A stretch of 64,000 nt of DNA from Bacteroidales bacterium (GCA_003249955.1 QKHS01000006.1:78917-142916); one strand, 5' to 3'; numbered from the stretch's first letter, positions 1-64,000 are shown. Notes: generated from the letters alone by a model not told the origin. A program made the numbers and translations.

Positions 1-930
1 CTAAAATTATTAATCGGCTCAAAAAAATTCGTAATTATTGACGAAGCTCAAAAAATCCCGGACATCGGCAATATTGTAAAATTAATAAGTGATAATATAA
101 CAGATGTTAAACTGTTTGTTACAGGATCATCATCTTTTGACATTGCAAATATGACAAAAGAAGCAATGACCGGCAGAAAAATTGAGTTTATCCTTTATCC
201 CTTAAGTTTTTCTGAATTAGTAAATCATCATGGATTGCTCCATGAAAAAAGAATGCTGGAAACAAGGCTTATCTTTGGTTCATATCCTGATATTGCTACA
301 AACACTGATCACGCGAAAATACTACTAAAAACTTTAACATCCGATTATTTATACAAAGATGTACTTAGTCTTGAGAGCATCAAGAAACCGGTTTTGGTAG
401 AAAAGCTAGTAAGGGCTTTGGCACTGCAAATCGGGAATGAGGTATCATACAACGAATTAGCAAATTTATTGGACGCGGATAAATCAACAATCGAAAAATA
501 TATAGATATTCTTGAAAAATCATTTATCATTTTCCGATTAGGATCTTTTAGCAGGAATTTAAGAAATGAACTTAAGAAAAGCAGGAAAATATACTTTTGG
601 GATAATGGAATAAGAAATGCTGTAATCGGGAATTATTCCGGCGTTAACCAGAGATCCGACATTGGAGCATTATGGGAAAACTATCTGATTTCAGAAAAAA
701 TGAAAGCTAATTCATACTCCGGGAAAAACTCTGAATCATTTTTCTGGCGTACAACACAGCAGCAGGAGATTGATTATATCGAAGCAGAGAATGAAAACAT
801 AAAGGCTTTTGAATTCAAATGGAATGCAAAAAGAAAAGCAAAAATACCGCTAACTTTTTTGAGAGCATACCTTCCGTTAGATGAAAAAATAATAAGTCCT
901 GAAAATTACGAAGAATTTTTACTTGATTAA
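1..930 (+). CDS. AAA+ ATPase with DUF4143-type C-terminal domain (5' end outside window)
   Basis: Frame 1 is open from base 1 (LKLLIGSKKFVIIDEAQKIPD..., Walker-B-like VIIDEAQ) and runs into tracked ORF 151..930. The C-terminal half (YLYKDVL...VEKLVRALALQIGNEVSYNELA...IYFWDNGIRN) matches the common 'ATP-binding protein, DUF4143' architecture. Confidence 0.7.
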   Translation, partial: LKLLIGSKKFVIIDEAQKIPDIGNIVKLISDNITDVKLFVTGSSSFDIANMTKEAMTGRKIEFILYPLSFSELVNHHGLLHEKRMLETRLIFGSYPDIATNTDHAKILLKTLTSDYLYKDVLSLESIKKPVLVEKLVRALALQIGNEVSYNELANLLDADKSTIEKYIDILEKSFIIFRLGSFSRNLRNELKKSRKIYFWDNGIRNAVIGNYSGVNQRSDIGALWENYLISEKMKANSYSGKNSESFFWRTTQQQEIDYIEAENENIKAFEFKWNAKRKAKIPLTFLRAYLPLDEKIISPENYEEFLLD

Positions 931-937
931 AAAAAAT

Positions 938-1990
938 ATGAAAGTCAACAACAGGCATTATCGTGCAATATGGATGGAAGGCAGTACAGTCTGCATGATT
1001 GAGCAAAACAAACTGCCATTTGAGTTTGAGATACACTATTGTAAAACTACCGATGAAACCTGTCATGCAATAAAAACAATGATAACCCGCGGAGCCGGAT
1101 CAATAGGTGCTGCCGGAGGATATGCAATGCTTCAGACAATTTATTCATGTTCTGAAAATAATCTCATTCCCGAACTTGAAAAGGCTAAGGCTAAAACAGA
1201 CGCGACGCGTCCAACAGCAGTAAACTTATCTTACGCCACAAAAAGGGTTCTTGATGCAGCAAAAATTTCAAAAGAATTTGCAATAAGTGAAGCATTTGCT
1301 GTTGCCGACGAATGTGTGGAACATTCCCGGCTTATAGGCGAATACGGAAACACTTTGATTGAAGATGGATTTGGCATAGAAACACATTGCAATGCCGGGT
1401 GGCTGGCTTTGGTTGACTATGGTTCTGCCCTTGCCCCCGTTTACACAGCTCACGACTGTGGCAAGAAAATTTTTGTTTACGTTGACGAAACACGTCCAAG
1501 AAGCCAGGGTGCAAGATTAACTGCCTGGGAACTTAACCAGCACGGGGTTCCGCATGCCATAATACCCGATAATGCCGGAGCTCATTATATGGCTGCCGGA
1601 CATATCAATATTGTAATTACCGGAGCAGACAGAATTGCTGCCAACGGAGATACTGCAAATAAAATAGGAACACTGGAAAAAGCTATTGCTGCAAAATATT
1701 ACGGAATTCCTTTTTATATTGCAGCACCTACAAGTACGATAGATATTAACACGGCAAGCGGAAAATCTATTCCTATAGAAGAAAGAAGTGCCGATGAAGT
1801 TCTTTATTATTCGGGAAAGCTAAAAAACGGGAAAATAGAAGAAATGCGTATTGCAAGTCCCGGATCAGGAGCGTTAAACCCGGCTTTCGATGTAACTCCG
1901 GCATCTCTTATTTCGGGAATTATAACCGAAAAAGGTATTATCAAAGCTGACAAAGAATCAATAAAAAAACTTTTTGACAATGATATTTAA
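938..1990 (+). CDS. mtnA: S-methyl-5-thioribose-1-phosphate isomerase (eIF-2B alpha/beta/delta family)
   Basis: Motifs TRGAGSIGAAG, THCNAGWLA, VDETRPRSQGARLTAWEL, GADRIAANGDTANKIGT and PAFDVTP. The tracked start at 923 is a TTG inside the previous gene's stop region, so the ATG at 938 (MKVNNRHYRAIW) is preferred. Confidence 0.85.
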   Translation: MKVNNRHYRAIWMEGSTVCMIEQNKLPFEFEIHYCKTTDETCHAIKTMITRGAGSIGAAGGYAMLQTIYSCSENNLIPELEKAKAKTDATRPTAVNLSYATKRVLDAAKISKEFAISEAFAVADECVEHSRLIGEYGNTLIEDGFGIETHCNAGWLALVDYGSALAPVYTAHDCGKKIFVYVDETRPRSQGARLTAWELNQHGVPHAIIPDNAGAHYMAAGHINIVITGADRIAANGDTANKIGTLEKAIAAKYYGIPFYIAAPTSTIDINTASGKSIPIEERSADEVLYYSGKLKNGKIEEMRIASPGSGALNPAFDVTPASLISGIITEKGIIKADKESIKKLFDNDI

Positions 1991-2603
1991 AGATGAAAGA
2001 AAATCTGTTGCCCAAATAATGCGCAGACTATATAAACAAAAACTGACAACTTCAAGCGGAGGCAACGTTAGCATGAGAAACAAAGACGGCATTGTTTTTA
2101 TTACTGCAAGCCAGACTGATAAATCCTGTATAAAATGGAAAGATATAATTGTATTTGATGTAAACGGTAACAATCTCACCCCGGATTTAAAGCCAAGCAT
2201 GGAGTCGGCTATGCATACAGAGATTTACAAATCTAGGCCCGACGTTTTTGCAATAGTTCATGCTCACCCGGTTTATGCTTCAACATTTGCGGTTACAGAT
2301 TACAAACCGGAATCTTCCATGACAGGAGAAGCCAGATTTGTTCTCGGAGAAATTGCTGTTACTGATTATAAACTGATGGGAACGGATGATCTTGCAAAAG
2401 CTTGTGCAGAATCTTTAAAAAACTCAGACACTGCAATTATGAAAAATCACGGTGCTATCTGCCTAGGCAAAACCCTGTTCGGGGCTTTTGACAGAATGGA
2501 AGTTCTGGAATTTACCGCGCATATGTATTTCAACACTCTTGTGCTTAATAATTGTCAAAAGCTTGACGAAAAAGAACTGAAGAAAATTGACGGTTTAAAG
2601 TAA
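1980..2603 (+). CDS. Class II aldolase/adducin-family protein (MtnB dehydratase-like or MTRu-1-P aldolase-like)
   Basis: Motifs SSGGNVSMR, MHTEIY, VHAHPVYAS and KNHGAICLG. The ATG at 1980 overlaps the mtnA stop by 11 nt, suggesting translational coupling. Confidence 0.75.
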   Translation: MIFKDERKSVAQIMRRLYKQKLTTSSGGNVSMRNKDGIVFITASQTDKSCIKWKDIIVFDVNGNNLTPDLKPSMESAMHTEIYKSRPDVFAIVHAHPVYASTFAVTDYKPESSMTGEARFVLGEIAVTDYKLMGTDDLAKACAESLKNSDTAIMKNHGAICLGKTLFGAFDRMEVLEFTAHMYFNTLVLNNCQKLDEKELKKIDGLK

Positions 2604-3443
2604 TCAGAACCTTTTAAACTCATATTTCAAACCTGTTGCATCAACATCAATCCTGACATAACCGGCATTTTCATATGAATCTACAACTGCATCTGTTATA
2701 AGGTATGTTGTATTGCCTAATTGTGCAGCATCCTGAACGTGATCGTGCCCGTTTACAACAAGATTCACCTTATATTCTGCAAATAAATTAATAAGATATG
2801 CAACTTCTTCAACCAATGGATTTGCACTGGTAGTTCTACGGGTACGAAGCATATTGACATGTGAAATCACTGTACAATATCTGTAATTGTCCCGGTTATC
2901 CTTTAGTAAATCCTCCAGCCACTTAATCTGGCTTTTCCCGAATGTTCCCCCGCCGGAATCGAGACAAATGTATAAATCGGGGACTTCAGGAGTACTAACG
3001 GTGAAATAATATGTTGAAGATCCGAAAAACTCATAAAATGTTTTCCATCCGTCGAAAAACAAATCATGATTACCGGTAATTAAAAATACAGGTTTTTCTA
3101 CACTATCTTTCAATGTTCTGAAAACTTCGTAATCTTCTCTTTGTCCCGTAACAATATCACCTGCAAGAACCAAAGCAAGATTATCCGACGATTCGTAAGT
3201 TTCAAATAATTCCCTGGTATTTTTCGTTCCGCCAATATGAAGGTCAGAGGCTATCAGAAGGCTATAATTTTCTGATGCTGTGCTGATGTTCTGATACGGG
3301 TGGGACTGGTTGTAATCCACAGATTGTGAAAATCTTTTTTCGACTCTGTCTGTAGATCTTATCAAACCTGAAAAATCAGCTTCACATGCGCCGAAAAAGC
3401 CGGTAAGGCTTAATAATACAAATATCTTTATTTTATTTCCCAT
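2604..3443 (-). CDS. Metallophosphoesterase (calcineurin-like) lipoprotein
   Basis: Lipobox-like LTGFFGAC, plus metallophosphoesterase blocks SDLHIG, AGDIV, GNHD and GHDH. Confidence 0.7.
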   Translation of the reverse strand: MGNKIKIFVLLSLTGFFGACEADFSGLIRSTDRVEKRFSQSVDYNQSHPYQNISTASENYSLLIASDLHIGGTKNTRELFETYESSDNLALVLAGDIVTGQREDYEVFRTLKDSVEKPVFLITGNHDLFFDGWKTFYEFFGSSTYYFTVSTPEVPDLYICLDSGGGTFGKSQIKWLEDLLKDNRDNYRYCTVISHVNMLRTRRTTSANPLVEEVAYLINLFAEYKVNLVVNGHDHVQDAAQLGNTTYLITDAVVDSYENAGYVRIDVDATGLKYEFKRF

Positions 3444-4159
3444 GATACTCCTGTTCTGAAAAACACACCAAAATAATTAACCCTTATATTATTAAACCCC
3501 GCAGTCTGATACCACAAATCTGCAAAAAATTTCGGGCTGTTTTCTCTTCGCTTATATGTAAAACCCAGGTCAAGCATCGGGTTTGTCTCCTGCTCAATAA
3601 TAAACAACTCAAAGTTTGTAAGGTTTATAAAGAGGTTCCAATCGCTGCCAATCTCTCTTAAATGGTATTTTACCGAATACATAAGGTTAGCTGCTTCAAC
3701 AAGAACATCATTGTCTGTTATCCCGTAAATCTCAGCAGCATTATTGTTAAATTTATAAAAATTAAAATTGTTCCCTAGTGCAAAATACCATTTTCTGACA
3801 GTGTAATCTATTTTTAGACCGGCATTATTTACATTAAGAATATTGCTTACCGGTTTATAACAATAGAACAAAGAAGTTTTAAGAGGATGGTTCTTTACTG
3901 CAAATTTATAACCCAGTCCTGTCGAGAACGCGTTTATAATTTTCTTATCCCTGTTGTTTAAATTAACATCCATGGCATATGAAACAAAAAAATTATGATA
4001 CTCAAATTGCGGTGAATGTCCAATTGTAATTAATGGAGGGTTATCAACAGGATTGCTTGATACTCCGGCAAAAACGTCAATTTTAAACTGAGCCTGTACT
4101 GTTGTAACGCAAAAACTACAAATCAAAAAATACAGAAAAAAAACATATTTTATTTTCAT
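3428..4159 (-). CDS. Hypothetical secreted protein, possible outer-membrane beta-barrel
   Basis: Signal peptide (…CVTTVQAQ) and alternating aromatic/polar strands. It overlaps the downstream phosphoesterase gene by 16 nt. No recognisable family motif. Confidence 0.35.
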   Translation of the reverse strand: MKIKYVFFLYFLICSFCVTTVQAQFKIDVFAGVSSNPVDNPPLITIGHSPQFEYHNFFVSYAMDVNLNNRDKKIINAFSTGLGYKFAVKNHPLKTSLFYCYKPVSNILNVNNAGLKIDYTVRKWYFALGNNFNFYKFNNNAAEIYGITDNDVLVEAANLMYSVKYHLREIGSDWNLFINLTNFELFIIEQETNPMLDLGFTYKRRENSPKFFADLWYQTAGFNNIRVNYFGVFFRTGVSWEIK

Positions 4160-4257
4160 CTCATATGATTATGGTTATGGCAAATATAATACGATTTTCC
4201 GGTAATGAAAAATAAGGGAAATAAAAAACGGTTTTCATGTTTTTACATCATTATTTC

Positions 4258-4265
4258 TATATTTG
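4258..4265 (+). promoter_or_regulatory. Bacteroidota-type -7 promoter box TATATTTG
   Basis: Exact match to the TAnnTTTG consensus, 20 nt upstream of the ATG at 4285. It lies inside the longer tracked ORF, which argues for the shorter start. Confidence 0.4.
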
Positions 4266-4284
4266 TGAAAATAAAAACAGTTTT

Positions 4285-4638
4285 ATGGAAAAAACTTATG
4301 ATTTAACCACATATAAAGGCCTTAACACGGCTATCGAACTTGTAAAAAAATACGGATGGATTATCAGCCCTTTACCATGGCTTATTTATAAAGCATTAAG
4401 CCCCGAAGTTTCTACCGAAAAGCAGGTTGATGCCGCTATAAATATGATTAAGGCAGGCAGGGACAACGGGGCTAAACGTATGAGAATACGCGTGGGACAT
4501 GATGCCGGAATAAAACTGGGTGCAATGCTTAAAGGCTTTCCTTTAAATGTAAATGTCGGTAATAACGGAGCAATTGAACTTGATGTCGATTTTGAATCTG
4601 CCTCTGATACAGATATAATACAATTAAACAATATCTAA
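4285..4638 (+). CDS. Hypothetical protein (117 aa)
   Basis: ORF with an internal ATG (MEKTYDL...) just downstream of a -7 box. No recognisable motifs. The 3' end overlaps the convergent gene by 4 nt. Confidence 0.35.
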   Translation: MEKTYDLTTYKGLNTAIELVKKYGWIISPLPWLIYKALSPEVSTEKQVDAAINMIKAGRDNGAKRMRIRVGHDAGIKLGAMLKGFPLNVNVGNNGAIELDVDFESASDTDIIQLNNI

Positions 4639-6344
4639 AATTTTGTACTGTCTGTTTGCCTGAGTTTCCACAACACTCCGTTTGCAAACTTTTCGTAACC
4701 GGCAGCATTATTATGTCCGTCATACTTCCAGTAGTATTCCTGGGAATTATCTACGGTAATATTTTCAACATCGCGGTAATATTCCAGTAAATTCAGATTA
4801 TTTATCCCTTCTTCATCTGCAAACTTAACAAGCGGAGAATTAAAAAAGAACCTATCTTCGTCAACTTCGGCTCTCTGCGGGTAAAACACTATAAGTAACT
4901 CAAAATCATTGTTTTTTGCCAATTCCCTGAATTGTATCAGGCTTTTCTTAAGGTCTGATATGGCTTTTTCTGTAGCAGCCTTATATTCAGCATCAGTCAA
5001 AAGTAAATCATTGTAACCACATAAGTTATGCACCACTAAACGACACACAAAAGATACCGAATAAAATGCATGCCACCAATGTTTTTCAACAGCAGGCTTC
5101 ATTTTCTCAAACCGTTCTTCGCCTCCCCTTGTTATCATATCTGTCATTTCGTAACCGTAAGAAACAATAACCAGATCTGGCTTATAATCCAATAATTTAT
5201 CTTTGAGCAATCTGTATTCGTAAACCGGGTCACTGCCGCAAACTCCTGCATTTATAAACCTGAATTCAATACTGTCGTTATCTGGTATTTTTCGCTCAAA
5301 AAATTTCAGCCATGTTGAATCTGAATGAGCACCATCTCCTTCTGTAAATGAATCTCCCAATGCAAGAATCAGGTATTCGTTTTCTTTTTTATCCGGATTT
5401 ATTTCTTCTCCTGACAATCCAATGGAATTTGAAACTCTTTTGTATTCAAACTCAGAATTATTCAAGATATAAGCTGTGTTCTCCGGCCTTAAATGATATG
5501 CCTCTATCCTGTTCTGATACTGAACAGACTCGTAATAGCCGAAACGTTTCTCAAACGCGCTGACATTTACACCGGCTAATCGTAGCAGTATTTCTGCCAG
5601 AAACAAACCTGCAAATACACTTACAATTACAGTCATTATGTTTTCTTTCAGCTTTAAATCTGTTTTTATAAGCTTATTTATGATTAAAATAATCACTGTA
5701 AATAAAAATGCAAGGAGACAGACTCCAGACCACAAAAATAGTTTCCCGGAAACAAAAACATGGAATAAAAATATACTGAAAAATAAAGCTGAAACAGACA
5801 TAGTAATTGTAACATATGCTTTATTACTGTGCTTTTTCAAAGCCACAAGAAAAAACAGTATGATTGCAATGACAAGACAAAAAATAAGAATTCTTAATTT
5901 AAGTGATGAAAACAAACGCAGTGCTGATAATTTTCCGCATAAGTCATGCTTATAGTTTAAATTGCAAACATTGACTTCTCTATTATTCAACACAGTTGTA
6001 TCCAGCAGAACATCCTCATTTTTGTTAATAATCCTGATTTTTACCGGTAAAGCCGTATCAACATCATTAAAACTTATGACAAGATTGTTAAAATACCAAT
6101 AATCACAGCTTTTAAAAAATCCGGGATGCCTTTCCAACCGGTTCTCCCTTTTAAAAACACTAACGCCGGAACATTCTGTATTTTCAGATATTGACTTTAG
6201 ATTTTGGGTTACATAAACTCTGAATTCCCCGTATATGTTAATCCTGCTAAAATAAACCGATAAAACAATACCGGCAATTATCAGTAACAACAATACGGAC
6301 AAAACAGCCGGATATCTTTTTATCTTTCCCGGGTATCTCTGCAT
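4635..6344 (-). CDS. Membrane-anchored SGNH/GDSL-family hydrolase
   Basis: Several N-terminal hydrophobic helices. The C-terminal domain carries block I LALGDSFTEGDG and a block-V-like YDGHNNAAGY. Confidence 0.6.
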   Translation of the reverse strand: MQRYPGKIKRYPAVLSVLLLLIIAGIVLSVYFSRINIYGEFRVYVTQNLKSISENTECSGVSVFKRENRLERHPGFFKSCDYWYFNNLVISFNDVDTALPVKIRIINKNEDVLLDTTVLNNREVNVCNLNYKHDLCGKLSALRLFSSLKLRILIFCLVIAIILFFLVALKKHSNKAYVTITMSVSALFFSIFLFHVFVSGKLFLWSGVCLLAFLFTVIILIINKLIKTDLKLKENIMTVIVSVFAGLFLAEILLRLAGVNVSAFEKRFGYYESVQYQNRIEAYHLRPENTAYILNNSEFEYKRVSNSIGLSGEEINPDKKENEYLILALGDSFTEGDGAHSDSTWLKFFERKIPDNDSIEFRFINAGVCGSDPVYEYRLLKDKLLDYKPDLVIVSYGYEMTDMITRGGEERFEKMKPAVEKHWWHAFYSVSFVCRLVVHNLCGYNDLLLTDAEYKAATEKAISDLKKSLIQFRELAKNNDFELLIVFYPQRAEVDEDRFFFNSPLVKFADEEGINNLNLLEYYRDVENITVDNSQEYYWKYDGHNNAAGYEKFANGVLWKLRQTDSTKF

Positions 6345-6421
6345 AATCTCATGACAAATCTCCCGGCAAGATACAAAAAAGGCTGATAATGATATCAGCC
6401 TCCTGTAAAAAAAATCTAATA

Positions 6422-8083
6422 TTATTTACCCGGACAATTTTTCTTAATCTCGGGAGATATATCATTACGTCCGTATGCATTGTCGAAGTGATCCGAGAAC
6501 TGTTTAGCCAGATTCTCTGCTGTTTTACGGTACTCTTCTTTGCTGGCCCATGTATTTTCGGGAATCAGCATTTCGGAAGGCACTCCCGGACAAGTTCTGG
6601 GAACATTTACATGGAAAAGAGTATTATATTCATATTCCACATTTTTAAGGTCACCGTTAAGTGCAGCTTCAACCATTGCACGGGTATAGTTAAGATCTAT
6701 GCGTTTTCCGACACCGTATTTTCCGCCTGACCATCCTGTATTGATAAGATAAACGCAGGTATTGTGTTCTTCCATTTTATCGCCAAGCATTTTAGCATAA
6801 ATTTTCGGGAGCGACGGCATAAACGGAGCTCCGAAAAATCTTGAAAATGTTGATTGTGGTTCAACAACACCGGTTTCTGTTCCTGCAAGTTTTGAAGTAT
6901 AACCCATCAGGAACCACAACATTGCCTGATTTCTGTCAAGTCTTGAAACCGGAGGCAAAACGCCTGTAGCATCAGCAGTAAGGAATAATATTGTTGACGG
7001 ATGTCCGCCTACACTTGATTCCTTAATATTATCCAAAAATGAAAGCGGATACGAAGCTCTTGAATTAGGTGTTAATCTTTCGTCATTAAAATCGAATTCT
7101 CCATTCGGATAAATCATGGCATTTTCGACAATTGCCCCATGATTTAAATAATAGTCAGGATGCAAAACCGCACGATAGATTTCCGGTTCTTTTTCCGGAT
7201 TAATATTTATCATTTTTGCATAGCAACCATTTTCAAAATTTGCAACACTGGTTTCGCTCCAGCCGTGTTCATCATCGCCAAGTAAAGCTCTGCGCGGATC
7301 GGCAGACAATGTAGTTTTACCTGTTCCCGACAATCCGAGAATAAGTGCAGTTTTACCATCAGCACCTTCGTTTGCGGAACAATGTAAAGGAAGCACATTT
7401 TCAAAAGGCAGATAATAATTCATTACTGTAAACATAAGCTTCTTAACGCTGCCCAGATATGCTGTTCCGATTACAATACCGATGCGACGGTCAAAATCCA
7501 TAACAACGATCTTATCTGTTGATTTACCATTCGGCAACTTACGAAGTTTCCATTCGTATTTTGACTGATCCAGTTTATTAAATGGTAAAGCTATCAGGAA
7601 AAACGGTTTGTCTGAGAAACAACTTTTGTGCAAATCCTCAGGAACACTTCTGAACATGTTATCTACAAAAACGGAAGTTAATGCCTGACTTGTAATAACC
7701 TTTACCGGAAGCGCATATTCAGAGTCGGCTCCGATAACACGGTCATTAACATAGATGCGGTTATGCTTGCTCATCATATCCATAGCATCTTCGAAAACCT
7801 CGTCAAAAACCTTATCCGTAACCGGCAGATTGTTAGGAGAATTCCAGTCTATATAAATCTGGCTCTCGGGACGTTTAACGATAACAGTGTCTTTAGGGCT
7901 TCTTCCTGTTGAATCAGGATCTGTCCATGTTGCCAATGTTCCCGATTTTGCTACCAGGCATTCGCTGTTGCTCACAGCATCTCCGATTAATCGTTTGCGT
8001 TCAGCATTTACAATTACGTTCTTACACTCGTTCAGAACTTCTTCTACTTTTTTGTGTGTCTCTTTAAAATTTATAGTATCCAT
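6422..8083 (-). CDS. pckA: Phosphoenolpyruvate carboxykinase (ATP)
   Basis: Kinase-1a loop GLSGTGKTTLS, plus LLGDDEHGW, NTGWSGG and an RIDLNYTRAMV-type C-terminus. Start set at MDTINFKETHKKV (ATG at 8083). The 75-aa upstream extension is low-complexity and reads through the repeat array. Confidence 0.9.
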   Translation of the reverse strand: MDTINFKETHKKVEEVLNECKNVIVNAERKRLIGDAVSNSECLVAKSGTLATWTDPDSTGRSPKDTVIVKRPESQIYIDWNSPNNLPVTDKVFDEVFEDAMDMMSKHNRIYVNDRVIGADSEYALPVKVITSQALTSVFVDNMFRSVPEDLHKSCFSDKPFFLIALPFNKLDQSKYEWKLRKLPNGKSTDKIVVMDFDRRIGIVIGTAYLGSVKKLMFTVMNYYLPFENVLPLHCSANEGADGKTALILGLSGTGKTTLSADPRRALLGDDEHGWSETSVANFENGCYAKMININPEKEPEIYRAVLHPDYYLNHGAIVENAMIYPNGEFDFNDERLTPNSRASYPLSFLDNIKESSVGGHPSTILFLTADATGVLPPVSRLDRNQAMLWFLMGYTSKLAGTETGVVEPQSTFSRFFGAPFMPSLPKIYAKMLGDKMEEHNTCVYLINTGWSGGKYGVGKRIDLNYTRAMVEAALNGDLKNVEYEYNTLFHVNVPRTCPGVPSEMLIPENTWASKEEYRKTAENLAKQFSDHFDNAYGRNDISPEIKKNCPGK

Positions 8084-8186
8084 CGCCGGTTTGTTTTGAT
8101 GTGGCAAAAATATTAAAAAATAAAGCACGAAAAAGGTGTTAAAGAATATAAAATAGGTGTTTGTGTTGTTAAAAATGTTTTTATTG

Positions 8187-8398
8187 GGGATTGAAGTCGG
8201 AAGACCGGAGACGGGAGGACGGAAGACCGGGGACCGGAGACGGAAGACGGAAAGTATCTGTTTCTGTCTGATGTTGCACAGAATTCCTCTCCGGTCTTCC
8301 ATCTTCACACTTCTTTACCACCTGACTTCAGTCTTCCGTCTTTTTTTTACCTCCTGACTTCGGCCTTCAGACTTCTGTCTCCTGTCTTTTTTCTTTCT
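8187..8398. repeat. GC-rich word array: purine-rich arm (GGAAGACC/GGAGAC words) followed by a complementary pyrimidine-rich arm
   Basis: 8187-8253 reads gggattgaagtcggaagaccggagacgggaggacggaagaccggggaccggagacggaagacgg. 8288-8398 contains the complements ctctccggtcttcc, gtcttccgtc and ctgacttc. Confidence 0.8.
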
Positions 8399-8439
8399 CA
8401 TTTAACAATTCTTTTGTATTTTGCGCAAAATTTTAAAGC

Positions 8440-10038
8440 ATGTTTAAGAAAGTTCCTCATACCTACGTAATTGTTTTTCTTATAGTTATTGTTTCTGCTG
8501 TAATGACCTGGATTATTCCTTCTGGAGAATTTGAAAGGACTCAGAAAACCATGTCGAACGGTAAAGAGAAAACCGTTATCGTGGAAAACTCTTTTCACAA
8601 AGTTGATTCAGAGCCTCAGACCTGGCAGGTCTTCACTTCAATATATAACGGTTTTGTTGCACAATCCCACATAATTGTATTTATACTTTTAATCGGCGGG
8701 GCATTCTGGATTTTAAATGCCAGCAAAGCTCTGGATGCCGGAATTATAACTTTTATTGTTGCCACGAAAAAACTGGAAAAACATCGTTTTTTGAGAAAAA
8801 TAGGTGTTGACAATATTGTTATGGTTCTGATTATGACCATGTTCAGTTTATTCGGAGCAATATTCGGAATGAGTGAAGAAACCATTGCCTTCGTGATTGT
8901 TCTTGTTCCACTGGCAATATCCATGGGCTACGATTCAATTGTAGGTGTATGTCTTGTTTACGTTGCTGCCCATTTGGGGTTTGCAGGAGCAATTCTTAAT
9001 CCTTTTACAATAGGGATAGCTCAGGGATTATCCGATTTGCCTGTTTTCAGCGGTTGGGAATACAGGTTAATCTGCTGGCTTGTTATCAACATTACTGGCT
9101 TCTCTTTCATTTTACTTTATGCCCGCAGAGTTAAGCGTAATCCCGAAAAAAGCCTTAGTTTCGGAGTTGATGATTACTGGAAAAAGAACAAAGTTGAAGC
9201 AGATGAAAAAATTGAATATTATACTCCGCTGAGTGCCTGGATAAGTTTCATTATGGTTTTGGGAGTTCTGGTTTTATTTTCGGCATATTACCCCGATTCG
9301 GTTCTTAAGGTTGGGAACTCAAACTTCCACTTCCCGGCCTTACCGGTTTCAACTCTCGCGTTTGCTCTTGTTTCATATTTTTCGTTAAGAAAGTCTGTTC
9401 ATTTTTATATTCTTACACTGCTGGCTTTCACTGTTGTTTTTCTGATTGTCGGGGTAATGGGTTATGACTGGTATGTTATGGAAATCGGAGCATTGTTTTT
9501 TGCCATGGGCTTAGCATCGGGAATAGCAATGAACAAATCGGCAAACGAAATAACAAAGTTGTTTATCGAAGGAGCTAAAGACATCTTTTCTGCGGCATTT
9601 ATAGTTGGCCTGGCCGGAGGAATTATAGTTATACTTACCGACGGAAAGATTGTTGACACCATAATGTACGGGATGTCTGTTGCAATGCAGAATTTCGGAA
9701 GGGAAGCCTCGTTAGGATCAATGTACGGAATACAAACCATGCTCAACATTATTATTCCTTCGGGGTCAGCAAAAGCAGCACTTACAATGCCTATAATGGC
9801 TCCGTTCTCCGATCTTATCGGAATTGCAAGACAATCAACAGTACTGGCATTCCAGTTTGGTGACGGGTTTACCAATATGATTACTCCGGCATCCGGGGTT
9901 CTTATCGGCTGTCTGGGAATCGCAAAAATACCGTATAATGTCTGGTTTAAATTTATCTGGAAGTTAATTCTTATTCTTTTTGTTTTGGGATTTCTATTAT
10001 TATTACCAACTTTGTATTTTAATATTAATGGATTTTAA
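8440..10038 (+). CDS. YfcC / DcuC-type anaerobic C4-dicarboxylate-carrier-family membrane transporter
   Basis: N-terminus MFKKVPHTYVIVFLIVIVSAVMTWIIPSGEFER is typical of the YfcC family. The protein is polytopic throughout. Confidence 0.65.
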   Translation: MFKKVPHTYVIVFLIVIVSAVMTWIIPSGEFERTQKTMSNGKEKTVIVENSFHKVDSEPQTWQVFTSIYNGFVAQSHIIVFILLIGGAFWILNASKALDAGIITFIVATKKLEKHRFLRKIGVDNIVMVLIMTMFSLFGAIFGMSEETIAFVIVLVPLAISMGYDSIVGVCLVYVAAHLGFAGAILNPFTIGIAQGLSDLPVFSGWEYRLICWLVINITGFSFILLYARRVKRNPEKSLSFGVDDYWKKNKVEADEKIEYYTPLSAWISFIMVLGVLVLFSAYYPDSVLKVGNSNFHFPALPVSTLAFALVSYFSLRKSVHFYILTLLAFTVVFLIVGVMGYDWYVMEIGALFFAMGLASGIAMNKSANEITKLFIEGAKDIFSAAFIVGLAGGIIVILTDGKIVDTIMYGMSVAMQNFGREASLGSMYGIQTMLNIIIPSGSAKAALTMPIMAPFSDLIGIARQSTVLAFQFGDGFTNMITPASGVLIGCLGIAKIPYNVWFKFIWKLILILFVLGFLLLLPTLYFNINGF

Positions 10039-10046
10039 ACTATTTT

Positions 10047-10778
10047 ATGAAACTTGTTCTTTCTTCAATTTTAATTCTGTTTTTCATAAATGCTTTTGCA
10101 CAACCATATCCCGTACAACATGACAGCACGCATGTATTTTATGCCGAAGCAGGAATCGGAGCAGCCATACCTTACGGAACATTCAAATATATTCATGGTG
10201 GGGAAAACAACGGATATGCCTTTAATGGAGTTAGTTTTATCTTAAGCGCAAAAACTTATAAAAATAAATTCTTCGGTCTTAAATACGGGGCAGTAGGAAT
10301 GATTAATCCTGTTGATGATTCATTTCATACCAGATTAAACGTATCGTATGACATCACAAAAAAAATGGGTAAATGGATAAATGTTTTGTACGGATTCGGG
10401 CCTGTTTTTTATGCATCAAATGAGAGTGTACTTTTTGAGTTTAACATTCTTGCAGGTTTTATTTCTTCCACCAGGCCTAAGGTTGTCTATAGATATTTTG
10501 ACTTGTCAGGACTTTTGACCAATGAATATTCATTAACAGGAGGCTATGGACTAGGGCTTGGTTTTATGCCTGAACTCTCGATGAGTTTTAAACTTGATGA
10601 AAAGATTTCTTTGAAAATTTTTGCAAACTATGTTTTTGCAAAGGCAAAAGTCAACTACAAAATTTTTGGAGGAACTTATGATAATTACACAGGACTTGAT
10701 TTCCTCGGCAGTTATGTGCAACCACTTTTGCTGCAATCTCTCAACGGAGGTGTCAGCATGGTTATACTGTTGGAGTAA
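10047..10778 (+). CDS. Hypothetical secreted protein, possible beta-barrel
   Basis: Signal peptide (…FINAFAQ) and Gly/aromatic-rich alternating strands. No family motif recognised. Confidence 0.35.
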   Translation: MKLVLSSILILFFINAFAQPYPVQHDSTHVFYAEAGIGAAIPYGTFKYIHGGENNGYAFNGVSFILSAKTYKNKFFGLKYGAVGMINPVDDSFHTRLNVSYDITKKMGKWINVLYGFGPVFYASNESVLFEFNILAGFISSTRPKVVYRYFDLSGLLTNEYSLTGGYGLGLGFMPELSMSFKLDEKISLKIFANYVFAKAKVNYKIFGGTYDNYTGLDFLGSYVQPLLLQSLNGGVSMVILLE

Positions 10779-10877
10779 ACTTTGTGCTAATCAGCTTCTT
10801 TTCTTAATCACAAGACCGGTAAATACTTACATCTGTCCTATCTCCCAATACCCTGAAATCAATCTCAGTATTTGGTA

Positions 10878-11075
10878 AATATTTAGGTGTTATACCGGAA
10901 GTTTTACTTGCGTGCGTCGCACTGAGCTGTGCCGAAGCGAGGGCTAAAGCCGTTGATTTTAAAATGGTATTATCTGTGTTTCTCTTATTTTATTGTCATC
11001 TCCTTTGAGCAAGACATCGAATATTACAACATTTTATCATCAGTTCCTTTTCTTCAAAAAACCACCTGAATAATT
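10878..11075. repeat. MITE-like element A (termini ATTTAGGTG ... CACCTGAAT) with a GC-rich internal insertion
   Basis: The left end 10881-10889 (atttaggtg) and right end 11063-11071 (cacctgaat) are inverted. The core 10971-11061 is about 96% identical to 15203-15292. Confidence 0.55.
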
Positions 11076-11181
11076 ATAATATTTTTTACAGATGGGACTA
11101 TAATACTCTAAAAAACATTATCTTAGCAAAAAATTAGGCAGAATTTTTGATAGTAAAAACCGTTAACTAAAATTTTATAAC

Positions 11182-11529
11182 ATGAAAAAGAAATTATTAT
11201 TCTTAAGTTTTGTATCAGTAATGCTTTTTCTGGGTAGCTCAGCTTTCTCGCAAAAAGTTTACAGTTGTGAGTACAAAAGCGATGCTGATGTTAAAGTTTA
11301 TGTAGCTTCGTACAAAAGCGATGCCGATCTGGTTGTTTATAAATGTGATTATTCAAGCGATGCCACAGGCAACAAAGGGTTATGGTATTTCTGCAATTAC
11401 AAAAGCGATGCTAAGAAAAAAATCTATTTCTGCGATTACAAAAGCGATGCTGATCTGGTAATTTATTTCTCTGATTACAAAAGTGATGCAGGCTGGAGAA
11501 ATACATCCAAACAGTCTTTGATGTATTAA
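11182..11529 (+). CDS. Small secreted repeat protein, six YKSDAD-plus-beta-strand units
   Basis: Signal peptide (…GSSAFSQ), then YKSDAD-VKVYV, YKSDAD-LVVYK, YSSDAT-GNKGLWYF, YKSDAK-KKIYF, YKSDAD-LVIYF and YKSDAG-WRN. Confidence 0.75.
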   Translation: MKKKLLFLSFVSVMLFLGSSAFSQKVYSCEYKSDADVKVYVASYKSDADLVVYKCDYSSDATGNKGLWYFCNYKSDAKKKIYFCDYKSDADLVIYFSDYKSDAGWRNTSKQSLMY

Positions 11530-11567
11530 GTGCAAAGTTCGGTGTTAAACTTAAAAAAAAAGAAACT

Positions 11568-11912
11568 ATGAAAAACATTTTCAAAATTATTGTTATGTCA
11601 GGATTTATGTTTCTGGCATACACATCTTTCGGACAGAAAGTTTATTCCTGCGATTCAAAATATGACGCAGATGTTAAAGTGTGGGTAGCTGACAGTAAAT
11701 ACGATGCCGACCTTGTTGTTTACAAATGTGATTCTCAGTACGACGCAACAGACAATAAAGGCTTATGGTATTTTACAAGTTCAAAGTATGATGCAGATAA
11801 AGTAATTTACTTTGTTGACTCAAAATACGATGCCGATATAATTATTTATTTCTGCGATTCAAAATATGATGCAGAATGGAGAAACTCCTCAAAAAAACAG
11901 CTTTTTTACTAA
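11568..11912 (+). CDS. Small secreted repeat protein, six SKYDAD-plus-beta-strand units (paralog of 11182..11529)
   Basis: Signal peptide (…AYTSFGQ), then SKYDAD-VKVWV, SKYDAD-LVVYK, SQYDAT-DNKGLWYF, SKYDAD-KVIYF, SKYDAD-IIIYF and SKYDAE-WRN. Confidence 0.75.
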   Translation: MKNIFKIIVMSGFMFLAYTSFGQKVYSCDSKYDADVKVWVADSKYDADLVVYKCDSQYDATDNKGLWYFTSSKYDADKVIYFVDSKYDADIIIYFCDSKYDAEWRNSSKKQLFY

Positions 11913-11918
11913 AATATA

Positions 11919-14144
11919 ATGAGCATTAAGCTTAAACGCTGGCAAAAAATTACGTTAATCAGTATTGCAGGCATCCTTGCAGTACTGATTTTCTTTAATA
12001 TCTGGCTAAACAATTTCCTTCGTAAGAATATTGAAGAAGGCTTTAACTCCGTGCTTAATGCAAAAGTAAATATCGAAAAGCTGAAAGTAAACTTCTTTAC
12101 CGGCTCGGTAAATATTTACGGATTTTCAATCACCGGAAAAAAAGATTTCAAAAACGACACTATTGCTTATCTGGAAAAGCTGGTGCTAAAGCCATTATCG
12201 TACGACAGCAAAACAATGAGCCTTGATTTCAGAGACATAACAATATCAGAACTTAATGTTAAAAGCATAATCTCTGAGAACGGAAACAACTGCTGGGAAA
12301 ATATAATCAAGGAAGATTCTACCGCCCGGAAAGAAGCCGAAAACGAAAATTTAAAACTGTTCGTGGAAAACTTTACTCTTGAAAATGCAAATATTGAAGT
12401 TATAGACAGACAAACGAATAAAAATCAATATTTCCGCAAAATAAATGTCAGGATTAACTCGAAGAAAGAGTCCGGGAAAATAATTTCTGATTTTAGCTCT
12501 GATTGCCTTTCAGTAACTGATTACTTAGGAGAAAAAAGTTTTTCTGTCAGCGGAAACCTGAAATATGAAAACAACATTATTGATGCTGCCGCAGTACTGA
12601 AAGCGGATAATTTCCCGCTAAATATAAACCTTAAACTTAATGTTGACAGTGTATCTCTTATAGCATCGGAACTGAACATAGATGCCGATTTTTCCGAGTT
12701 GCCTGTAACAGAAGATATTATAAGCAAAGGTAAGCTTAAACTTAAAATAAGTTCATCCGGAATTTTTGACAATAATCCTGTAAAAAGTATAAACGCTGTT
12801 TTTTCTGCCGACAGTTTAACACTGCTAAATACAGCAAGTAACAAAGAACTTTTTGCTGATTTTAACATCGCATTCAACTACTATAATTCCACACACCGTG
12901 ATATAAAAATTTATTCAGATGAAATGCTATTGTCATCCGGGGATGAACAAATAAAAGGATTTATAAACTTTTGTCTCAACGACTCTGTTCTAGCTGCAGA
13001 TTCGGATATAGCAGGAAGTTTCGGCACCGGTGTCCTGAATGAAATTTTCGAGGACGTGACATCCCTGCCGGTTATAAATCTTAATGTTTCGTCAGGAATA
13101 AAAGGTAACCTGAATGCAAAAGAAAACAAACTAAACGGTGAATTTCTGACAGATATTTCTTTTTTCAGCAAACAGGCTAAAATTCCTGAATTTACTGTCG
13201 CTTTTAACAAAGACAATTTTAAATTAAACACTTTTATATGTTCGGATTTGTTAACCGGACGTTTTGATTACCAATTATCCGGATTTGAAAATATATTTAA
13301 ATCCGGCACACTTAAGCAACTTATAAATACAGACATAAGCAGTATCCATATTCCAGCGACAAATGGAATGGCCGACCCGGGGAATATTACCGGACTTGAA
13401 AACGAGAGTCCCGACTTCCGGTTCCCGGTAAAAACAGAAACAGTTTTCAGGCTTTCGGTTGACTCATTAGTTTTGGGACAAAAAGCTATTACAAATATTA
13501 ATGCAGAACTGAAGTATTGCCCTGGTTTGGCAGAGATCTCAAACTTCAACCTCAATATCGGCAGCGGCATTTTAAGCGGAAAAGCTAGTTATACGAAAAT
13601 GAATGATAACATGCAACTTGTTACAGATTTTAAACTGCTGGATCTTGATTTAAGTTTTTTCGCCAACGACAGTGTTGATATTGCAGGAATTATCAGTTTT
13701 GACTTTCAGAATACCGTTTACGAAGGTCCGGACACAACAATATACCGAAAAAACAAAGGTAGCAACAGCCTGAAAATTAAAGGTTTCCATGTTAAAACCG
13801 GATTTTTGCGCGAATATGAAATTGATGAAGACTACATAAAAATCGAAGATACTGAGCTTTATGCTGAATTAAATGCTGATATGTTTTCAATTAGTCCGGC
13901 AGACATTAAAATAAACGATGCCTCAATAAATCTGAAAGGAGAATATAACATCCTTAACAACAGCATATTAGTCCCTGTGTTATTTGATATCCCTGATAAA
14001 TACCTGAGTTCAAAAATAAAACTCGCGATATCAATGTTCTCTGAAAGTTCAGAGAAGAGAATTCCGGAAAAAGAAAAACGTAATACATATTTGCTGCGAA
14101 TCGGAGGCACAATTACAAATCCGGAATATAAAGTCTTTGAATAA
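11919..14144 (+). CDS. AsmA-like envelope protein (N-terminal membrane anchor, long repetitive beta-rich body)
   Basis: The N-terminus (KITLISIAGILAVLIFFNIWLNNFLRKNIEEGFNSVLNAKVNIEKLKVNFFTGSVNIYGFSITGKKDFKNDTIAYL...GNNCW) follows the AsmA-family N-terminal pattern. It starts 7 nt after the preceding gene. Confidence 0.55.
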   Translation: MSIKLKRWQKITLISIAGILAVLIFFNIWLNNFLRKNIEEGFNSVLNAKVNIEKLKVNFFTGSVNIYGFSITGKKDFKNDTIAYLEKLVLKPLSYDSKTMSLDFRDITISELNVKSIISENGNNCWENIIKEDSTARKEAENENLKLFVENFTLENANIEVIDRQTNKNQYFRKINVRINSKKESGKIISDFSSDCLSVTDYLGEKSFSVSGNLKYENNIIDAAAVLKADNFPLNINLKLNVDSVSLIASELNIDADFSELPVTEDIISKGKLKLKISSSGIFDNNPVKSINAVFSADSLTLLNTASNKELFADFNIAFNYYNSTHRDIKIYSDEMLLSSGDEQIKGFINFCLNDSVLAADSDIAGSFGTGVLNEIFEDVTSLPVINLNVSSGIKGNLNAKENKLNGEFLTDISFFSKQAKIPEFTVAFNKDNFKLNTFICSDLLTGRFDYQLSGFENIFKSGTLKQLINTDISSIHIPATNGMADPGNITGLENESPDFRFPVKTETVFRLSVDSLVLGQKAITNINAELKYCPGLAEISNFNLNIGSGILSGKASYTKMNDNMQLVTDFKLLDLDLSFFANDSVDIAGIISFDFQNTVYEGPDTTIYRKNKGSNSLKIKGFHVKTGFLREYEIDEDYIKIEDTELYAELNADMFSISPADIKINDASINLKGEYNILNNSILVPVLFDIPDKYLSSKIKLAISMFSESSEKRIPEKEKRNTYLLRIGGTITNPEYKVFE

Positions 14145-14218
14145 TTCCACTGAAAACTTCATATCAGGCATTATGGATTCAGTAAGATTAATAGTCTGAA
14201 TTTATTTCATTGCAACAG

Positions 14219-15028
14219 CTATTCAGGCTGTATTACAACAGATGTCATTGTCAAAGAACCAGCAACCGGTTTATCGTTAAACAGACTTATTCTGTCATTT
14301 TTATCTTTTAATGCCAGTGCATAAATCAATGGTAAATAATGTTCGGGTGTCGGAACAGCAAGTTCAAATGATTTTCCCTGTGACTTATAATTTATAAGAT
14401 TATTATGGTCATCACTCAGAATATAGTTTTTCATTTTCTCATTTGCCTCAATGGCCCAGTCGTAGGCAAAAGGTTTTCCACCAAGACTTTCCCAGGCAAC
14501 CATCCCAAGGTTATGAACCATATTACCGCTACCTATTATCAATACTCCTTTATTTCTCAAAACAGAAAGTTGTTTTGCCAGTTCATAATGGTATTGCGGC
14601 GTTTTTGTAAAGTCAATGCTCATTTGTATTACAGGCACATCTGCATCAGGATACAAATGTTTTATTACACTCCATGCCCCGTGATCCAGCCCGCGGTTTT
14701 GATCCAGCCCGATTTTAGGTTCTGTAATCAAACTTTTTGTTTCCTCAGCTAATGCCGGGCTTCCGGGAGCAGGATACTGCACTTCATACAATTTTCGTGG
14801 AAAACCTCCGAAGTCGTGTATAGTAGATGGCTTCGACGTTGAAGTAACAAACGTTCCCCTGGTTTCCCAATGCGCAGAAATGCATAGCACAGCATCAGGT
14901 TTTACAATTTCTTTCCCGATTTTTCTGAATCCGTCCACGAATTCATTTTCTTCAATTGCATTCATAGGGCTGCCGTGTCCTAAAAACAGAACCGGCATTT
15001 TTCCGGTGTTTCTTAATGTTCCTGTCAT
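14219..15028 (-). CDS. ygiD: 4,5-DOPA dioxygenase extradiol-like (class III extradiol dioxygenase, YgiD family)
   Basis: Motifs MPVLFLGHGSPMNAIEEN, ISAHWET, DHGAWSV and GSGNMVHNL. The true start could be the internal MPVLF methionine. Confidence 0.8.
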   Translation of the reverse strand: MTGTLRNTGKMPVLFLGHGSPMNAIEENEFVDGFRKIGKEIVKPDAVLCISAHWETRGTFVTSTSKPSTIHDFGGFPRKLYEVQYPAPGSPALAEETKSLITEPKIGLDQNRGLDHGAWSVIKHLYPDADVPVIQMSIDFTKTPQYHYELAKQLSVLRNKGVLIIGSGNMVHNLGMVAWESLGGKPFAYDWAIEANEKMKNYILSDDHNNLINYKSQGKSFELAVPTPEHYLPLIYALALKDKNDRISLFNDKPVAGSLTMTSVVIQPE

Positions 15029-15189
15029 GCTGTTTGGTATTTATTATTGTTTTATTAACACGAAAATGATAGTAATTGTTCAGATGGGTTTTTGGAGTTC
15101 GGAGTGCGGAGTTCGGAGCGATGGCTTGCAGAAGTATGAGTTTTTTGATTTCTTCAGAATCGTAACCGGAAATATATTGTTATTTTGTA

Positions 15190-15482
15190 ACTATTTAGGT
15201 GTTATCTGTGTTTCTCTTATTATTGTCATCTCCTTTGAGCAAAACATCGAATACTACAACATTTTATCATCAGTTCCTTTTCTTCAAAAAAAGTAAGGTA
15301 ATAAAGGTTCATTTCTACGATGTCTTACATTTCTATTGAGGTCGAAAAATAATAAGGTTTAATAAGGAATAAAAACCTTATTTCCTTCGGTTAAACCTTA
15401 ATAGCACAAGAATTAACGCAACAAGTTCAACCTTATTACCTCTCTTATTAAACTATCGTTTTCTAAAACCACCTAAATAATT
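15190..15482. repeat. MITE-like element B (termini ATTTAGGTG ... CACCTAAAT) with a ~175-bp internal insertion
   Basis: The left end is 15193-15201 and the right end 15470-15478, a perfect 9-nt inverted pair. The core 15203-15292 matches element A. The element abuts the stop codon of the DUF362 gene. Confidence 0.55.
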
Positions 15483-15485
15483 ACG

Positions 15486-16610
15486 TTATTTTTTCCTGTA
15501 CTTTCTTTTATCGATATTAACCAGTTTATAATCTGAATTCCCCATTCCCAGTTGTTCGGCATACTCAATCTGATGTTTTCCGCTAACTGAGTTGGCTTCG
15601 AGAAAAGCATCATCACAATGATGTGCTTTATCCACGAGATCGTGAGCAGCAGCTTCAATAGCAACAATATCCGTAGATACCAGAATCCCGATATCCGGAA
15701 CAAATGGTTTTTTGGGATTACCGGAGCAGTCGCAACTTGGTGAAACACTTATGACAATATTGAAGTAAATTGAATTTTTCAATTCGATTACAGGCTTTGC
15801 ATATTCAACCAATCCTTCAAGAAAACGTTTTGTCTGTTCTGCATCATCGGGAGTTGTTATTGCTTTGACAGGACATGATGATATACACTTTCCGCAACCT
15901 ATACATTTTTCCTTGTCAATAGTAAGGGGATTAAGTGTAATGGCATTAGCCGGGCAGTCTCTCACGCAGGCACCGCAACCTATACATTTTGTACTGTCAG
16001 TTTTCGGAAAATCATTAAAGTGCATATCCCGTTTCCCTTCAGGAGTAGCCATTCCCATTGAAGCATTTTTGATACAACCGCCAAAGCCTGCAGATCCATG
16101 TCCTTTAAAATGAGTGAAATAAATTATAGTTTCATAATTTTCGAGGTTCTTACCGATTAAAGCTGTTTTAAAATGGGTACCTCCTTCGATAGGCAAACTC
16201 AAAGTTCCGCCCTCATCCAGAATGTCTATCGGGGCAAATGTAAACCCATGATCGCGTGCCAGTTCTATGTGTGTGGCAGTTTCGCGGCGGCGGCCTTTAT
16301 AAGCGACATTTGTTTCAATAAGTGTGGCATTAAGTTCTTTGCATAGCGGCTCAACCATAGTTGCGGGTACAAAATAGCTGTTACCGTCTTCGCCGAAGTG
16401 TACTTTAATCCCGACTTTACCTTTCACACTGTCTTTTACAAACTCAAATATTCTCATTACTCCTTCCGGCGAAATATCTTTTGTAAAATAAACTATTGAT
16501 TTTTCTTTACTGTTTTGTGACCACGAGCTGTTAGCCCAGAACAGTAATCCGACAATAAGAAAAGTAAACAGTCCCGCTTTTTTTACTCCTTTTAAACAAT
16601 TTATAATCAT
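15486..16610 (-). CDS. DUF362 domain protein with inserted 2x[4Fe-4S] ferredoxin domain
   Basis: Two CxxCxxCxxxCP motifs (CIGCGACVRDCP, CIGCGKCISSCP) are embedded in a DUF362-like frame. There is an N-terminal signal or anchor. Confidence 0.7.
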   Translation of the reverse strand: MIINCLKGVKKAGLFTFLIVGLLFWANSSWSQNSKEKSIVYFTKDISPEGVMRIFEFVKDSVKGKVGIKVHFGEDGNSYFVPATMVEPLCKELNATLIETNVAYKGRRRETATHIELARDHGFTFAPIDILDEGGTLSLPIEGGTHFKTALIGKNLENYETIIYFTHFKGHGSAGFGGCIKNASMGMATPEGKRDMHFNDFPKTDSTKCIGCGACVRDCPANAITLNPLTIDKEKCIGCGKCISSCPVKAITTPDDAEQTKRFLEGLVEYAKPVIELKNSIYFNIVISVSPSCDCSGNPKKPFVPDIGILVSTDIVAIEAAAHDLVDKAHHCDDAFLEANSVSGKHQIEYAEQLGMGNSDYKLVNIDKRKYRKK

Positions 16611-17195
16611 AGAATTGATTTTATATTTTTACTTAATTTTTCTGGTTGCGAAGATACAAATAATATGACAGAGGTAATACCCGGTTGCGGGATGTTCTTT
16701 ATTATTTTTCAGTTTATTTCTATTACGACATTTCCTCTTTTGTGTCCTTTTTCAACATATTGATGAGCCTCTGGCAGATTATCAATGCAGATTATAAAAA
16801 CAATTGTTGTTTCCGCATCCACCAATGTTTAACTGTGCGATATGCTACTGCAACATTTAAATTGTAAATGTCAGATGCCAATGTTTTAATAAATTTTCCG
16901 TTTTGACAAATTAGCATTTCCATAAAATCTACAGGAAATAAGATAACTCTTCATGCCAGATTTTGCATAGGCCACAAACCTGAGCTTATCCTTTTTTGTA
17001 ATATTCAGCTCTGGCTTTTCTCTGTTTGAAATAGGCTACAAACAATAATGACAGAGGAAAAAACGCCACAATTAAAATCCATTTTACTATTTTCAATATT
17101 ATTTCCATACGGGTAAATTTGTAATGTTTATAAACATGAAAAGCATCCTCTGACAGATTCCCGGTAAAAAACTTAATTTATAAATACGGCCCGGA

Positions 17196-17849
17196 TTACA
17201 TCATATTTTTGAAATATCCTACAAATACTGCATCTTCAATTGTTTTCACATCAGCATTTTCAGAATTGTAAAGTTTGCAACTGAAAGAGCATTTAAACTT
17301 AACGCAGAACTCATAAGCAGACGGGGCATCTTCCAGATCATCAATAGTAAAAACAGAGCCATCCTGATTTGCTGTTCCCAAAGATGTGCTCCATAGTAAT
17401 CCGTTACTGTCAAACATCTGAACCTCAAATCCGTTTTCTGCCTCAAAAGAATATGGTTTGCTTCCTGTAGTAAAGAAACCGGAAAATGTTTCGTTTGAAG
17501 GAGCCCCTCCTGTAGATGAAAAAGTTCCGTAAGTCATATCCAGCATAGGTTGATCAACGTTGCGGATATCTGTCATTCCTGAACCATACTTATAAGTGCT
17601 GGTAATTTCCCCGGTACTTGAAGAACTTGAGCAATAATCAATATATTTATTCCCTTCAATATAACTAACTTTAACGCCGTCAACAGTACCCACAAATCGT
17701 GGCGTGGATTTTATTGTAATAACAGTTTCGACATCCGGAGTTTCCGGAGTCTCTGTAACTTCAGGATCATCTTTTTTACATCCTGTAATAAATAAAGAGG
17801 CTCCCAACAATAAACTTATTGCAACAAATAAGAACTTTCTAGTTTTCAT
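17196..17849 (-). CDS. Hypothetical lipoprotein
   Basis: Lipobox LFITGC followed by an acidic/Thr-Pro linker. No family motif recognised. Confidence 0.5.
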   Translation of the reverse strand: MKTRKFLFVAISLLLGASLFITGCKKDDPEVTETPETPDVETVITIKSTPRFVGTVDGVKVSYIEGNKYIDYCSSSSSTGEITSTYKYGSGMTDIRNVDQPMLDMTYGTFSSTGGAPSNETFSGFFTTGSKPYSFEAENGFEVQMFDSNGLLWSTSLGTANQDGSVFTIDDLEDAPSAYEFCVKFKCSFSCKLYNSENADVKTIEDAVFVGYFKNMM

Positions 17850-18188
17850 AGTTTTGATTTCAATTATTAATTACTCCGTTAAATACAATATTTGTTAACT
17901 TTATGTATTCAGTTACACACCAATATTATCCAGAACAAAAATAATCTAATATTTTAATTTATGAAAAATAAAATTATATGATTAAAAAAATTATATGATT
18001 AAAAAAATTACTATATCGGATAATCTTGGCCGGAACAGGAACAAAGTGTTGCAATAAAAAATATTAAAATATGTAATTCCCTCATATCTGTTGCGATTCT
18101 GTTTTTTCGCCTGATATAAAAAGCATAAATAAGTCTTATGGCAAGTGCGAAATCTACTTTATCCGTATTAGCACTTTATTGCCAGGCA

Positions 18189-18785
18189 TTATTTCATTTT
18201 CACCCCTGCCCTTATCTCACAATTCAAATCATTTTCTTCCGGCGGAATTGGACATGAATAGGAATGATTATAAGCACAATATGGATTATATGCCATATTG
18301 AAATCAATCACAATCTGATCTCCTTCAGGAATTTTTAAATCGATAAATCTTCCTCCGCCATAAGTTTCGTCTCCGTTTGTCATATCTGTGAATGGTAAAA
18401 ACAAATATGATTTATATTCTTCTTTTTCTCTAAGTGAATGACTTTGGTAAATGTTTAACCTGTACTCTTTATTATCAAGGAAAAATGTTGCAACTCCGTA
18501 TATCTCGTAAACAGGGGTTCTGTCTGTAGTAGTTTTCATTTTAAAAGGCACTGCATTTTCAATTCTTTCAAATTTTGCAACAACCCTGAATTTCTCATCA
18601 ACAGGAAAAAAAGAAAGGCTATCGAATTTCTCCAGGTCTTCCGGTGTTAACGGCGATTCGTCAGAATTTCCAAATTCTTCATTTAGTTTCTCCTGAAATT
18701 CAATTACAGATTGCTTATAATCCTGAGATAAGGCTACAAAATGATATGCAAAGAAAAGGATTAAAGTTAATATAGTTATTTTCAT
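18189..18785 (-). CDS. DUF1684 domain-containing protein
   Basis: Motifs SPLTPEDL, FFPVDEKFRV, PFTDMTNGDETYGGGRFIDL, DFNMAYNPYCAYN and YSCPIPPEEN. Confidence 0.8.
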   Translation of the reverse strand: MKITILTLILFFAYHFVALSQDYKQSVIEFQEKLNEEFGNSDESPLTPEDLEKFDSLSFFPVDEKFRVVAKFERIENAVPFKMKTTTDRTPVYEIYGVATFFLDNKEYRLNIYQSHSLREKEEYKSYLFLPFTDMTNGDETYGGGRFIDLKIPEGDQIVIDFNMAYNPYCAYNHSYSCPIPPEENDLNCEIRAGVKMK

Positions 18786-19239
18786 AATGTTTTGATTAAT
18801 TATTATCGCAATATATCAAAAATGCAATATCCCAAAAGTATGAAAAATACATGAATGATAACAAAAATGCGTTCGCTGTGATAAACTTTTTTTGCTAAGG
18901 GGCAATACAGTAATGTTGAAAATACGTATGCCTCTTCGCTTTCCGGAAATTCTTCTAAATTTATCACACATTACCAACTTTATACATTATGGAAAAGAGT
19001 CATACAATACTTACGTTGTTTCTATTCCCTCAATACACTTGCAATATCTTCTAATATTTCAGCTAATTCTTTATTGTTTAAGTGCTTCTTTAAAATACAA
19101 TGAATTCTGTTACAAATTCAACCGGAAATATTTTTGGGAGGCTATATTTAACAGGCTACTCGTAACTTGTGTAAGTTACAAAAACACATTTGGGTATGAA
19201 TACAGATAATCATATTAATTTCACACATTTAAGCAACAA

Positions 19240-21495
19240 TCACATAACTTTCCCCAAATAACGACCTGTAACAGAGTTTTTGCAATTTATAATATCTTCC
19301 GGCAGTCCCTGAAAAATCAATTCACCGCCATTCTTCCCTCCTTCCGGCCCCAAATCAATAATCCAGTCGGCATACCTTATTATGTCAAGATTGTGTTCGA
19401 TTATTACAACCGTGTTATTTTTATCAACAAGAGAGCGGACTATCCCGTAAAAGTTGTCAATATCCGACATGTGCAGACCTGTTGTCGGCTCATCCATTAT
19501 ATATATGTTGCTTTCTTTGTTCAACTCGGTTGCTATTTTTAAACGTTGTGCCTCCCCACCCGAAAGTGAGCTTAAAGACTGCCCCAGCTTAAGGTATCCC
19601 AACCCTACTTTCTGCAGAATCTGCAAGTGCGATTTGAGTTTCGGCGATTTAAAGAATTCATTGGCCTGATTCACCGTCATATCAAGTACTCCGGCAATAT
19701 TACTGCCATTATATTTAAGTTCCAGAACATCAGGACGGTAACGTTTTCCTTCACACTCGTCGCAAACGGTTTTAACCGAATCAAGAAAATGTAATTCAAA
19801 CGAAAGTGTTCCCTGACCGTTACATTTAGGACAGGCTCCTTTAGAGTTAAAACTGAAAAGTGACGCGTTTGTATTGGTTACCTCTGCAAATTCTTTACGG
19901 ATTAAGTCAAACACACCGATAAAAGTAGCCGCGTTTGCTCTTGACGACTTCCCGACCGGTGACTGATCAATAACAATTGCTTCGGGATGCTGCTTTGCAA
20001 AACATTCGTGTATCAGACTGCTTTTCCCGCTTCCGGCCACACCTGTAACGCATGTCAGTACTCCTTTGGGAATTTTTACCGAAACATTTTTCAGATTGTT
20101 GGCTTGTGCATTTTTTATCTCAAAAAAGTCATTTGCTTTTTTCCTGCGGTATTCCGGCTTTTCTTTCCGGTACAGATATTCTCCTGTAACGCTTTCAACA
20201 GACAAAAGTCCTGCAGGTTCGCCGTTATATACCACATTCCCTCCGAACTTTCCTGCTTTGGGGCCCATATCGACAATCCATTCTGCTGCCTTAATAATAT
20301 CAGGATCATGCTCTACCACAAATACAGAGTTTCCCTTTTCTTTCAGCCTGAACAAAATATTCATCAGATTTTCCGTATCGCGTGGATGCAAACCTATGGA
20401 AGGTTCATCCAGCACGTAAAGCATATCTGTCAGATTGCAGTCCAGTTGTTTCGACATTTTTACCCTTTGTGCTTCTCCGCCGGAAAGTGTTCCTGTAGCA
20501 CGATCGGGCGACAAATACCCTACCCCTGTTTCAATAAGTTGCTGCAAAAGAAACTGAGCCTTCCTGATAATCGGAGTGGATATTTCATCTTTAATATTCT
20601 GCAAAAACTGTAACACATCAACAGATTCCATACGACAGACATCTGCAATTGTAAACCCGTTTATTGTTACACTTCTTGCTCTTTCGTTAAGACGGGTTCC
20701 GTTGCAATGCGAACACGTCTGATAAACAAAATATTTAGTGTAAGCATTTTTATCTTCTTCTCCTGTTTCGTCGTCGGCTCTGGCAGTTACCGATTTTTCA
20801 AGTTTACGGGCAATGCCTTCAAAGTTCCGGTTATAGGACAGTTTTTCCTTTGCCCCTTTTACCGCAAAAGGTTCGGAATAAAGCAACAAATCCGATTCCT
20901 GAGCAGAAAAATCTTTCAAAGGTTTATCGGCATCAACAACACCAAGGCTTATAAGTTCTTTCCACAGAAAACCACCCGGTTTATAATGCGAATGCGTAAT
21001 TGCTCCTTCACGTATAGATTTTTCCCTGTCAAGGAACAGATCAATGTCAATTTTAACCTGTTTTCCCAGACCGTTACAATGCGGACACATTCCTTCGGGA
21101 TGATTAAACGAGAAATAAAACGACGGCCCGATAAACGGTACTCCAACCCTGGAATAAAGCAAACGCAGGTATGTGTTTATTTCTGTGGCAGTCCCGACAG
21201 TACTTCTCAAATTATTTCCCATTCTTTTCTGGTCAATTACAATTGCTGTCGAAAGATTGAGAATGTCATCAACATCGGGACGTGATAACTTCGGCATACG
21301 TGTACGGGCAAAAGTTGAAAATGTCTCTATCAACTGCCTCCTTGCTTCTGTATAAACGGTATCGAAAAGCAGTGATGACTTACCGGAGCCTGAAACACCG
21401 GTAAATACAACCAGCTTATGTTTGGGGATTTCAACGTCAATATTTTTAAGGTTATTGGCATGAGCATTTTTGACAATTATTTTATCTCTTTCCAT
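19240..21495 (-). CDS. Short UvrA paralog (UvrA2/DrrC-like ABC ATPase, 751 aa)
   Basis: Two Walker A loops ([18 protein letters not shown]) and two LSGGEAQR signatures. Zinc modules [16 protein letters not shown] and CPKCNGQG...CDECEGKRY. It is about 190 aa shorter than canonical UvrA. Confidence 0.85.
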
Positions 21496-21499
21496 AATT

Positions 21500-22276
21500 T
21501 TAAATTTTTATTCTTTTTGCACTTGATAATGCGAAAGCAACAGAAAGAACCGAAGTTAATACAAAAATAATCAAAGCAATAATAAAAAACTGTGGTGATG
21601 ATGTTCCTGCAAGCAGATATCTGTTTCCTTCAAGTATATATGTTACAGGATTTCCCCACGAAACAGCCAGTAGCCAGCCGGATTTTATTAATTCACGCGG
21701 AAGAAATGTGGTACTTAAAAAAAGTAAAGGAAAAACAGCATTTGTTATAATGGCAGCACTCTGATACTTGCCGGTACGTAGCATTACGCCGGCAGAAAAG
21801 CCACAAAGTGTTAGTGACCACAAAAATGACAATAACAAAATTCCGAGTACCGAAACAAACCCGAACTGAAAACTGACACCAAATAATGCTCCTATAGCAA
21901 TAAGTAGAACTGTAAAAAACAAAGAAGAAACAGTATCTGCCAGTATCGGTGATATAACCAAAATCCATCGCGGAGCCGGACTAAGATACAACCTTTTGAA
22001 ATAACCTGACTGCATATCGGCATTAAGAGTCTGCCCTGCTCCGGACGACGATCCCATTGCCAGCGAAATTATTGTTATCGGGAAAACAAATGACAGGTAG
22101 CCTCCGGTACCGAAAGCTTCCATATCTCCAATCCCTCCTATTCCTGCATTATAAACCAACAGGAAAAATAAACTCATCCCAAATCCTGTTAAGGGAGCCG
22201 AAGGTTGTTTAAGCAACTTAACGATTCCACGCTTAATTAAAATAACACTTGCTGAATTCATATTATGCCTCCTCAT
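21500..22276 (-). CDS. ABC-2 type exporter permease
   Basis: Six predicted hydrophobic helices, about 258 aa. It overlaps the upstream ATPase gene by 14 nt and ends 4 nt before the UvrA-paralog start. Confidence 0.7.
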   Translation of the reverse strand: MRRHNMNSASVILIKRGIVKLLKQPSAPLTGFGMSLFFLLVYNAGIGGIGDMEAFGTGGYLSFVFPITIISLAMGSSSGAGQTLNADMQSGYFKRLYLSPAPRWILVISPILADTVSSLFFTVLLIAIGALFGVSFQFGFVSVLGILLLSFLWSLTLCGFSAGVMLRTGKYQSAAIITNAVFPLLFLSTTFLPRELIKSGWLLAVSWGNPVTYILEGNRYLLAGTSSPQFFIIALIIFVLTSVLSVAFALSSAKRIKI

Positions 22277-23042
22277 ATTTTTTTGTTAACTCATTATTAT
22301 TCAATGTCTTTATGTAGTGTAAATAACTTTCGTCCAGAGTCATATTATTTCCGGGTGCCACCATATTCTTAAACTCGCTTATGGTTCCCGAATAACGGAT
22401 TTCCCCGTTCAGAATCAAAGCCATTTCTGTTGCATAGCGGTCTGCCTCATCCAGATATTGGGTTGTAAGAAAAACCGTGGTTCCTTTATCCCTTTTTAAC
22501 CTGGAGATGATTTCCCAGAAGTTTGCTCTTGCCTCAGGGTCCATGCCCACAGTAGGCTCATCGAGAAACAGTATTTTGGGATTATGAACAAGTGCCAGAG
22601 CACAATGCAAACGTCTTTTATTTCCACCCGAGAGTATCCCGGCCTTTTTATTCTTTTCACTATCAAGTTGAAACATTCCGGTTAATTCCCTGGCTCTGCC
22701 GGCAGCCTGAGACTTTGTCATTCCAAACAACCTGCCCTGAAAAACCAAAGTATTTTCAACCGTTTCGGACGGGTCAATTTCATTTTCCTGCGAGGCAACT
22801 CCTATTGTCCCCTGAATTTTCGAGAAGTCAGATTCAGGATTAAATCCGTCAATAAAAAATTCGCCTGAGTCTTTGCGGATAAGTGTTGTTAAAATTCTGA
22901 CCAAAGTTGATTTTCCCGCGCCATTGGGCCCGAGCAATGCAAAAAACCGGGACTTGCCGATTTCAAGATTTATACCTTTCAATGCTTCTGTGCCATCCGG
23001 ATACTTTTTAAAAAGCTGCTTAATCTGAATTTCTGCTTCCAT
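22263..23042 (-). CDS. ABC transporter ATP-binding protein (DrrA/ABC-2 subfamily-like)
   Basis: Walker A GPNGAGKST, signature LSGGNKRRL and Walker B ILFLDEPTVGMD. Confidence 0.9.
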   Translation of the reverse strand: MEAEIQIKQLFKKYPDGTEALKGINLEIGKSRFFALLGPNGAGKSTLVRILTTLIRKDSGEFFIDGFNPESDFSKIQGTIGVASQENEIDPSETVENTLVFQGRLFGMTKSQAAGRARELTGMFQLDSEKNKKAGILSGGNKRRLHCALALVHNPKILFLDEPTVGMDPEARANFWEIISRLKRDKGTTVFLTTQYLDEADRYATEMALILNGEIRYSGTISEFKNMVAPGNNMTLDESYLHYIKTLNNNELTKKYEEA

Positions 23043-23119
23043 ATTATAATTTTTAAAATATGCAGCAAAAGTATTCCGCTATGACAGCAATAAATTGTAA
23101 AAAACAGACAAAATGATTA

Positions 23120-23935
23120 CTAACAGCTCTCTGAATTCACGTTATAATCAGGATATTTATCAATAAATGCTTTGGGTGTGTATCCCGTAAATGCTTTAAA
23201 ATCTTTTATAAAATGTGCCTGATCAAAATAGCCGTTCATATAAGCATGTTCGGTTAACCTGACATCCTTATAATTGCTTAAATTTAAAAGTATCTCCTGA
23301 AATCTTACCAGTCTTATAAATTGCTTTGGCGTTTTTCCCAGATATGCAGAAAATTTACGTTCCAGGCTCTTTGGTGTTACAGGGATTATCCCGGATAATG
23401 CCGAAGCTGCAATCTGCCCTTTTCTTTGTTTAATTATCCTGATTCCCTCCTGCAAGAGATTATAATCGGAAACTGATACCGGCTTAAAACGTTTCAGCAA
23501 AAAATCTTCAATAATTCTGACCTTCCCGCTCAATGACTCTTCAAAGTACAACAATTCTTCAATGCGACTAACTTCAAACCGGAAAACATCGGCAAGATCA
23601 ACACTTTGATTTTCAATATGATATAAGGGAAAATCAAAAAAGTTACATGCGCCAGCCGGATAAAACTGAATAAACACCACCCCGGCCTCCCCGTGTGTAG
23701 ATACATCTGAAAAAGAACTGCTTAACCCGCTAAGAACCGAACGTGGCTGTTTAACAAAATTATTGCCCGGCAAACTAACAACAAACGGATTTCTGTAATG
23801 AAACATCAACTGAACTCCCCCGACCGGAATTACCCTTTCTGTAACGTTACCTTCACAAGCCGAAGATTCCATAAAGCAGTATTGCTTTACATAATTTTTT
23901 AAGATTCCGGCAGGTTTTATTATCTGAAAGTACAT
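23120..23935 (-). CDS. AraC-family transcriptional regulator
   Basis: C-terminal HTH region (…TPKQFIRLVRFQE…HAYMNGYFDQAHFIKDFKAFTGYTPKAF). It is co-oriented with the ABC genes, 77 nt upstream. Confidence 0.8.
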   Translation of the reverse strand: MYFQIIKPAGILKNYVKQYCFMESSACEGNVTERVIPVGGVQLMFHYRNPFVVSLPGNNFVKQPRSVLSGLSSSFSDVSTHGEAGVVFIQFYPAGACNFFDFPLYHIENQSVDLADVFRFEVSRIEELLYFEESLSGKVRIIEDFLLKRFKPVSVSDYNLLQEGIRIIKQRKGQIAASALSGIIPVTPKSLERKFSAYLGKTPKQFIRLVRFQEILLNLSNYKDVRLTEHAYMNGYFDQAHFIKDFKAFTGYTPKAFIDKYPDYNVNSESC

Positions 23936-24044
23936 TATAGAATTTTTTACAAAAATAATCCAATGTTGTTCAGTTAAGAACAGGTATTAAAATATTATTA
24001 AATATTTTTTCCGGAATTATTCCATACACGACAAAAATTACTGC

Positions 24045-24400
24045 ATGATAATTATGTTCCGTCCCTACGGGACTCTGGTTATAGGTTCTGGCATTATAGT
24101 ACACGGACTGAAGTCCGTATTTTCTATGTTACGAGCCGATGGCTCTCGTTGTGCAATTGGTTCTTGCTATGCAATTCCGGAACAAGACTTAGTCCAGTAC
24201 GGACGAAGCATAGTAAATACGGACTTCACTCCGCAGATGATGAGCTATGATCGTCGTAGTCCTGTAGAATGCTTTTGCTCGGAATTAGTCCGGTACGGAC
24301 GAAACATAGTGAATGCGGACTTCAGTCCGCTCATTATGCGCTATGATCGCCTGAGTCCTGTAAGGACGGGACATAGAAAATGTAGCAATCCCGTATGAGA
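24045..24400. repeat. Array of GC-rich hairpin words with two 78-nt direct repeat units
   Basis: Units 24189-24266 and 24285-24362 (96-nt period) are roughly 80% identical by eye. Embedded palindromes include acggactgaagtccgt, gcggacttcagtccgc, gtccctacgggac and gagccgatggctc. Confidence 0.8.
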
Positions 24401-24720
24401 TTTAGTTTTAAATGGAAGCAGATACATTTCAGGCACAACATGAGCAGCTAAAATCATTTTTCCCCCGGCTGGTTAAACTATGATCAAGCAATATTTCTGG
24501 GGAGTTACACAAATACAAGAATAAAAATATTTCATTTAAAAATAAGCACTAAAATATTTTTTATTTGTCTTTTTCTTTTGTCATTGCCACAACTGAACCG
24601 CTTTTGGCGGTGAACTCGTGAACACCATTAAAAATAATTATTTAATGTGAACAAAAGAAACAAAAAGGCTAGGAACCGAAGCTCACGAGCCTGCGAGTAA
24701 AAACAAAGCTTCTCCCCGCC

Positions 24721-24750
24721 ATAAAAAAAGAGTCCCGCAAGCGGAACTCT
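24721..24750 (-). terminator. Rho-independent terminator of tnaA
   Basis: On the minus strand, agagttccgcttgcgggactct is followed by a T-run, about 30 nt after the tnaA stop. Confidence 0.65.
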
Positions 24751-24777
24751 TTCGTAATAATTATGTCAGAAAAAATC

Positions 24778-26154
24778 TTATGCTTTCTTTAACTCAACAG
24801 TAAAATGTCTCATTATCGGAGCTTCCCAGGTAATTTCGACGCCGCTTGTAATTTCATGACGACGGTCAAATACATTCTTCAGAGCTGCAGCAATATAATC
24901 CATGTGATTATTTGTGTAAACACGGCGAGGTATTGCAAGTCGTAATAATTCGAGTTTCGGGTAACGGTTTTCACGGGTAACCGGATCTCGGTCAGCCAGT
25001 ATTGCACCTATTTCAACCCCACGGATTCCACCTTCGACATAAAGTTCTACTCCCAAAGTCTGGGCACGGAACTGCTCTTTAGGAACATTAGGCAAAATCT
25101 TGTTTGCATCCACAAAAATAGCATGTCCGCCAATAGGGTACTGAATCGGAACTCCGTATTCAATAAGTTTGTTTCCCAGATACTCAATTTGTTTAATTCT
25201 GGTTTCGAGATAATCGAACTCGGTACTTTCATCAAGACCTACAGCCAATGCTGCCATATCACGTCCGGCCATTCCTCCGTAAGTGACATATCCCTCGAAC
25301 ATAATATTGAAAGTGCAGGCCTGACGATAAATCTCCTCGCTTCTCAAAGCTATAAATCCACCGATGTTTACCAATCCGTCTTTCTTTGAACTCATAGTTG
25401 CCATATCGGCATATTTGTACATTTCCCGTACAATTTCTTTAATTGTCCAATCCTTGTAAGCTTCTTCGCGCATTTTTACAAAGTACGCATTCTCTGCAAA
25501 ACGGGCTGAGTCGAAAAGTACAGGAATTCCGTATTTCTGGCTTAATTCATAAACTGCTTTAAGGTTTGCAATAGAAACAGGCTGTCCTCCCGAAGAATTA
25601 CAGGTAACGGTTACAACACAACAAGGAATCTGTTCTTTTGGATATTCGCTGTAAACTCTTTCCAGTTTAACCAAATCGATGTTCCCTTTAAACGGATGAT
25701 CCAGAGTTGTATCAAAAGCCTCATCAATTGTACAATCAACAGCTTTTGCTTTTCTGAATTCGATATGTCCTTTTGTTGTGTCAAAATGTGAGTTTCCCGG
25801 GACAATATTTCCTTCTTTTACCAAAACAGAGAAAAGCACATTTTCGGCAGCGCGCCCCTGATGTGTAGGGAGAAAATGCTCAAATCCCATCAATTCTTTA
25901 ACTCTGTTTTTTAACTCGAAGAAACTACGTGCTCCTGCATAAGACTCATCACCTGTCATAATTGCAGCCCACTGGCGGTCGCTCATAGCACCGGTTCCGC
26001 TATCGGTAAGCAGGTCGATAAAAACCTTGTCGCTGCTTAATTTAAATAAATTATACTTTGCCTCTTCAATCCAGGCTGCTCTTTCTTCTCTTGTGCTGCG
26101 TTTAAGCGGCTCTATCATTTTAATTTTATACGATTCTGAAAATGGTAATTCCAT
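24778..26154 (-). CDS. tnaA: Tryptophanase (beta-eliminating PLP lyase family)
   Basis: Motifs IDLLTDSGTGAMSDRQWAA, PTHQGRAAE, FDSARFAENAYFVKMREEAYKDWTIKEIVREMYKYADMATMSSKKD (PLP lysine region) and LRLAIPRRVYT. It is closer to TnaA than to tyrosine phenol-lyase by remembered alignment. Confidence 0.8.
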   Translation of the reverse strand: MELPFSESYKIKMIEPLKRSTREERAAWIEEAKYNLFKLSSDKVFIDLLTDSGTGAMSDRQWAAIMTGDESYAGARSFFELKNRVKELMGFEHFLPTHQGRAAENVLFSVLVKEGNIVPGNSHFDTTKGHIEFRKAKAVDCTIDEAFDTTLDHPFKGNIDLVKLERVYSEYPKEQIPCCVVTVTCNSSGGQPVSIANLKAVYELSQKYGIPVLFDSARFAENAYFVKMREEAYKDWTIKEIVREMYKYADMATMSSKKDGLVNIGGFIALRSEEIYRQACTFNIMFEGYVTYGGMAGRDMAALAVGLDESTEFDYLETRIKQIEYLGNKLIEYGVPIQYPIGGHAIFVDANKILPNVPKEQFRAQTLGVELYVEGGIRGVEIGAILADRDPVTRENRYPKLELLRLAIPRRVYTNNHMDYIAAALKNVFDRRHEITSGVEITWEAPIMRHFTVELKKA

Positions 26155-26703
26155 AATAATTTAATTTTAATAACTTTTTAATAAATAATTTGATTGTAAG
26201 GCTAATAAGCCAAAAGGATGAATGGAATTAATTCAAAAAAGAATCGCGTTCCTTAATGTTAAGGTAAACAAAATTCGCAAGTATCGATATTATTTTCAAT
26301 CCTGACATTTCCTGCCACTTTTTTATCATTTACAAAAATAGCCATTAATTTGAATTGGCAATAAAACCACGCCCTTTTTTTTGATTTATTGCTCTCAAAC
26401 ATAAAATATAAACAGCATCGTCTCCTCACACTGTTTTTACATAAAATACAGCCATTAAAACAACAGTATAATAAAGGTATTTACCCAGATGATTTGTCTG
26501 AAAAGGAATATTAAAATGTAAATGCAAAAACATATTCTCCCAAAACTTCTGACTTCTCGTTACATCCATCCTTCGGACTTTCATCTTCAACATAAATACT
26601 TAAAATAATAATTCAAAAGCATGATTTTTTTCCATTATTGTACCAAAATAAGTAATAACTTTGCACAAAATATTTTATATTTGATTAAGAGATTTAACCA
26701 ACC

Positions 26704-27288
26704 ATGAAAGTTCTGATTTATTTAATAATTTCGTTGACAATACTTAGTTGTATTAATCCCGGCACAAAAAAAGACACCGGAGGATTAAAAGAGAATGATG
26801 AGACTTCGTCCGGCAATAAGGTTAATGTTGGCGATTCGGGGAATATATCACATGACACAATTCAGGTTATTGACGAATACTTTAATGACCCTGTAGTAAA
26901 AAGCTATTCAAGCGAATCTGACACACTTGTAATTTCAGAAGATTGTGTAATATTTCTGTGGCCTGACAGTCTTGAAGTAGAGGAATTAAAAATAAAATAT
27001 CCTGACGATTATCTCGAAATTCTTGACGATATGATTTATTATGCTTCTGATGCTGCCATGGCACTGGATGCTGTAAATATTAAGAATTTCTTTTGCGACA
27101 AGTCGGTACTTTTGTTCACAGGATCACAAAAGAATATTTTCCTTAAAAGGAAAAAGGTTGAAGGGAATATGATTTTATTCAAAAAAGGAGAAAAGCCATT
27201 CATCTCTTATGCTATAGATTTTGACATTGATATCTGTACAAAGTTTTTTGCTCCTGAGATGACGGACAGTATCAAATCAGAGTTCTGA
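26704..27288 (+). CDS. Hypothetical lipoprotein
   Basis: Lipobox LTILSC. No family motif recognised. Confidence 0.45.
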   Translation: MKVLIYLIISLTILSCINPGTKKDTGGLKENDETSSGNKVNVGDSGNISHDTIQVIDEYFNDPVVKSYSSESDTLVISEDCVIFLWPDSLEVEELKIKYPDDYLEILDDMIYYASDAAMALDAVNIKNFFCDKSVLLFTGSQKNIFLKRKKVEGNMILFKKGEKPFISYAIDFDIDICTKFFAPEMTDSIKSEF

Positions 27289-27575
27289 CATTCGGCTTCG
27301 CCGGAACACAGCATCTCATCCGGGATTTTGGATTTCTTTCAGATTATTTGCTTAGGTCCCTGGTATAATTTTGTAATCTGTAATCAGTGGGTTTTGCATA
27401 CTCGCTTCCGCTTATTGGAATTTAACTTTTGTAAAATAAAGCAGAACCTCAGGTTTACTACAATTTACAGATTACATCCGCCGCCACGGAACAATAACAG
27501 AATTATAGTTTTAACATAACACCTAAATAATTACCAATTTTTCACTAATTTTACATTGTAAATAACCTGAGAATT

Positions 27576-28793
27576 ATGAAAACTTCTGAAAAGTATTTTT
27601 ATGATGCCCACTGTCACTTCATGGACTTGTCTCAGCCTGATTTCTTTGTCTTTGTAAATGAGCTAAAAAACAAATTTGGTGACGAGGCTGTAAAATTCTT
27701 ACTTTCACCTGATTCCATAATTGATATCCGCAATAAGAAAGCTATTGAAAATGTGGCAAATTTGCTAAATGTAATGTCTCATACTCAGGCTGAAATAATA
27801 CAATTAATAGAATTTGATCTGGAAGGGCGGTTTTTAACCACTGGTAAGCAAACTCCGGTTATGCAGGACGGAATTTTCAAAATAAGAGATTTCAGCTTTG
27901 ACAAATTTTGTTTGGTTCCGCTGGTAATGGATTTTAACGTAACATTTAAAAATTTCCAAAACCTTTATTACAACACGCACAAAACAAAAACTGTGGATTT
28001 CTACGCCGAAAATATGATTTCAAATGTTCGGGAATTTTACAAAACAAACCCTGACACAAAACTGGAAATTTATCCGTTTCTCGGAATAAATCCTCAAGCG
28101 TACAGTTACGAACAAATAAATGAATATCTGGAAAAATATTTCAGAAACTATTCGCCGGAAAAACGCGAAACAAAACACGCCTCTCCTGAATCTTTATTCG
28201 CAGGGTTAAAACTTTATCCTCCGCTGGGATTTGACCCGTGGCCTGATGACGGGCAGGAAAGAGAGAAAGTTGAACTGTTGTATAAATTTGCCGAAGAAAT
28301 GAAAATACCTGTTACCACGCATTGTGATGACGGCGGATACCGGATAGTAGCACCGGAATTGTCATGGAAATATTCTTCTCCGGAGAGATACTTTGAAGTG
28401 TTAAAAAAATACCCTGCATTAAAACTTAATTTTGCACATCTGGGTCAGCAATACTACAGAAGTTACGGAGTGCTTAAACAGCACAAATGGCGTAGCATAA
28501 TATACAGACTTATGCTTGAGTTTCCCAATGTTTATTCAGACATATCATACAGTGCAATAAATAAAAATTATTACAAAATTTTAAGAGCCGAAACAGAAAG
28601 CTTTTCAAAAGAAAATCAGGAAATTATAATAAGTAAAATTTTGTTCGGATCTGATTTCAATATTAACCTTAACAAAATAAAATCCTATACCGAATATTTG
28701 AAGATTTTTGAAAACTCAGCATTAACAGACGAAAATCTGTATAAAATATGCAACAGTAATCCCGAAAGGTTTCTGTTTGAACCCGGCAATTAA
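27576..28793 (+). CDS. Amidohydrolase-fold (metal-dependent TIM-barrel hydrolase) family protein
   Basis: N-terminal YDAHCHF (HxH), GLKLYPPLGF, VTTHCDDGG, NFAHLG and FGSDF are spaced as in amidohydrolase-2-like proteins. The assignment is motif-level only. Confidence 0.5.
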   Translation: MKTSEKYFYDAHCHFMDLSQPDFFVFVNELKNKFGDEAVKFLLSPDSIIDIRNKKAIENVANLLNVMSHTQAEIIQLIEFDLEGRFLTTGKQTPVMQDGIFKIRDFSFDKFCLVPLVMDFNVTFKNFQNLYYNTHKTKTVDFYAENMISNVREFYKTNPDTKLEIYPFLGINPQAYSYEQINEYLEKYFRNYSPEKRETKHASPESLFAGLKLYPPLGFDPWPDDGQEREKVELLYKFAEEMKIPVTTHCDDGGYRIVAPELSWKYSSPERYFEVLKKYPALKLNFAHLGQQYYRSYGVLKQHKWRSIIYRLMLEFPNVYSDISYSAINKNYYKILRAETESFSKENQEIIISKILFGSDFNINLNKIKSYTEYLKIFENSALTDENLYKICNSNPERFLFEPGN

Positions 28794-28830
28794 TTACTGC
28801 AAAAACTGATTAACAGCTATTCAGAGATTC

Positions 28831-29814
28831 TCAATCTACAAAGCAGGAAACAAGTTCTTCAGTCTTTATCAGGTATAGCATTCCTGCTGTATTTACAGAA
28901 TTGAGCGCTTCCAGAACAGCATTTTTTTCATATTTACATCCTGTTACGGCATCCTGTATTACAGAGATATCGCCATTGCAGAAAAAATCGCCGAAAATAG
29001 AGCAGGTTTTTATCAGCCCGTTTTCGACATCCAGTTGTACCTCTACTTTTCCGCCTTCGAAGCGATTACTTTTGGTAATATTGAATGCCGGTGAGTTTCC
29101 GTAATTCCATTCCCAGGTAAGGAATTTTTCGTTTTCTATTTTTTCAATTTCCACATAATCCGCCTCACTAAGTTTTATTGCTTCCATATCGGCTCTGAGC
29201 AACGATATCATTGTATCACGAAAATCATGAGAAGACATATCTTTGGTGAGATGTGGCCTTATATTGGTAACTCTTTCACGAACCGATTTTATTCCCTTGG
29301 AAATAATTTTTTCGTCCGTAACGTTTAAAGAACGTACCAGATTTTCGAGATTTGTATCAAATAGTATTGTTCCATGATGTAAAAAGCGGTCTTTCATTCC
29401 GTACTGAGCATTACCCGAAAACTTTTTACCTTCGCAATGCAGGTCATTTCTGCCTGAGAATTCGGCATTAACACCAAGTTTTCTCAAAGCTTCAACCACA
29501 GGTTTTGTAAAATCTCTGAAATCCTTTACCTGACCGGCATTTTTCCATGTTATAAAACTGAACTGCCAACAGTCAGCATCTGTATAAACAGTTCCGCCAC
29601 CACTATTACGACGAATTATATCAATGTTGTTTTCCTTGGCAAACACCGGATTTATTTCCTGAATAGTATTCTGAAATCTGCCTATCATTAAAGTCGGACG
29701 GGTTCTCCAGAATAAAAAATATTCATCCTTAAACTCCGGATTTTTCATTATATACTCTTCAACGGCAAAACTGTGTGAACAGCGACAGTGATTGTCAAAT
29801 TCGATGTATTTCAT
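28831..29814 (-). CDS. lplA: Lipoate--protein ligase
   Basis: Motifs RRNSGGGTVYTD, GKKFSGNAQY and HHGTILFD, with the C-terminal LplA accessory domain. Confidence 0.85.
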   Translation of the reverse strand: MKYIEFDNHCRCSHSFAVEEYIMKNPEFKDEYFLFWRTRPTLMIGRFQNTIQEINPVFAKENNIDIIRRNSGGGTVYTDADCWQFSFITWKNAGQVKDFRDFTKPVVEALRKLGVNAEFSGRNDLHCEGKKFSGNAQYGMKDRFLHHGTILFDTNLENLVRSLNVTDEKIISKGIKSVRERVTNIRPHLTKDMSSHDFRDTMISLLRADMEAIKLSEADYVEIEKIENEKFLTWEWNYGNSPAFNITKSNRFEGGKVEVQLDVENGLIKTCSIFGDFFCNGDISVIQDAVTGCKYEKNAVLEALNSVNTAGMLYLIKTEELVSCFVD

Positions 29815-29824
29815 AGTTATAGTT

Positions 29825-30262
29825 TTTTTATGCCACTAAGGCACTAAGTTTGTTTCTTTTTTTTCGCCACTAATTTTTTGCCATTAAGCGTTGCGCTGGT
29901 CCGACGATTGGCGTAAGAATCGGCACTAATTTACTTTCCTTTTTCTTCGTGTCTTCGTGCTTTGTTGCTTTCGTGGCTACTTAATTTTAATTCTATTTCC
30001 AATTTTTTCTTTTTTGCCACTAAGCATTGTGCTGAGTAAAACCGAAGTAACACTAAGACACTAAAGGTTAATTCCTCTTTTTTGTGCTTTCGTGCTTTCG
30101 TGGCTATTATTTTACTTTTAACTGTTGCCTTCGGCTACGCTCAGTCAACGGATGCTCAGGTGACTGAGCGGCTTGTGCTGATCCTGCCGAAATGAGCCGA
30201 AGGCACTGTAATTTATTATTTGTTTTTTTATTTTCTTTGTGCCTTAGTGGCATTCATTTTTT
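29825..30262. repeat. GC-rich word array (GCCACTAAG / CGTGCTTTCGTGGC words) bounded by a perfect 14-nt inverted repeat and containing an ~80-nt nested hairpin
   Basis: tgccactaaggcac at 29831-29844 pairs with gtgccttagtggca at 30239-30252. Internal words include cttcgtgtcttcgtgctttgttgctttcgtggc and tgtgctttcgtgctttcgtggc. In the hairpin, 30126-30136 pairs with 30195-30205 and 30138-30147 pairs with 30161-30170. Confidence 0.85.
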
Positions 30263-30266
30263 TATT

Positions 30267-31133
30267 TTAACTATTATTTTTTATTTCATTAATCCCGGCC
30301 AACGCGTTGTACGAGCTACGAACATATGGCCCCGATGCTACATATTTAAAACCTTTGCTCAAAGCAACCTGTTTATATTCTTCAAAAACCTCAGGGCTTA
30401 CATACTCCTTTAAACTTGCATGATCGTGTGACGGAGGAAGATATTGTCCGATTGTAAGCATGTCGCAATTTACTTCGCGCAAATCATCAAACAATTTATA
30501 GACTTCTTCTTTGGACTCACCAAGGCCTAGCATAATTCCCGATTTGGTAAAAATTGAAGGGTTTTGTTGTTTTACATATTTCAAAACTCTTAACGATTGC
30601 CTGTAATCAGCCATCGGACGTGCAATATCATACAGAGACGGTACTGTTTCCACATTATGATTTATTATCTCCGGTTTTGCCTCAATTACATTATCAAGAG
30701 CCTTTTCGTCAGCCTGAAAATCAGGAATGAGAACTTCGATGCTTGATTTTGGCAATACGTTCCTGAGTTCGTTTATACATTTGGCAAACTGTTCCGATCC
30801 TCCATCATCCAGATCATCCCGTGTAACAGAAGTTATAACAACATGATTAAGCTTCAGTTTAAGTGCTGCCTCAGCAAGATGCTTCGGTTCTTCAGGATCA
30901 ACACAAGCTGTAGTTCCTGACGGGATAGCACAAAATTTACAATTCCTGGTACACACTTCACCCAGAATCATAAATGTTGCTGTCCGGCTACGAAAACATT
31001 CTCCCATATTCGGACATTTAGCTCCCTCACAAACTGTATGAAGATTTAAACTGCGGAGCATCTCTCCCATCTCCTTCATACTTGCATAGTCCAACTTTTT
31101 GTTAAGCCATTCAGGCTTCCTTAACTTTTCCAA
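30267..31133 (-). CDS. lipA: Lipoyl synthase
   Basis: Auxiliary cluster motif [12 protein letters not shown] and radical-SAM motif CTRNCKFC, at full-length LipA size. Confidence 0.95.
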
Positions 31134-31239
31134 TTTCTAAATTTTTGCGCAAATATAAACATTAGTTCACGCATAAAAAAGTTATCCCAATTCTATTTAT
31201 AAAATATCCCAAAGATATTTTGTAAATCAGAATGGTAAA

Positions 31240-31350
31240 TACCGATTGTACAAATAATATAGTTCAATTTGACATCGTCAAAGATTGACTTTGTCGGGCT
31301 TGCCACAAAAAAGTGGCTGCGGTTGGACTATATTATTTGTAGCATCGGTA
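31240..31350. repeat. Long inverted repeat (28-nt arms, 25/28 match) enclosing two small hairpins
   Basis: The left arm is 31240-31267 (taccgattgtacaaataatatagttcaa) and the right arm 31323-31350 (ttggactatattatttgtagcatcggta). The interior contains the imperfect hairpin tttgacatcgtcaaag and gccacaaaaaagtggc. Confidence 0.75.
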
Positions 31351-31473
31351 TTAAATAAAACAAAACGTAACCGAATAATATAATGGCTTGCAAACTATCG
31401 GGTTCCTGAATTATTCAGCTTGTTTGAATTTATGAACAGATAGCCACAAAAACGATTTATCAAACTCCCGGAA

Positions 31474-32979
31474 TCAGGGGTTATTAATATCCTGATAAGA
31501 TTTTGAATAAATGTCTTTCATTTCACTAAAACTCACCAGTTTATCTGTAAGCTTAAAAAGACTAAGACCATCTGTCATAAGTGATTTAATTGATTCCAGT
31601 CCGTGCTTTTCTATAAAACCGGCAAGATTACCAAAATACAACTGTTGTTCAAAGCTTGTAAAGCTTTCAGGCACATCCTTTATCGTTTTAAGAATAATAA
31701 GCCTGTCCGATTCAAAAATAACATTCTCCAGCAAAGCTTCATCAAGAATATTGTTAACAATTGAAAGGCATTCCTCTTCTGTTTTAAGATTTTGAAAAAA
31801 CTCATCTTCCCTTTCCCTGTTATTTCTTATATAGACACCAATCTGATTTACAAACTGACGGAATGCATTGATATTATATTCTGCATTTACACCCTGATAT
31901 GCGGCAAACTTATATGAGTTATAGAATATCTCCAATTCCTTGAGCTCTATTGATGACATAGTCCACAAAGCAAGCTCTGCCGGGTTTTCGACAAACGAAA
32001 GGTTTATAGTTGCATTCATGGAATTGCAGTAATCTATCACGCGGGGAACCTCTTTACAATTCATTTTCATCGGGGTAAGACTAAGTGATAATCCTTTGCC
32101 GCCAAGTAAAACATTATACTCGTCTATATTCTTTTTCACTTTATCAAAATCAGCACCTTGTCTGATTGATTCAAATAGTTTTTTGTCCAATGCATCAAAA
32201 GAAACAGTAATAGTGAAATTAAGTTTTTTAAGATAATTTCTTACTTTATCTGACAAAACAGTTCCGTTTGTAACGACATGCAACTTTGCTTTCGAGTTTA
32301 TCGACAATAGCTTATCCCAGATTTTATAATATGTTTCAATTAAAAACGGTTCTCCGCCATAAAACTTTATTTCTTTTGCATGTGGAAGGAATTCCGACAA
32401 TTGCCTTACAAATTCATCATCGTAATGACTTTCAAGCGGAGGCAGTTTCTCTCTCCACTTACGTATGCTTGATGAAACTATACCGGAACACATAACACAT
32501 TGCAGATTACAGGTATTTGACAGTTCCAGTTCTATAATCTTAGGATAAGTGACTTTTGTGGAAGAATAATAATCTGCATGCATTGAAGGCAGCCCGTAAA
32601 ATCTTGAAGTATTAAACTGATGTTCACAATACTGACACCCCATCGATAAATCATTATGCAGCAAGTGTTCTCTTAATTTATTGGCAACATCACCAAACCA
32701 TATTTCTTTAATCGGATTTTCGGGATAAGTTCCAAGAACAGTATTCTGATTACGGCAACAAACCACACCCTGACCACGACTGTTAAAATACAGATTTACA
32801 AACGGATTATAGCATGCCAGCTTCTTTGGACCGTGATATCTGACTTTATTAAACTCATCCATTTTATTTTTATCAACGGATTTATAACCATCCTTACTTA
32901 CCGGATAGCTTATAAACGGCCTCCTTAAACGGGACAGTTTCTGATAAAAATATTTCAGAGAATCTGTAAATCGGGTCAT
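31474..32979 (-). CDS. Radical SAM protein with N-terminal Cys-rich (SPASM/twitch-like) region and ~150-aa C-terminal extension
   Basis: The radical-SAM motif is LSNTCNLQCVMCSG. Upstream of it lies CYNPF...GVVCCRNQ...IWFG...MGCQYCEHQ. No closer family was recognised. Confidence 0.75.
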   Translation of the reverse strand: MTRFTDSLKYFYQKLSRLRRPFISYPVSKDGYKSVDKNKMDEFNKVRYHGPKKLACYNPFVNLYFNSRGQGVVCCRNQNTVLGTYPENPIKEIWFGDVANKLREHLLHNDLSMGCQYCEHQFNTSRFYGLPSMHADYYSSTKVTYPKIIELELSNTCNLQCVMCSGIVSSSIRKWREKLPPLESHYDDEFVRQLSEFLPHAKEIKFYGGEPFLIETYYKIWDKLLSINSKAKLHVVTNGTVLSDKVRNYLKKLNFTITVSFDALDKKLFESIRQGADFDKVKKNIDEYNVLLGGKGLSLSLTPMKMNCKEVPRVIDYCNSMNATINLSFVENPAELALWTMSSIELKELEIFYNSYKFAAYQGVNAEYNINAFRQFVNQIGVYIRNNREREDEFFQNLKTEEECLSIVNNILDEALLENVIFESDRLIILKTIKDVPESFTSFEQQLYFGNLAGFIEKHGLESIKSLMTDGLSLFKLTDKLVSFSEMKDIYSKSYQDINNP

Positions 32980-33040
32980 TGCTACACTTCAATCTTGCTA
33001 CAAAGATATAAATTATAGTTCTACACTTTGCTATTTAATC

Positions 33041-33886
33041 TTAATTATTCCCGTGGAATTTCTTTTCAGATTTTTTTACAATTGAAAGCATCATTTTATC
33101 AAAAAAACTGCTGCTCACATGTGCTTTTACTTTAGGCAAAAGTTTGGAATCCATTGTTGTTTTGTAAACGGCCCTGGGATTCTTAAGAGTTATAGCTTTG
33201 AACATGCATTTTGCAGTACTTTCAGGTCCCGGACAACCGGTGTATGAATCAACCATATATTGATCAAAACCGTCAACCAAAGGCTTATAATCAGACGGAT
33301 GGTTAACTTTTCTCAGTGTATCCACAGCAATTGAATCAAATCCTGTTTTAACAACCCCTGGTTCTATAAGCACAACCTGAATCCCGAGATTTTTTACTTC
33401 CTGGCGTAAAGCCACAGCCATAGCTTTCACTGCATGTTTTGTAGATGCATACCAGCCAAGTCCCAACATCGAAATATGACTTACTATTGAAGTTGTAAAA
33501 ACTATACGTCCAGATTTTTGCTTCCTCATTTGCGGTAAAACAGCTTTTAAAACCCGTGCATTACCAAAAACATTAACTTCGTACTGATACTTTATTTCTT
33601 CCATGGGCACACTTTCAAGCATTCCGTACGAGCCATAACCGGCATTAGCCAAAAGTGCATCTATCCTGCCCTGCTCTTCAATAATTTTAGCTACCCCGGC
33701 ATTAACTTCTTCATCCGAAACAATATCCATTTTGAGTAAAAGCGCCCCTTTTTCAGCAAGATCATTCATTTTTTCTATCTTTCGGGAAGCTGCATAAACA
33801 ACCCATTCATTTGTTGCAAGCAACTTTTCCGCTGTTAACTTCCCAAAACCTGATGATGCTCCTGTAATCAATACTACTTTTTTCAT
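33041..33886 (-). CDS. SDR-family oxidoreductase
   Basis: Cofactor motif VVLITGASSGFG, NAG, and a YASTK catalytic Tyr-x-x-x-Lys. Confidence 0.9.
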   Translation of the reverse strand: MKKVVLITGASSGFGKLTAEKLLATNEWVVYAASRKIEKMNDLAEKGALLLKMDIVSDEEVNAGVAKIIEEQGRIDALLANAGYGSYGMLESVPMEEIKYQYEVNVFGNARVLKAVLPQMRKQKSGRIVFTTSIVSHISMLGLGWYASTKHAVKAMAVALRQEVKNLGIQVVLIEPGVVKTGFDSIAVDTLRKVNHPSDYKPLVDGFDQYMVDSYTGCPGPESTAKCMFKAITLKNPRAVYKTTMDSKLLPKVKAHVSSSFFDKMMLSIVKKSEKKFHGNN

Positions 33887-34005
33887 GTCCTTATTTTTTC
33901 CTTACAAAGTTAAGATAAAAACGGTTTGAATAAACTAAAAACATGACATAAATCTATCCCGTTGTAACAAGCAAATCCACCGGTAAAATAAAAATTATAA
34001 GAGCA

Positions 34006-34042
34006 TAAAAATGCCGTTACACTTTATGTCTGTAACGGCATC
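34006..34042 (-). terminator. Rho-independent terminator
   Basis: Stem atgccgttaca (34012-34022) pairs with tgtaacggcat (34032-34042). A T-run follows on the minus strand, about 20 nt after the stop of 34062..34928. Confidence 0.65.
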
Positions 34043-34061
34043 TCTATTTATAAAAACAAGA

Positions 34062-34928
34062 TTATTCTGCTATTCTGAACTTCAGAGGCAACTCACCATA
34101 TTGTATTAAAGCTGCCAGATCTTTTGCTTCATCTTTAGTAAAATTACCGCTTATGACACATTTCCCCCCATCTATTTTGCTCATTATCTTTGGTGAGCTA
34201 TAAGCTTCGCCATCCAGAACTATTGTAAGATTTTTATTAATATTTTCAGCAGTCATCTTACTGAATATTTTCGCTCCTTCATCAGAAAGTTCAATCATTA
34301 CTTCAGAGTTATTTGTCCTTTTATCAAGCTGGCTATATGATTTAACAATATTTGCACCGCCTAAAAAACCGGACTTCTCCAATAAAAACAATTCCCATAA
34401 ACCATCTTCGTTTTTTGTTTTACTCCATGCTGAAACTAACGAACCATACTCAGAATCTGTAAGAATATAAGTTTGAATTACATTTTCAACAGCTTTCTTA
34501 CTTTCATCACTAACTAAAAGAACCGTTGACTCATAATTATCAGAAGTTTTAATTTTACCATTGTAAATCTCCGACAATTTTGCATTCTTTAAAAGCTTAT
34601 CTATACCTGCACTGTTTTCGTACGGCAAATAAAAACCGAAACTTGCCTGTGAAGAAATCAAACTCCCGGCTATACTATAATCTGCTTCGGTTCTGAAATT
34701 AATGCTTATTGTGTTGTCATCCTTTAACCTTAACTTATAGTTTACCCCACTTGTATTCAACCTGTTTTTTAAAATAATAACCGATTTGACGATATCCTCT
34801 TTTTTAGCATTTTCGCTAACACATTCGAGAATTACTTCCTTTTTGTATCTTTTAAATTTTACCGGAATTGCAGATAACAGAATACTGCTTAAAATTACCA
34901 CTAACAATATATATTTAATTGATTTCAT
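34062..34928 (-). CDS. Standalone SecD/SecF periplasmic (P1 head)-like domain protein with N-terminal anchor
   Basis: The C-terminus LTIVLDGEAYSSPKIMSKIDGGKCVISGNFTKDEAKDLAALIQYGELPLKF matches the SecD pattern VLDGxVxSAPxIxxxIxGGxxxIxGxFTxxEAxxLAxxLxxGxLP. The N-terminal part (VIILKNRLNTSGV...) resembles the SecD RxNxxGV segment. There is no 6/12-TM transporter core. Confidence 0.55.
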   Translation of the reverse strand: MKSIKYILLVVILSSILLSAIPVKFKRYKKEVILECVSENAKKEDIVKSVIILKNRLNTSGVNYKLRLKDDNTISINFRTEADYSIAGSLISSQASFGFYLPYENSAGIDKLLKNAKLSEIYNGKIKTSDNYESTVLLVSDESKKAVENVIQTYILTDSEYGSLVSAWSKTKNEDGLWELFLLEKSGFLGGANIVKSYSQLDKRTNNSEVMIELSDEGAKIFSKMTAENINKNLTIVLDGEAYSSPKIMSKIDGGKCVISGNFTKDEAKDLAALIQYGELPLKFRIAE

Positions 34929-35001
34929 AATTTTTATTTAATTTTAATTAATAACTTTTGCCCCGTCTGCGGAGCTTAATAATAAATATTTACGGATTTA
35001 A

Positions 35002-35406
35002 TCAGGAGAATGAAGGATAGTCCTGCCTGTTATTAAAAAAACAATAATATGACAAATCTTCCACGAATAATCGTCTCAGTTCCAGATAGTTATTTGAAAG
35101 CAATCTGAATTTTACAGCTACAATTTTATGGTATATACATTCATGGTTTAAAACATCAGAAATATAATTTCTGTTACACCGGATTATGCCAGTCCAATAT
35201 TTGTTGTAATCAGGAAAGACATTATTATCAACCTGGACAGGAGAAGTCTTTACAACAGCACTTTGAAAATAATCTGATTTGCCTGAAGTCAGATTATCCC
35301 TATCATTGCTCCTGTAACTGCTAAATGAGAAGAATAACCCAAAACATAAAATAATCAGACATAAGTTGATTATTCCGGTTGCACTATTTTGATTGCTGTT
35401 ATTCAT
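35002..35406 (-). CDS. Hypothetical small membrane-anchored protein
   Basis: An ORF with one hydrophobic helix (GIINLCLIILCFGLFFSF). No motifs recognised. Confidence 0.3.
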   Translation of the reverse strand: MNNSNQNSATGIINLCLIILCFGLFFSFSSYRSNDRDNLTSGKSDYFQSAVVKTSPVQVDNNVFPDYNKYWTGIIRCNRNYISDVLNHECIYHKIVAVKFRLLSNNYLELRRLFVEDLSYYCFFNNRQDYPSFS

Positions 35407-35703
35407 TTCAATGCAAATATAACTAAATTAATTTCAACAAAGAATATTTTCTGATTATAGTTTATAAAACTATTATTCTATTCATTAAATTAACAGGCAC
35501 TTTTATAATACACCGGCTTTTTATCCGGGAGTCAATATTTATACGCTGCAGAACTATGAATCAAAACATTCAGCATTATTACATTAAAAGGACATGTAGT
35601 AAAAAAAGAAAAGCAACGTTTTTATTTAATAATTTGTCTATCTTGCAACCAAAAGCAAACATTCCTGATATTAAAAACAACATTCTGATTATCAAGATAT
35701 AAC

Positions 35704-38700
35704 ATGAATAAGCACATTAAAATAATCCTGACTATATTGCTGATTTCCGTTTCACAATTACTAATTTCACAGGAAATATGCAACAACGGAATAGATGATG
35801 ACGGTGATGGATTAATTGATTTGAATGACACTGAAGATTGTTTTTGTGATAGTATTATTACCAATAATGTTCCTTCTTTAATTCCCAATCCTTCATTCGA
35901 AGGTCATTCGTGTTGCCCGGAAGAAAACTCACAATTAGATTGTGCCAACACATGGATACAGGCATCACAAGCCACCAGCGATTATTTCAACACCTGCGGA
36001 TTCACCGGAGCAGCCCCCTTGCCTTTTCCTGACGGAACTGCCGGCGCAGGAGTAATCTGTACGGATAATTATTCGGAATATATCGGGGCATGTTTAAACT
36101 CTGTTATGCAGGCGGGTCAAACATATCAGATTCAGTTTGATCTGGCTTTTGAGGTAATTACGGATATGGGAGAACATTATCCTACTTTCCCGGTTGATTT
36201 ACCACCGATTGAATTTACAATTTACGGAACAACCAGTTGCAGTTACTTACCTTTTGACGGGACAAACTGTCCGATAGGTTACGGGAATTGGCAGGTGTTG
36301 GGGACAGTAACTGTAGATCCTGAAGATATACATGCAGAATGGGACAATTTTACAATCAGTTTCAGTCCACCTGCAAATATCAGAGCAATAGTTCTCGGCG
36401 GCCCGTGCGATTACCCTTCAGGGGGGGAATACTCTGCAGGGTTGTTAAATCCAGTTGGAGAACAATTAATGCCCTACTTCTTTGTTGACAATCTGATTCT
36501 TAATAATGCATCATTATGGGGTATTCCCATTACTGTTGAAGGAGAATACTGCACCAACAATCTTGAACTTAGTGTAACTACCAATGCCATCCAGACTGTA
36601 CAATGGTATCTCGACGGAGTTGCAATTGATAATGAGTATTTCAACACTCTGGAAGTTTCGCAAAACGGATTACCTCCGGGAACCTATACCGTTGTTGTAT
36701 CTGACTTTGCAAATTGTGCTACAGGAACTGTAACAATTATAGCCCCCGAAATTGACATTTACCCGATAAATAACATGTCGTCATGCCATGAAATTTATTT
36801 ACCCCCAATTACAGGAGAGAATCTTACCGGAAACCAAAACTATTATACAGAACCTCACGGACAGGGAGAAATTGTAACTTCTCCTGTAACTGAGCCAATG
36901 ATGGTTTATGCTTATGATGCAATCGGAGATTGTTTCGATCAGGAAGGATTTTTTGTAAACCCGTACAATTCCCCTAATGTTATGGACGTTCCTGACCAGA
37001 CAGCATGCAGCAATTACGATCTCCCTGTGATAACCGGCACACAGCTTACCGGCAACCAAAATTACTATAACGGGCCAAACGGAACCGGAGGCATTGTAAA
37101 CTCTCCTGTTATCGCATCACAACTTGTATATATTTACGATGGGAACAGTGCATGCTATGATGAAGAAAGCTTTAACGTTACAATTTATGACACACCGGAT
37201 ATTTCAGATATTCCTGAATTAATTGGCTGCAATTACGTTGACCTGCCGGGAATTACAGGTAATTTTTTAACCGGAAATCAAAACTATTATTCCATGCCAA
37301 ACGGACAGGGCAACATCATAGATACTCATGTTACTCATTCTCAGATTATATATGCTTACGATGCCAATTTGTTCTGTTCTGATAATATTCCTGTGAACAT
37401 TACTGTTTACAATGATCTTCCTGCATATGCCGGAGAAGACGCTTTTACTTGCGGAACAAGTATTAGTCTTGAAGCCATTCCGAGTATTCCCGGTTCAAAC
37501 GGCTACTGGACAGGCTCAGGGCTGATCTCAGATCCGGATCAGCCTGAAACAGAAATAACCAATGAGTACGGGACATATACATATTATTGGTACGAATCCT
37601 ATGATGTTTGTGACGGACTTGATTCAATTACAGTCAGCTTCATAACATCTCCGGCTCCGTTTATTTCTGTAGAAGCCGATACTGTTTGTACAAACAGTTA
37701 CCATCTTCAGGCAGAAAATGTTCAATATCCGGGTTTCTGGGCTGCCTATAATCCCGCTGATCACAGTTTAATTTCTCCTGCACCATTGTATTTCCCGTCA
37801 GTTACCAGTCCTGACGTGACTGTTGTAGTCGGGAATTTTAACGGAGCACGCCTAAATGTGGAATTTGTCTGGACTGAGCAACATCAGGTGATTGATAACA
37901 TTTGCAACACAACGGCATCAACAATTATAACTTTTGCAAAACAACCTGTTGCAAGTGTCGGAGCTATAGACGAAGCTGAAGTGTGCGGAATGTTATTCAC
38001 AGGATTAAGTGCAGACATGACAGGATCAGAATGGGCAGACGGTGAATGGATTTCTCCGGAAGTCTCATGTCTGTTTGCAGATTGCACCCAACCACATACC
38101 TCAGCAACCCTGATTAATGACGGGGTATTCGGCGACACTGCATATGTAACAGTTCCGTTTTTATGGACATTAGACAATTACGGCTGCTCCGACATAGATA
38201 CTATGTGGGTTAGTTTTTACCGCCAGCCACATGCAAATGCGGGGATTGACGGAGCAGTCTGCGGTTCGGAATATAATCTTGGAGCAGTCTTCGACTTTAC
38301 AGAAAATAATAATTACACTCCATCAGGTAGCTGGTCCACAGAAAATGATTTCATTCATATAGAGACACCGTATTCAGACTCAACCTATGTCAATGCCGGA
38401 GAATTTGGCATCTTTGAATTTGTTTTCAGAGAAAACAATTCAACCCTGAGTTCTTGTTTTTCAACAGATACAGTAAGTGTAGAGTTCCTTGAGATACCGG
38501 TTATTTATGCAGGTGATGACACATATGTGTGCGGTAATTGCACCGAGCTGAACGCTACAAGTGCAGGATTTTCCGGTACATGGCTTCCTACTCCGGGAGC
38601 ATATTTTACAGACTTTACTGACACATCTACAGTAGTATGCGTTCCTCCGGACTGCGGAGAATATGTATTCTCATGGATAGAAAGCAATCAGGCTGTTACA

Positions 38701-40419
38701 AGTACACTCTCCTGCTCATCAATAGATCAGGTTGTATATACATTCTTTAAAATCCCGGATGCTGATATTCTTACAGACGAAGATGATTCTTTAGCCTGTG
38801 GATTACAATTCACAAGGCTGCGTGCCGAGAATCCGGGATCAGATATTTCGGCATACTGGTACAGCGAAAGCACAGGAGTTAGTTTTGGCAATCCGTTTTC
38901 TTACAATACCTGGGTAGATGTTTCAGCATACGGCTGCTACGACTTTTACTGGATTGAACAAACCGGTCCGGCTTTTCAACCCGGATATTGCACAGACACT
39001 GCCGGGCCGCTAAACATCTGCTTCTTTGAAATTCCTGAAGCAAATGCCGGATCTGATACAATTTTCTGCGGATTGTCTGGCACGCTCAATGCTATTCCGA
39101 GCGTGGGTACCGGTGTATGGAGTGATCCGTCAACGACCAATGTAATTATAGCAGATCGTAACAATCCGGCATCCGCAATTAATTCATTCATATATAATAC
39201 AGATCCCGAAAATGTAGATTCCTTCACACTCATATGGACAGAAGATAACGGACATTGTACGGATAACGCAACTGTTGAAGTTGTTTTCTCCAGAGTTCCG
39301 GGATCTGACATAACTGTAATTCCGCCCAAATGTTTTGGAGAAGCGGCCACTATTTCTGCAAATGATGATAACCAGGCTCATTATTCATGGAATTTTTACA
39401 ATGGGAATATTCAAAGCAGCCTGACAAATCAAAACGGAGGATCATACCAGCATATGGTTTACTGGGATAACGAAAACGATTCACACGAGATCAGTCTGGT
39501 TGTCACAAATGAATGGGATTGCCCAAGCCCCATAAACATAGACACTATACATGAGCCTCCTGTTCCTGAATCCGGATTTACAATTATTTCCGACACCTGT
39601 AGTTTGGGGAAAGGCGGAATTATATTTAACGATACTTCCGAAAACTCGTTTTTCTGGATCGACACAACCATTGGCCCGTCAGCCGGCTCACCCGTCACCT
39701 CAATATACAATTTACCCACCGGAAGCTATCCTGTCCGCAGATCATATCTCACAACAAACATAGAAAATTACTCGTACTATATAAACACATTCGGCACAGC
39801 AAACTGCATCGACACAACATTTTACAAAATTCCTGCAATCGGAATGCTTGAAGCGGAAATATCCGTTTCGACAGATGTTATCTTTTCTGAACTTGTGGCA
39901 CCAAACGCTACCGTAGTCTTTCTCAATACCTCCGATTATGACAACGTAAGCAAACGCTGCGAATGGCATTTTGATGACGGAACAATTCTGAAAAATTGCG
40001 ATGAACTCGTTGAACATGTGTACACCAAAGCAGGATGCTACGAACCATTTCTGATTATTTCAAACAGGGACTTACCCGAATGCCGTGACACAGCCCGTTT
40101 AAAAGCCTGTATTAATATTGACAATGCCAGCAAAATAGAAATCCCTAACATTTTTTCACCTAATGCCGACGGAATTAATGACTATTTTCAGGTAAAAGCC
40201 CGGACATTAAAGTCTTTTAACGGAGTTATTGTAAACCGTTGGGGAAAAATAATTTTCGAGTGGTCAGACTGGGAAAACTACGAAGCTGGCTGGGATGGGA
40301 AACTAAGCGGAGGAAGCGATGCTTCTCCCGGGGTTTACTTTTACATTATCAACGCTGAAGGTTTTGATGGAGAAATATATGATGAGCACGGGGCATTTCA
40401 CCTTATGAGAGAACAATAA
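35704..40419 (+). CDS. Giant T9SS type B (gliding-motility-associated C-terminal domain) surface protein
   Basis: Signal peptide. The C-terminus IPNIFSPNADGINDYF...VNRWGKIIFE...WDGK...PGVYFYII is the CHU_C/type B sorting domain. The N-terminus has a CNNGIDDDGDGLIDLND Cys/Asp motif, and three ~65-aa LTGNQNYY modules follow. Confidence 0.85.
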   Translation: MNKHIKIILTILLISVSQLLISQEICNNGIDDDGDGLIDLNDTEDCFCDSIITNNVPSLIPNPSFEGHSCCPEENSQLDCANTWIQASQATSDYFNTCGFTGAAPLPFPDGTAGAGVICTDNYSEYIGACLNSVMQAGQTYQIQFDLAFEVITDMGEHYPTFPVDLPPIEFTIYGTTSCSYLPFDGTNCPIGYGNWQVLGTVTVDPEDIHAEWDNFTISFSPPANIRAIVLGGPCDYPSGGEYSAGLLNPVGEQLMPYFFVDNLILNNASLWGIPITVEGEYCTNNLELSVTTNAIQTVQWYLDGVAIDNEYFNTLEVSQNGLPPGTYTVVVSDFANCATGTVTIIAPEIDIYPINNMSSCHEIYLPPITGENLTGNQNYYTEPHGQGEIVTSPVTEPMMVYAYDAIGDCFDQEGFFVNPYNSPNVMDVPDQTACSNYDLPVITGTQLTGNQNYYNGPNGTGGIVNSPVIASQLVYIYDGNSACYDEESFNVTIYDTPDISDIPELIGCNYVDLPGITGNFLTGNQNYYSMPNGQGNIIDTHVTHSQIIYAYDANLFCSDNIPVNITVYNDLPAYAGEDAFTCGTSISLEAIPSIPGSNGYWTGSGLISDPDQPETEITNEYGTYTYYWYESYDVCDGLDSITVSFITSPAPFISVEADTVCTNSYHLQAENVQYPGFWAAYNPADHSLISPAPLYFPSVTSPDVTVVVGNFNGARLNVEFVWTEQHQVIDNICNTTASTIITFAKQPVASVGAIDEAEVCGMLFTGLSADMTGSEWADGEWISPEVSCLFADCTQPHTSATLINDGVFGDTAYVTVPFLWTLDNYGCSDIDTMWVSFYRQPHANAGIDGAVCGSEYNLGAVFDFTENNNYTPSGSWSTENDFIHIETPYSDSTYVNAGEFGIFEFVFRENNSTLSSCFSTDTVSVEFLEIPVIYAGDDTYVCGNCTELNATSAGFSGTWLPTPGAYFTDFTDTSTVVCVPPDCGEYVFSWIESNQAVTSTLSCSSIDQVVYTFFKIPDADILTDEDDSLACGLQFTRLRAENPGSDISAYWYSESTGVSFGNPFSYNTWVDVSAYGCYDFYWIEQTGPAFQPGYCTDTAGPLNICFFEIPEANAGSDTIFCGLSGTLNAIPSVGTGVWSDPSTTNVIIADRNNPASAINSFIYNTDPENVDSFTLIWTEDNGHCTDNATVEVVFSRVPGSDITVIPPKCFGEAATISANDDNQAHYSWNFYNGNIQSSLTNQNGGSYQHMVYWDNENDSHEISLVVTNEWDCPSPINIDTIHEPPVPESGFTIISDTCSLGKGGIIFNDTSENSFFWIDTTIGPSAGSPVTSIYNLPTGSYPVRRSYLTTNIENYSYYINTFGTANCIDTTFYKIPAIGMLEAEISVSTDVIFSELVAPNATVVFLNTSDYDNVSKRCEWHFDDGTILKNCDELVEHVYTKAGCYEPFLIISNRDLPECRDTARLKACINIDNASKIEIPNIFSPNADGINDYFQVKARTLKSFNGVIVNRWGKIIFEWSDWENYEAGWDGKLSGGSDASPGVYFYIINAEGFDGEIYDEHGAFHLMREQ

Positions 40420-40699
40420 AACATTCTATTGTTTTTTCTTTAACATACATTCCTGATAATTTTCGCTTGTAACTTTAATAATAATTGTTTAAAGAATTAT
40501 TAAGAGAAGACTAAACAATCCGGCAAAAAGTCAAAATCACGAATTAAAAACTGCTGTTTTAACAAAACCACATAAGGCTGTTTTTATTGCTGTGCAACGC
40601 GTACAATCATAAAACAGATAAAATATACAGTTGGCATACAGATAGTTTTTTAACATAAAAATGTTTGATTATCAGCAGAATAATTTTATATTTTTTGCT

Positions 40700-40707
40700 T
40701 ATATTTG
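40700..40707 (+). promoter_or_regulatory. Bacteroidota-type -7 promoter box TATATTTG
   Basis: Exact TAnnTTTG match 26 nt upstream of the ATG at 40733. It lies inside the longer tracked ORF. Confidence 0.4.
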
Positions 40708-40732
40708 CCTGACAAAAACAAGATTTCATTCA

Positions 40733-41554
40733 ATGAAAGAGGACAACAAAACCGTAAATGCTTTGTGGATTGGCAAGACCCTTTCTCCTACCGAGCTGTT
40801 AACAATACGTTCCTTTATTGATAATAACCATAGCTTTGTGTTATGGGCTTATGATGAAATTGAGACAGAGCTTCCGGCGGGCACTATATTAAAAGATGCC
40901 AATGAAATCTTCCCCAGGAAAAATGTATTTTGTTACAAATATTCGAACCAGTTCGGACATGGCAAAGGAAGCTATGCAGGATTCAGTGATATTTTCAGAT
41001 ATAAATTATTATATCTTTATGGAGGATGGTGGACAGACATGGATGTAACCTGTCTTAAACCTCTTGATTTTGAAGAAGAATATGTTTTCAGGACACATCA
41101 TTCGTTGCCTCTTGTCGGTAATATTATGAAATGCCCTAAAAACAGCCCATTGATGAAAAAATGTTTTGAAGAAGCTGTTGCCAAAGTTGATGAAAATAAT
41201 CGGGACTGGCATTTACCGATTCAGATTCTGGTTGATAATGTATCAAAATTCGGATTAAATCATTACATAAGAATATTCTCAAACCCGGATAGCTGGGACT
41301 TGATAAGATTAATGATGCAAAAAGATTACCCAGTTTCTGAAGACTGGTATGTAATTCACTGGGTAAACGAAGAATGGAGACGGAACAAAATAAATAAATC
41401 TGTATTCCTTAAGAAATCATTATTTTATCAAATGGCAAGGAAACACAATATTAATATTTCTCCGGCAAAGCCATTAAAAGCATTGGGAATAAAAATTAAA
41501 TTAACCAAGCTTAGTTTTGGGTTAAGTTTTGTTGCAGCAAAAATAAAAAATTGA
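40733..41554 (+). CDS. Glycosyltransferase, GT32-like (DXD sugar transferase)
   Basis: Motifs NALWIG...LSPTELLTIRSF and FSDIFRYKLLYLYGGWWTDMDV (DXD). Start set at MKEDNKT. Confidence 0.6.
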   Translation: MKEDNKTVNALWIGKTLSPTELLTIRSFIDNNHSFVLWAYDEIETELPAGTILKDANEIFPRKNVFCYKYSNQFGHGKGSYAGFSDIFRYKLLYLYGGWWTDMDVTCLKPLDFEEEYVFRTHHSLPLVGNIMKCPKNSPLMKKCFEEAVAKVDENNRDWHLPIQILVDNVSKFGLNHYIRIFSNPDSWDLIRLMMQKDYPVSEDWYVIHWVNEEWRRNKINKSVFLKKSLFYQMARKHNINISPAKPLKALGIKIKLTKLSFGLSFVAAKIKN

Positions 41555-41646
41555 TTATTTCTGTTTCGAATAACTATTTCAAAAAAATATTTTTTTTATT
41601 CATTTTTTTAGTAAATTTACTAGCTGAATAATTAATTCATCCTATC

Positions 41647-44286
41647 ATGAAAAAATACTTTTTTACTCTTCAGATGTTGTTGTTTTTGTCTGTTGTTTCC
41701 TTTTCACAACCATTCGGCAACGATATCCAAATGTTATCAATTAATTGTCCAAACGGTAATTATTATTACGGAAGTGAACTGCAATATCCTTCATTTACTG
41801 TAAAAAACACAGGAATTAATCAGATTAATGAAATTAATGTTTATTACAGCATTGACGAAAACGAAGAAATCCTGAGAAATCTTACAAATATTGCATTACA
41901 AACCGGCCAAACCCGTAATGTTCTGTTTCCCGAAATTGAGCTGATACCGGGTACACATAGTATTTCTGCAAGAGTAGAGATTGTTGGAGCAGATGATGAA
42001 TTTACAAATGATAATTTTCTGGAATCAACGTTTTCTTTCGGAGGTGAGGACATTGGCATTTGTCAGATATCCGGACCTGATTCAGATTATTGCGGCATTG
42101 AACAGCCGGTACCCGCTGTATGGGTTAAAAATTATTCAGATATTGATATAAGCTCGTTTACCGTAAGTTACAGACTTGACTTTTATCCTGTTGTTTCCAT
42201 TGATGTAACAGAAACCATAGCCCCTGGCGATAGCATTCTTGTTGTTTTCGATGCAGTTACAATCAGTTCCGGAAACCATGCAATCCAGTTCATTTGTTCT
42301 GCCCCTAACGGTAACCAGGACTCAAATACTGCAAATAACTCTATGTCCCTGTCATTCGATTACTCCAATGGAAAACATATACTCATATCAATATTAACCG
42401 ATAACTTTGGAAGTGAAACCTCATGGGATTTAAAAAATTCCATGAATCAACTCATAGCTCACGGATCAGGATATAGCTCCAACACTTTGTATGAACACAA
42501 TTTATGCCTTAGTGCAGATTGTTTTACGTTCACAATTTATGATTCATATGGTGATGGCATGTGCGGCAGTTTTGGTACCGGATATTACAAAATAGAAGAT
42601 GTTGACGGAGAAGAAATCATTATTACAGGTTGTGATTTTACCACAAGTGCTACCGCAAACTTCTGTATAGAAACACCTCCCGGACCTCCGGTTGCAAACT
42701 TTTCCCATTCTGATGTTAACAATTGTACCGGAACTGTAAATTTCTATGATAACAGCAACTGTAACCCTGCTGCAGTATCATGGTTATGGAATTTTGGTGA
42801 CGGAACAACATCTGACGAACAAAATCCGGTTCACACGTATGCAATGAACGGGTCTTATAATGTAAGCATGCAGGTAACTAACTCATCCGGAACATCTTCA
42901 TTAACCATTCCGAATTCTGTTCTGATAAACAAAGAAGCGTCTCCTTTCATTGCAGATGAACACTTTTGTTACGGAGAAAATGTAAGCTTTTTTGCCCCAG
43001 AAGGTACTGATCAGCTATATTGGTATGCAACGCCTTATTCTGAAACTCCTTTGCAGATAGGATCAAACATCAGTTTTGCAAATCTTACAAACGATACTAT
43101 TGTTTATTATGAGTCTGGCTCCGAACCTCAAATATCCAACGTAGGTCTTACTGACAATACCGGAGCAGGAGGATATTTTTCTTTTTCAATTGACAGAGCT
43201 GTTTATTTCGATGCCATTAGTGAAGTAACAATAAAATCAGCCACTGTTTATGCCAGCGGGGCAGCAACAAGAACCATAACCCTTAAAAATTCAGGAGGGA
43301 CAGTTCTGGACACAAGGGTGATAAACATTCCTGACGGGGAAAGCATAATAGATCTGGATTTTCAGGTTCCTGCAGGAGAAGATTATGCAATACATGTCAA
43401 TACTGCCAACAATTTGTCATATACAGGCGATTACGGAGGCCCTGACGTAGGTTATCCTTTCACTGTTCCCGATTTAATAAGTTTTACAGGAAATAACTAC
43501 AGCAACAGCTTCTGGTATTTCTTTTATAATATAGAAGTCCAGGCCGGCTCCGGAAGCTCTTGTATTACAGCAAGAACTCCTTTAACAGCAATAATGTCTC
43601 CGCAAACTGTTTCTCTGGGAAATGACACAACCATATGCAACGGAAACAGTTTCTATCTTAGCCCGGAAACAGAATATTCCGGTTATTTATGGAATACGGG
43701 TTCAGAAGAGCCTTCAATTGAAATTAGTGAATCTGGAAACTATCTTGTAACCGTAACTGACGAATATTCATGTACCGCAGACGGATCTGTAAATATTACT
43801 GTTTCTGAAGAGCTTGTATTAAACGAGTATGTCCAGCATCCTTCTGCAGTTGGCAGCAACGATGGAAGTATAGAAATAGAGATTATTTCCGGCAGCGAAC
43901 CCTACGAAATTATATGGAGCAATTCTTCTACAGACTTCGTTATCGGAAATCTGGCTCCGGGGTATTACAGCTATACAATTACAGACAACGAAAACTGCAC
44001 ACATACAGGATCTGTTGAAATTTTCAGTTCAGTACAAACCTCTGTGGAAAACAAAATGTCTGTAAATATATATCCAAACCCTGCAAAGGACATACTTACA
44101 GTAAAATCTGAAGTGAACGGAAGTTTGCAAATTATACTTTACGACTTAAACTCCAAAGAGCTTATTAATACATTTACTAAAAGTCCTGAAACAGAGCTTA
44201 ATATTGAAGGCATTAAACCTGGTGTTTATATACTCAACATTAAAGGATCTGGATTTACAACAAATCAGAAAATTATCAAGGAATAA
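41647..44286 (+). CDS. T9SS type A sorting-domain surface protein with PKD domain
   Basis: Signal peptide, a PKD motif WNFGDGTTSDEQNPVHTYAMNGSYNVSMQVTN, and a C-terminus NIYPNPAKDILTV...GVYILNIKG...NQKIIKE (Por secretion tail). Confidence 0.85.
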   Translation: MKKYFFTLQMLLFLSVVSFSQPFGNDIQMLSINCPNGNYYYGSELQYPSFTVKNTGINQINEINVYYSIDENEEILRNLTNIALQTGQTRNVLFPEIELIPGTHSISARVEIVGADDEFTNDNFLESTFSFGGEDIGICQISGPDSDYCGIEQPVPAVWVKNYSDIDISSFTVSYRLDFYPVVSIDVTETIAPGDSILVVFDAVTISSGNHAIQFICSAPNGNQDSNTANNSMSLSFDYSNGKHILISILTDNFGSETSWDLKNSMNQLIAHGSGYSSNTLYEHNLCLSADCFTFTIYDSYGDGMCGSFGTGYYKIEDVDGEEIIITGCDFTTSATANFCIETPPGPPVANFSHSDVNNCTGTVNFYDNSNCNPAAVSWLWNFGDGTTSDEQNPVHTYAMNGSYNVSMQVTNSSGTSSLTIPNSVLINKEASPFIADEHFCYGENVSFFAPEGTDQLYWYATPYSETPLQIGSNISFANLTNDTIVYYESGSEPQISNVGLTDNTGAGGYFSFSIDRAVYFDAISEVTIKSATVYASGAATRTITLKNSGGTVLDTRVINIPDGESIIDLDFQVPAGEDYAIHVNTANNLSYTGDYGGPDVGYPFTVPDLISFTGNNYSNSFWYFFYNIEVQAGSGSSCITARTPLTAIMSPQTVSLGNDTTICNGNSFYLSPETEYSGYLWNTGSEEPSIEISESGNYLVTVTDEYSCTADGSVNITVSEELVLNEYVQHPSAVGSNDGSIEIEIISGSEPYEIIWSNSSTDFVIGNLAPGYYSYTITDNENCTHTGSVEIFSSVQTSVENKMSVNIYPNPAKDILTVKSEVNGSLQIILYDLNSKELINTFTKSPETELNIEGIKPGVYILNIKGSGFTTNQKIIKE

Positions 44287-44315
44287 AAAAAGCACCGTAT
44301 GGTGCTTTTTTTTTA
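44287..44315. terminator. Bidirectional rho-independent terminator
   Basis: The sequence is aaaaa-agcacc-gtat-ggtgct-ttttttttt, between convergent genes. Confidence 0.8.
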
Positions 44316-45176
44316 TTATCCTAAATAACTTTTAAGTAGTTTACTTCTGGAAGAATGGCGCAACCTTCTTATTGCTTTTTCTTTTATTTGTCTTACACGT
44401 TCTCTGGTAAGTCCAAATTTATCCCCTATTTCTTCAAGTGTCATATCCTGACATGAAATTCCGAAAAACAATTTAACGATATCTCTTTCCCTTTCAGTAA
44501 GAGTAGCCAATGCACGATCAATTTCTTTTGCAAGTGACTCATTTATTAGTTTTGAATCAGTGTTAGGCAGGTCGGAATTCTCAAGCACATCCAAAAGGCT
44601 GTTTTCTTCTCCGTTTACAAAAGGTGCATCAACAGATACATGACGACCTGATACCCTCAGTGTATCAACGACTTTATCTTCCGGTAAATCAAGAGCCTTT
44701 GCCAATTCTTCAGAAGTAGGACGTCTTTCATTCTCCTGTTCAAATTTAGAAAAAGCCTTATTTATTTTATTTAATGATCCTACCTGATTAAGCGGGAGTC
44801 TTACTATTCTGGACTGTTCAGCCAAAGCCTGTAAAATTGACTGACGAATCCACCACACTGCATATGAAATAAATTTAAAACCACGGGTTTCATCAAATTT
44901 TTCGGCTGCTTTAATAAGTCCCAGATTTCCTTCATTTATAAGATCGGGTAAACTTAAACCCTGATTTTGATACTGTTTTGCTACTGATACTACAAATCTT
45001 AAATTAGCTCTTGTAAGTTTTTCCAATGCAATTCTGTCTCCCTGCCTGATTCTTTGCGCGAGTTCAACTTCTTCATCAACCGTAATAAGTTCCTCTTTTC
45101 CGATCTCCTGCAAATATTTATCGAGAGAAGCACTTTCACGATTGGTAATTGATTTTGTAATTTTTAATTGTCTCAT
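44316..45176 (-). CDS. rpoD: Primary RNA polymerase sigma factor (Bacteroidota sigma-A)
   Basis: The N-terminus is [27 protein letters not shown]. Region 2 ([46 protein letters not shown]) and region 4 ([18 protein letters not shown]) are present. The 286-aa length is typical. Confidence 0.9.
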
Positions 45177-45305
45177 TTCTTTCTAATCCAATCTTTATTT
45201 ATGTGTATTTACTTGTAAATTTCGTTCTCAATACGAATTAAAAACAAAAAGGTTATGATTTTTATAAAAATTTTACAACATTTTTTCCATCCATTAATAA
45301 AACGA

Positions 45306-45343
45306 AACTACCTGACAATTATTTTACTAATTATCAGGTAGTT
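45306..45343 (-). terminator. Putative terminator hairpin after the porin gene
   Basis: A 10-bp stem pairs aactacctga with tcaggtagtt, about 20 nt after the stop at 45364. The trailing U-tract on the minus strand is weak. Confidence 0.45.
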
Positions 45344-45363
45344 GGAATGTATATAGAGTTTAA

Positions 45364-46827
45364 CTAAAACTTAAATCCGAGGGTTGTTACAATTCTGCTG
45401 CGATCTTTTATTATGTCTGTTATAGGACTGGTATTATTATATCCTTCATACATAAAATATCCGCTTTTTCCTGTAATGTAAGAGTATGAAACGTCAAAGT
45501 ACATATTGTCGGATCTTACCCCCAAACCTCCGCTGTAAACAAGAGTATATGCATCTTTATTAATATGATCTGTTTTATAAGGAGTATCATAATATGCCCC
45601 ACCTGCTCTGAATGCCAATGGTCCGAATCTGTATTCCAGACCTAACTTCACATTGTGCGAAGGCTTATATTCTGTCCTTATGTTTTCATTCTCACCGGAA
45701 AATACATAATCATAACTTCTTAACCTTGCTAAAGAATAATCAACATATTCATAATCAATATTTACCAGAGCAATTTTCTGAATAATAAACCCGAGACTTG
45801 CGTTTGCTCTGAACGGAGAAGTAAGTTCATAATCAAAACTACCGAGATAAGAATCTTCTGATTTTGATTTTGTAGGGTCCTCAAAAGATGATGTAACAGA
45901 TGTATAATAACTATCCCTCAAGTCGTAAAATGTAGGAGTATGCACCGATCCACCTATTCTTACCCATGGCAAAGGTGAATACAATAATCCTATCTTAAAG
46001 TTAATACCCGAACCTTTTGTTTCAAGATATTCTTTAAAACTAAAAGAATTAAAATCGGGAATAGAATCAAGTTCATCTTTTTCCTGCAATATTTTTACCT
46101 CTTCGTAGTTTATTGCCTGAATGCCCATTGATGCTCCTATAAATATTTTATTCATTACATTTGCTGACATCGCAAAGTTATATTCTCCCTGGTTGCCGTT
46201 ACGATAAATAATCTGCTCCTGGCTCTGTCCGTATTTTCCGTAATAAACACTTACATAACTCATAGTATCCGGCAGGTTCTGATCTATAAGCCAGGATTCC
46301 CATGCAAGATTTGAATAAAAATTATCTTCACTGTTAAGATATGAGTATGAAATTCCATCTCCTCTTGCAGCAAACCAATCGGTCATAGAATTATAATCAT
46401 TTGTTCCCTTTATGTAGATATTCTCATTAAAATTATTTAACCTGTTGTATGATATTCCCAGGTTTATTGAAGTTATCCCGTTTTCATTATTAACAGGAAT
46501 TGTCCCGATATATGACAAGTTGTTTATATTAAAATTAAAATCATAATCAGATGCTTCACTGCCGTTAAAAGTTGCATAATTATTTGTTACAACAAAACCT
46601 GTGGAAAAAGAAAAATCTGAAGATTTGTAAACCCCCATACCTGCAGGATTAAAGTACAAAACAGACGGATCTGCACCTAACGCTCCGAATGAGCCTCCCA
46701 TGGCATTATATCTGGCTGTACCGCCAGGATTAAGTAATGAATACCTTAGAGCATCCACCTCATTCTGTCCGTAAACCCATCCTGATACAGACAATGCCAT
46801 ACCTATTAATATAATTGCTTTTCTCAT
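45364..46827 (-). CDS. FadL/TodX-like outer-membrane beta-barrel protein
   Basis: Signal peptide, then DALRYS...GGTARYNAMGGSFGALGADPSVLYFNPAGMG (FadL-like N-terminal hatch pattern). The terminal TTLGFKF is a beta-signal. Confidence 0.5.
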   Translation of the reverse strand: MRKAIILIGMALSVSGWVYGQNEVDALRYSLLNPGGTARYNAMGGSFGALGADPSVLYFNPAGMGVYKSSDFSFSTGFVVTNNYATFNGSEASDYDFNFNINNLSYIGTIPVNNENGITSINLGISYNRLNNFNENIYIKGTNDYNSMTDWFAARGDGISYSYLNSEDNFYSNLAWESWLIDQNLPDTMSYVSVYYGKYGQSQEQIIYRNGNQGEYNFAMSANVMNKIFIGASMGIQAINYEEVKILQEKDELDSIPDFNSFSFKEYLETKGSGINFKIGLLYSPLPWVRIGGSVHTPTFYDLRDSYYTSVTSSFEDPTKSKSEDSYLGSFDYELTSPFRANASLGFIIQKIALVNIDYEYVDYSLARLRSYDYVFSGENENIRTEYKPSHNVKLGLEYRFGPLAFRAGGAYYDTPYKTDHINKDAYTLVYSGGLGVRSDNMYFDVSYSYITGKSGYFMYEGYNNTSPITDIIKDRSRIVTTLGFKF

Positions 46828-46844
46828 GACTTAAAATTTAAAAG

Positions 46845-48650
46845 TTATCTTCTTCCACCTGATGAACTACTACTTGAAGAACTACCTCCTGAACTTCTTG
46901 ATCCTCCTGAAGAACTGCTTCCTGAGCTTCGGCTTGAGCTACCGGAAGAGCTACTGCCGGAATAAGAACTTCCTGAACTTCTTGAACTACCGGAGTAAGA
47001 ACTACCCGAACTTCTGTTTGAGCTGCCGGAAGATGAACTGCCGGAACTTCTGTTTGAGCTACCGGAGTATGAACTACCTGAGCTTCTGTTTGAACTACCC
47101 GAAGAGCTACTGCCGGAATAAGAACTTCCTGAACTTCTTGAACTACCGGAAGAGCTGCTTCCTGAGTAAGAACTGCCGGATGTTCTGCCCGAGCTGGATG
47201 ATGGTCTTGTATAACTGTTGTTACCATTATAATTAGAAGAGCCTGAACTGTTTGATGGTCTGGTATAGCTGTGATTACCTGACTCTGAACTACCTCTGCT
47301 TGTAGCAGGCCTTGTTGTTGTTCCCGAAGTTGAGGTTCCGGTTCTGCCACTATTATTGCTTCCCGAATTCTCAGGTTTGTTTACATTATAATTGGTTCTT
47401 GAATTATATTCAGGTTTGTTGTATGTTTTTGACGAAGAATTGTCTGCGGGTTGCTTTTGTGTTGATGTGCTGTTGTTTCCTGTACGTCCGGACGGGTCAA
47501 CCTGAACAGATGATCCTGAATATGAACTTCTTCCTGAATTTCCTGAATTGTCGGTTTTTGCTGAAGAAGAATTCACATTAACTTTTGACGGTTCCTGATT
47601 ACGTGAGGAATTATCAGGTATTTTATCAGCAGCAGGTTTTTTATCATTTAAAGCAGCCGGGACACGTGAAGAATTATAAGGAGCCTTATCTCCCGAAGGG
47701 TTTTTATCTGTTGATACGTTTCCGCCATCCCTTCCTGAGTTTGAAACTGCTTCTACTGCGACAGGTCTTTTTTCCGAAGACACAACACCGTTACTTATAT
47801 TATCAGGAGTTCTTCCGTCTTTTGTGGTTTCCTGTACAGAAACGTTTGCTCCGCTGTAAGTTGAAGTAGTAATTGTATTGGATTCAGGAACACGCGGAGT
47901 GTCATTTGATGAAGATCCGTTTCCTCCTGAAGAACCTCTGTGCCCGTAGTATGTGTTATCAAAGCCATCATTGTGTGCATATCCGCCGCCACCGTTACTA
48001 TGCCAGTTGTTACCCCAGTAGCCATCATAATAACCGTCATGATAACCATTCCAGTAACCGTTCCAATAATTTCCGTAACCGTAACCATAATAAGGGTAAC
48101 CCCATGAATAGTAAGGAGAATACCATGAATAATAAGGAGTGTACCATCTGTTATAACCTACGTACCAGCCACCGTTCCAGGACCATCCCCAATCCCAGCA
48201 ATAAAAAGGATCGTAATAATAATATGGAACGTAACTGTGTCCGAAATTATGGAAATAAGATGAGTATCCGTAATATCCGCCATCGTCATAATAGTCTCCG
48301 TAGTAATAATTATTTTCGATATAATTTCCGTTATCGTCATAATAAGGATCATTTTCGTAACTACCTTCTTCTGTGTAGTAGCCATCATTATAATAGCCGT
48401 CATTATTACCGGAACCATCCTGGTAATAAGCCGTTTCTTCCGGATTCTCATTTCCGAATTCGGAATTATATGTTTCCTCATAAGTTGCTTTGTCGGCATC
48501 AACCTTGGAAACATCGTTTGTACCGGCCTGAATTTTGACTTCATCAGGCGAATAATACACATCGTCATAGCCGCCTGTCGTGTACAGATTTACTGTGCAG
48601 GAACTTGCCACAACCAAAATAATTAACGATAAATAAAATAAAGCTTTCAT
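46845..48650 (-). CDS. Extremely low-complexity lipoprotein (Tyr/Gly/Trp/Asn/Asp block, Ser/Asn/Thr linker, Ser/Gly/Arg/Tyr repeat tail)
   Basis: Start set at MKALFYLSLIILVVASSC (lipobox). The frame stays open through 1.8 kb of biased sequence. The gene ends 17 nt before the porin gene start. Confidence 0.6.
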   Translation of the reverse strand: MKALFYLSLIILVVASSCTVNLYTTGGYDDVYYSPDEVKIQAGTNDVSKVDADKATYEETYNSEFGNENPEETAYYQDGSGNNDGYYNDGYYTEEGSYENDPYYDDNGNYIENNYYYGDYYDDGGYYGYSSYFHNFGHSYVPYYYYDPFYCWDWGWSWNGGWYVGYNRWYTPYYSWYSPYYSWGYPYYGYGYGNYWNGYWNGYHDGYYDGYWGNNWHSNGGGGYAHNDGFDNTYYGHRGSSGGNGSSSNDTPRVPESNTITTSTYSGANVSVQETTKDGRTPDNISNGVVSSEKRPVAVEAVSNSGRDGGNVSTDKNPSGDKAPYNSSRVPAALNDKKPAADKIPDNSSRNQEPSKVNVNSSSAKTDNSGNSGRSSYSGSSVQVDPSGRTGNNSTSTQKQPADNSSSKTYNKPEYNSRTNYNVNKPENSGSNNSGRTGTSTSGTTTRPATSRGSSESGNHSYTRPSNSSGSSNYNGNNSYTRPSSSSGRTSGSSYSGSSSSGSSRSSGSSYSGSSSSGSSNRSSGSSYSGSSNRSSGSSSSGSSNRSSGSSYSGSSRSSGSSYSGSSSSGSSSRSSGSSSSGGSRSSGGSSSSSSSSGGRR

Positions 48651-48732
48651 GATATTATGAATTTTTATAGTTTTGAACCAAAATTTTTTAAAAGAACTTG
48701 ACAGTTTTACAGCAAATTTCATACCAAATAAT

Positions 48733-50205
48733 ATGGCAAAAGTACTTACAGACAGGGAAGAAAACTACTCACAATGGTACAATGATTTAGTAATAAAAGC
48801 CGACCTTGCAGAGAACTCTGCAGTGAGAGGATGTATGGTTATAAAACCTTACGGATACAGCATTTGGGAAAAAATGCAGTCCGTTCTGGATGGCATGTTT
48901 AAAGAGACAGGTCATGTTAATGCATATTTCCCTCTGTTTATTCCGAAATCATTTTTCAGCAAAGAAGCGAATCACGTTGAGGGGTTTGCAAAAGAATGTG
49001 CTGTTGTGACTCATTACAGGTTAAGAAACAGTGAAAAAGGTGGTATTGAGGTAGATCCCAACGCAAAATTAGAAGAAGAACTGATTGTTCGTCCGACATC
49101 CGAAACAATAATCTGGAATACCTATAAAAATTGGGTTAAGTCATACAGAGACCTGCCAATACTTGTAAATCAATGGGCAAATGTTGTAAGATGGGAAATG
49201 CGTACCCGCCTGTTTTTAAGAACTGCCGAATTTTTATGGCAGGAAGGGCATACTGCACATGCCAGCAAAGAAGAAGCTCTGATTGAAGCTGAAAAAATGA
49301 TAAATGTTTACGCAACATTTGCAAAAGAATATCTTGCTATGCCGGTAATGATCGGAACAAAGTCTGAGAATGAACGATTTGCAGGCGCAGATGAAACTTA
49401 TTGTATAGAAGCATTAATGCAGGACGGCAAAGCATTGCAGGCCGGCACATCTCATTTTCTGGCTCAGAATTTTGCAAAAGCTTTTGATGTTAAGTTTTTG
49501 AATAAAGAAAACAAAGAGGAATATGTCTGGGCTACTTCATGGGGCGTTTCTACCAGATTGATGGGTGCTTTGGTGATGGCACATTCTGACAATAACGGAC
49601 TTGTATTACCTCCAAAACTTGCACCTTTCCAGGTCGTTATCGTTCCTATTTACAAAAACGATGAAGAATTTTCAAAAATTTCTGAACGCGTGAAATTAAT
49701 GTGCGAAAAGCTAAAAGAAAAAAACATAAGGTATAAATTCGATGACAGAGATTCCCAGCGTCCGGGATTTAAATTCGCGGAATGGGAATTAAAAGGGGTT
49801 CCTGTGAGAATTGCAATCGGACCTAAGGATTACGAAAACAACACATGGGAAGTAGCACGCCGGGATACTCTTGAAAAAGAAATTATTGCTGATGCTGATC
49901 TTATTGAAAAAATCGGGTTTTTGATGACTGATATTCAGGAAAACATTTACAATAAAGCATTTCAATTCCGTAAAGAGCATACTTTTAAAGCTGACACATA
50001 CGAAGAGTTCAAAAATATTCTGGAAAACAATCCTGGTTTTATTGAGGCTCATTGGGACGGAACACGCGAGACTGAGGAAAAAATTAAAGAAGAAACCAAA
50101 GCTACAATAAGGCTTATTCCTCAAAACCCGGTTATGGAAGAAGGTAAATGTATTTATTCCGGGAAACCATCAAAATTCAGAGTTATTTTTGCAAAATCAT
50201 ACTAA
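48733..50205 (+). CDS. proS: Proline--tRNA ligase (archaeal/eukaryotic type)
   Basis: Motifs [52 protein letters not shown] and [30 protein letters not shown]. Start set at the ATG at 48733. Confidence 0.9.
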
Positions 50206-50215
50206 TAAATAAATT

Positions 50216-50935
50216 ATGGACGATCAAAAAACGACAAAACAACATATTATTGACACTCTTAAAGAAAAATCTGTATTAAAACAAGTTGTCTATGACCAGA
50301 CAAAAGAGACTTTCAGAATACTGAAAAAGGTTTTGCAGGATATTGTATTAGAGTATAATGAAGAAATTTCAAGCGAAGACGAAAGAGTTCTGCTGGAATT
50401 CCGTGATCGTGGGGTTTTCGAAGCTGAAGTAAAAATCGCAGGAGACCTTATAATCTTCAATATGCATTCGAATATTTTTGAATTTCCAAGAAATCATGAA
50501 ATATGGAAAGACAATTATTATGTGGAAGAACCTCTTATGACGTATTCAGGAATTATAAACATCTACAACTTTCTTGCGGATTCGTTCAAGTACAACAGAC
50601 TGGACGATTTAGGCTACCTTATAGGAAGAATGTTTATTAATAAAGATGCAACGTTTTTCATTGAAGGAAGACGCGAGTTGGGCTTTAACTTCCCGTCATT
50701 CGGGAAGAACAAGGTTACTCCTGAAAATATGCGTGAACTTGTTGAATCTACAATTGCATATGCTCTCAAATTTGACTTGCTGGTTCCTCCGTACAATGAT
50801 ATTAAAATAATATCTGTAGAATACATGAAGGAAAAAATAAACAAGCATCAGGTTCAGACAGGAAAACGTTTAGGATTTCAATACAATGCAATTGACGAAT
50901 CTGGTCCTTCTGACAGATCAAAACACACAAAATAA
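50216..50935 (+). CDS. Hypothetical protein (239 aa) downstream of proS
   Basis: A clean ORF 10 nt after the proS stop. No motif recognised. Confidence 0.45.
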   Translation: MDDQKTTKQHIIDTLKEKSVLKQVVYDQTKETFRILKKVLQDIVLEYNEEISSEDERVLLEFRDRGVFEAEVKIAGDLIIFNMHSNIFEFPRNHEIWKDNYYVEEPLMTYSGIINIYNFLADSFKYNRLDDLGYLIGRMFINKDATFFIEGRRELGFNFPSFGKNKVTPENMRELVESTIAYALKFDLLVPPYNDIKIISVEYMKEKINKHQVQTGKRLGFQYNAIDESGPSDRSKHTK

Positions 50936-51069
50936 AAACATGACTAATATCATTCTTTGAATATAGGAATGCCTGTTTTTATCAAATCTTATCTTTAATA
51001 TTACAATATCTATGTTATTAAACAATTAAAAAACTGTTAGTTTATTGTTTTTCATTAATAATAAGTCAT

Positions 51070-51077
51070 TAATTTTG
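51070..51077 (+). promoter_or_regulatory. Bacteroidota-type -7 promoter box TAATTTTG
   Basis: Exact TAnnTTTG match 28 nt upstream of the korA ATG. Confidence 0.4.
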
Positions 51078-51104
51078 TCCCGAAAAACCATAACTTAAAA
51101 AATA

Positions 51105-52964
51105 ATGGGTAATAATCCGAAGAAAGTAATCGAATTAGAAGATGTTGTTGTAAAATTTGCCGGAGACTCCGGCGATGGGATGCAATTGACCGGGACCCAG
51201 TTTTCCGATGCATCAGCCTCATTAGGCAACGATTTATTAACTTTTCCTGACTATCCGTCGGAAATCAGAGCCCCTCAGGGAACTGTTGCCGGAGTATCGG
51301 GATTTCAGGTACACATAGGGCAAAAAGAGATTCAGACTCCGGGAGATCTGGCGGATGTACTTATAGCACTAAATCCGGCAGCCCTGAAGACAAACATGAA
51401 ATGGGTAAAGCAGGGAGCAACAATTATCATTGATATTGATAATTTTGATAACAAGCATTACAAAAAAGCTGAATATGTTGAAGATCCTCTTAGTGATGGC
51501 TCTCTTAGCGGGTTTACAGTTATTAAGGCTCCTATTACTTCATTATCAAGATCTACTGTAAATTCTCTTGACATGGGAATTGATCAGAAAACTGCTGACA
51601 AAACCAGAAATCAGTTCGTAATGGGATTACTTTTCTGGTTGTTTAACAGGGATGTAACTATAGGTGAGGATTTCATCAATAAAAAATTCTCAAAGAAACC
51701 AGACCTGATAAAAGTTAATCACGCGGTTTTGCATGCAGGATATAACTATGCTGAAACTGTTGAAGCTATTGCTACTCAATTTCACATTAATCCGGCAAAA
51801 AACAAAAAAGGAAGATTCAGACAAATAACAGGAAACGTTGCTACTGCATGGGGATTGATAGCCGGAGCAGAAAAGGCAGGATTAAATCTTTTCCTTGGTT
51901 CATATCCAATTACCCCGGCAACGGAAATATTACAGGAACTTAGTAACCGTAAACATTTAGGTGTAAAAACATTTCAGGCAGAAGATGAAATTGCTGGTAT
52001 TTGTACCGCTATTGGTGCCAGTTTTGGAGGGTCTTTAGGTGCTACTTCAACATCCGGCCCGGGCTTGGCATTGAAAACCGAAGCTGCAGGTCTTGCAGTA
52101 ATTACAGAATTACCGTTGGTTATTGTTAATGTTCAGCGTGGCGGACCATCAACCGGATTACCTACAAAAACAGAACAAAGCGACTTAATGCAGGCAATTC
52201 ACGGTCGTCACGGAGAATCTCCGTTACCTGTAATTGCAGCAAGTTCTCCCGGAAATTGCTTTAATTATGCTTACGAAGCATGCAGAATTGCGGTAGAGCA
52301 TATGACTCCGGTAATTTTACTCACTGACGGATATCTGGCTAACGGAACTGAATTATGGAAAATTCCTGACTTTGACAAAATTCCTTCAATAAATACGCCT
52401 CTGGTAAAAGACAATGATCCTGATTATCAGCCATACCGCAGAGACCCTGAAAAACTAAACCGTTTTTGGGCTGTGCCGGGTCAGGAAGGATTGCAACACA
52501 GAATAGGCGGACTTGAAAAATCAGATATTTACGGACAGGTTTCTCATGATCCTTATAATCATCAGGTTATGAGTAACAACAGAGCCGAAAAGATAAAACG
52601 GGTTGAGAACTATATTCCTGAACAGGAAATAATCGGGAATAAAGATGGCGGAGAACTTCTGATTATTGGCTGGGGCGGAACTTACGGAGCTTTGAATTCT
52701 GCAGTAAAAGAATTACGCAACGAGGGTTACGATATAAGTCTGGCACAATTCAATTATATTTTCCCTCTTCCCAAAAACACTGAGGAAGTTTTCGCAAAAT
52801 TTAAAAAACGTTTGGTTTGTGAATTAAACATGGGACAATTTGCTGAATATTTGCGTTCTCAGTTACCGCAATATTCTTATGATCAGTTTAACAAAATTCA
52901 GGGCCTTCCGTTTTTTATCAGTGAGTTAAAAACCAAATTCAAACAAATATTAGAGGAGAAATAA
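51105..52964 (+). CDS. korA: 2-oxoacid:ferredoxin oxidoreductase, alpha subunit (fused gamma-alpha)
   Basis: The N-terminus is VKFAGDSGDGMQLTGTQF...FPDYPSEIRAP (gamma domain). The alpha-domain motifs GSYPITPATEIL and TSTSGPGLALK follow. Confidence 0.9.
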   Translation: MGNNPKKVIELEDVVVKFAGDSGDGMQLTGTQFSDASASLGNDLLTFPDYPSEIRAPQGTVAGVSGFQVHIGQKEIQTPGDLADVLIALNPAALKTNMKWVKQGATIIIDIDNFDNKHYKKAEYVEDPLSDGSLSGFTVIKAPITSLSRSTVNSLDMGIDQKTADKTRNQFVMGLLFWLFNRDVTIGEDFINKKFSKKPDLIKVNHAVLHAGYNYAETVEAIATQFHINPAKNKKGRFRQITGNVATAWGLIAGAEKAGLNLFLGSYPITPATEILQELSNRKHLGVKTFQAEDEIAGICTAIGASFGGSLGATSTSGPGLALKTEAAGLAVITELPLVIVNVQRGGPSTGLPTKTEQSDLMQAIHGRHGESPLPVIAASSPGNCFNYAYEACRIAVEHMTPVILLTDGYLANGTELWKIPDFDKIPSINTPLVKDNDPDYQPYRRDPEKLNRFWAVPGQEGLQHRIGGLEKSDIYGQVSHDPYNHQVMSNNRAEKIKRVENYIPEQEIIGNKDGGELLIIGWGGTYGALNSAVKELRNEGYDISLAQFNYIFPLPKNTEEVFAKFKKRLVCELNMGQFAEYLRSQLPQYSYDQFNKIQGLPFFISELKTKFKQILEEK

Positions 52965-52966
52965 TC

Positions 52967-53986
52967 ATGACACAGGCAAATACAAAACTTACCAGAGCAG
53001 ATTTTCAGATTGACGGTCCGGTTAAATGGTGTGCCGGTTGTGGTGGTTATCCTATTCTTGCAGCCGTTCAGAAAGCATTACCGGAAACAGGTGTAACAAA
53101 AGAAAATGTAGTTTTTGTGTCCGGTATCGGATGCTCTTCCAGATTTCCTTATTACATGGAAACATATGGTTTTCATACACTTCACGGAAGAGCAGCAGCT
53201 ATAGCTTCAGGATTAAAAGCTGCTCGTCCTGATCTTCATGTATGGATTGCTACCGGTGACGGCGACTCTATGGCTATAGGCGGAAATCATTTTATCCACA
53301 TGATTCGCAGAAATATTGATCTGAACGTAATGATTTTCAACAATCGTATTTATGGTTTAACAAAAGGTCAGTACTCTCCTACCACACCACTTGGCTCTGT
53401 CACAAAAACATCTCCGGACGGTACTATAGAAAAAGCTTTCGAACCGGGAGAACTTGTTATGGGAGCACAGGGTACTTTCTTTGCCCGTGTAATTGACAAA
53501 GAACCTAAAGGTATGGAAGAAGTGTTTATTGATGCTGCATTACATAAAGGGACTTCCGTAATTGAAGTATTACAAAACTGTGTGATCTTTAATGATGCTA
53601 CTCATGAAAACATTGTCGGAAAAGAAGTCAGAGATGACAGAATTATTTTGCTTAAGCATGGTGAAAAAATGGTATTCGGTAAGGATCTCAACAAAGGATT
53701 AGTATTCGACGGCGAAGAAATTAAAGTTGTAACAATCGGAGAAAACGGAGTAAGTATGGACGATATTCTTGTTCATAATCAAACTACAAAAAATCCGAAT
53801 ATGCATTACATGCTTGCAAGAATGACTTACCCTGAACATCCTGTTGCAATAGGTGTTATAAGAGCTGTGGAACAGGCAACTTATGACTCTATGTTAACTG
53901 AACAGGTTGAGCATGCAATGGAAAACACCAATATTAAGAATGTGAAAGATTTGCTGAATAGCGGCAAGACTTTTGAAATTAAATAA
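52967..53986 (+). CDS. korB: 2-oxoacid:ferredoxin oxidoreductase, beta subunit (TPP-binding)
   Basis: Motifs WCAGCGGYPIL, SGIGCSSRFPYY, ATGDGDSMAIGGNH and NNRIYGLTKGQ. Confidence 0.9.
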   Translation: MTQANTKLTRADFQIDGPVKWCAGCGGYPILAAVQKALPETGVTKENVVFVSGIGCSSRFPYYMETYGFHTLHGRAAAIASGLKAARPDLHVWIATGDGDSMAIGGNHFIHMIRRNIDLNVMIFNNRIYGLTKGQYSPTTPLGSVTKTSPDGTIEKAFEPGELVMGAQGTFFARVIDKEPKGMEEVFIDAALHKGTSVIEVLQNCVIFNDATHENIVGKEVRDDRIILLKHGEKMVFGKDLNKGLVFDGEEIKVVTIGENGVSMDDILVHNQTTKNPNMHYMLARMTYPEHPVAIGVIRAVEQATYDSMLTEQVEHAMENTNIKNVKDLLNSGKTFEIK

Positions 53987-54014
53987 AAAAAAGCGGGTTA
54001 ACCCGCTTTTTTTT
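53985..54014. terminator. Bidirectional rho-independent terminator
   Basis: The palindrome gcgggttaacccgc (53993-54006) is flanked by an A-run and a T-run, between convergent korB and fabD. Confidence 0.85.
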
Positions 54015-54029
54015 ACAATATATTTTTAA

Positions 54030-54908
54030 TTATTGAACTCCTTCTGTTGTCATGTTTCTGTCAATTTTATTTACCAGACCCTGCAATACATTTCCGGGTC
54101 CTACCTCGATAAAATGCTTTGCTCCGTAAGCTATCATATTCTGAACAGAAAGTGTCCATCTTACAGGACTTGTTAACTGTTTAATAAGATTCTCACGAAT
54201 AGACTCGGGATTTGTATTAGGATTTCCGTCAACATTCTGGAATATCGGGCAAACCGGTGTTTTAAAATTAGTTTCGTTAATTGCAACACTTAATTCTTCA
54301 CGTGCCGGTTCCATAAGTGGTGAATGAAATGCTCCGCCAACAGGTAACTTTATTGCACGTTTTGCTCCGGCTTCCTTCATTTTTTCCATCGCGATATCAA
54401 TACCGGCATTTGAGCCTGAAATAACAACCTGTCCGGGTGAATTATAGTTAGCTGCAACAACAACCTCATCTATTTCTTCGCATATTCTGTCAATTACATC
54501 AAAATCAAGATTAAGAATTGCGGCCATTGATGAAGGATTTTTCTCGCAGGCTTTCTGCATTGCCAATGCACGTTTGTAAACTAATTTTAAACCATCTTCG
54601 AAACTAAGTGCCCCGGCAGCAACCAAAGCAGAAAATTCACCCAGTGAATGACCTGCAACCATATTGGGTTGTGGCGGTTCTTCCATACACATGTAGGTAA
54701 TAACTGAATGTAAAAATATAGATGGCTGTGTTACTTTGGTTTGTTTCAAATCTTCGTCTGTCCCGTTAAAAATGACATCGGTAATTCTGTAACCTAAAAT
54801 TTCATTGGCTTTCTCAAATAATTCTTTTGCTTTTGGATTTGAATCATACAATTCTTTCCCCATTCCAACAAATTGAGACCCTTGTCCCGGAAATACATAA
54901 GCTTTCAT
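54030..54908 (-). CDS. fabD: Malonyl-CoA:ACP transacylase
   Basis: Motifs FPGQGSQFVGMG, GHSLGEFSA and GAFHSPLM. Confidence 0.95.
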   Translation of the reverse strand: MKAYVFPGQGSQFVGMGKELYDSNPKAKELFEKANEILGYRITDVIFNGTDEDLKQTKVTQPSIFLHSVITYMCMEEPPQPNMVAGHSLGEFSALVAAGALSFEDGLKLVYKRALAMQKACEKNPSSMAAILNLDFDVIDRICEEIDEVVVAANYNSPGQVVISGSNAGIDIAMEKMKEAGAKRAIKLPVGGAFHSPLMEPAREELSVAINETNFKTPVCPIFQNVDGNPNTNPESIRENLIKQLTSPVRWTLSVQNMIAYGAKHFIEVGPGNVLQGLVNKIDRNMTTEGVQ

Positions 54909-54920
54909 AATTGTTTGTTT

Positions 54921-55547
54921 TTATAGTTTATTTCTGTCTATCAGTGATAAAAATTCTTTTCTGGTTGCATCCTTAAGAAATGCCCCTGTAAAATCTGAAG
55001 TTGTGGTAATAGAATTCTGTTTCTGTACTCCACGCATCTGCATGCACATATGATGAGCCTCAATAACAACTGCGACTCCCAAAGGATTCAAAGTATTTTG
55101 AATACAATCTTTTATCTGGGTCGTCAATCTTTCCTGAACCTGTAAGCGGCGTGCATAAACATCAACAACTCTTGCAATTTTACTTAACCCGGTAATATAA
55201 TGATTGGGAATGTATGCAACATGCGCTTTACCGTAAAAAGGCAACATATGATGCTCGCACATACTGTACAGTTCTATATCTTTTACAATTACCATCTGGC
55301 GGTAATCTTCACGAAACATTGCAGATTTAAGAATATCTTCAGGGCTCATAGAATATCCTTGTGTAAGGAACTGCATTGCTTTAGAAACTCTTTTGGGGGT
55401 TTGCAACAATCCTTCTCTATTAATATCTTCTCCAAGCAGTGAAATTATTCCGGCATAATGCGCTGCAATCTTCTCTGTCTTTTCTTTATTATATTTCTCT
55501 GTCTTTACATATCCTCCGTTTTCCGGATTGTTTAAAGAATCTTCCAT
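54921..55547 (-). CDS. folE: GTP cyclohydrolase I
   Basis: Motifs [20 protein letters not shown] and EAHHMCM. Confidence 0.95.
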
Positions 55548-55614
55548 TTCAATATTTTTTGCAAATTAAACAAAAATTACTCAAATTAAGTTTATTTTTG
55601 TTGAAACATCTTTT

Positions 55615-56271
55615 ATGAAATTACTGATTGTAACGGCTACAAAGATTGAAGCAGAAGAGTTTATCTCAGGTTTAGGCCTCCGGGAAATTTCCACTGCTTT
55701 CTATTCCGGAAAGGAAACCGAAACCGATTTGCTGATAACAGGCATAGGTATTCCGGCTACAATATTTTCAATGTTTGCAAATGTGGAAATAAGAACTTAC
55801 GATCTTATTATCAATGCCGGTATTGCCGGAAGTTTTTCAGAATCAATCCCGACCGGAACTGTCATTAATGTTTATTCAGACTTCTTTGGAGATATCGGGT
55901 TAAACTCCGAAAACGGATTTTTACCAATATTTAAATCTAAATTCAACGATCAGTTTAAAAATCTGGTAAATAACGGATGCATTTACAACACCTCGGACTA
56001 TCCTGCATTTTTCAGAAACCTGCAAAAAGTAAACGCCGTAACGGTAAATATTCCTGAGATAAAAACCTACGCTGACACTGACATTGAAACAATGGAAGGA
56101 TCTGCTTTTATGCTTGTCTGTAAACATTTTAAGAAGAATTTCATTCAGATAAGAGGGATATCTAATATTATCGGGTTGACAAAACGTGAGGACTGGGATA
56201 TTAAGCTCCCTATAAGTAAATATAGTGTGTTGATAACTGAATTTGTAAAAAGACTGAAGCCCGAAGTCTGA
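55615..56271 (+). CDS. mqnB: Futalosine hydrolase-like nucleosidase (PNP/UDP family)
   Basis: Motifs MKLLIVTATKIEAEEF, ITGIGIPAT, NAGIAGSF and ETMEGSAFMLVC...IQIRGISNIIG. It is adjacent to mqnD. Confidence 0.7.
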   Translation: MKLLIVTATKIEAEEFISGLGLREISTAFYSGKETETDLLITGIGIPATIFSMFANVEIRTYDLIINAGIAGSFSESIPTGTVINVYSDFFGDIGLNSENGFLPIFKSKFNDQFKNLVNNGCIYNTSDYPAFFRNLQKVNAVTVNIPEIKTYADTDIETMEGSAFMLVCKHFKKNFIQIRGISNIIGLTKREDWDIKLPISKYSVLITEFVKRLKPEV

Positions 56272-56310
56272 AGTAAGGTGGTTAGAAATCTTATACCTTG
56301 AACTTCAGAC
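56266..56310 (+). repeat. Intercistronic hairpin built from GAAGTCTGAAGT words
   Basis: gtctgaagt (56266-56274) pairs with acttcagac (56302-56310). aaggt (56275-56279) pairs with acctt (56295-56299). The mqnB stop codon TGA (56269-56271) lies inside the stem. Confidence 0.7.
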
Positions 56311-56339
56311 AGATCATCGTACGACATAAAATAAAAAAA

Positions 56340-57170
56340 ATGAAACTAAAACTTGCAATATCATCCTGCCCGAACGACACTTTTATGTTCGATGCGATTA
56401 TCAACAAAAAAATTGATACCGGAAACTATTCTTTTGATTTGCATATTGCTGATGTTGAACAACTTAACAAAATGGCATTTAATGCAGAAAGTGATATTTC
56501 AAAAATCAGTTTCCATTCATTTTTCAAAGTAATTGAAAATTACCAGTTACTGAATTCCGGCTCGGCACTTGGTAAAAATTGCGGCCCGTTAATTATCAGT
56601 AAGCGTAAAATATATCAGGATGAGCTTTCTGATTGTAAAATTGCCATCCCGGGTGAAAATACCACTGCAAACATGTTGATGCATATTTTTTTTCCTGAAG
56701 CGACTAACAAAAAGGCTTATCTTTTCTCGGACATTGAAGATGTGGTTTTATCAGGCGAATGTGATGCAGGACTGGTAATTCATGAAACGAGATTTACCTA
56801 CGAAAAAAGAGGACTTAAGCTTATCGCAGATTTGGGAAATCTCTGGGAAATGAAATTCAATTTGCCTATTCCGCTGGGAGGAATTGCTATTAAACGAGAT
56901 CTGTCCGAAAAAGTAAAATCGGATATTAATGATATTCTGAAATCAAGTATTGAATTTGCTTTTGCAAATCCAGGATCTGCAATGAATTTTATGAAACGCC
57001 ATGCTGTTGAACTCAACGAAGATATCATCAATAAGCACGTTGCTCTTTATGTCAACAACTTTTCTGTTGATTTAGGTTATGAAGGAAAAAAATCCGTTGA
57101 AAAGCTGATGGATGAATATAGAAAAACAAATAAAGACATTCCTGAATCATCCCCGCTTTTTGTAAAATAG
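56340..57170 (+). CDS. mqnD: 1,4-dihydroxy-6-naphthoate synthase (futalosine pathway)
   Basis: The sequence MKLKLAISSCPNDTFMFDAIINKKIDT...LLNSGSALGKNCGPLIIS matches the MqnD pattern. Start set at the ATG at 56340. Confidence 0.85.
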   Translation: MKLKLAISSCPNDTFMFDAIINKKIDTGNYSFDLHIADVEQLNKMAFNAESDISKISFHSFFKVIENYQLLNSGSALGKNCGPLIISKRKIYQDELSDCKIAIPGENTTANMLMHIFFPEATNKKAYLFSDIEDVVLSGECDAGLVIHETRFTYEKRGLKLIADLGNLWEMKFNLPIPLGGIAIKRDLSEKVKSDINDILKSSIEFAFANPGSAMNFMKRHAVELNEDIINKHVALYVNNFSVDLGYEGKKSVEKLMDEYRKTNKDIPESSPLFVK

Positions 57171-57269
57171 TCTATTCGTCTTATCTAAAATCCGATCACA
57201 AAAAAACTTTATTTTTATTATCGTTTATTAATTGTTTGCTGTATTTTTGCTTTCATCTAACCATGAAAA

Positions 57270-60207
57270 ATGAAATTTAAAAAATTAATTACCAAAAAGA
57301 AATTTTGGATTACTGTTCTTATAGGAACATTGGTGACTGCAACGGTTTTAATTTTAGTTTTACGAAACAGAAATTTTAATAGCCCTGAAAACGGGAATGC
57401 TGCGTTTTATGAGTATTCCGCTTCTGCTACCGACTCAATATTAAATTTAATGAAGTCTGAAGAAAGAGCTTTAACGCTTATTTTTAATTCAAACATGCAG
57501 GATAGTTCATTAAATTTATGTAATGCCGGTTCCGGCTTGTCAGGATATTTTTACTTAAAATTAAACAATCCTGAGATATCCGGAAAATACAGCAAAATAA
57601 AAGACAGCAACAGGTTTATAAAGGCAATAAACGAGAATTTACTAACCGGTTTTTCAAATGACAGTATAATGTATGTTGCTCCTCAATTGCTGGGAACAAT
57701 TAATGACAGTACTGTTCTTTCAAGATATTACAGATATCAGACAAATTTGCTGATTGCAAACAATATTAATGCTCTGGTAAGCGAAATACACCTGCCCGAA
57801 TCTCCAGACTCTACCTCCGTAATGCTTATACTCAATAAACTAAAAACAGAACTGGAGATTTTACATCGGAATAAAATATTAAGCTTTATCAGCTTTGCAG
57901 AAGTACCTTCAAACTATAAAGATCAGGACAAAACAAATCTGAAAGAACTGATATCACAATTAAGCGAAGCCGGACTTTGCGGAATAATAGCGTCTTCCCC
58001 TGATATGTTTAACCTGATTAATGAAAGCGGATTTGACGGAATAATTTCATATAAACTGGATAAAGGAATGCTGCCGGATAAAGATATTATCAGCAAAGCA
58101 GATGCTTTTATCTGCAGCAATAATGACAACTCTCAGATTGAAGAACTGTCCGGACTCATAAAAAAACACAACACCGGAGAAGATCTTTTTCTTAAAAGTT
58201 CAAAAGTTGTACGTGCCGGATTATGGGCAAACACAATCCCGGCCAGCAATGACAGTCTTTCAGGAACATTGAATATTAAACTTCTGGAAAGCAACATAAC
58301 AGAGGCTTCAATAACCGTTCTGAAAAACGAAAACAGCCTTATCCCGCTAAACGATATCAATCAAAAAATTCACATTGTTTTTGCGACAAAAGAAAACCCT
58401 AAAGAATTTATCAACACTATCTCCGAATACAGTACAAACTATACCATTTCTTATTTCGATTTAATGTCAGGAAAGACACCTTCTGTATCTTCAGTGGCGG
58501 GAACCCTGATAATCCTGTATGAAAGCGAATCCAAGGATTCGGTTCCTGAAGCTCTGCAAAACTGTCTTTCAGCTTTTTCAAAGAACAAAATATTTATAAA
58601 CTTCGGAGAGATACCATCCGGCCATTTTTCAGGTTTACAATGTAAACAATACCGGCCTCTCCTTTTCCGCTCAATTAATTTATGGTGGAATTGCTGCCGG
58701 CGGAACGCTTACAACCAAAGTAAACGATACCGTATCATACGGATATGGAATACGTACCGCAAAAACCCGTTTAAAATATTCACTGCCCGAAGATGCAGGC
58801 TTAAACCCGGAAAAGCTAAAAGACATTGACAGCATTGTTAACTATGCAATATCAACCGGAGCTATGCCCGGCTGCCAGGTTTTTGTTGCAAAAAACGGGA
58901 TTGTAGTATATGATAAATCTTTCGGATATATGGATTACTCTCATACAAATGCCGTGGATAACAGCGACATGTACGACGTGGCATCTCTTACAAAAATCTG
59001 TGCAACAACACTTGCGATGATGAAAATGGTAGAAACCGGGAAAATAAAACTGGATGACAAACTTGAAAAATATTTTAAAAACACAGAAATAGATTATGGC
59101 AAGATAAAACCTGATACTGTAACAATTATTGACACTATAAACATTAAAAATAAAACACTTACGGAAATAGATGAGTTGGTCATAAATAAAGATACTGTTT
59201 ACATAAATGACACGATGTTGCAATTAAAAGAAGTTTTTATCACAAAAACGACTCCTTCTTCAAATATTTTTCAGGTGCCTGTAAGATCTTTGCTGGTTCA
59301 TCAAAGCGGGATTAGTCCGTCTCTACCGGTCCTGCCTTACATGTTTTATGAAAAATCATATTCAGACTGGAAATATGAAGAAGAAATAAAATCCGGCAAT
59401 CCTGATGCTGAAAAGAAAACGTATCCGCGACAGGAAGCATGGGATTATTACTACAGTAATAAATGGATAAAAGATTCCGCCGAAGTAAAAATTGCTGATA
59501 ATATGTACCTGCAAAACAGATGGAGAGACACTCTTTACGAGGATGTAAAAAGATTGGGAACATTTAACCGAAGCACATATCAATATACTGATGTAAATAT
59601 GATTCTGGCTCAGACCATTATTGACACTGTGAACAAAATGAGTATTGACAAATTTGTAAAAGATGAATTTTACGAAGATTTGGGTATGAAAAACTCTACA
59701 TTCACACCACTGAATTTCAATATTCCGAAAAACAGGATAGCGCCTACCGAAAATGAGACATTCTGGAGGCAACAGGTAATTCACGGGACTGTTCACGATC
59801 CGTCTGCGGCTATGTTAGGAGGAATTTCGGGAAATGCCGGGTTGTTTTCCACTGCTTCTGATTTAGGAATTCTTGGCCAGATGTGGCTTAACGGAGGTAC
59901 TTACGGTGGCCACAGGTATTTAAATCCGGGAACAATAAAAATGTTTGCAGCGACACAGCCCGAAAATCATCGCGGATTAGGTTTTGACAAAGCAGCAATT
60001 AAAAATTTAAACGCTCCTTCTGCCCCTGCTTCAACTTATGGACATTCCGGGTTTACAGGTTGCGTTATGTGGATTGACCCTGAAAACGAAATTGTATATG
60101 TATTTTTGTCAAACAGACTTCATCCTGACGTTAATAACTGGAAAATACTCGGGCAAAAAGTACTGCAGAATGTTCATCAGGTAATTTATGATGCTATGGA
60201 AGAATGA
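57270..60207 (+). pseudogene. Frameshifted gene for a GH3-like N-terminal domain fused to a beta-lactamase-family serine hydrolase
   Basis: ORF 57270..58829 turns to nonsense after ...FINFGEIPSGH. The +1 frame is open from 58600 and reads PAIFQVYNVNNTGLSFSAQLIYGGIAAGGT...RLKYSLPEDAGLNPEKLKDIDSIV...GAMPGCQVFVAKNG into ORF 58864..60207, which carries SLTK and GHSGFTG. The shift maps to the T5 run at 58625-58629. Confidence 0.7.
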
Positions 60208-60236
60208 AATTATAAAAAAATTTACATTAAAAAGAT

Positions 60237-60713
60237 ATGAGAAAAATTATATTTTTAATCACTATTAACCTGTTCATGATACAGTTTTCTCTGTTGGCAC
60301 AAAGTGACATATCCAACCGGTACGAAAACAGACACAAAAGTTGTATTTACGGCAGTCTGGGAACAGCATTCGTTTACAGCAATATCTCAGGAAATATTGA
60401 ACAGGAAATTTCATATAATCCTGATAAGTTTTTCAGCACCATGAGTTTGAGAATTGGTGGTGGATATTGGTCTTCATGGGGTAATGAAGGATACGATATT
60501 ACAGGAACTGTAAACTACCTGAGCGGATCAGGCGGAAACCACATGGAAATGGGATTTGGCATAGCATTTTCACCCGGATATGACGAAACCTATGGTTTTC
60601 TGCCGGCAGTACACGCAGGATATCGTTACCAAAAGCCGGGAGAATTTTTAGTTTTCAGAGCCGGAGTCGGTGTACCGGATACTTTATATTTAAGCCTTGG
60701 GGTTTGTTTTTAA
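60237..60713 (+). CDS. Hypothetical small secreted protein, possible small beta-barrel
   Basis: Signal peptide (…FSLLAQS), Gly/Tyr-rich strands, and a C-terminus ending in LGVCF. Confidence 0.4.
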   Translation: MRKIIFLITINLFMIQFSLLAQSDISNRYENRHKSCIYGSLGTAFVYSNISGNIEQEISYNPDKFFSTMSLRIGGGYWSSWGNEGYDITGTVNYLSGSGGNHMEMGFGIAFSPGYDETYGFLPAVHAGYRYQKPGEFLVFRAGVGVPDTLYLSLGVCF

Positions 60714-60720
60714 AATAAAA

Positions 60721-60753
60721 ATCTCCCGATAATAAATTATTACGGGAGATTTT
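60721..60753. terminator. Bidirectional terminator hairpin (ORF 60237..60713 and tmRNA)
   Basis: The hairpin is atctcccgataataa...ttattacgggagat, with T-rich flanks on both strands. Confidence 0.65.
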
Positions 60754-60755
60754 CA

Positions 60756-61153
60756 GGTGGAGCTGCCGGGAATCGAACCCGGGTCCAAACAAGAAACAAA
60801 GGTGCTTTCTACATGTTTATTCTGCTATTAATTGTCGGGACCAAATCCGGGAACAGACACCCAAACCGGATCCTTATCTCCTTAATTTTGCTCGCCCGCC
60901 GGAGCCTCGGGAAAACTATTCCGGTATTTTTTGCTACCCCTTGGCCGAAGCGGAACCGGACGGTCCAATCGAGGGATATCTCGTCCCAATGCCTGGCACC
61001 GGGATTAAGCATAATCTACTTTATTCGATTACGCAGCAAGAGCATAATTATCTGCGCCTTGTAATTGTCTGTGAAAAAGTTTAACGGGTTTTTCCACGTT
61101 GCCCGACATGCTTACACAATCATTTACCTTGCTGTCAAAACCAGGTCAGCCCC
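60756..61153 (-). ncRNA. ssrA: tmRNA (transfer-messenger RNA)
   Basis: The minus strand begins GGGGCTGACCTGGTTTTGACAGC and ends GGACCCGGGTTCGATTCCCGGCAGCTCCACC. The acceptor stem has a G3:U pair. The internal tag reading frame GGC GCA GAT AAT TAT GCT CTT GCT GCG TAA encodes GADNYALAA* (61029-61058). Length is about 398 nt. Confidence 0.92.
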
Positions 61154-61160
61154 TGATTGT

Positions 61161-61200
61161 AAAAAGTGTTGCAAAATTACAAAATTTTGCAACACTTTTT
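61161..61200 (-). terminator. Perfect 40-nt palindrome (18-bp stem, 4-nt loop), the likely terminator of 61222..63069
   Basis: The sequence is aaaaagtgttgcaaaatt-acaa-aattttgcaacacttttt, 21 nt after the stop codon. It ends 7 nt before the mature tmRNA 5' end. Confidence 0.7.
61172..61179 (-). promoter_or_regulatory. Possible -7 box TAATTTTG for tmRNA, embedded in the palindrome
   Basis: The minus strand reads TAATTTTG, ending 19 nt upstream of the mature tmRNA 5' end. This is compatible with a short RNase P-processed leader. No good -33 element was seen. Confidence 0.3.
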
Positions 61201-61221
61201 TAATGTTTCTTAAAATATATT

Positions 61222-63069
61222 TTATCTGAGCACAACAAGCTTTTTGTTAGTAACAATTTCGCCATTGTCAATTGATACAAAATAAATTCCGGAAGACAAA
61301 GCACTGATGTCCATTGAAGATTTATTCATGCCTGAATTAACCGGAATATTTTCACTCAGATATACTCTGCCGTTTATGTCAGTTACTTTAACAGAAACTG
61401 AAGTGTTCTTATCTGAGTTAAGTTCGATAGTAAGATTGTTGTTTGCAGGGTTCGGAAAAATGTTTACAGAAAAATCTGCAAAACCTGAAGTTGATTTTAT
61501 TCCTGAATAATAAAACGGTGTTCCGCATGGAGTTGTATTATTTAAATATCCGTTTCTGATTACATCCACATATTGAAGCATTTGTTCTACCGAAGCCTGC
61601 GGCGAGGTAGTTGAGCGTCCGTAAACAAATGCTAAATCCAGATCAACAGTATCTCCTGATGAAAATGTAAAAGGGCCTGAAACGCCAAGACCTTTTCTAT
61701 CATATGGAGAATTAGATTCAGTCACTTCTGACCATGGACTTGGTTGTGGGATTCCACCAAGCCCCCATCCACAAGGATCGGTTGTTGGATACCCTGGAAA
61801 CACAAAGCTTGCAGGGACTGAAGGATCTGCGCCACCTGAAGTATGACCTGTTCCTCCATAGCATAAAGAAGAATTATCCAGCCAAAGACCTCTTAAATAA
61901 TTATAATATTCACTTGCAGTACCTGGCTCGTAAGTAGCCGGATTGCCTGTATTATTAAAATACATAAATCCTGTCATTCCCAGTCTCTCATTATCAACAA
62001 CTCCATCTTCAAAATTAACTCCATTTATATTTCCGTTTAAAATATCACCTCTGGCACAATTTAAAACAGGTACATTATCAACAGTATCATAACTTGTAGG
62101 ATTATCAATTCCATCTGCATCTGCAAAAGGTCCTGCCAAAAATACAGTTGCCTGTGCTGGCGGAGAAATCCCATATCCTGAAATGCCTCCGGCACTCTCA
62201 TCATAATCATCACCATTATATGCATAATAGCAACCCCTTTCTACATCGCAGCCTATATAATCATCAAGCCCGTAGCCAATATCAAAGTCTGTAAAAGATC
62301 CGACATAAACATTTGTATAAGTAGCGGTACTTCTGTTTATTATCGAGTATTTTATAAAAACTGTATTTTGGAAAGCTTCTTCTACATCGCAAATAAAAGC
62401 ATATGCCAGAGCATGAACTTCTATTCCCAAAGCACTCCCGCCTGATTCGGTATGAACTCCGGCATTATCATTAAAAATGAAGAATATTGCATAATCTCCG
62501 GGGATTTGAGGATAATCACCATCGGCAGGATTGTATGTATCATCATGGTTTATATCAACATAAGGGGCAAGATTTTGCGCCTGTCCTGCATCCGTATCTC
62601 CATTACCGGGCCAGTTTAATATTTCGTCCGGAATTACATACAACGGATATTCGGGATTATTATGACATAATAAAAACTCCTCTATCTGCAGTCTTGACAC
62701 CGGCCATACCCGATTCCATGCATCGACAACATCCTGATTTGTACTTGCCAAACCATCAACAGTTAACGGCCCGGTGAAATAATCTTCTCCGCTTTGCCGG
62801 CTTTTTTCGGCAGACAAATGTAATTCTGAGTTTTCATTAACTCCTCCTATCCATAAAGCGCTGTTATAGATTGTATTTGTACCGCTTCCGGACGGAATTT
62901 CAAATCTTGCATTGCCATGCATATCGCAAAACTGATTCCCGACAGGCTGGATAAGGGCATTAACATTATTCACATTCAGGTAACTTCCGTTCAGCTCTGT
63001 CTGGGCATTGCAAACAAGTGAAAGCGGGATAAGCAACAACAAACAAAAACTCCGATAAATGTTTTTCAT
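61222..63069 (-). CDS. T9SS type A sorting-domain secreted protein
   Basis: Start set at MKNIYRSFCLLLLIPLSLVCNAQ (signal peptide). The C-terminus NIFPNPANNNLTIEL...GIYFVSIDNGEIVTNKKLVVLR is a Por secretion tail. The N-terminal domain is unrecognised. Confidence 0.8.
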   Translation of the reverse strand: MKNIYRSFCLLLLIPLSLVCNAQTELNGSYLNVNNVNALIQPVGNQFCDMHGNARFEIPSGSGTNTIYNSALWIGGVNENSELHLSAEKSRQSGEDYFTGPLTVDGLASTNQDVVDAWNRVWPVSRLQIEEFLLCHNNPEYPLYVIPDEILNWPGNGDTDAGQAQNLAPYVDINHDDTYNPADGDYPQIPGDYAIFFIFNDNAGVHTESGGSALGIEVHALAYAFICDVEEAFQNTVFIKYSIINRSTATYTNVYVGSFTDFDIGYGLDDYIGCDVERGCYYAYNGDDYDESAGGISGYGISPPAQATVFLAGPFADADGIDNPTSYDTVDNVPVLNCARGDILNGNINGVNFEDGVVDNERLGMTGFMYFNNTGNPATYEPGTASEYYNYLRGLWLDNSSLCYGGTGHTSGGADPSVPASFVFPGYPTTDPCGWGLGGIPQPSPWSEVTESNSPYDRKGLGVSGPFTFSSGDTVDLDLAFVYGRSTTSPQASVEQMLQYVDVIRNGYLNNTTPCGTPFYYSGIKSTSGFADFSVNIFPNPANNNLTIELNSDKNTSVSVKVTDINGRVYLSENIPVNSGMNKSSMDISALSSGIYFVSIDNGEIVTNKKLVVLR

Positions 63070-63331
63070 AGCAGTATATTTTAAAGATAAGTAATAAAAA
63101 TGCTTGCTGTTTTTATACAAAAATCGTACCAATAAATAAATATTTCAACACAAAATACAATACAAAACAAAATAATTTGAGGATAAAAAATTAAAGAATC
63201 ATAAAGCAGATTCTCAAGCAATATGATAGCAAGCAAACTGCACAAAGCAAAATATTTTGTCGCCGCCTGCCAACAAGGTATTTGCAGAAACCTCTGCAAT
63301 ACTGTTTTAGTCTTAAATCAGATATTAATTT

Positions 63332-63985
63332 TTAAACAGATTTAAGGATTTTAATAGTCTCCTCAGGATTCTCTGATCCAAATACTGCCGATCCGGCTAC
63401 CAGAGCATTAGCCCCGGCATGAATAATCTCTTTATGGTTTGTAATGTCCACGCCACCGTCAACCTGTATTATTAAAGTCGGGTTGGAAACATCTGCCATT
63501 TCGCGCAACTCTGCAATTTTCAAAAGGCTTTGTTTAATAAAGGATTGTCCTCCGAAGCCTGGATTCACAGACATTATTAATACCATATCAATTTCGGGCA
63601 GTATATCTTTTAACAATGAGACAGAAGTGTGAGGATTTAGAGAAACCCCTGCCTTCATCCCGGCATTTTTTATTTCCTGAACAGTCCGGTGCAGATGAGT
63701 ACATGCTTCATAATGCACTGTCAGAATATCTGCCCCTGCTTTCTGCCACTCCTGAATATACCTTTCGGGCTGAATAATCATAAGGTGAACATCCAGAGGT
63801 TTTTTTGCAAGTTTTTTTATGTGATTAACAACCGGGAACCCGAATGAAATGTTAGGAACAAAAACACCATCCATAATGTCAAGATGAAACCAGTCAGCTT
63901 CACTGTTATTAATCATATCTATATCTTTCTGCAAATTGTTAAAGTCAGCAGACAGCATTGAAGGAGCAAGAATGATGTTTTTCAT
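63332..63985 (-). CDS. rpe: Ribulose-phosphate 3-epimerase
   Basis: Motifs SMLSADF, HLDIMDGVFVPNISFG, MSVNPGFGGQ and VDGG. Confidence 0.95.
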   Translation of the reverse strand: MKNIILAPSMLSADFNNLQKDIDMINNSEADWFHLDIMDGVFVPNISFGFPVVNHIKKLAKKPLDVHLMIIQPERYIQEWQKAGADILTVHYEACTHLHRTVQEIKNAGMKAGVSLNPHTSVSLLKDILPEIDMVLIMSVNPGFGGQSFIKQSLLKIAELREMADVSNPTLIIQVDGGVDITNHKEIIHAGANALVAGSAVFGSENPEETIKILKSV

Positions 63986-64000
63986 AAATTACATTTAAAA

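Follow-up and report, generated by a model that had tools for sequence, protein, structure and literature searches.

The window analysed here, a 64,000-nt stretch of DNA from a Bacteroidales bacterium (GCA_003249955.1, QKHS01000006.1:78917-142916), carries on its minus strand a long reading frame of extremely biased composition, followed at once by a gene for an outer-membrane barrel. This raises the question of whether the frame is a gene at all, whether it belongs together with its neighbour and, if so, on which side of the outer membrane its product would act. The relevant features are the following.

48651..48744, minus strand: upstream region common to the lipoprotein gene and the divergent proS (proS ATG at 48733)
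46845-48650, minus strand: lipoprotein gene, 601 codons, 601 aa
48597..48650, minus strand: signal peptide and lipobox (...VVASSC), residues 1-18, from the translation
48201..48596, minus strand: acidic Tyr-rich N-region, residues 19-150, from composition, the conservation map and AF2
48546..48569, minus strand: YDDVYYSP, residues 28-35, a conserved motif whose spacing to the lipid Cys is fixed
47931..48200, minus strand: aromatic core, residues 151-240, W/Y/G/N/P-rich and ending in YYGHRGS, from composition and conservation
47331..47930, minus strand: polar, fast-evolving linker, residues 241-440, S/N/G/T/V/P-rich
46848..47330, minus strand: Ser/Gly/Arg tail, residues 441-601 (S 55%, G 17%, R 9%)
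46953..47174, no strand: imperfect DNA tandem repeats under the tail units (Tandem Repeats Finder; 36-, 72- and 48-nt periods)
46828..46844, minus strand: intergenic spacer between lipoprotein and barrel genes, 17 nt exactly, from the sequence
45364..46827, minus strand: FadL-superfamily outer-membrane barrel, 487 aa, ATG at 46827
45306..45343, minus strand: terminator-like hairpin and T-run 3' of the barrel gene, ending the two-gene unit

On the minus strand the lipoprotein frame is open from 48722 on, and its stop codon occupies 46845-46847. The start is the conserved ATG at 48650 (MKALFYLSLIILVVASSC), and close relatives begin at the same place. With a profile of the barrel, 80 related loci were collected, 64 of them full-length. 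The initial annotation had proposed looking for interruptions of the frame in relatives and for homologs with profile methods; the frame is unbroken in 64/64 full-length orthologs, and a profile of the N-terminal half matched 1,604 cluster representatives at E<=1e-10. Compared with a relative, this N-half shows pN 0.17 and pS 0.89, similar to the barrel (pN 0.14, pS 0.73); pN and pS are reported here since synonymous sites are saturated and dN/dS is not computable. The repeat region is also open in other frames (minus strand, 46838-47350; plus strand, 46862-47236), and in a 95%-identical relative (L001) the gene caller misassigned the frame of the tail at a contig end, as would be expected if the long ORF were a chance open frame across repetitive DNA. 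However, the unbroken orthologs, the strong purifying selection on the N-half, its many homologs and the peptides observed for a syntenic protein in Flavobacterium johnsoniae leave this reading practically no chance, and the conservation data refute it. The lipoprotein gene is real. It is single-copy in the genome to which QKHS01000006.1 belongs, and a search of the same genome found no second or unanchored copy. The protein has no Pfam or NCBIfam match, Pfam is likewise empty for 68 orthologs, and a sequence search against the PDB gave no match. The WXXGXW/YXWGXW repeats proposed earlier found no regular-expression match in the lipoprotein, nor was any Pfam repeat family detected in it or in the 68 orthologs.

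The lipoprotein signal (...VVASSC) and the low-complexity layout described in the initial annotation, namely an aromatic block, a linker and a repeat tail running to GGRR, are all present. Cys18 of the lipobox is invariant in 68 orthologs, the protein is a predicted signal peptidase II substrate, and the AF2 model places a helix at residues 2-16. Within the YDDVYYSP motif, D29, D30 and Y32 each reach at least 90% conservation, and in 54/64 orthologs the Cys and the DD pair are 8-15 residues apart (mode 11). Residues 19-150 contain 23% Tyr, bear a net charge of -24 and include a conserved G-N-Y-I-x-NNYY...DYYD hairpin motif (approximately residues 101-125) as well as a Y129/F136/YYDP block. The aromatic core is composed of 24% Y, 22% G and 13% W, with a median Y+W+F content of 38% over the orthologs, and its AF2 pLDDT is 34-38. 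For the whole lipoprotein, the model built from a 68-sequence alignment has a mean pLDDT of 44.9 and shows, apart from the signal helix, a single short hairpin, which lies near residues 103-111 (pLDDT 83) and is the sole confident element outside the signal. The lipoprotein is thus predicted to be almost wholly disordered on its own. A single further Cys (residue 151) accompanies the lipid Cys, and hydrophobic residues are few. An acidic N-terminal part and a basic C-terminal part are found in 67/68 orthologs.

The Y, W, P and G residues of the core are conserved position by position, with Y235 and G236 conserved in at least 90% of sequences, which favours a specific binding interface over composition-driven association. 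The suggested resemblance to FUS-like [G/S]Y[G/S] domains was not borne out: nine such triplets were observed, while 2,000 composition-preserving shuffles gave 9.5 +/- 2.8, and no sub-region was enriched. The linker is less constrained, with 28-49% identity to close relatives versus 58-76% for the N-half and with pN 0.36 and pS 0.60, and it keeps short conserved islands (YNKPEYNSR.NYNVN and TRPATSRGSSE). Five (N)RSSGSS[Y/S]SGSS units accompany YTRPS islands in the tail, which closes with GGRR. The final residue is R or K in 65/68 orthologs, and at least two R/K occur among the last four residues in 63/68. The underlying 36-nt and 72-nt periods at 46953-47174 are approximately 80% matching (Tandem Repeats Finder). 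Length variation had been anticipated here, and in-frame indels (3 nt and 15 nt) indeed separate the tail from that of L001. Being multiples of three, these alter tail length without acting as an on/off switch for the gene.

The neighbouring gene had been called a FadL-like porin, and structure prediction agrees. The AF2 model of the barrel (pLDDT 89.9, pTM 0.84) retrieved from the PDB with Foldseek BtBamG as the top match (9hiv_F, E 3e-17), then FadL, TodX and TbuX; the best 27 matches are all BamG, FadL, TodX, TbuX or CymD (E 3e-17 to 3e-10). The protein is therefore confidently predicted to adopt the FadL fold, with 14 strands and an N-terminal hatch. The signal peptide comprises residues 1-20, and the mature protein begins at the invariant Gln21 with a conserved QNEVDALRYS extension. 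Among 18 diverse orthologs, the N-terminal D-A-L-R-x-S and the hatch residues N60, P61 and A62 (NPA) are invariant, and the C-terminal beta-signal reads ...LGFKF. In a six-frame genome search, PF03349 matched the barrel at a borderline 30.5 bits (cut-off 29.7), and hmmscan of the protein returned no family at E<=0.1, while many orthologs have a precomputed PF03349 match. The single barrel sequence found no match in the PDB with phmmer, and the family profile found only TbuX, at 1e-4.

The barrel is single-copy in its genome, and two identities were considered for it and rejected. It is not BamG, because neither phmmer nor the family profile matched any BamG chain in the PDB and a different ORF of the same genome matches 9hiv_F at 1.6e-55; aligning the barrel family with that BamG ORF by hhalign gave 33% probability, in the hatch region only. 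PorV/PorQ was discarded because the NF033709 match, which covers the hatch motif in the N-terminal 58 residues only, is weak (22.1 bits versus a cut-off of 90), distinct PorV/PorQ-like ORFs occur in the genome and profile comparison was insignificant. By sequence comparison, the barrel is best placed as a deep branch of the FadL superfamily, apart from both BamG and PorV/PorQ.

The lipoprotein gene ends exactly 17 nt before the barrel ATG at 46827, as noted initially, and in related loci this gap is usually 1-50 nt. The pairing itself, for which conservation of the neighbour had been proposed as a check, was found in all 64 full-length loci, each with a lipobox protein directly upstream of the barrel; the same arrangement occurs in Flavobacteriales and Chitinophagaceae MAGs. 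Upstream, proS is divergent in 64/68 loci. Downstream, rpoD is present in just 3/74, and the other neighbours vary while the adjacency of the pair holds across classes. The barrel is single-copy in 195/301 Bacteroidota genomes, covering 126/144 genera and nearly all class-mates. Judged from gene order, the two genes can be described as a conserved pair beside proS across Bacteroidota. They are likely co-transcribed as a two-gene operon, and the shared region at 48651..48744 probably holds its promoter. TAnnTTTG, the Bacteroidota -7 box, occurs at 48744-48737 (minus) and 48668-48675 (plus), but it is not enriched window-wide and is thus weak promoter evidence. An Rfam search around the operon gave no RNA element.

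F. johnsoniae carries, in this order, Fjoh_4939 (proS), Fjoh_4940 (a signal peptidase II lipoprotein without LES) and Fjoh_4941 (a FadL homolog) (PMC12045153). The same order of proS, lipoprotein without export signal and FadL-type barrel is seen in the Flavobacteriales loci, and from synteny and annotation Fjoh_4940 and Fjoh_4941 are probably the orthologs of the pair. Both proteins were detected by mass spectrometry in membrane fractions, where Fjoh_4940, classed as periplasm-facing, is fairly abundant with approximately 46 spectral counts; upon TamL depletion, Fjoh_4940 increased 2.6-fold and Fjoh_4941 5.6-fold (PMC12045153 and preprint). In outer-membrane vesicles, the barrel has been reported and the lipoprotein has not (PMC12045153 and preprint), which fits a tight 1:1 complex poorly. 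The authors of the TamL study read Fjoh_4941 as a FadL homolog and noted a possible functional link, leaving the function unassigned (PMC12045153).

A barrel holding a lipoprotein has a precedent in BamG-BamH and in the BamG2-BamH2 operon (Bt1785-Bt1786), where a conserved N-terminal extension of the FadL-like BamG touches the lipid moiety by which the surface lipoprotein BamH is anchored (PMC12611786, PMC12578637). The present pair shares with these systems the 14-strand FadL fold, the conserved N-terminal extension and the lipoprotein partner. However, this barrel is 14% identical to BamG and approximately 80 residues longer, and its family profile misses BamG chains. BamH is folded, surface-exposed and equipped with an export signal, whereas the lipoprotein here lacks the signal and is predicted to be disordered, its AF2 model (pLDDT 44.9) containing no BamH-like folded crescent or carbohydrate-binding-like domain; the analogy therefore concerns architecture only. 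With FadL, TodX and TbuX (PF03349) the barrel shares the fold, the NPA hatch and the C-terminal beta-signal, but identity is 12-13%, its loops are longer and it carries the invariant QNEVDALRYS-type extension. In addition, canonical FadL genes have no upstream lipoprotein, while this barrel has an obligate one. In Enterobacteria, the lipoprotein RcsF is threaded by a disordered segment through the lumen of OmpA, OmpC or OmpF. RcsF is unrelated in sequence, has a folded signalling domain and lacks a dedicated barrel gene, and it serves as a model for threading.

Taken together, the reading that we favour, and to which we give about an even chance, is that the pair constitutes a periplasm-facing barrel-lipoprotein module of the Bacteroidota outer membrane, acting in envelope homeostasis and involving no secreted adhesin. 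After processing by signal peptidase II, the lipoprotein would be tethered to the outer membrane through its inner leaflet and face the periplasm. Its N-half may dock on the barrel and fold upon binding through the Cys-x11-DDVYY segment, the NNYY hairpin and the aromatic core, while the tail would extend into the periplasm, serving as a flexible spacer of polycationic character. Its charged end and its low content of hydrophobic residues would help it to evade periplasmic proteases. The module could contribute to outer-membrane homeostasis, for example by handling hydrophobic or lipid molecules via a FadL-type lateral-gate barrel, a role suggested by the fold and by a single stress-proteomics observation.

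The opposite topology, in which the barrel exports the lipoprotein or is threaded by it in an RcsF-like manner, so that the Tyr-rich half or the Ser/Arg tail would lie outside as an adhesive, matrix or brush polymer, appears unlikely. An unfolded chain with one extra Cys and few hydrophobic residues could pass a narrow barrel, the N-terminus of FadL-type proteins extends to the extracellular side and to the lateral opening, the BamG extension contacts the BamH lipid anchor, this barrel likewise has an invariant extension, and the lipoprotein motif keeps a constant spacing to its lipid Cys. However, the adhesive surface cargo that the initial annotation had envisaged finds no counterpart in the targeting signals. 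The acidic export signal (LES; >=2 acidic residues within approximately six residues after the lipid Cys, a criterion taken from PMC12578637) is present in 0/64 orthologs, the first acidic pair lying 8-15 residues past the Cys, although a dedicated route might serve export without a canonical LES. No T9SS C-terminal sorting domain (PF18962 / TIGR04183) was matched in the lipoprotein, while the same search was able to detect one in a neighbouring 879-aa protein, and the lipoprotein contains no D-[ST]-[ALIVMT] O-glycosylation sequon. Moreover, the F. johnsoniae counterpart is classed as periplasm-facing and is unreported in vesicles, and FadL lumens are plugged by a hatch, which this barrel keeps together with its NPA. 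That the pair is a phylum-wide machine, in which a disordered lipoprotein is exported by, or permanently threaded through, the lumen or lateral gate of its own barrel without an LES, is quite a long shot. If it were so, the chain would span the outer membrane with its acidic Tyr/Trp half on one side and its basic Arg/Ser tail on the other, and might have a tethering or sensing role or form a gel layer of the envelope.

It is also improbable that Tyr/Arg stickers on tethered copies self-associate, or bind peptidoglycan or anionic lipids, to form a periplasmic gel for which the barrel would be anchor or nucleator only. The segregation of charge and of Tyr/Arg in 67/68 orthologs, the predicted disorder, the variable tail length and the spectral counts in F. 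johnsoniae membranes would suit such a condensate, whereas the absence of [G/S]Y[G/S] enrichment and the positional conservation of the core, indicating a specific interface, argue against it. We likewise strongly doubt that the barrel simply imports long-chain fatty acids or other hydrophobics in the ordinary FadL manner, with the lipoprotein an unrelated envelope protein that happens to have remained its neighbour. Such independence agrees with the retained FadL fold and NPA and with the TamL authors' view of Fjoh_4941, but it leaves unaccounted for the very short gaps maintained across classes while other neighbours change, the joint increase of both F. johnsoniae proteins on TamL depletion and the family-specific invariant features of the barrel that canonical FadL lacks.

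The Bacteroidota outer membrane is built unlike that of E. coli, and it was not until 2024-2025 that several of its core components, BamG/H and TamL among them, came to be recognised. The present pair is about as widespread as these, single-copy and under purifying selection, and both of its probable counterparts are produced in F. johnsoniae, where the module is open to genetics. Its lipoprotein belongs to no named family and neither member has an assigned function, which makes the pair an attractive subject for envelope biology. Among bacterial envelope proteins, a lipid-anchored disordered protein of approximately 600 residues whose conserved core is 38% aromatic is unusual, and it raises the questions of how the chain survives among periplasmic proteases, what it binds and what role the extra FadL paralogs of this phylum play. 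Finally, a genome scan in 38-residue windows, in which BamA itself was not located, did not detect a Tyr/Gly/Asn-rich BamA loop; the Tyr/Gly/Asn-rich scan returned three ORFs only, namely the lipoprotein, a Wzc-like kinase and an alpha-2-macroglobulin-like protein.

The lipoprotein and barrel genes are read in the same orientation with a spacer of 17 nt, and no Rfam elements were detected in or near this operon. The lipoprotein ORF is open from 48722, and its conserved start, shared with close relatives, is the ATG at 48650 (MKALFYLSLIILVVASSC).

Features of the lipoprotein-barrel locus (positions in the window)
From 48733, plus strand: proS, divergent from the lipoprotein gene
46845-48650, minus strand: lipoprotein gene, 601 codons, stop codon at 46845-46847
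46953-47174: imperfect tandem repeats of 36 and 72 nt in the DNA of the lipoprotein tail
46827 (start) to 45364 (end), minus strand: barrel gene, 487 codons
45343-45306, minus strand: terminator-like hairpin and T-run, 3′ of the barrel gene
Downstream of the barrel gene, minus strand: rpoD, co-oriented with the pair

Regions of the lipoprotein (residues)
1-18: signal peptide and lipobox
19-150: acidic Tyr-rich region (Y 23%, net charge -24)
151-240: aromatic core (Y 24%, G 22%, W 13%)
241-440: polar linker
441-601: tail (Ser 55%, Gly 17%, Arg 9%, net charge +13)

This region-by-region composition agrees with the architecture drawn in the initial annotation, and the tail carries five (N)RSSGSS[Y/S]SGSS units and terminates in GGRR. 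The lipoprotein gene is genuine and under selection. In relatives with barrel identities of 78%, 68% and 64%, the orthologs are intact, share this architecture and measure 565, 532 and 533 aa, respectively, so an interruption of the frame in relatives, which would have spoken against the gene, was not encountered. Compared with the 78% relative, the N-terminal half (pN 0.17, pS 0.89) resembles the barrel (pN 0.14, pS 0.73), while the pN and pS of the linker (0.36 and 0.60) and of the tail (0.37 and 0.67) indicate that both are less constrained. A 95%-identical relative has a tail set apart by indels of 3 and 15 nt, each in frame, showing that the repeats alter length between strains with the frame kept. 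Other frames are also open across the repeat DNA (46838-47350 on the minus strand and 46862-47236 on the plus strand), and at a contig end of the relative with the tail indels (L001:3-200) a public gene call places a tail fragment in the wrong frame (VLTPVV...). These are artefacts of repeat composition, and automatic annotation of tails in this family may often be mis-framed or truncated.

The proposed pairing of lipoprotein and porin is conserved throughout the phylum. A search with A1, the profile of the barrel family, returned 80 loci with a barrel identity of 33-78%, and the features of the upstream gene were scored in the 64 loci where it was complete. In every one of these (64/64), the product of the upstream gene is 336-673 aa long and has a lipobox Cys, 9-15% Tyr overall and a Ser-rich tail whose end is nearly always basic; a DDxYY motif follows the Cys at a distance of 8-15 residues (mode 11) in 54 of the 64. 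The identical arrangement was found independently, via the lipoprotein, in Flavobacteriales and Chitinophagaceae MAGs. Divergent proS lies upstream in 64 of the 68 loci with enough flank, and rpoD downstream in just 3 of 74. Of 301 high-quality Bacteroidota genomes, 195 carry the barrel as a single copy, and these represent 126 of 144 genera and nearly all of the same class; the source genome holds one copy of each gene. Among representatives of 50%-identity clusters, a profile of the N-terminal half matched 3,549 at E≤0.001, 1,604 at E≤1e-10 and 383 at E≤1e-30, with nearly its full length covered by the top matches listed. Together with the conservation map, these matches show that Tyr, Trp, Pro and Gly are constrained at individual positions, beyond a mere bias in composition. 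Neither Pfam nor NCBIfam models matched the lipoprotein, none of the 68 orthologs matched Pfam, and the lipoprotein had no match among PDB chains.

The confident AlphaFold2 model of the barrel (pLDDT 89.9, pTM 0.84) has B. thetaiotaomicron BamG (9hiv_F) as its top PDB structural match (E 3e-17, 14% identity), followed by a P. aeruginosa FadL homologue, P. gingivalis BamG, E. coli FadL and F. johnsoniae BamG, and then TodX and TbuX. A phmmer search of the barrel against the PDB gave no match, and the family profile retrieved TbuX alone (1e-4). No Pfam family was assigned by hmmscan at E≤0.1, and in a six-frame genome search with PF03349 the barrel scored 30.5 bits against a gathering cut-off of 29.7. 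By sequence, the barrel is a deep separate branch, and its family lies at the margin of this Pfam model. Family-specific invariant residues are Gln21 at the predicted mature N-terminus, D25-A26-L27-R28-x-S30 and the hatch NPA 60-62. The barrel was rejected as BamG itself, since the true BamG of this genome (BtBamG match 1.6e-55) is a 427-aa ortholog on contig C71, outside the window (18856-20139, six-frame ORF numbering). PorV/PorQ-like ORFs are also encoded in the genome, and the barrel profile matches these and BamG marginally.

AlphaFold2 predicted the lipoprotein to be disordered (68-sequence alignment, mean pLDDT 44.9), with confidence limited to the signal helix and one short hairpin at about residues 103-111, which lies in the G-N-Y-I-x-NNYY conserved motif; in the aromatic core the pLDDT was 34-38. 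Such predicted disorder alongside strong conservation of individual positions is consistent with a segment that acquires its fold only when bound to a partner. In 67 of 68 orthologs, the N-part is acidic (median net charge -14.5) and the C-part basic (median +20), and 65 of 68 end in Arg or Lys. Prc/Tsp-type C-terminal processing proteases favour apolar C-termini and DegP-type proteases cleave at hydrophobic residues, suggesting that the chain may survive in the periplasm with the help of its RR cap and its very small share of hydrophobic residues.

A syntenic pair has been described in a TamL study of F. johnsoniae (PMC12045153 and preprint), where Fjoh_4939 is a proline-tRNA ligase, Fjoh_4940 an SPII lipoprotein of unknown function lacking LES, the lipoprotein surface-export signal, and Fjoh_4941 a FadL homolog. 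The identical gene order, also present in Flavobacteriales loci, leads us to infer that Fjoh_4940 and Fjoh_4941 (UniProt A5FA28 and A5FA29) are orthologous to our pair. Both proteins were detected in membrane fractions, and the peptide evidence sought for the lipoprotein therefore exists for its syntenic counterpart; in vesicles, Fjoh_4941 was reported and Fjoh_4940 was not. TamL depletion raised Fjoh_4940 2.6-fold and Fjoh_4941 5.6-fold, and the authors of the study point to a possible functional link (PMC12045153 and preprint). No other indexed paper mentions these two locus tags. Furthermore, two 2025 studies showed that the Bacteroidota BAM includes the FadL-like barrel BamG, where the lipid-anchored N-terminus of BamH, a surface lipoprotein, is held by a conserved N-terminal extension and a surface groove of the barrel, and that a paralogous BamG2-BamH2 pair is operon-encoded (PMC12611786, PMC12578637). 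One of them also reports that BamA has a flexible extracellular loop, rich in Tyr, Gly and Asn and of unknown function, which parallels the lipoprotein in composition only.

The best-supported reading, to which we give about an even chance, is that lipoprotein and barrel form a dedicated complex in the outer membrane. In it, the inner leaflet would anchor the disordered lipoprotein, whose conserved N-terminal half would be bound to the barrel and whose basic, variable-length tail would reach into the periplasm, with envelope homeostasis as the putative role of the complex. That the two genes are merely adjacent seems improbable, and their conserved adjacency speaks against it. Surface display or threading of the lipoprotein is unlikely though less so: by the criterion used in the field (at least two acidic residues among the six that follow the Cys), an acidic export signal occurs in 0 of 64 orthologs, and neither a T9SS sorting domain (Pfam/NCBIfam) nor an O-glycosylation sequon was found in the lipoprotein. 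We hold an envelope gel driven by its Tyr and Arg residues to be about as doubtful as mere adjacency. The likeness to FUS-like domains noted in the initial annotation dissolves on counting, with 9 [G/S]Y[G/S] triplets against 9.5 ± 2.8 in shuffles; the suggested WXXGXW/YXWGXW repeats are absent (zero of either).

Several neighbouring and related genes were also observed. The mechanical ORF of proS begins at TTG 48673 (plus strand) and would overlap the upstream region of the lipoprotein gene; a start at ATG 48733 fits the 490-aa ProRS of relatives. Immediately 3′ of proS, 50216-50935 (plus strand) encodes a 239-aa protein without a Pfam family, 47% identical to the same-position gene in a Flavobacteriales MAG (L007:3627-4325). 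In two further related loci (L002 and L005), proS is likewise followed by similar-sized genes without a Pfam family, and this protein seems to be another conserved unknown of the neighbourhood. At 41647-44286 (plus strand), an 879-aa T9SS cargo protein with PKD, CARDB and SprB-repeat matches and a Por_Secre_tail is encoded convergently with rpoD, the hairpin at 44285-44312 being common to both. Elsewhere in the source genome, outside the window (C29, C92), a 1,887-aa alpha-2-macroglobulin-like protein with a GCLEQ thioester motif contains the acidic Tyr run YEDYYFEDYYGGYDDYYYEDEYYYEGDYYYDEYYDDDYYGG, and another ORF bears NYGYYDYYYYDDYYGG. Both resemble lipoprotein residues 113-128 (NNYYYGDYYDDGGYYGY), and in this organism acidic DYY/GG segments may recur as an envelope motif.
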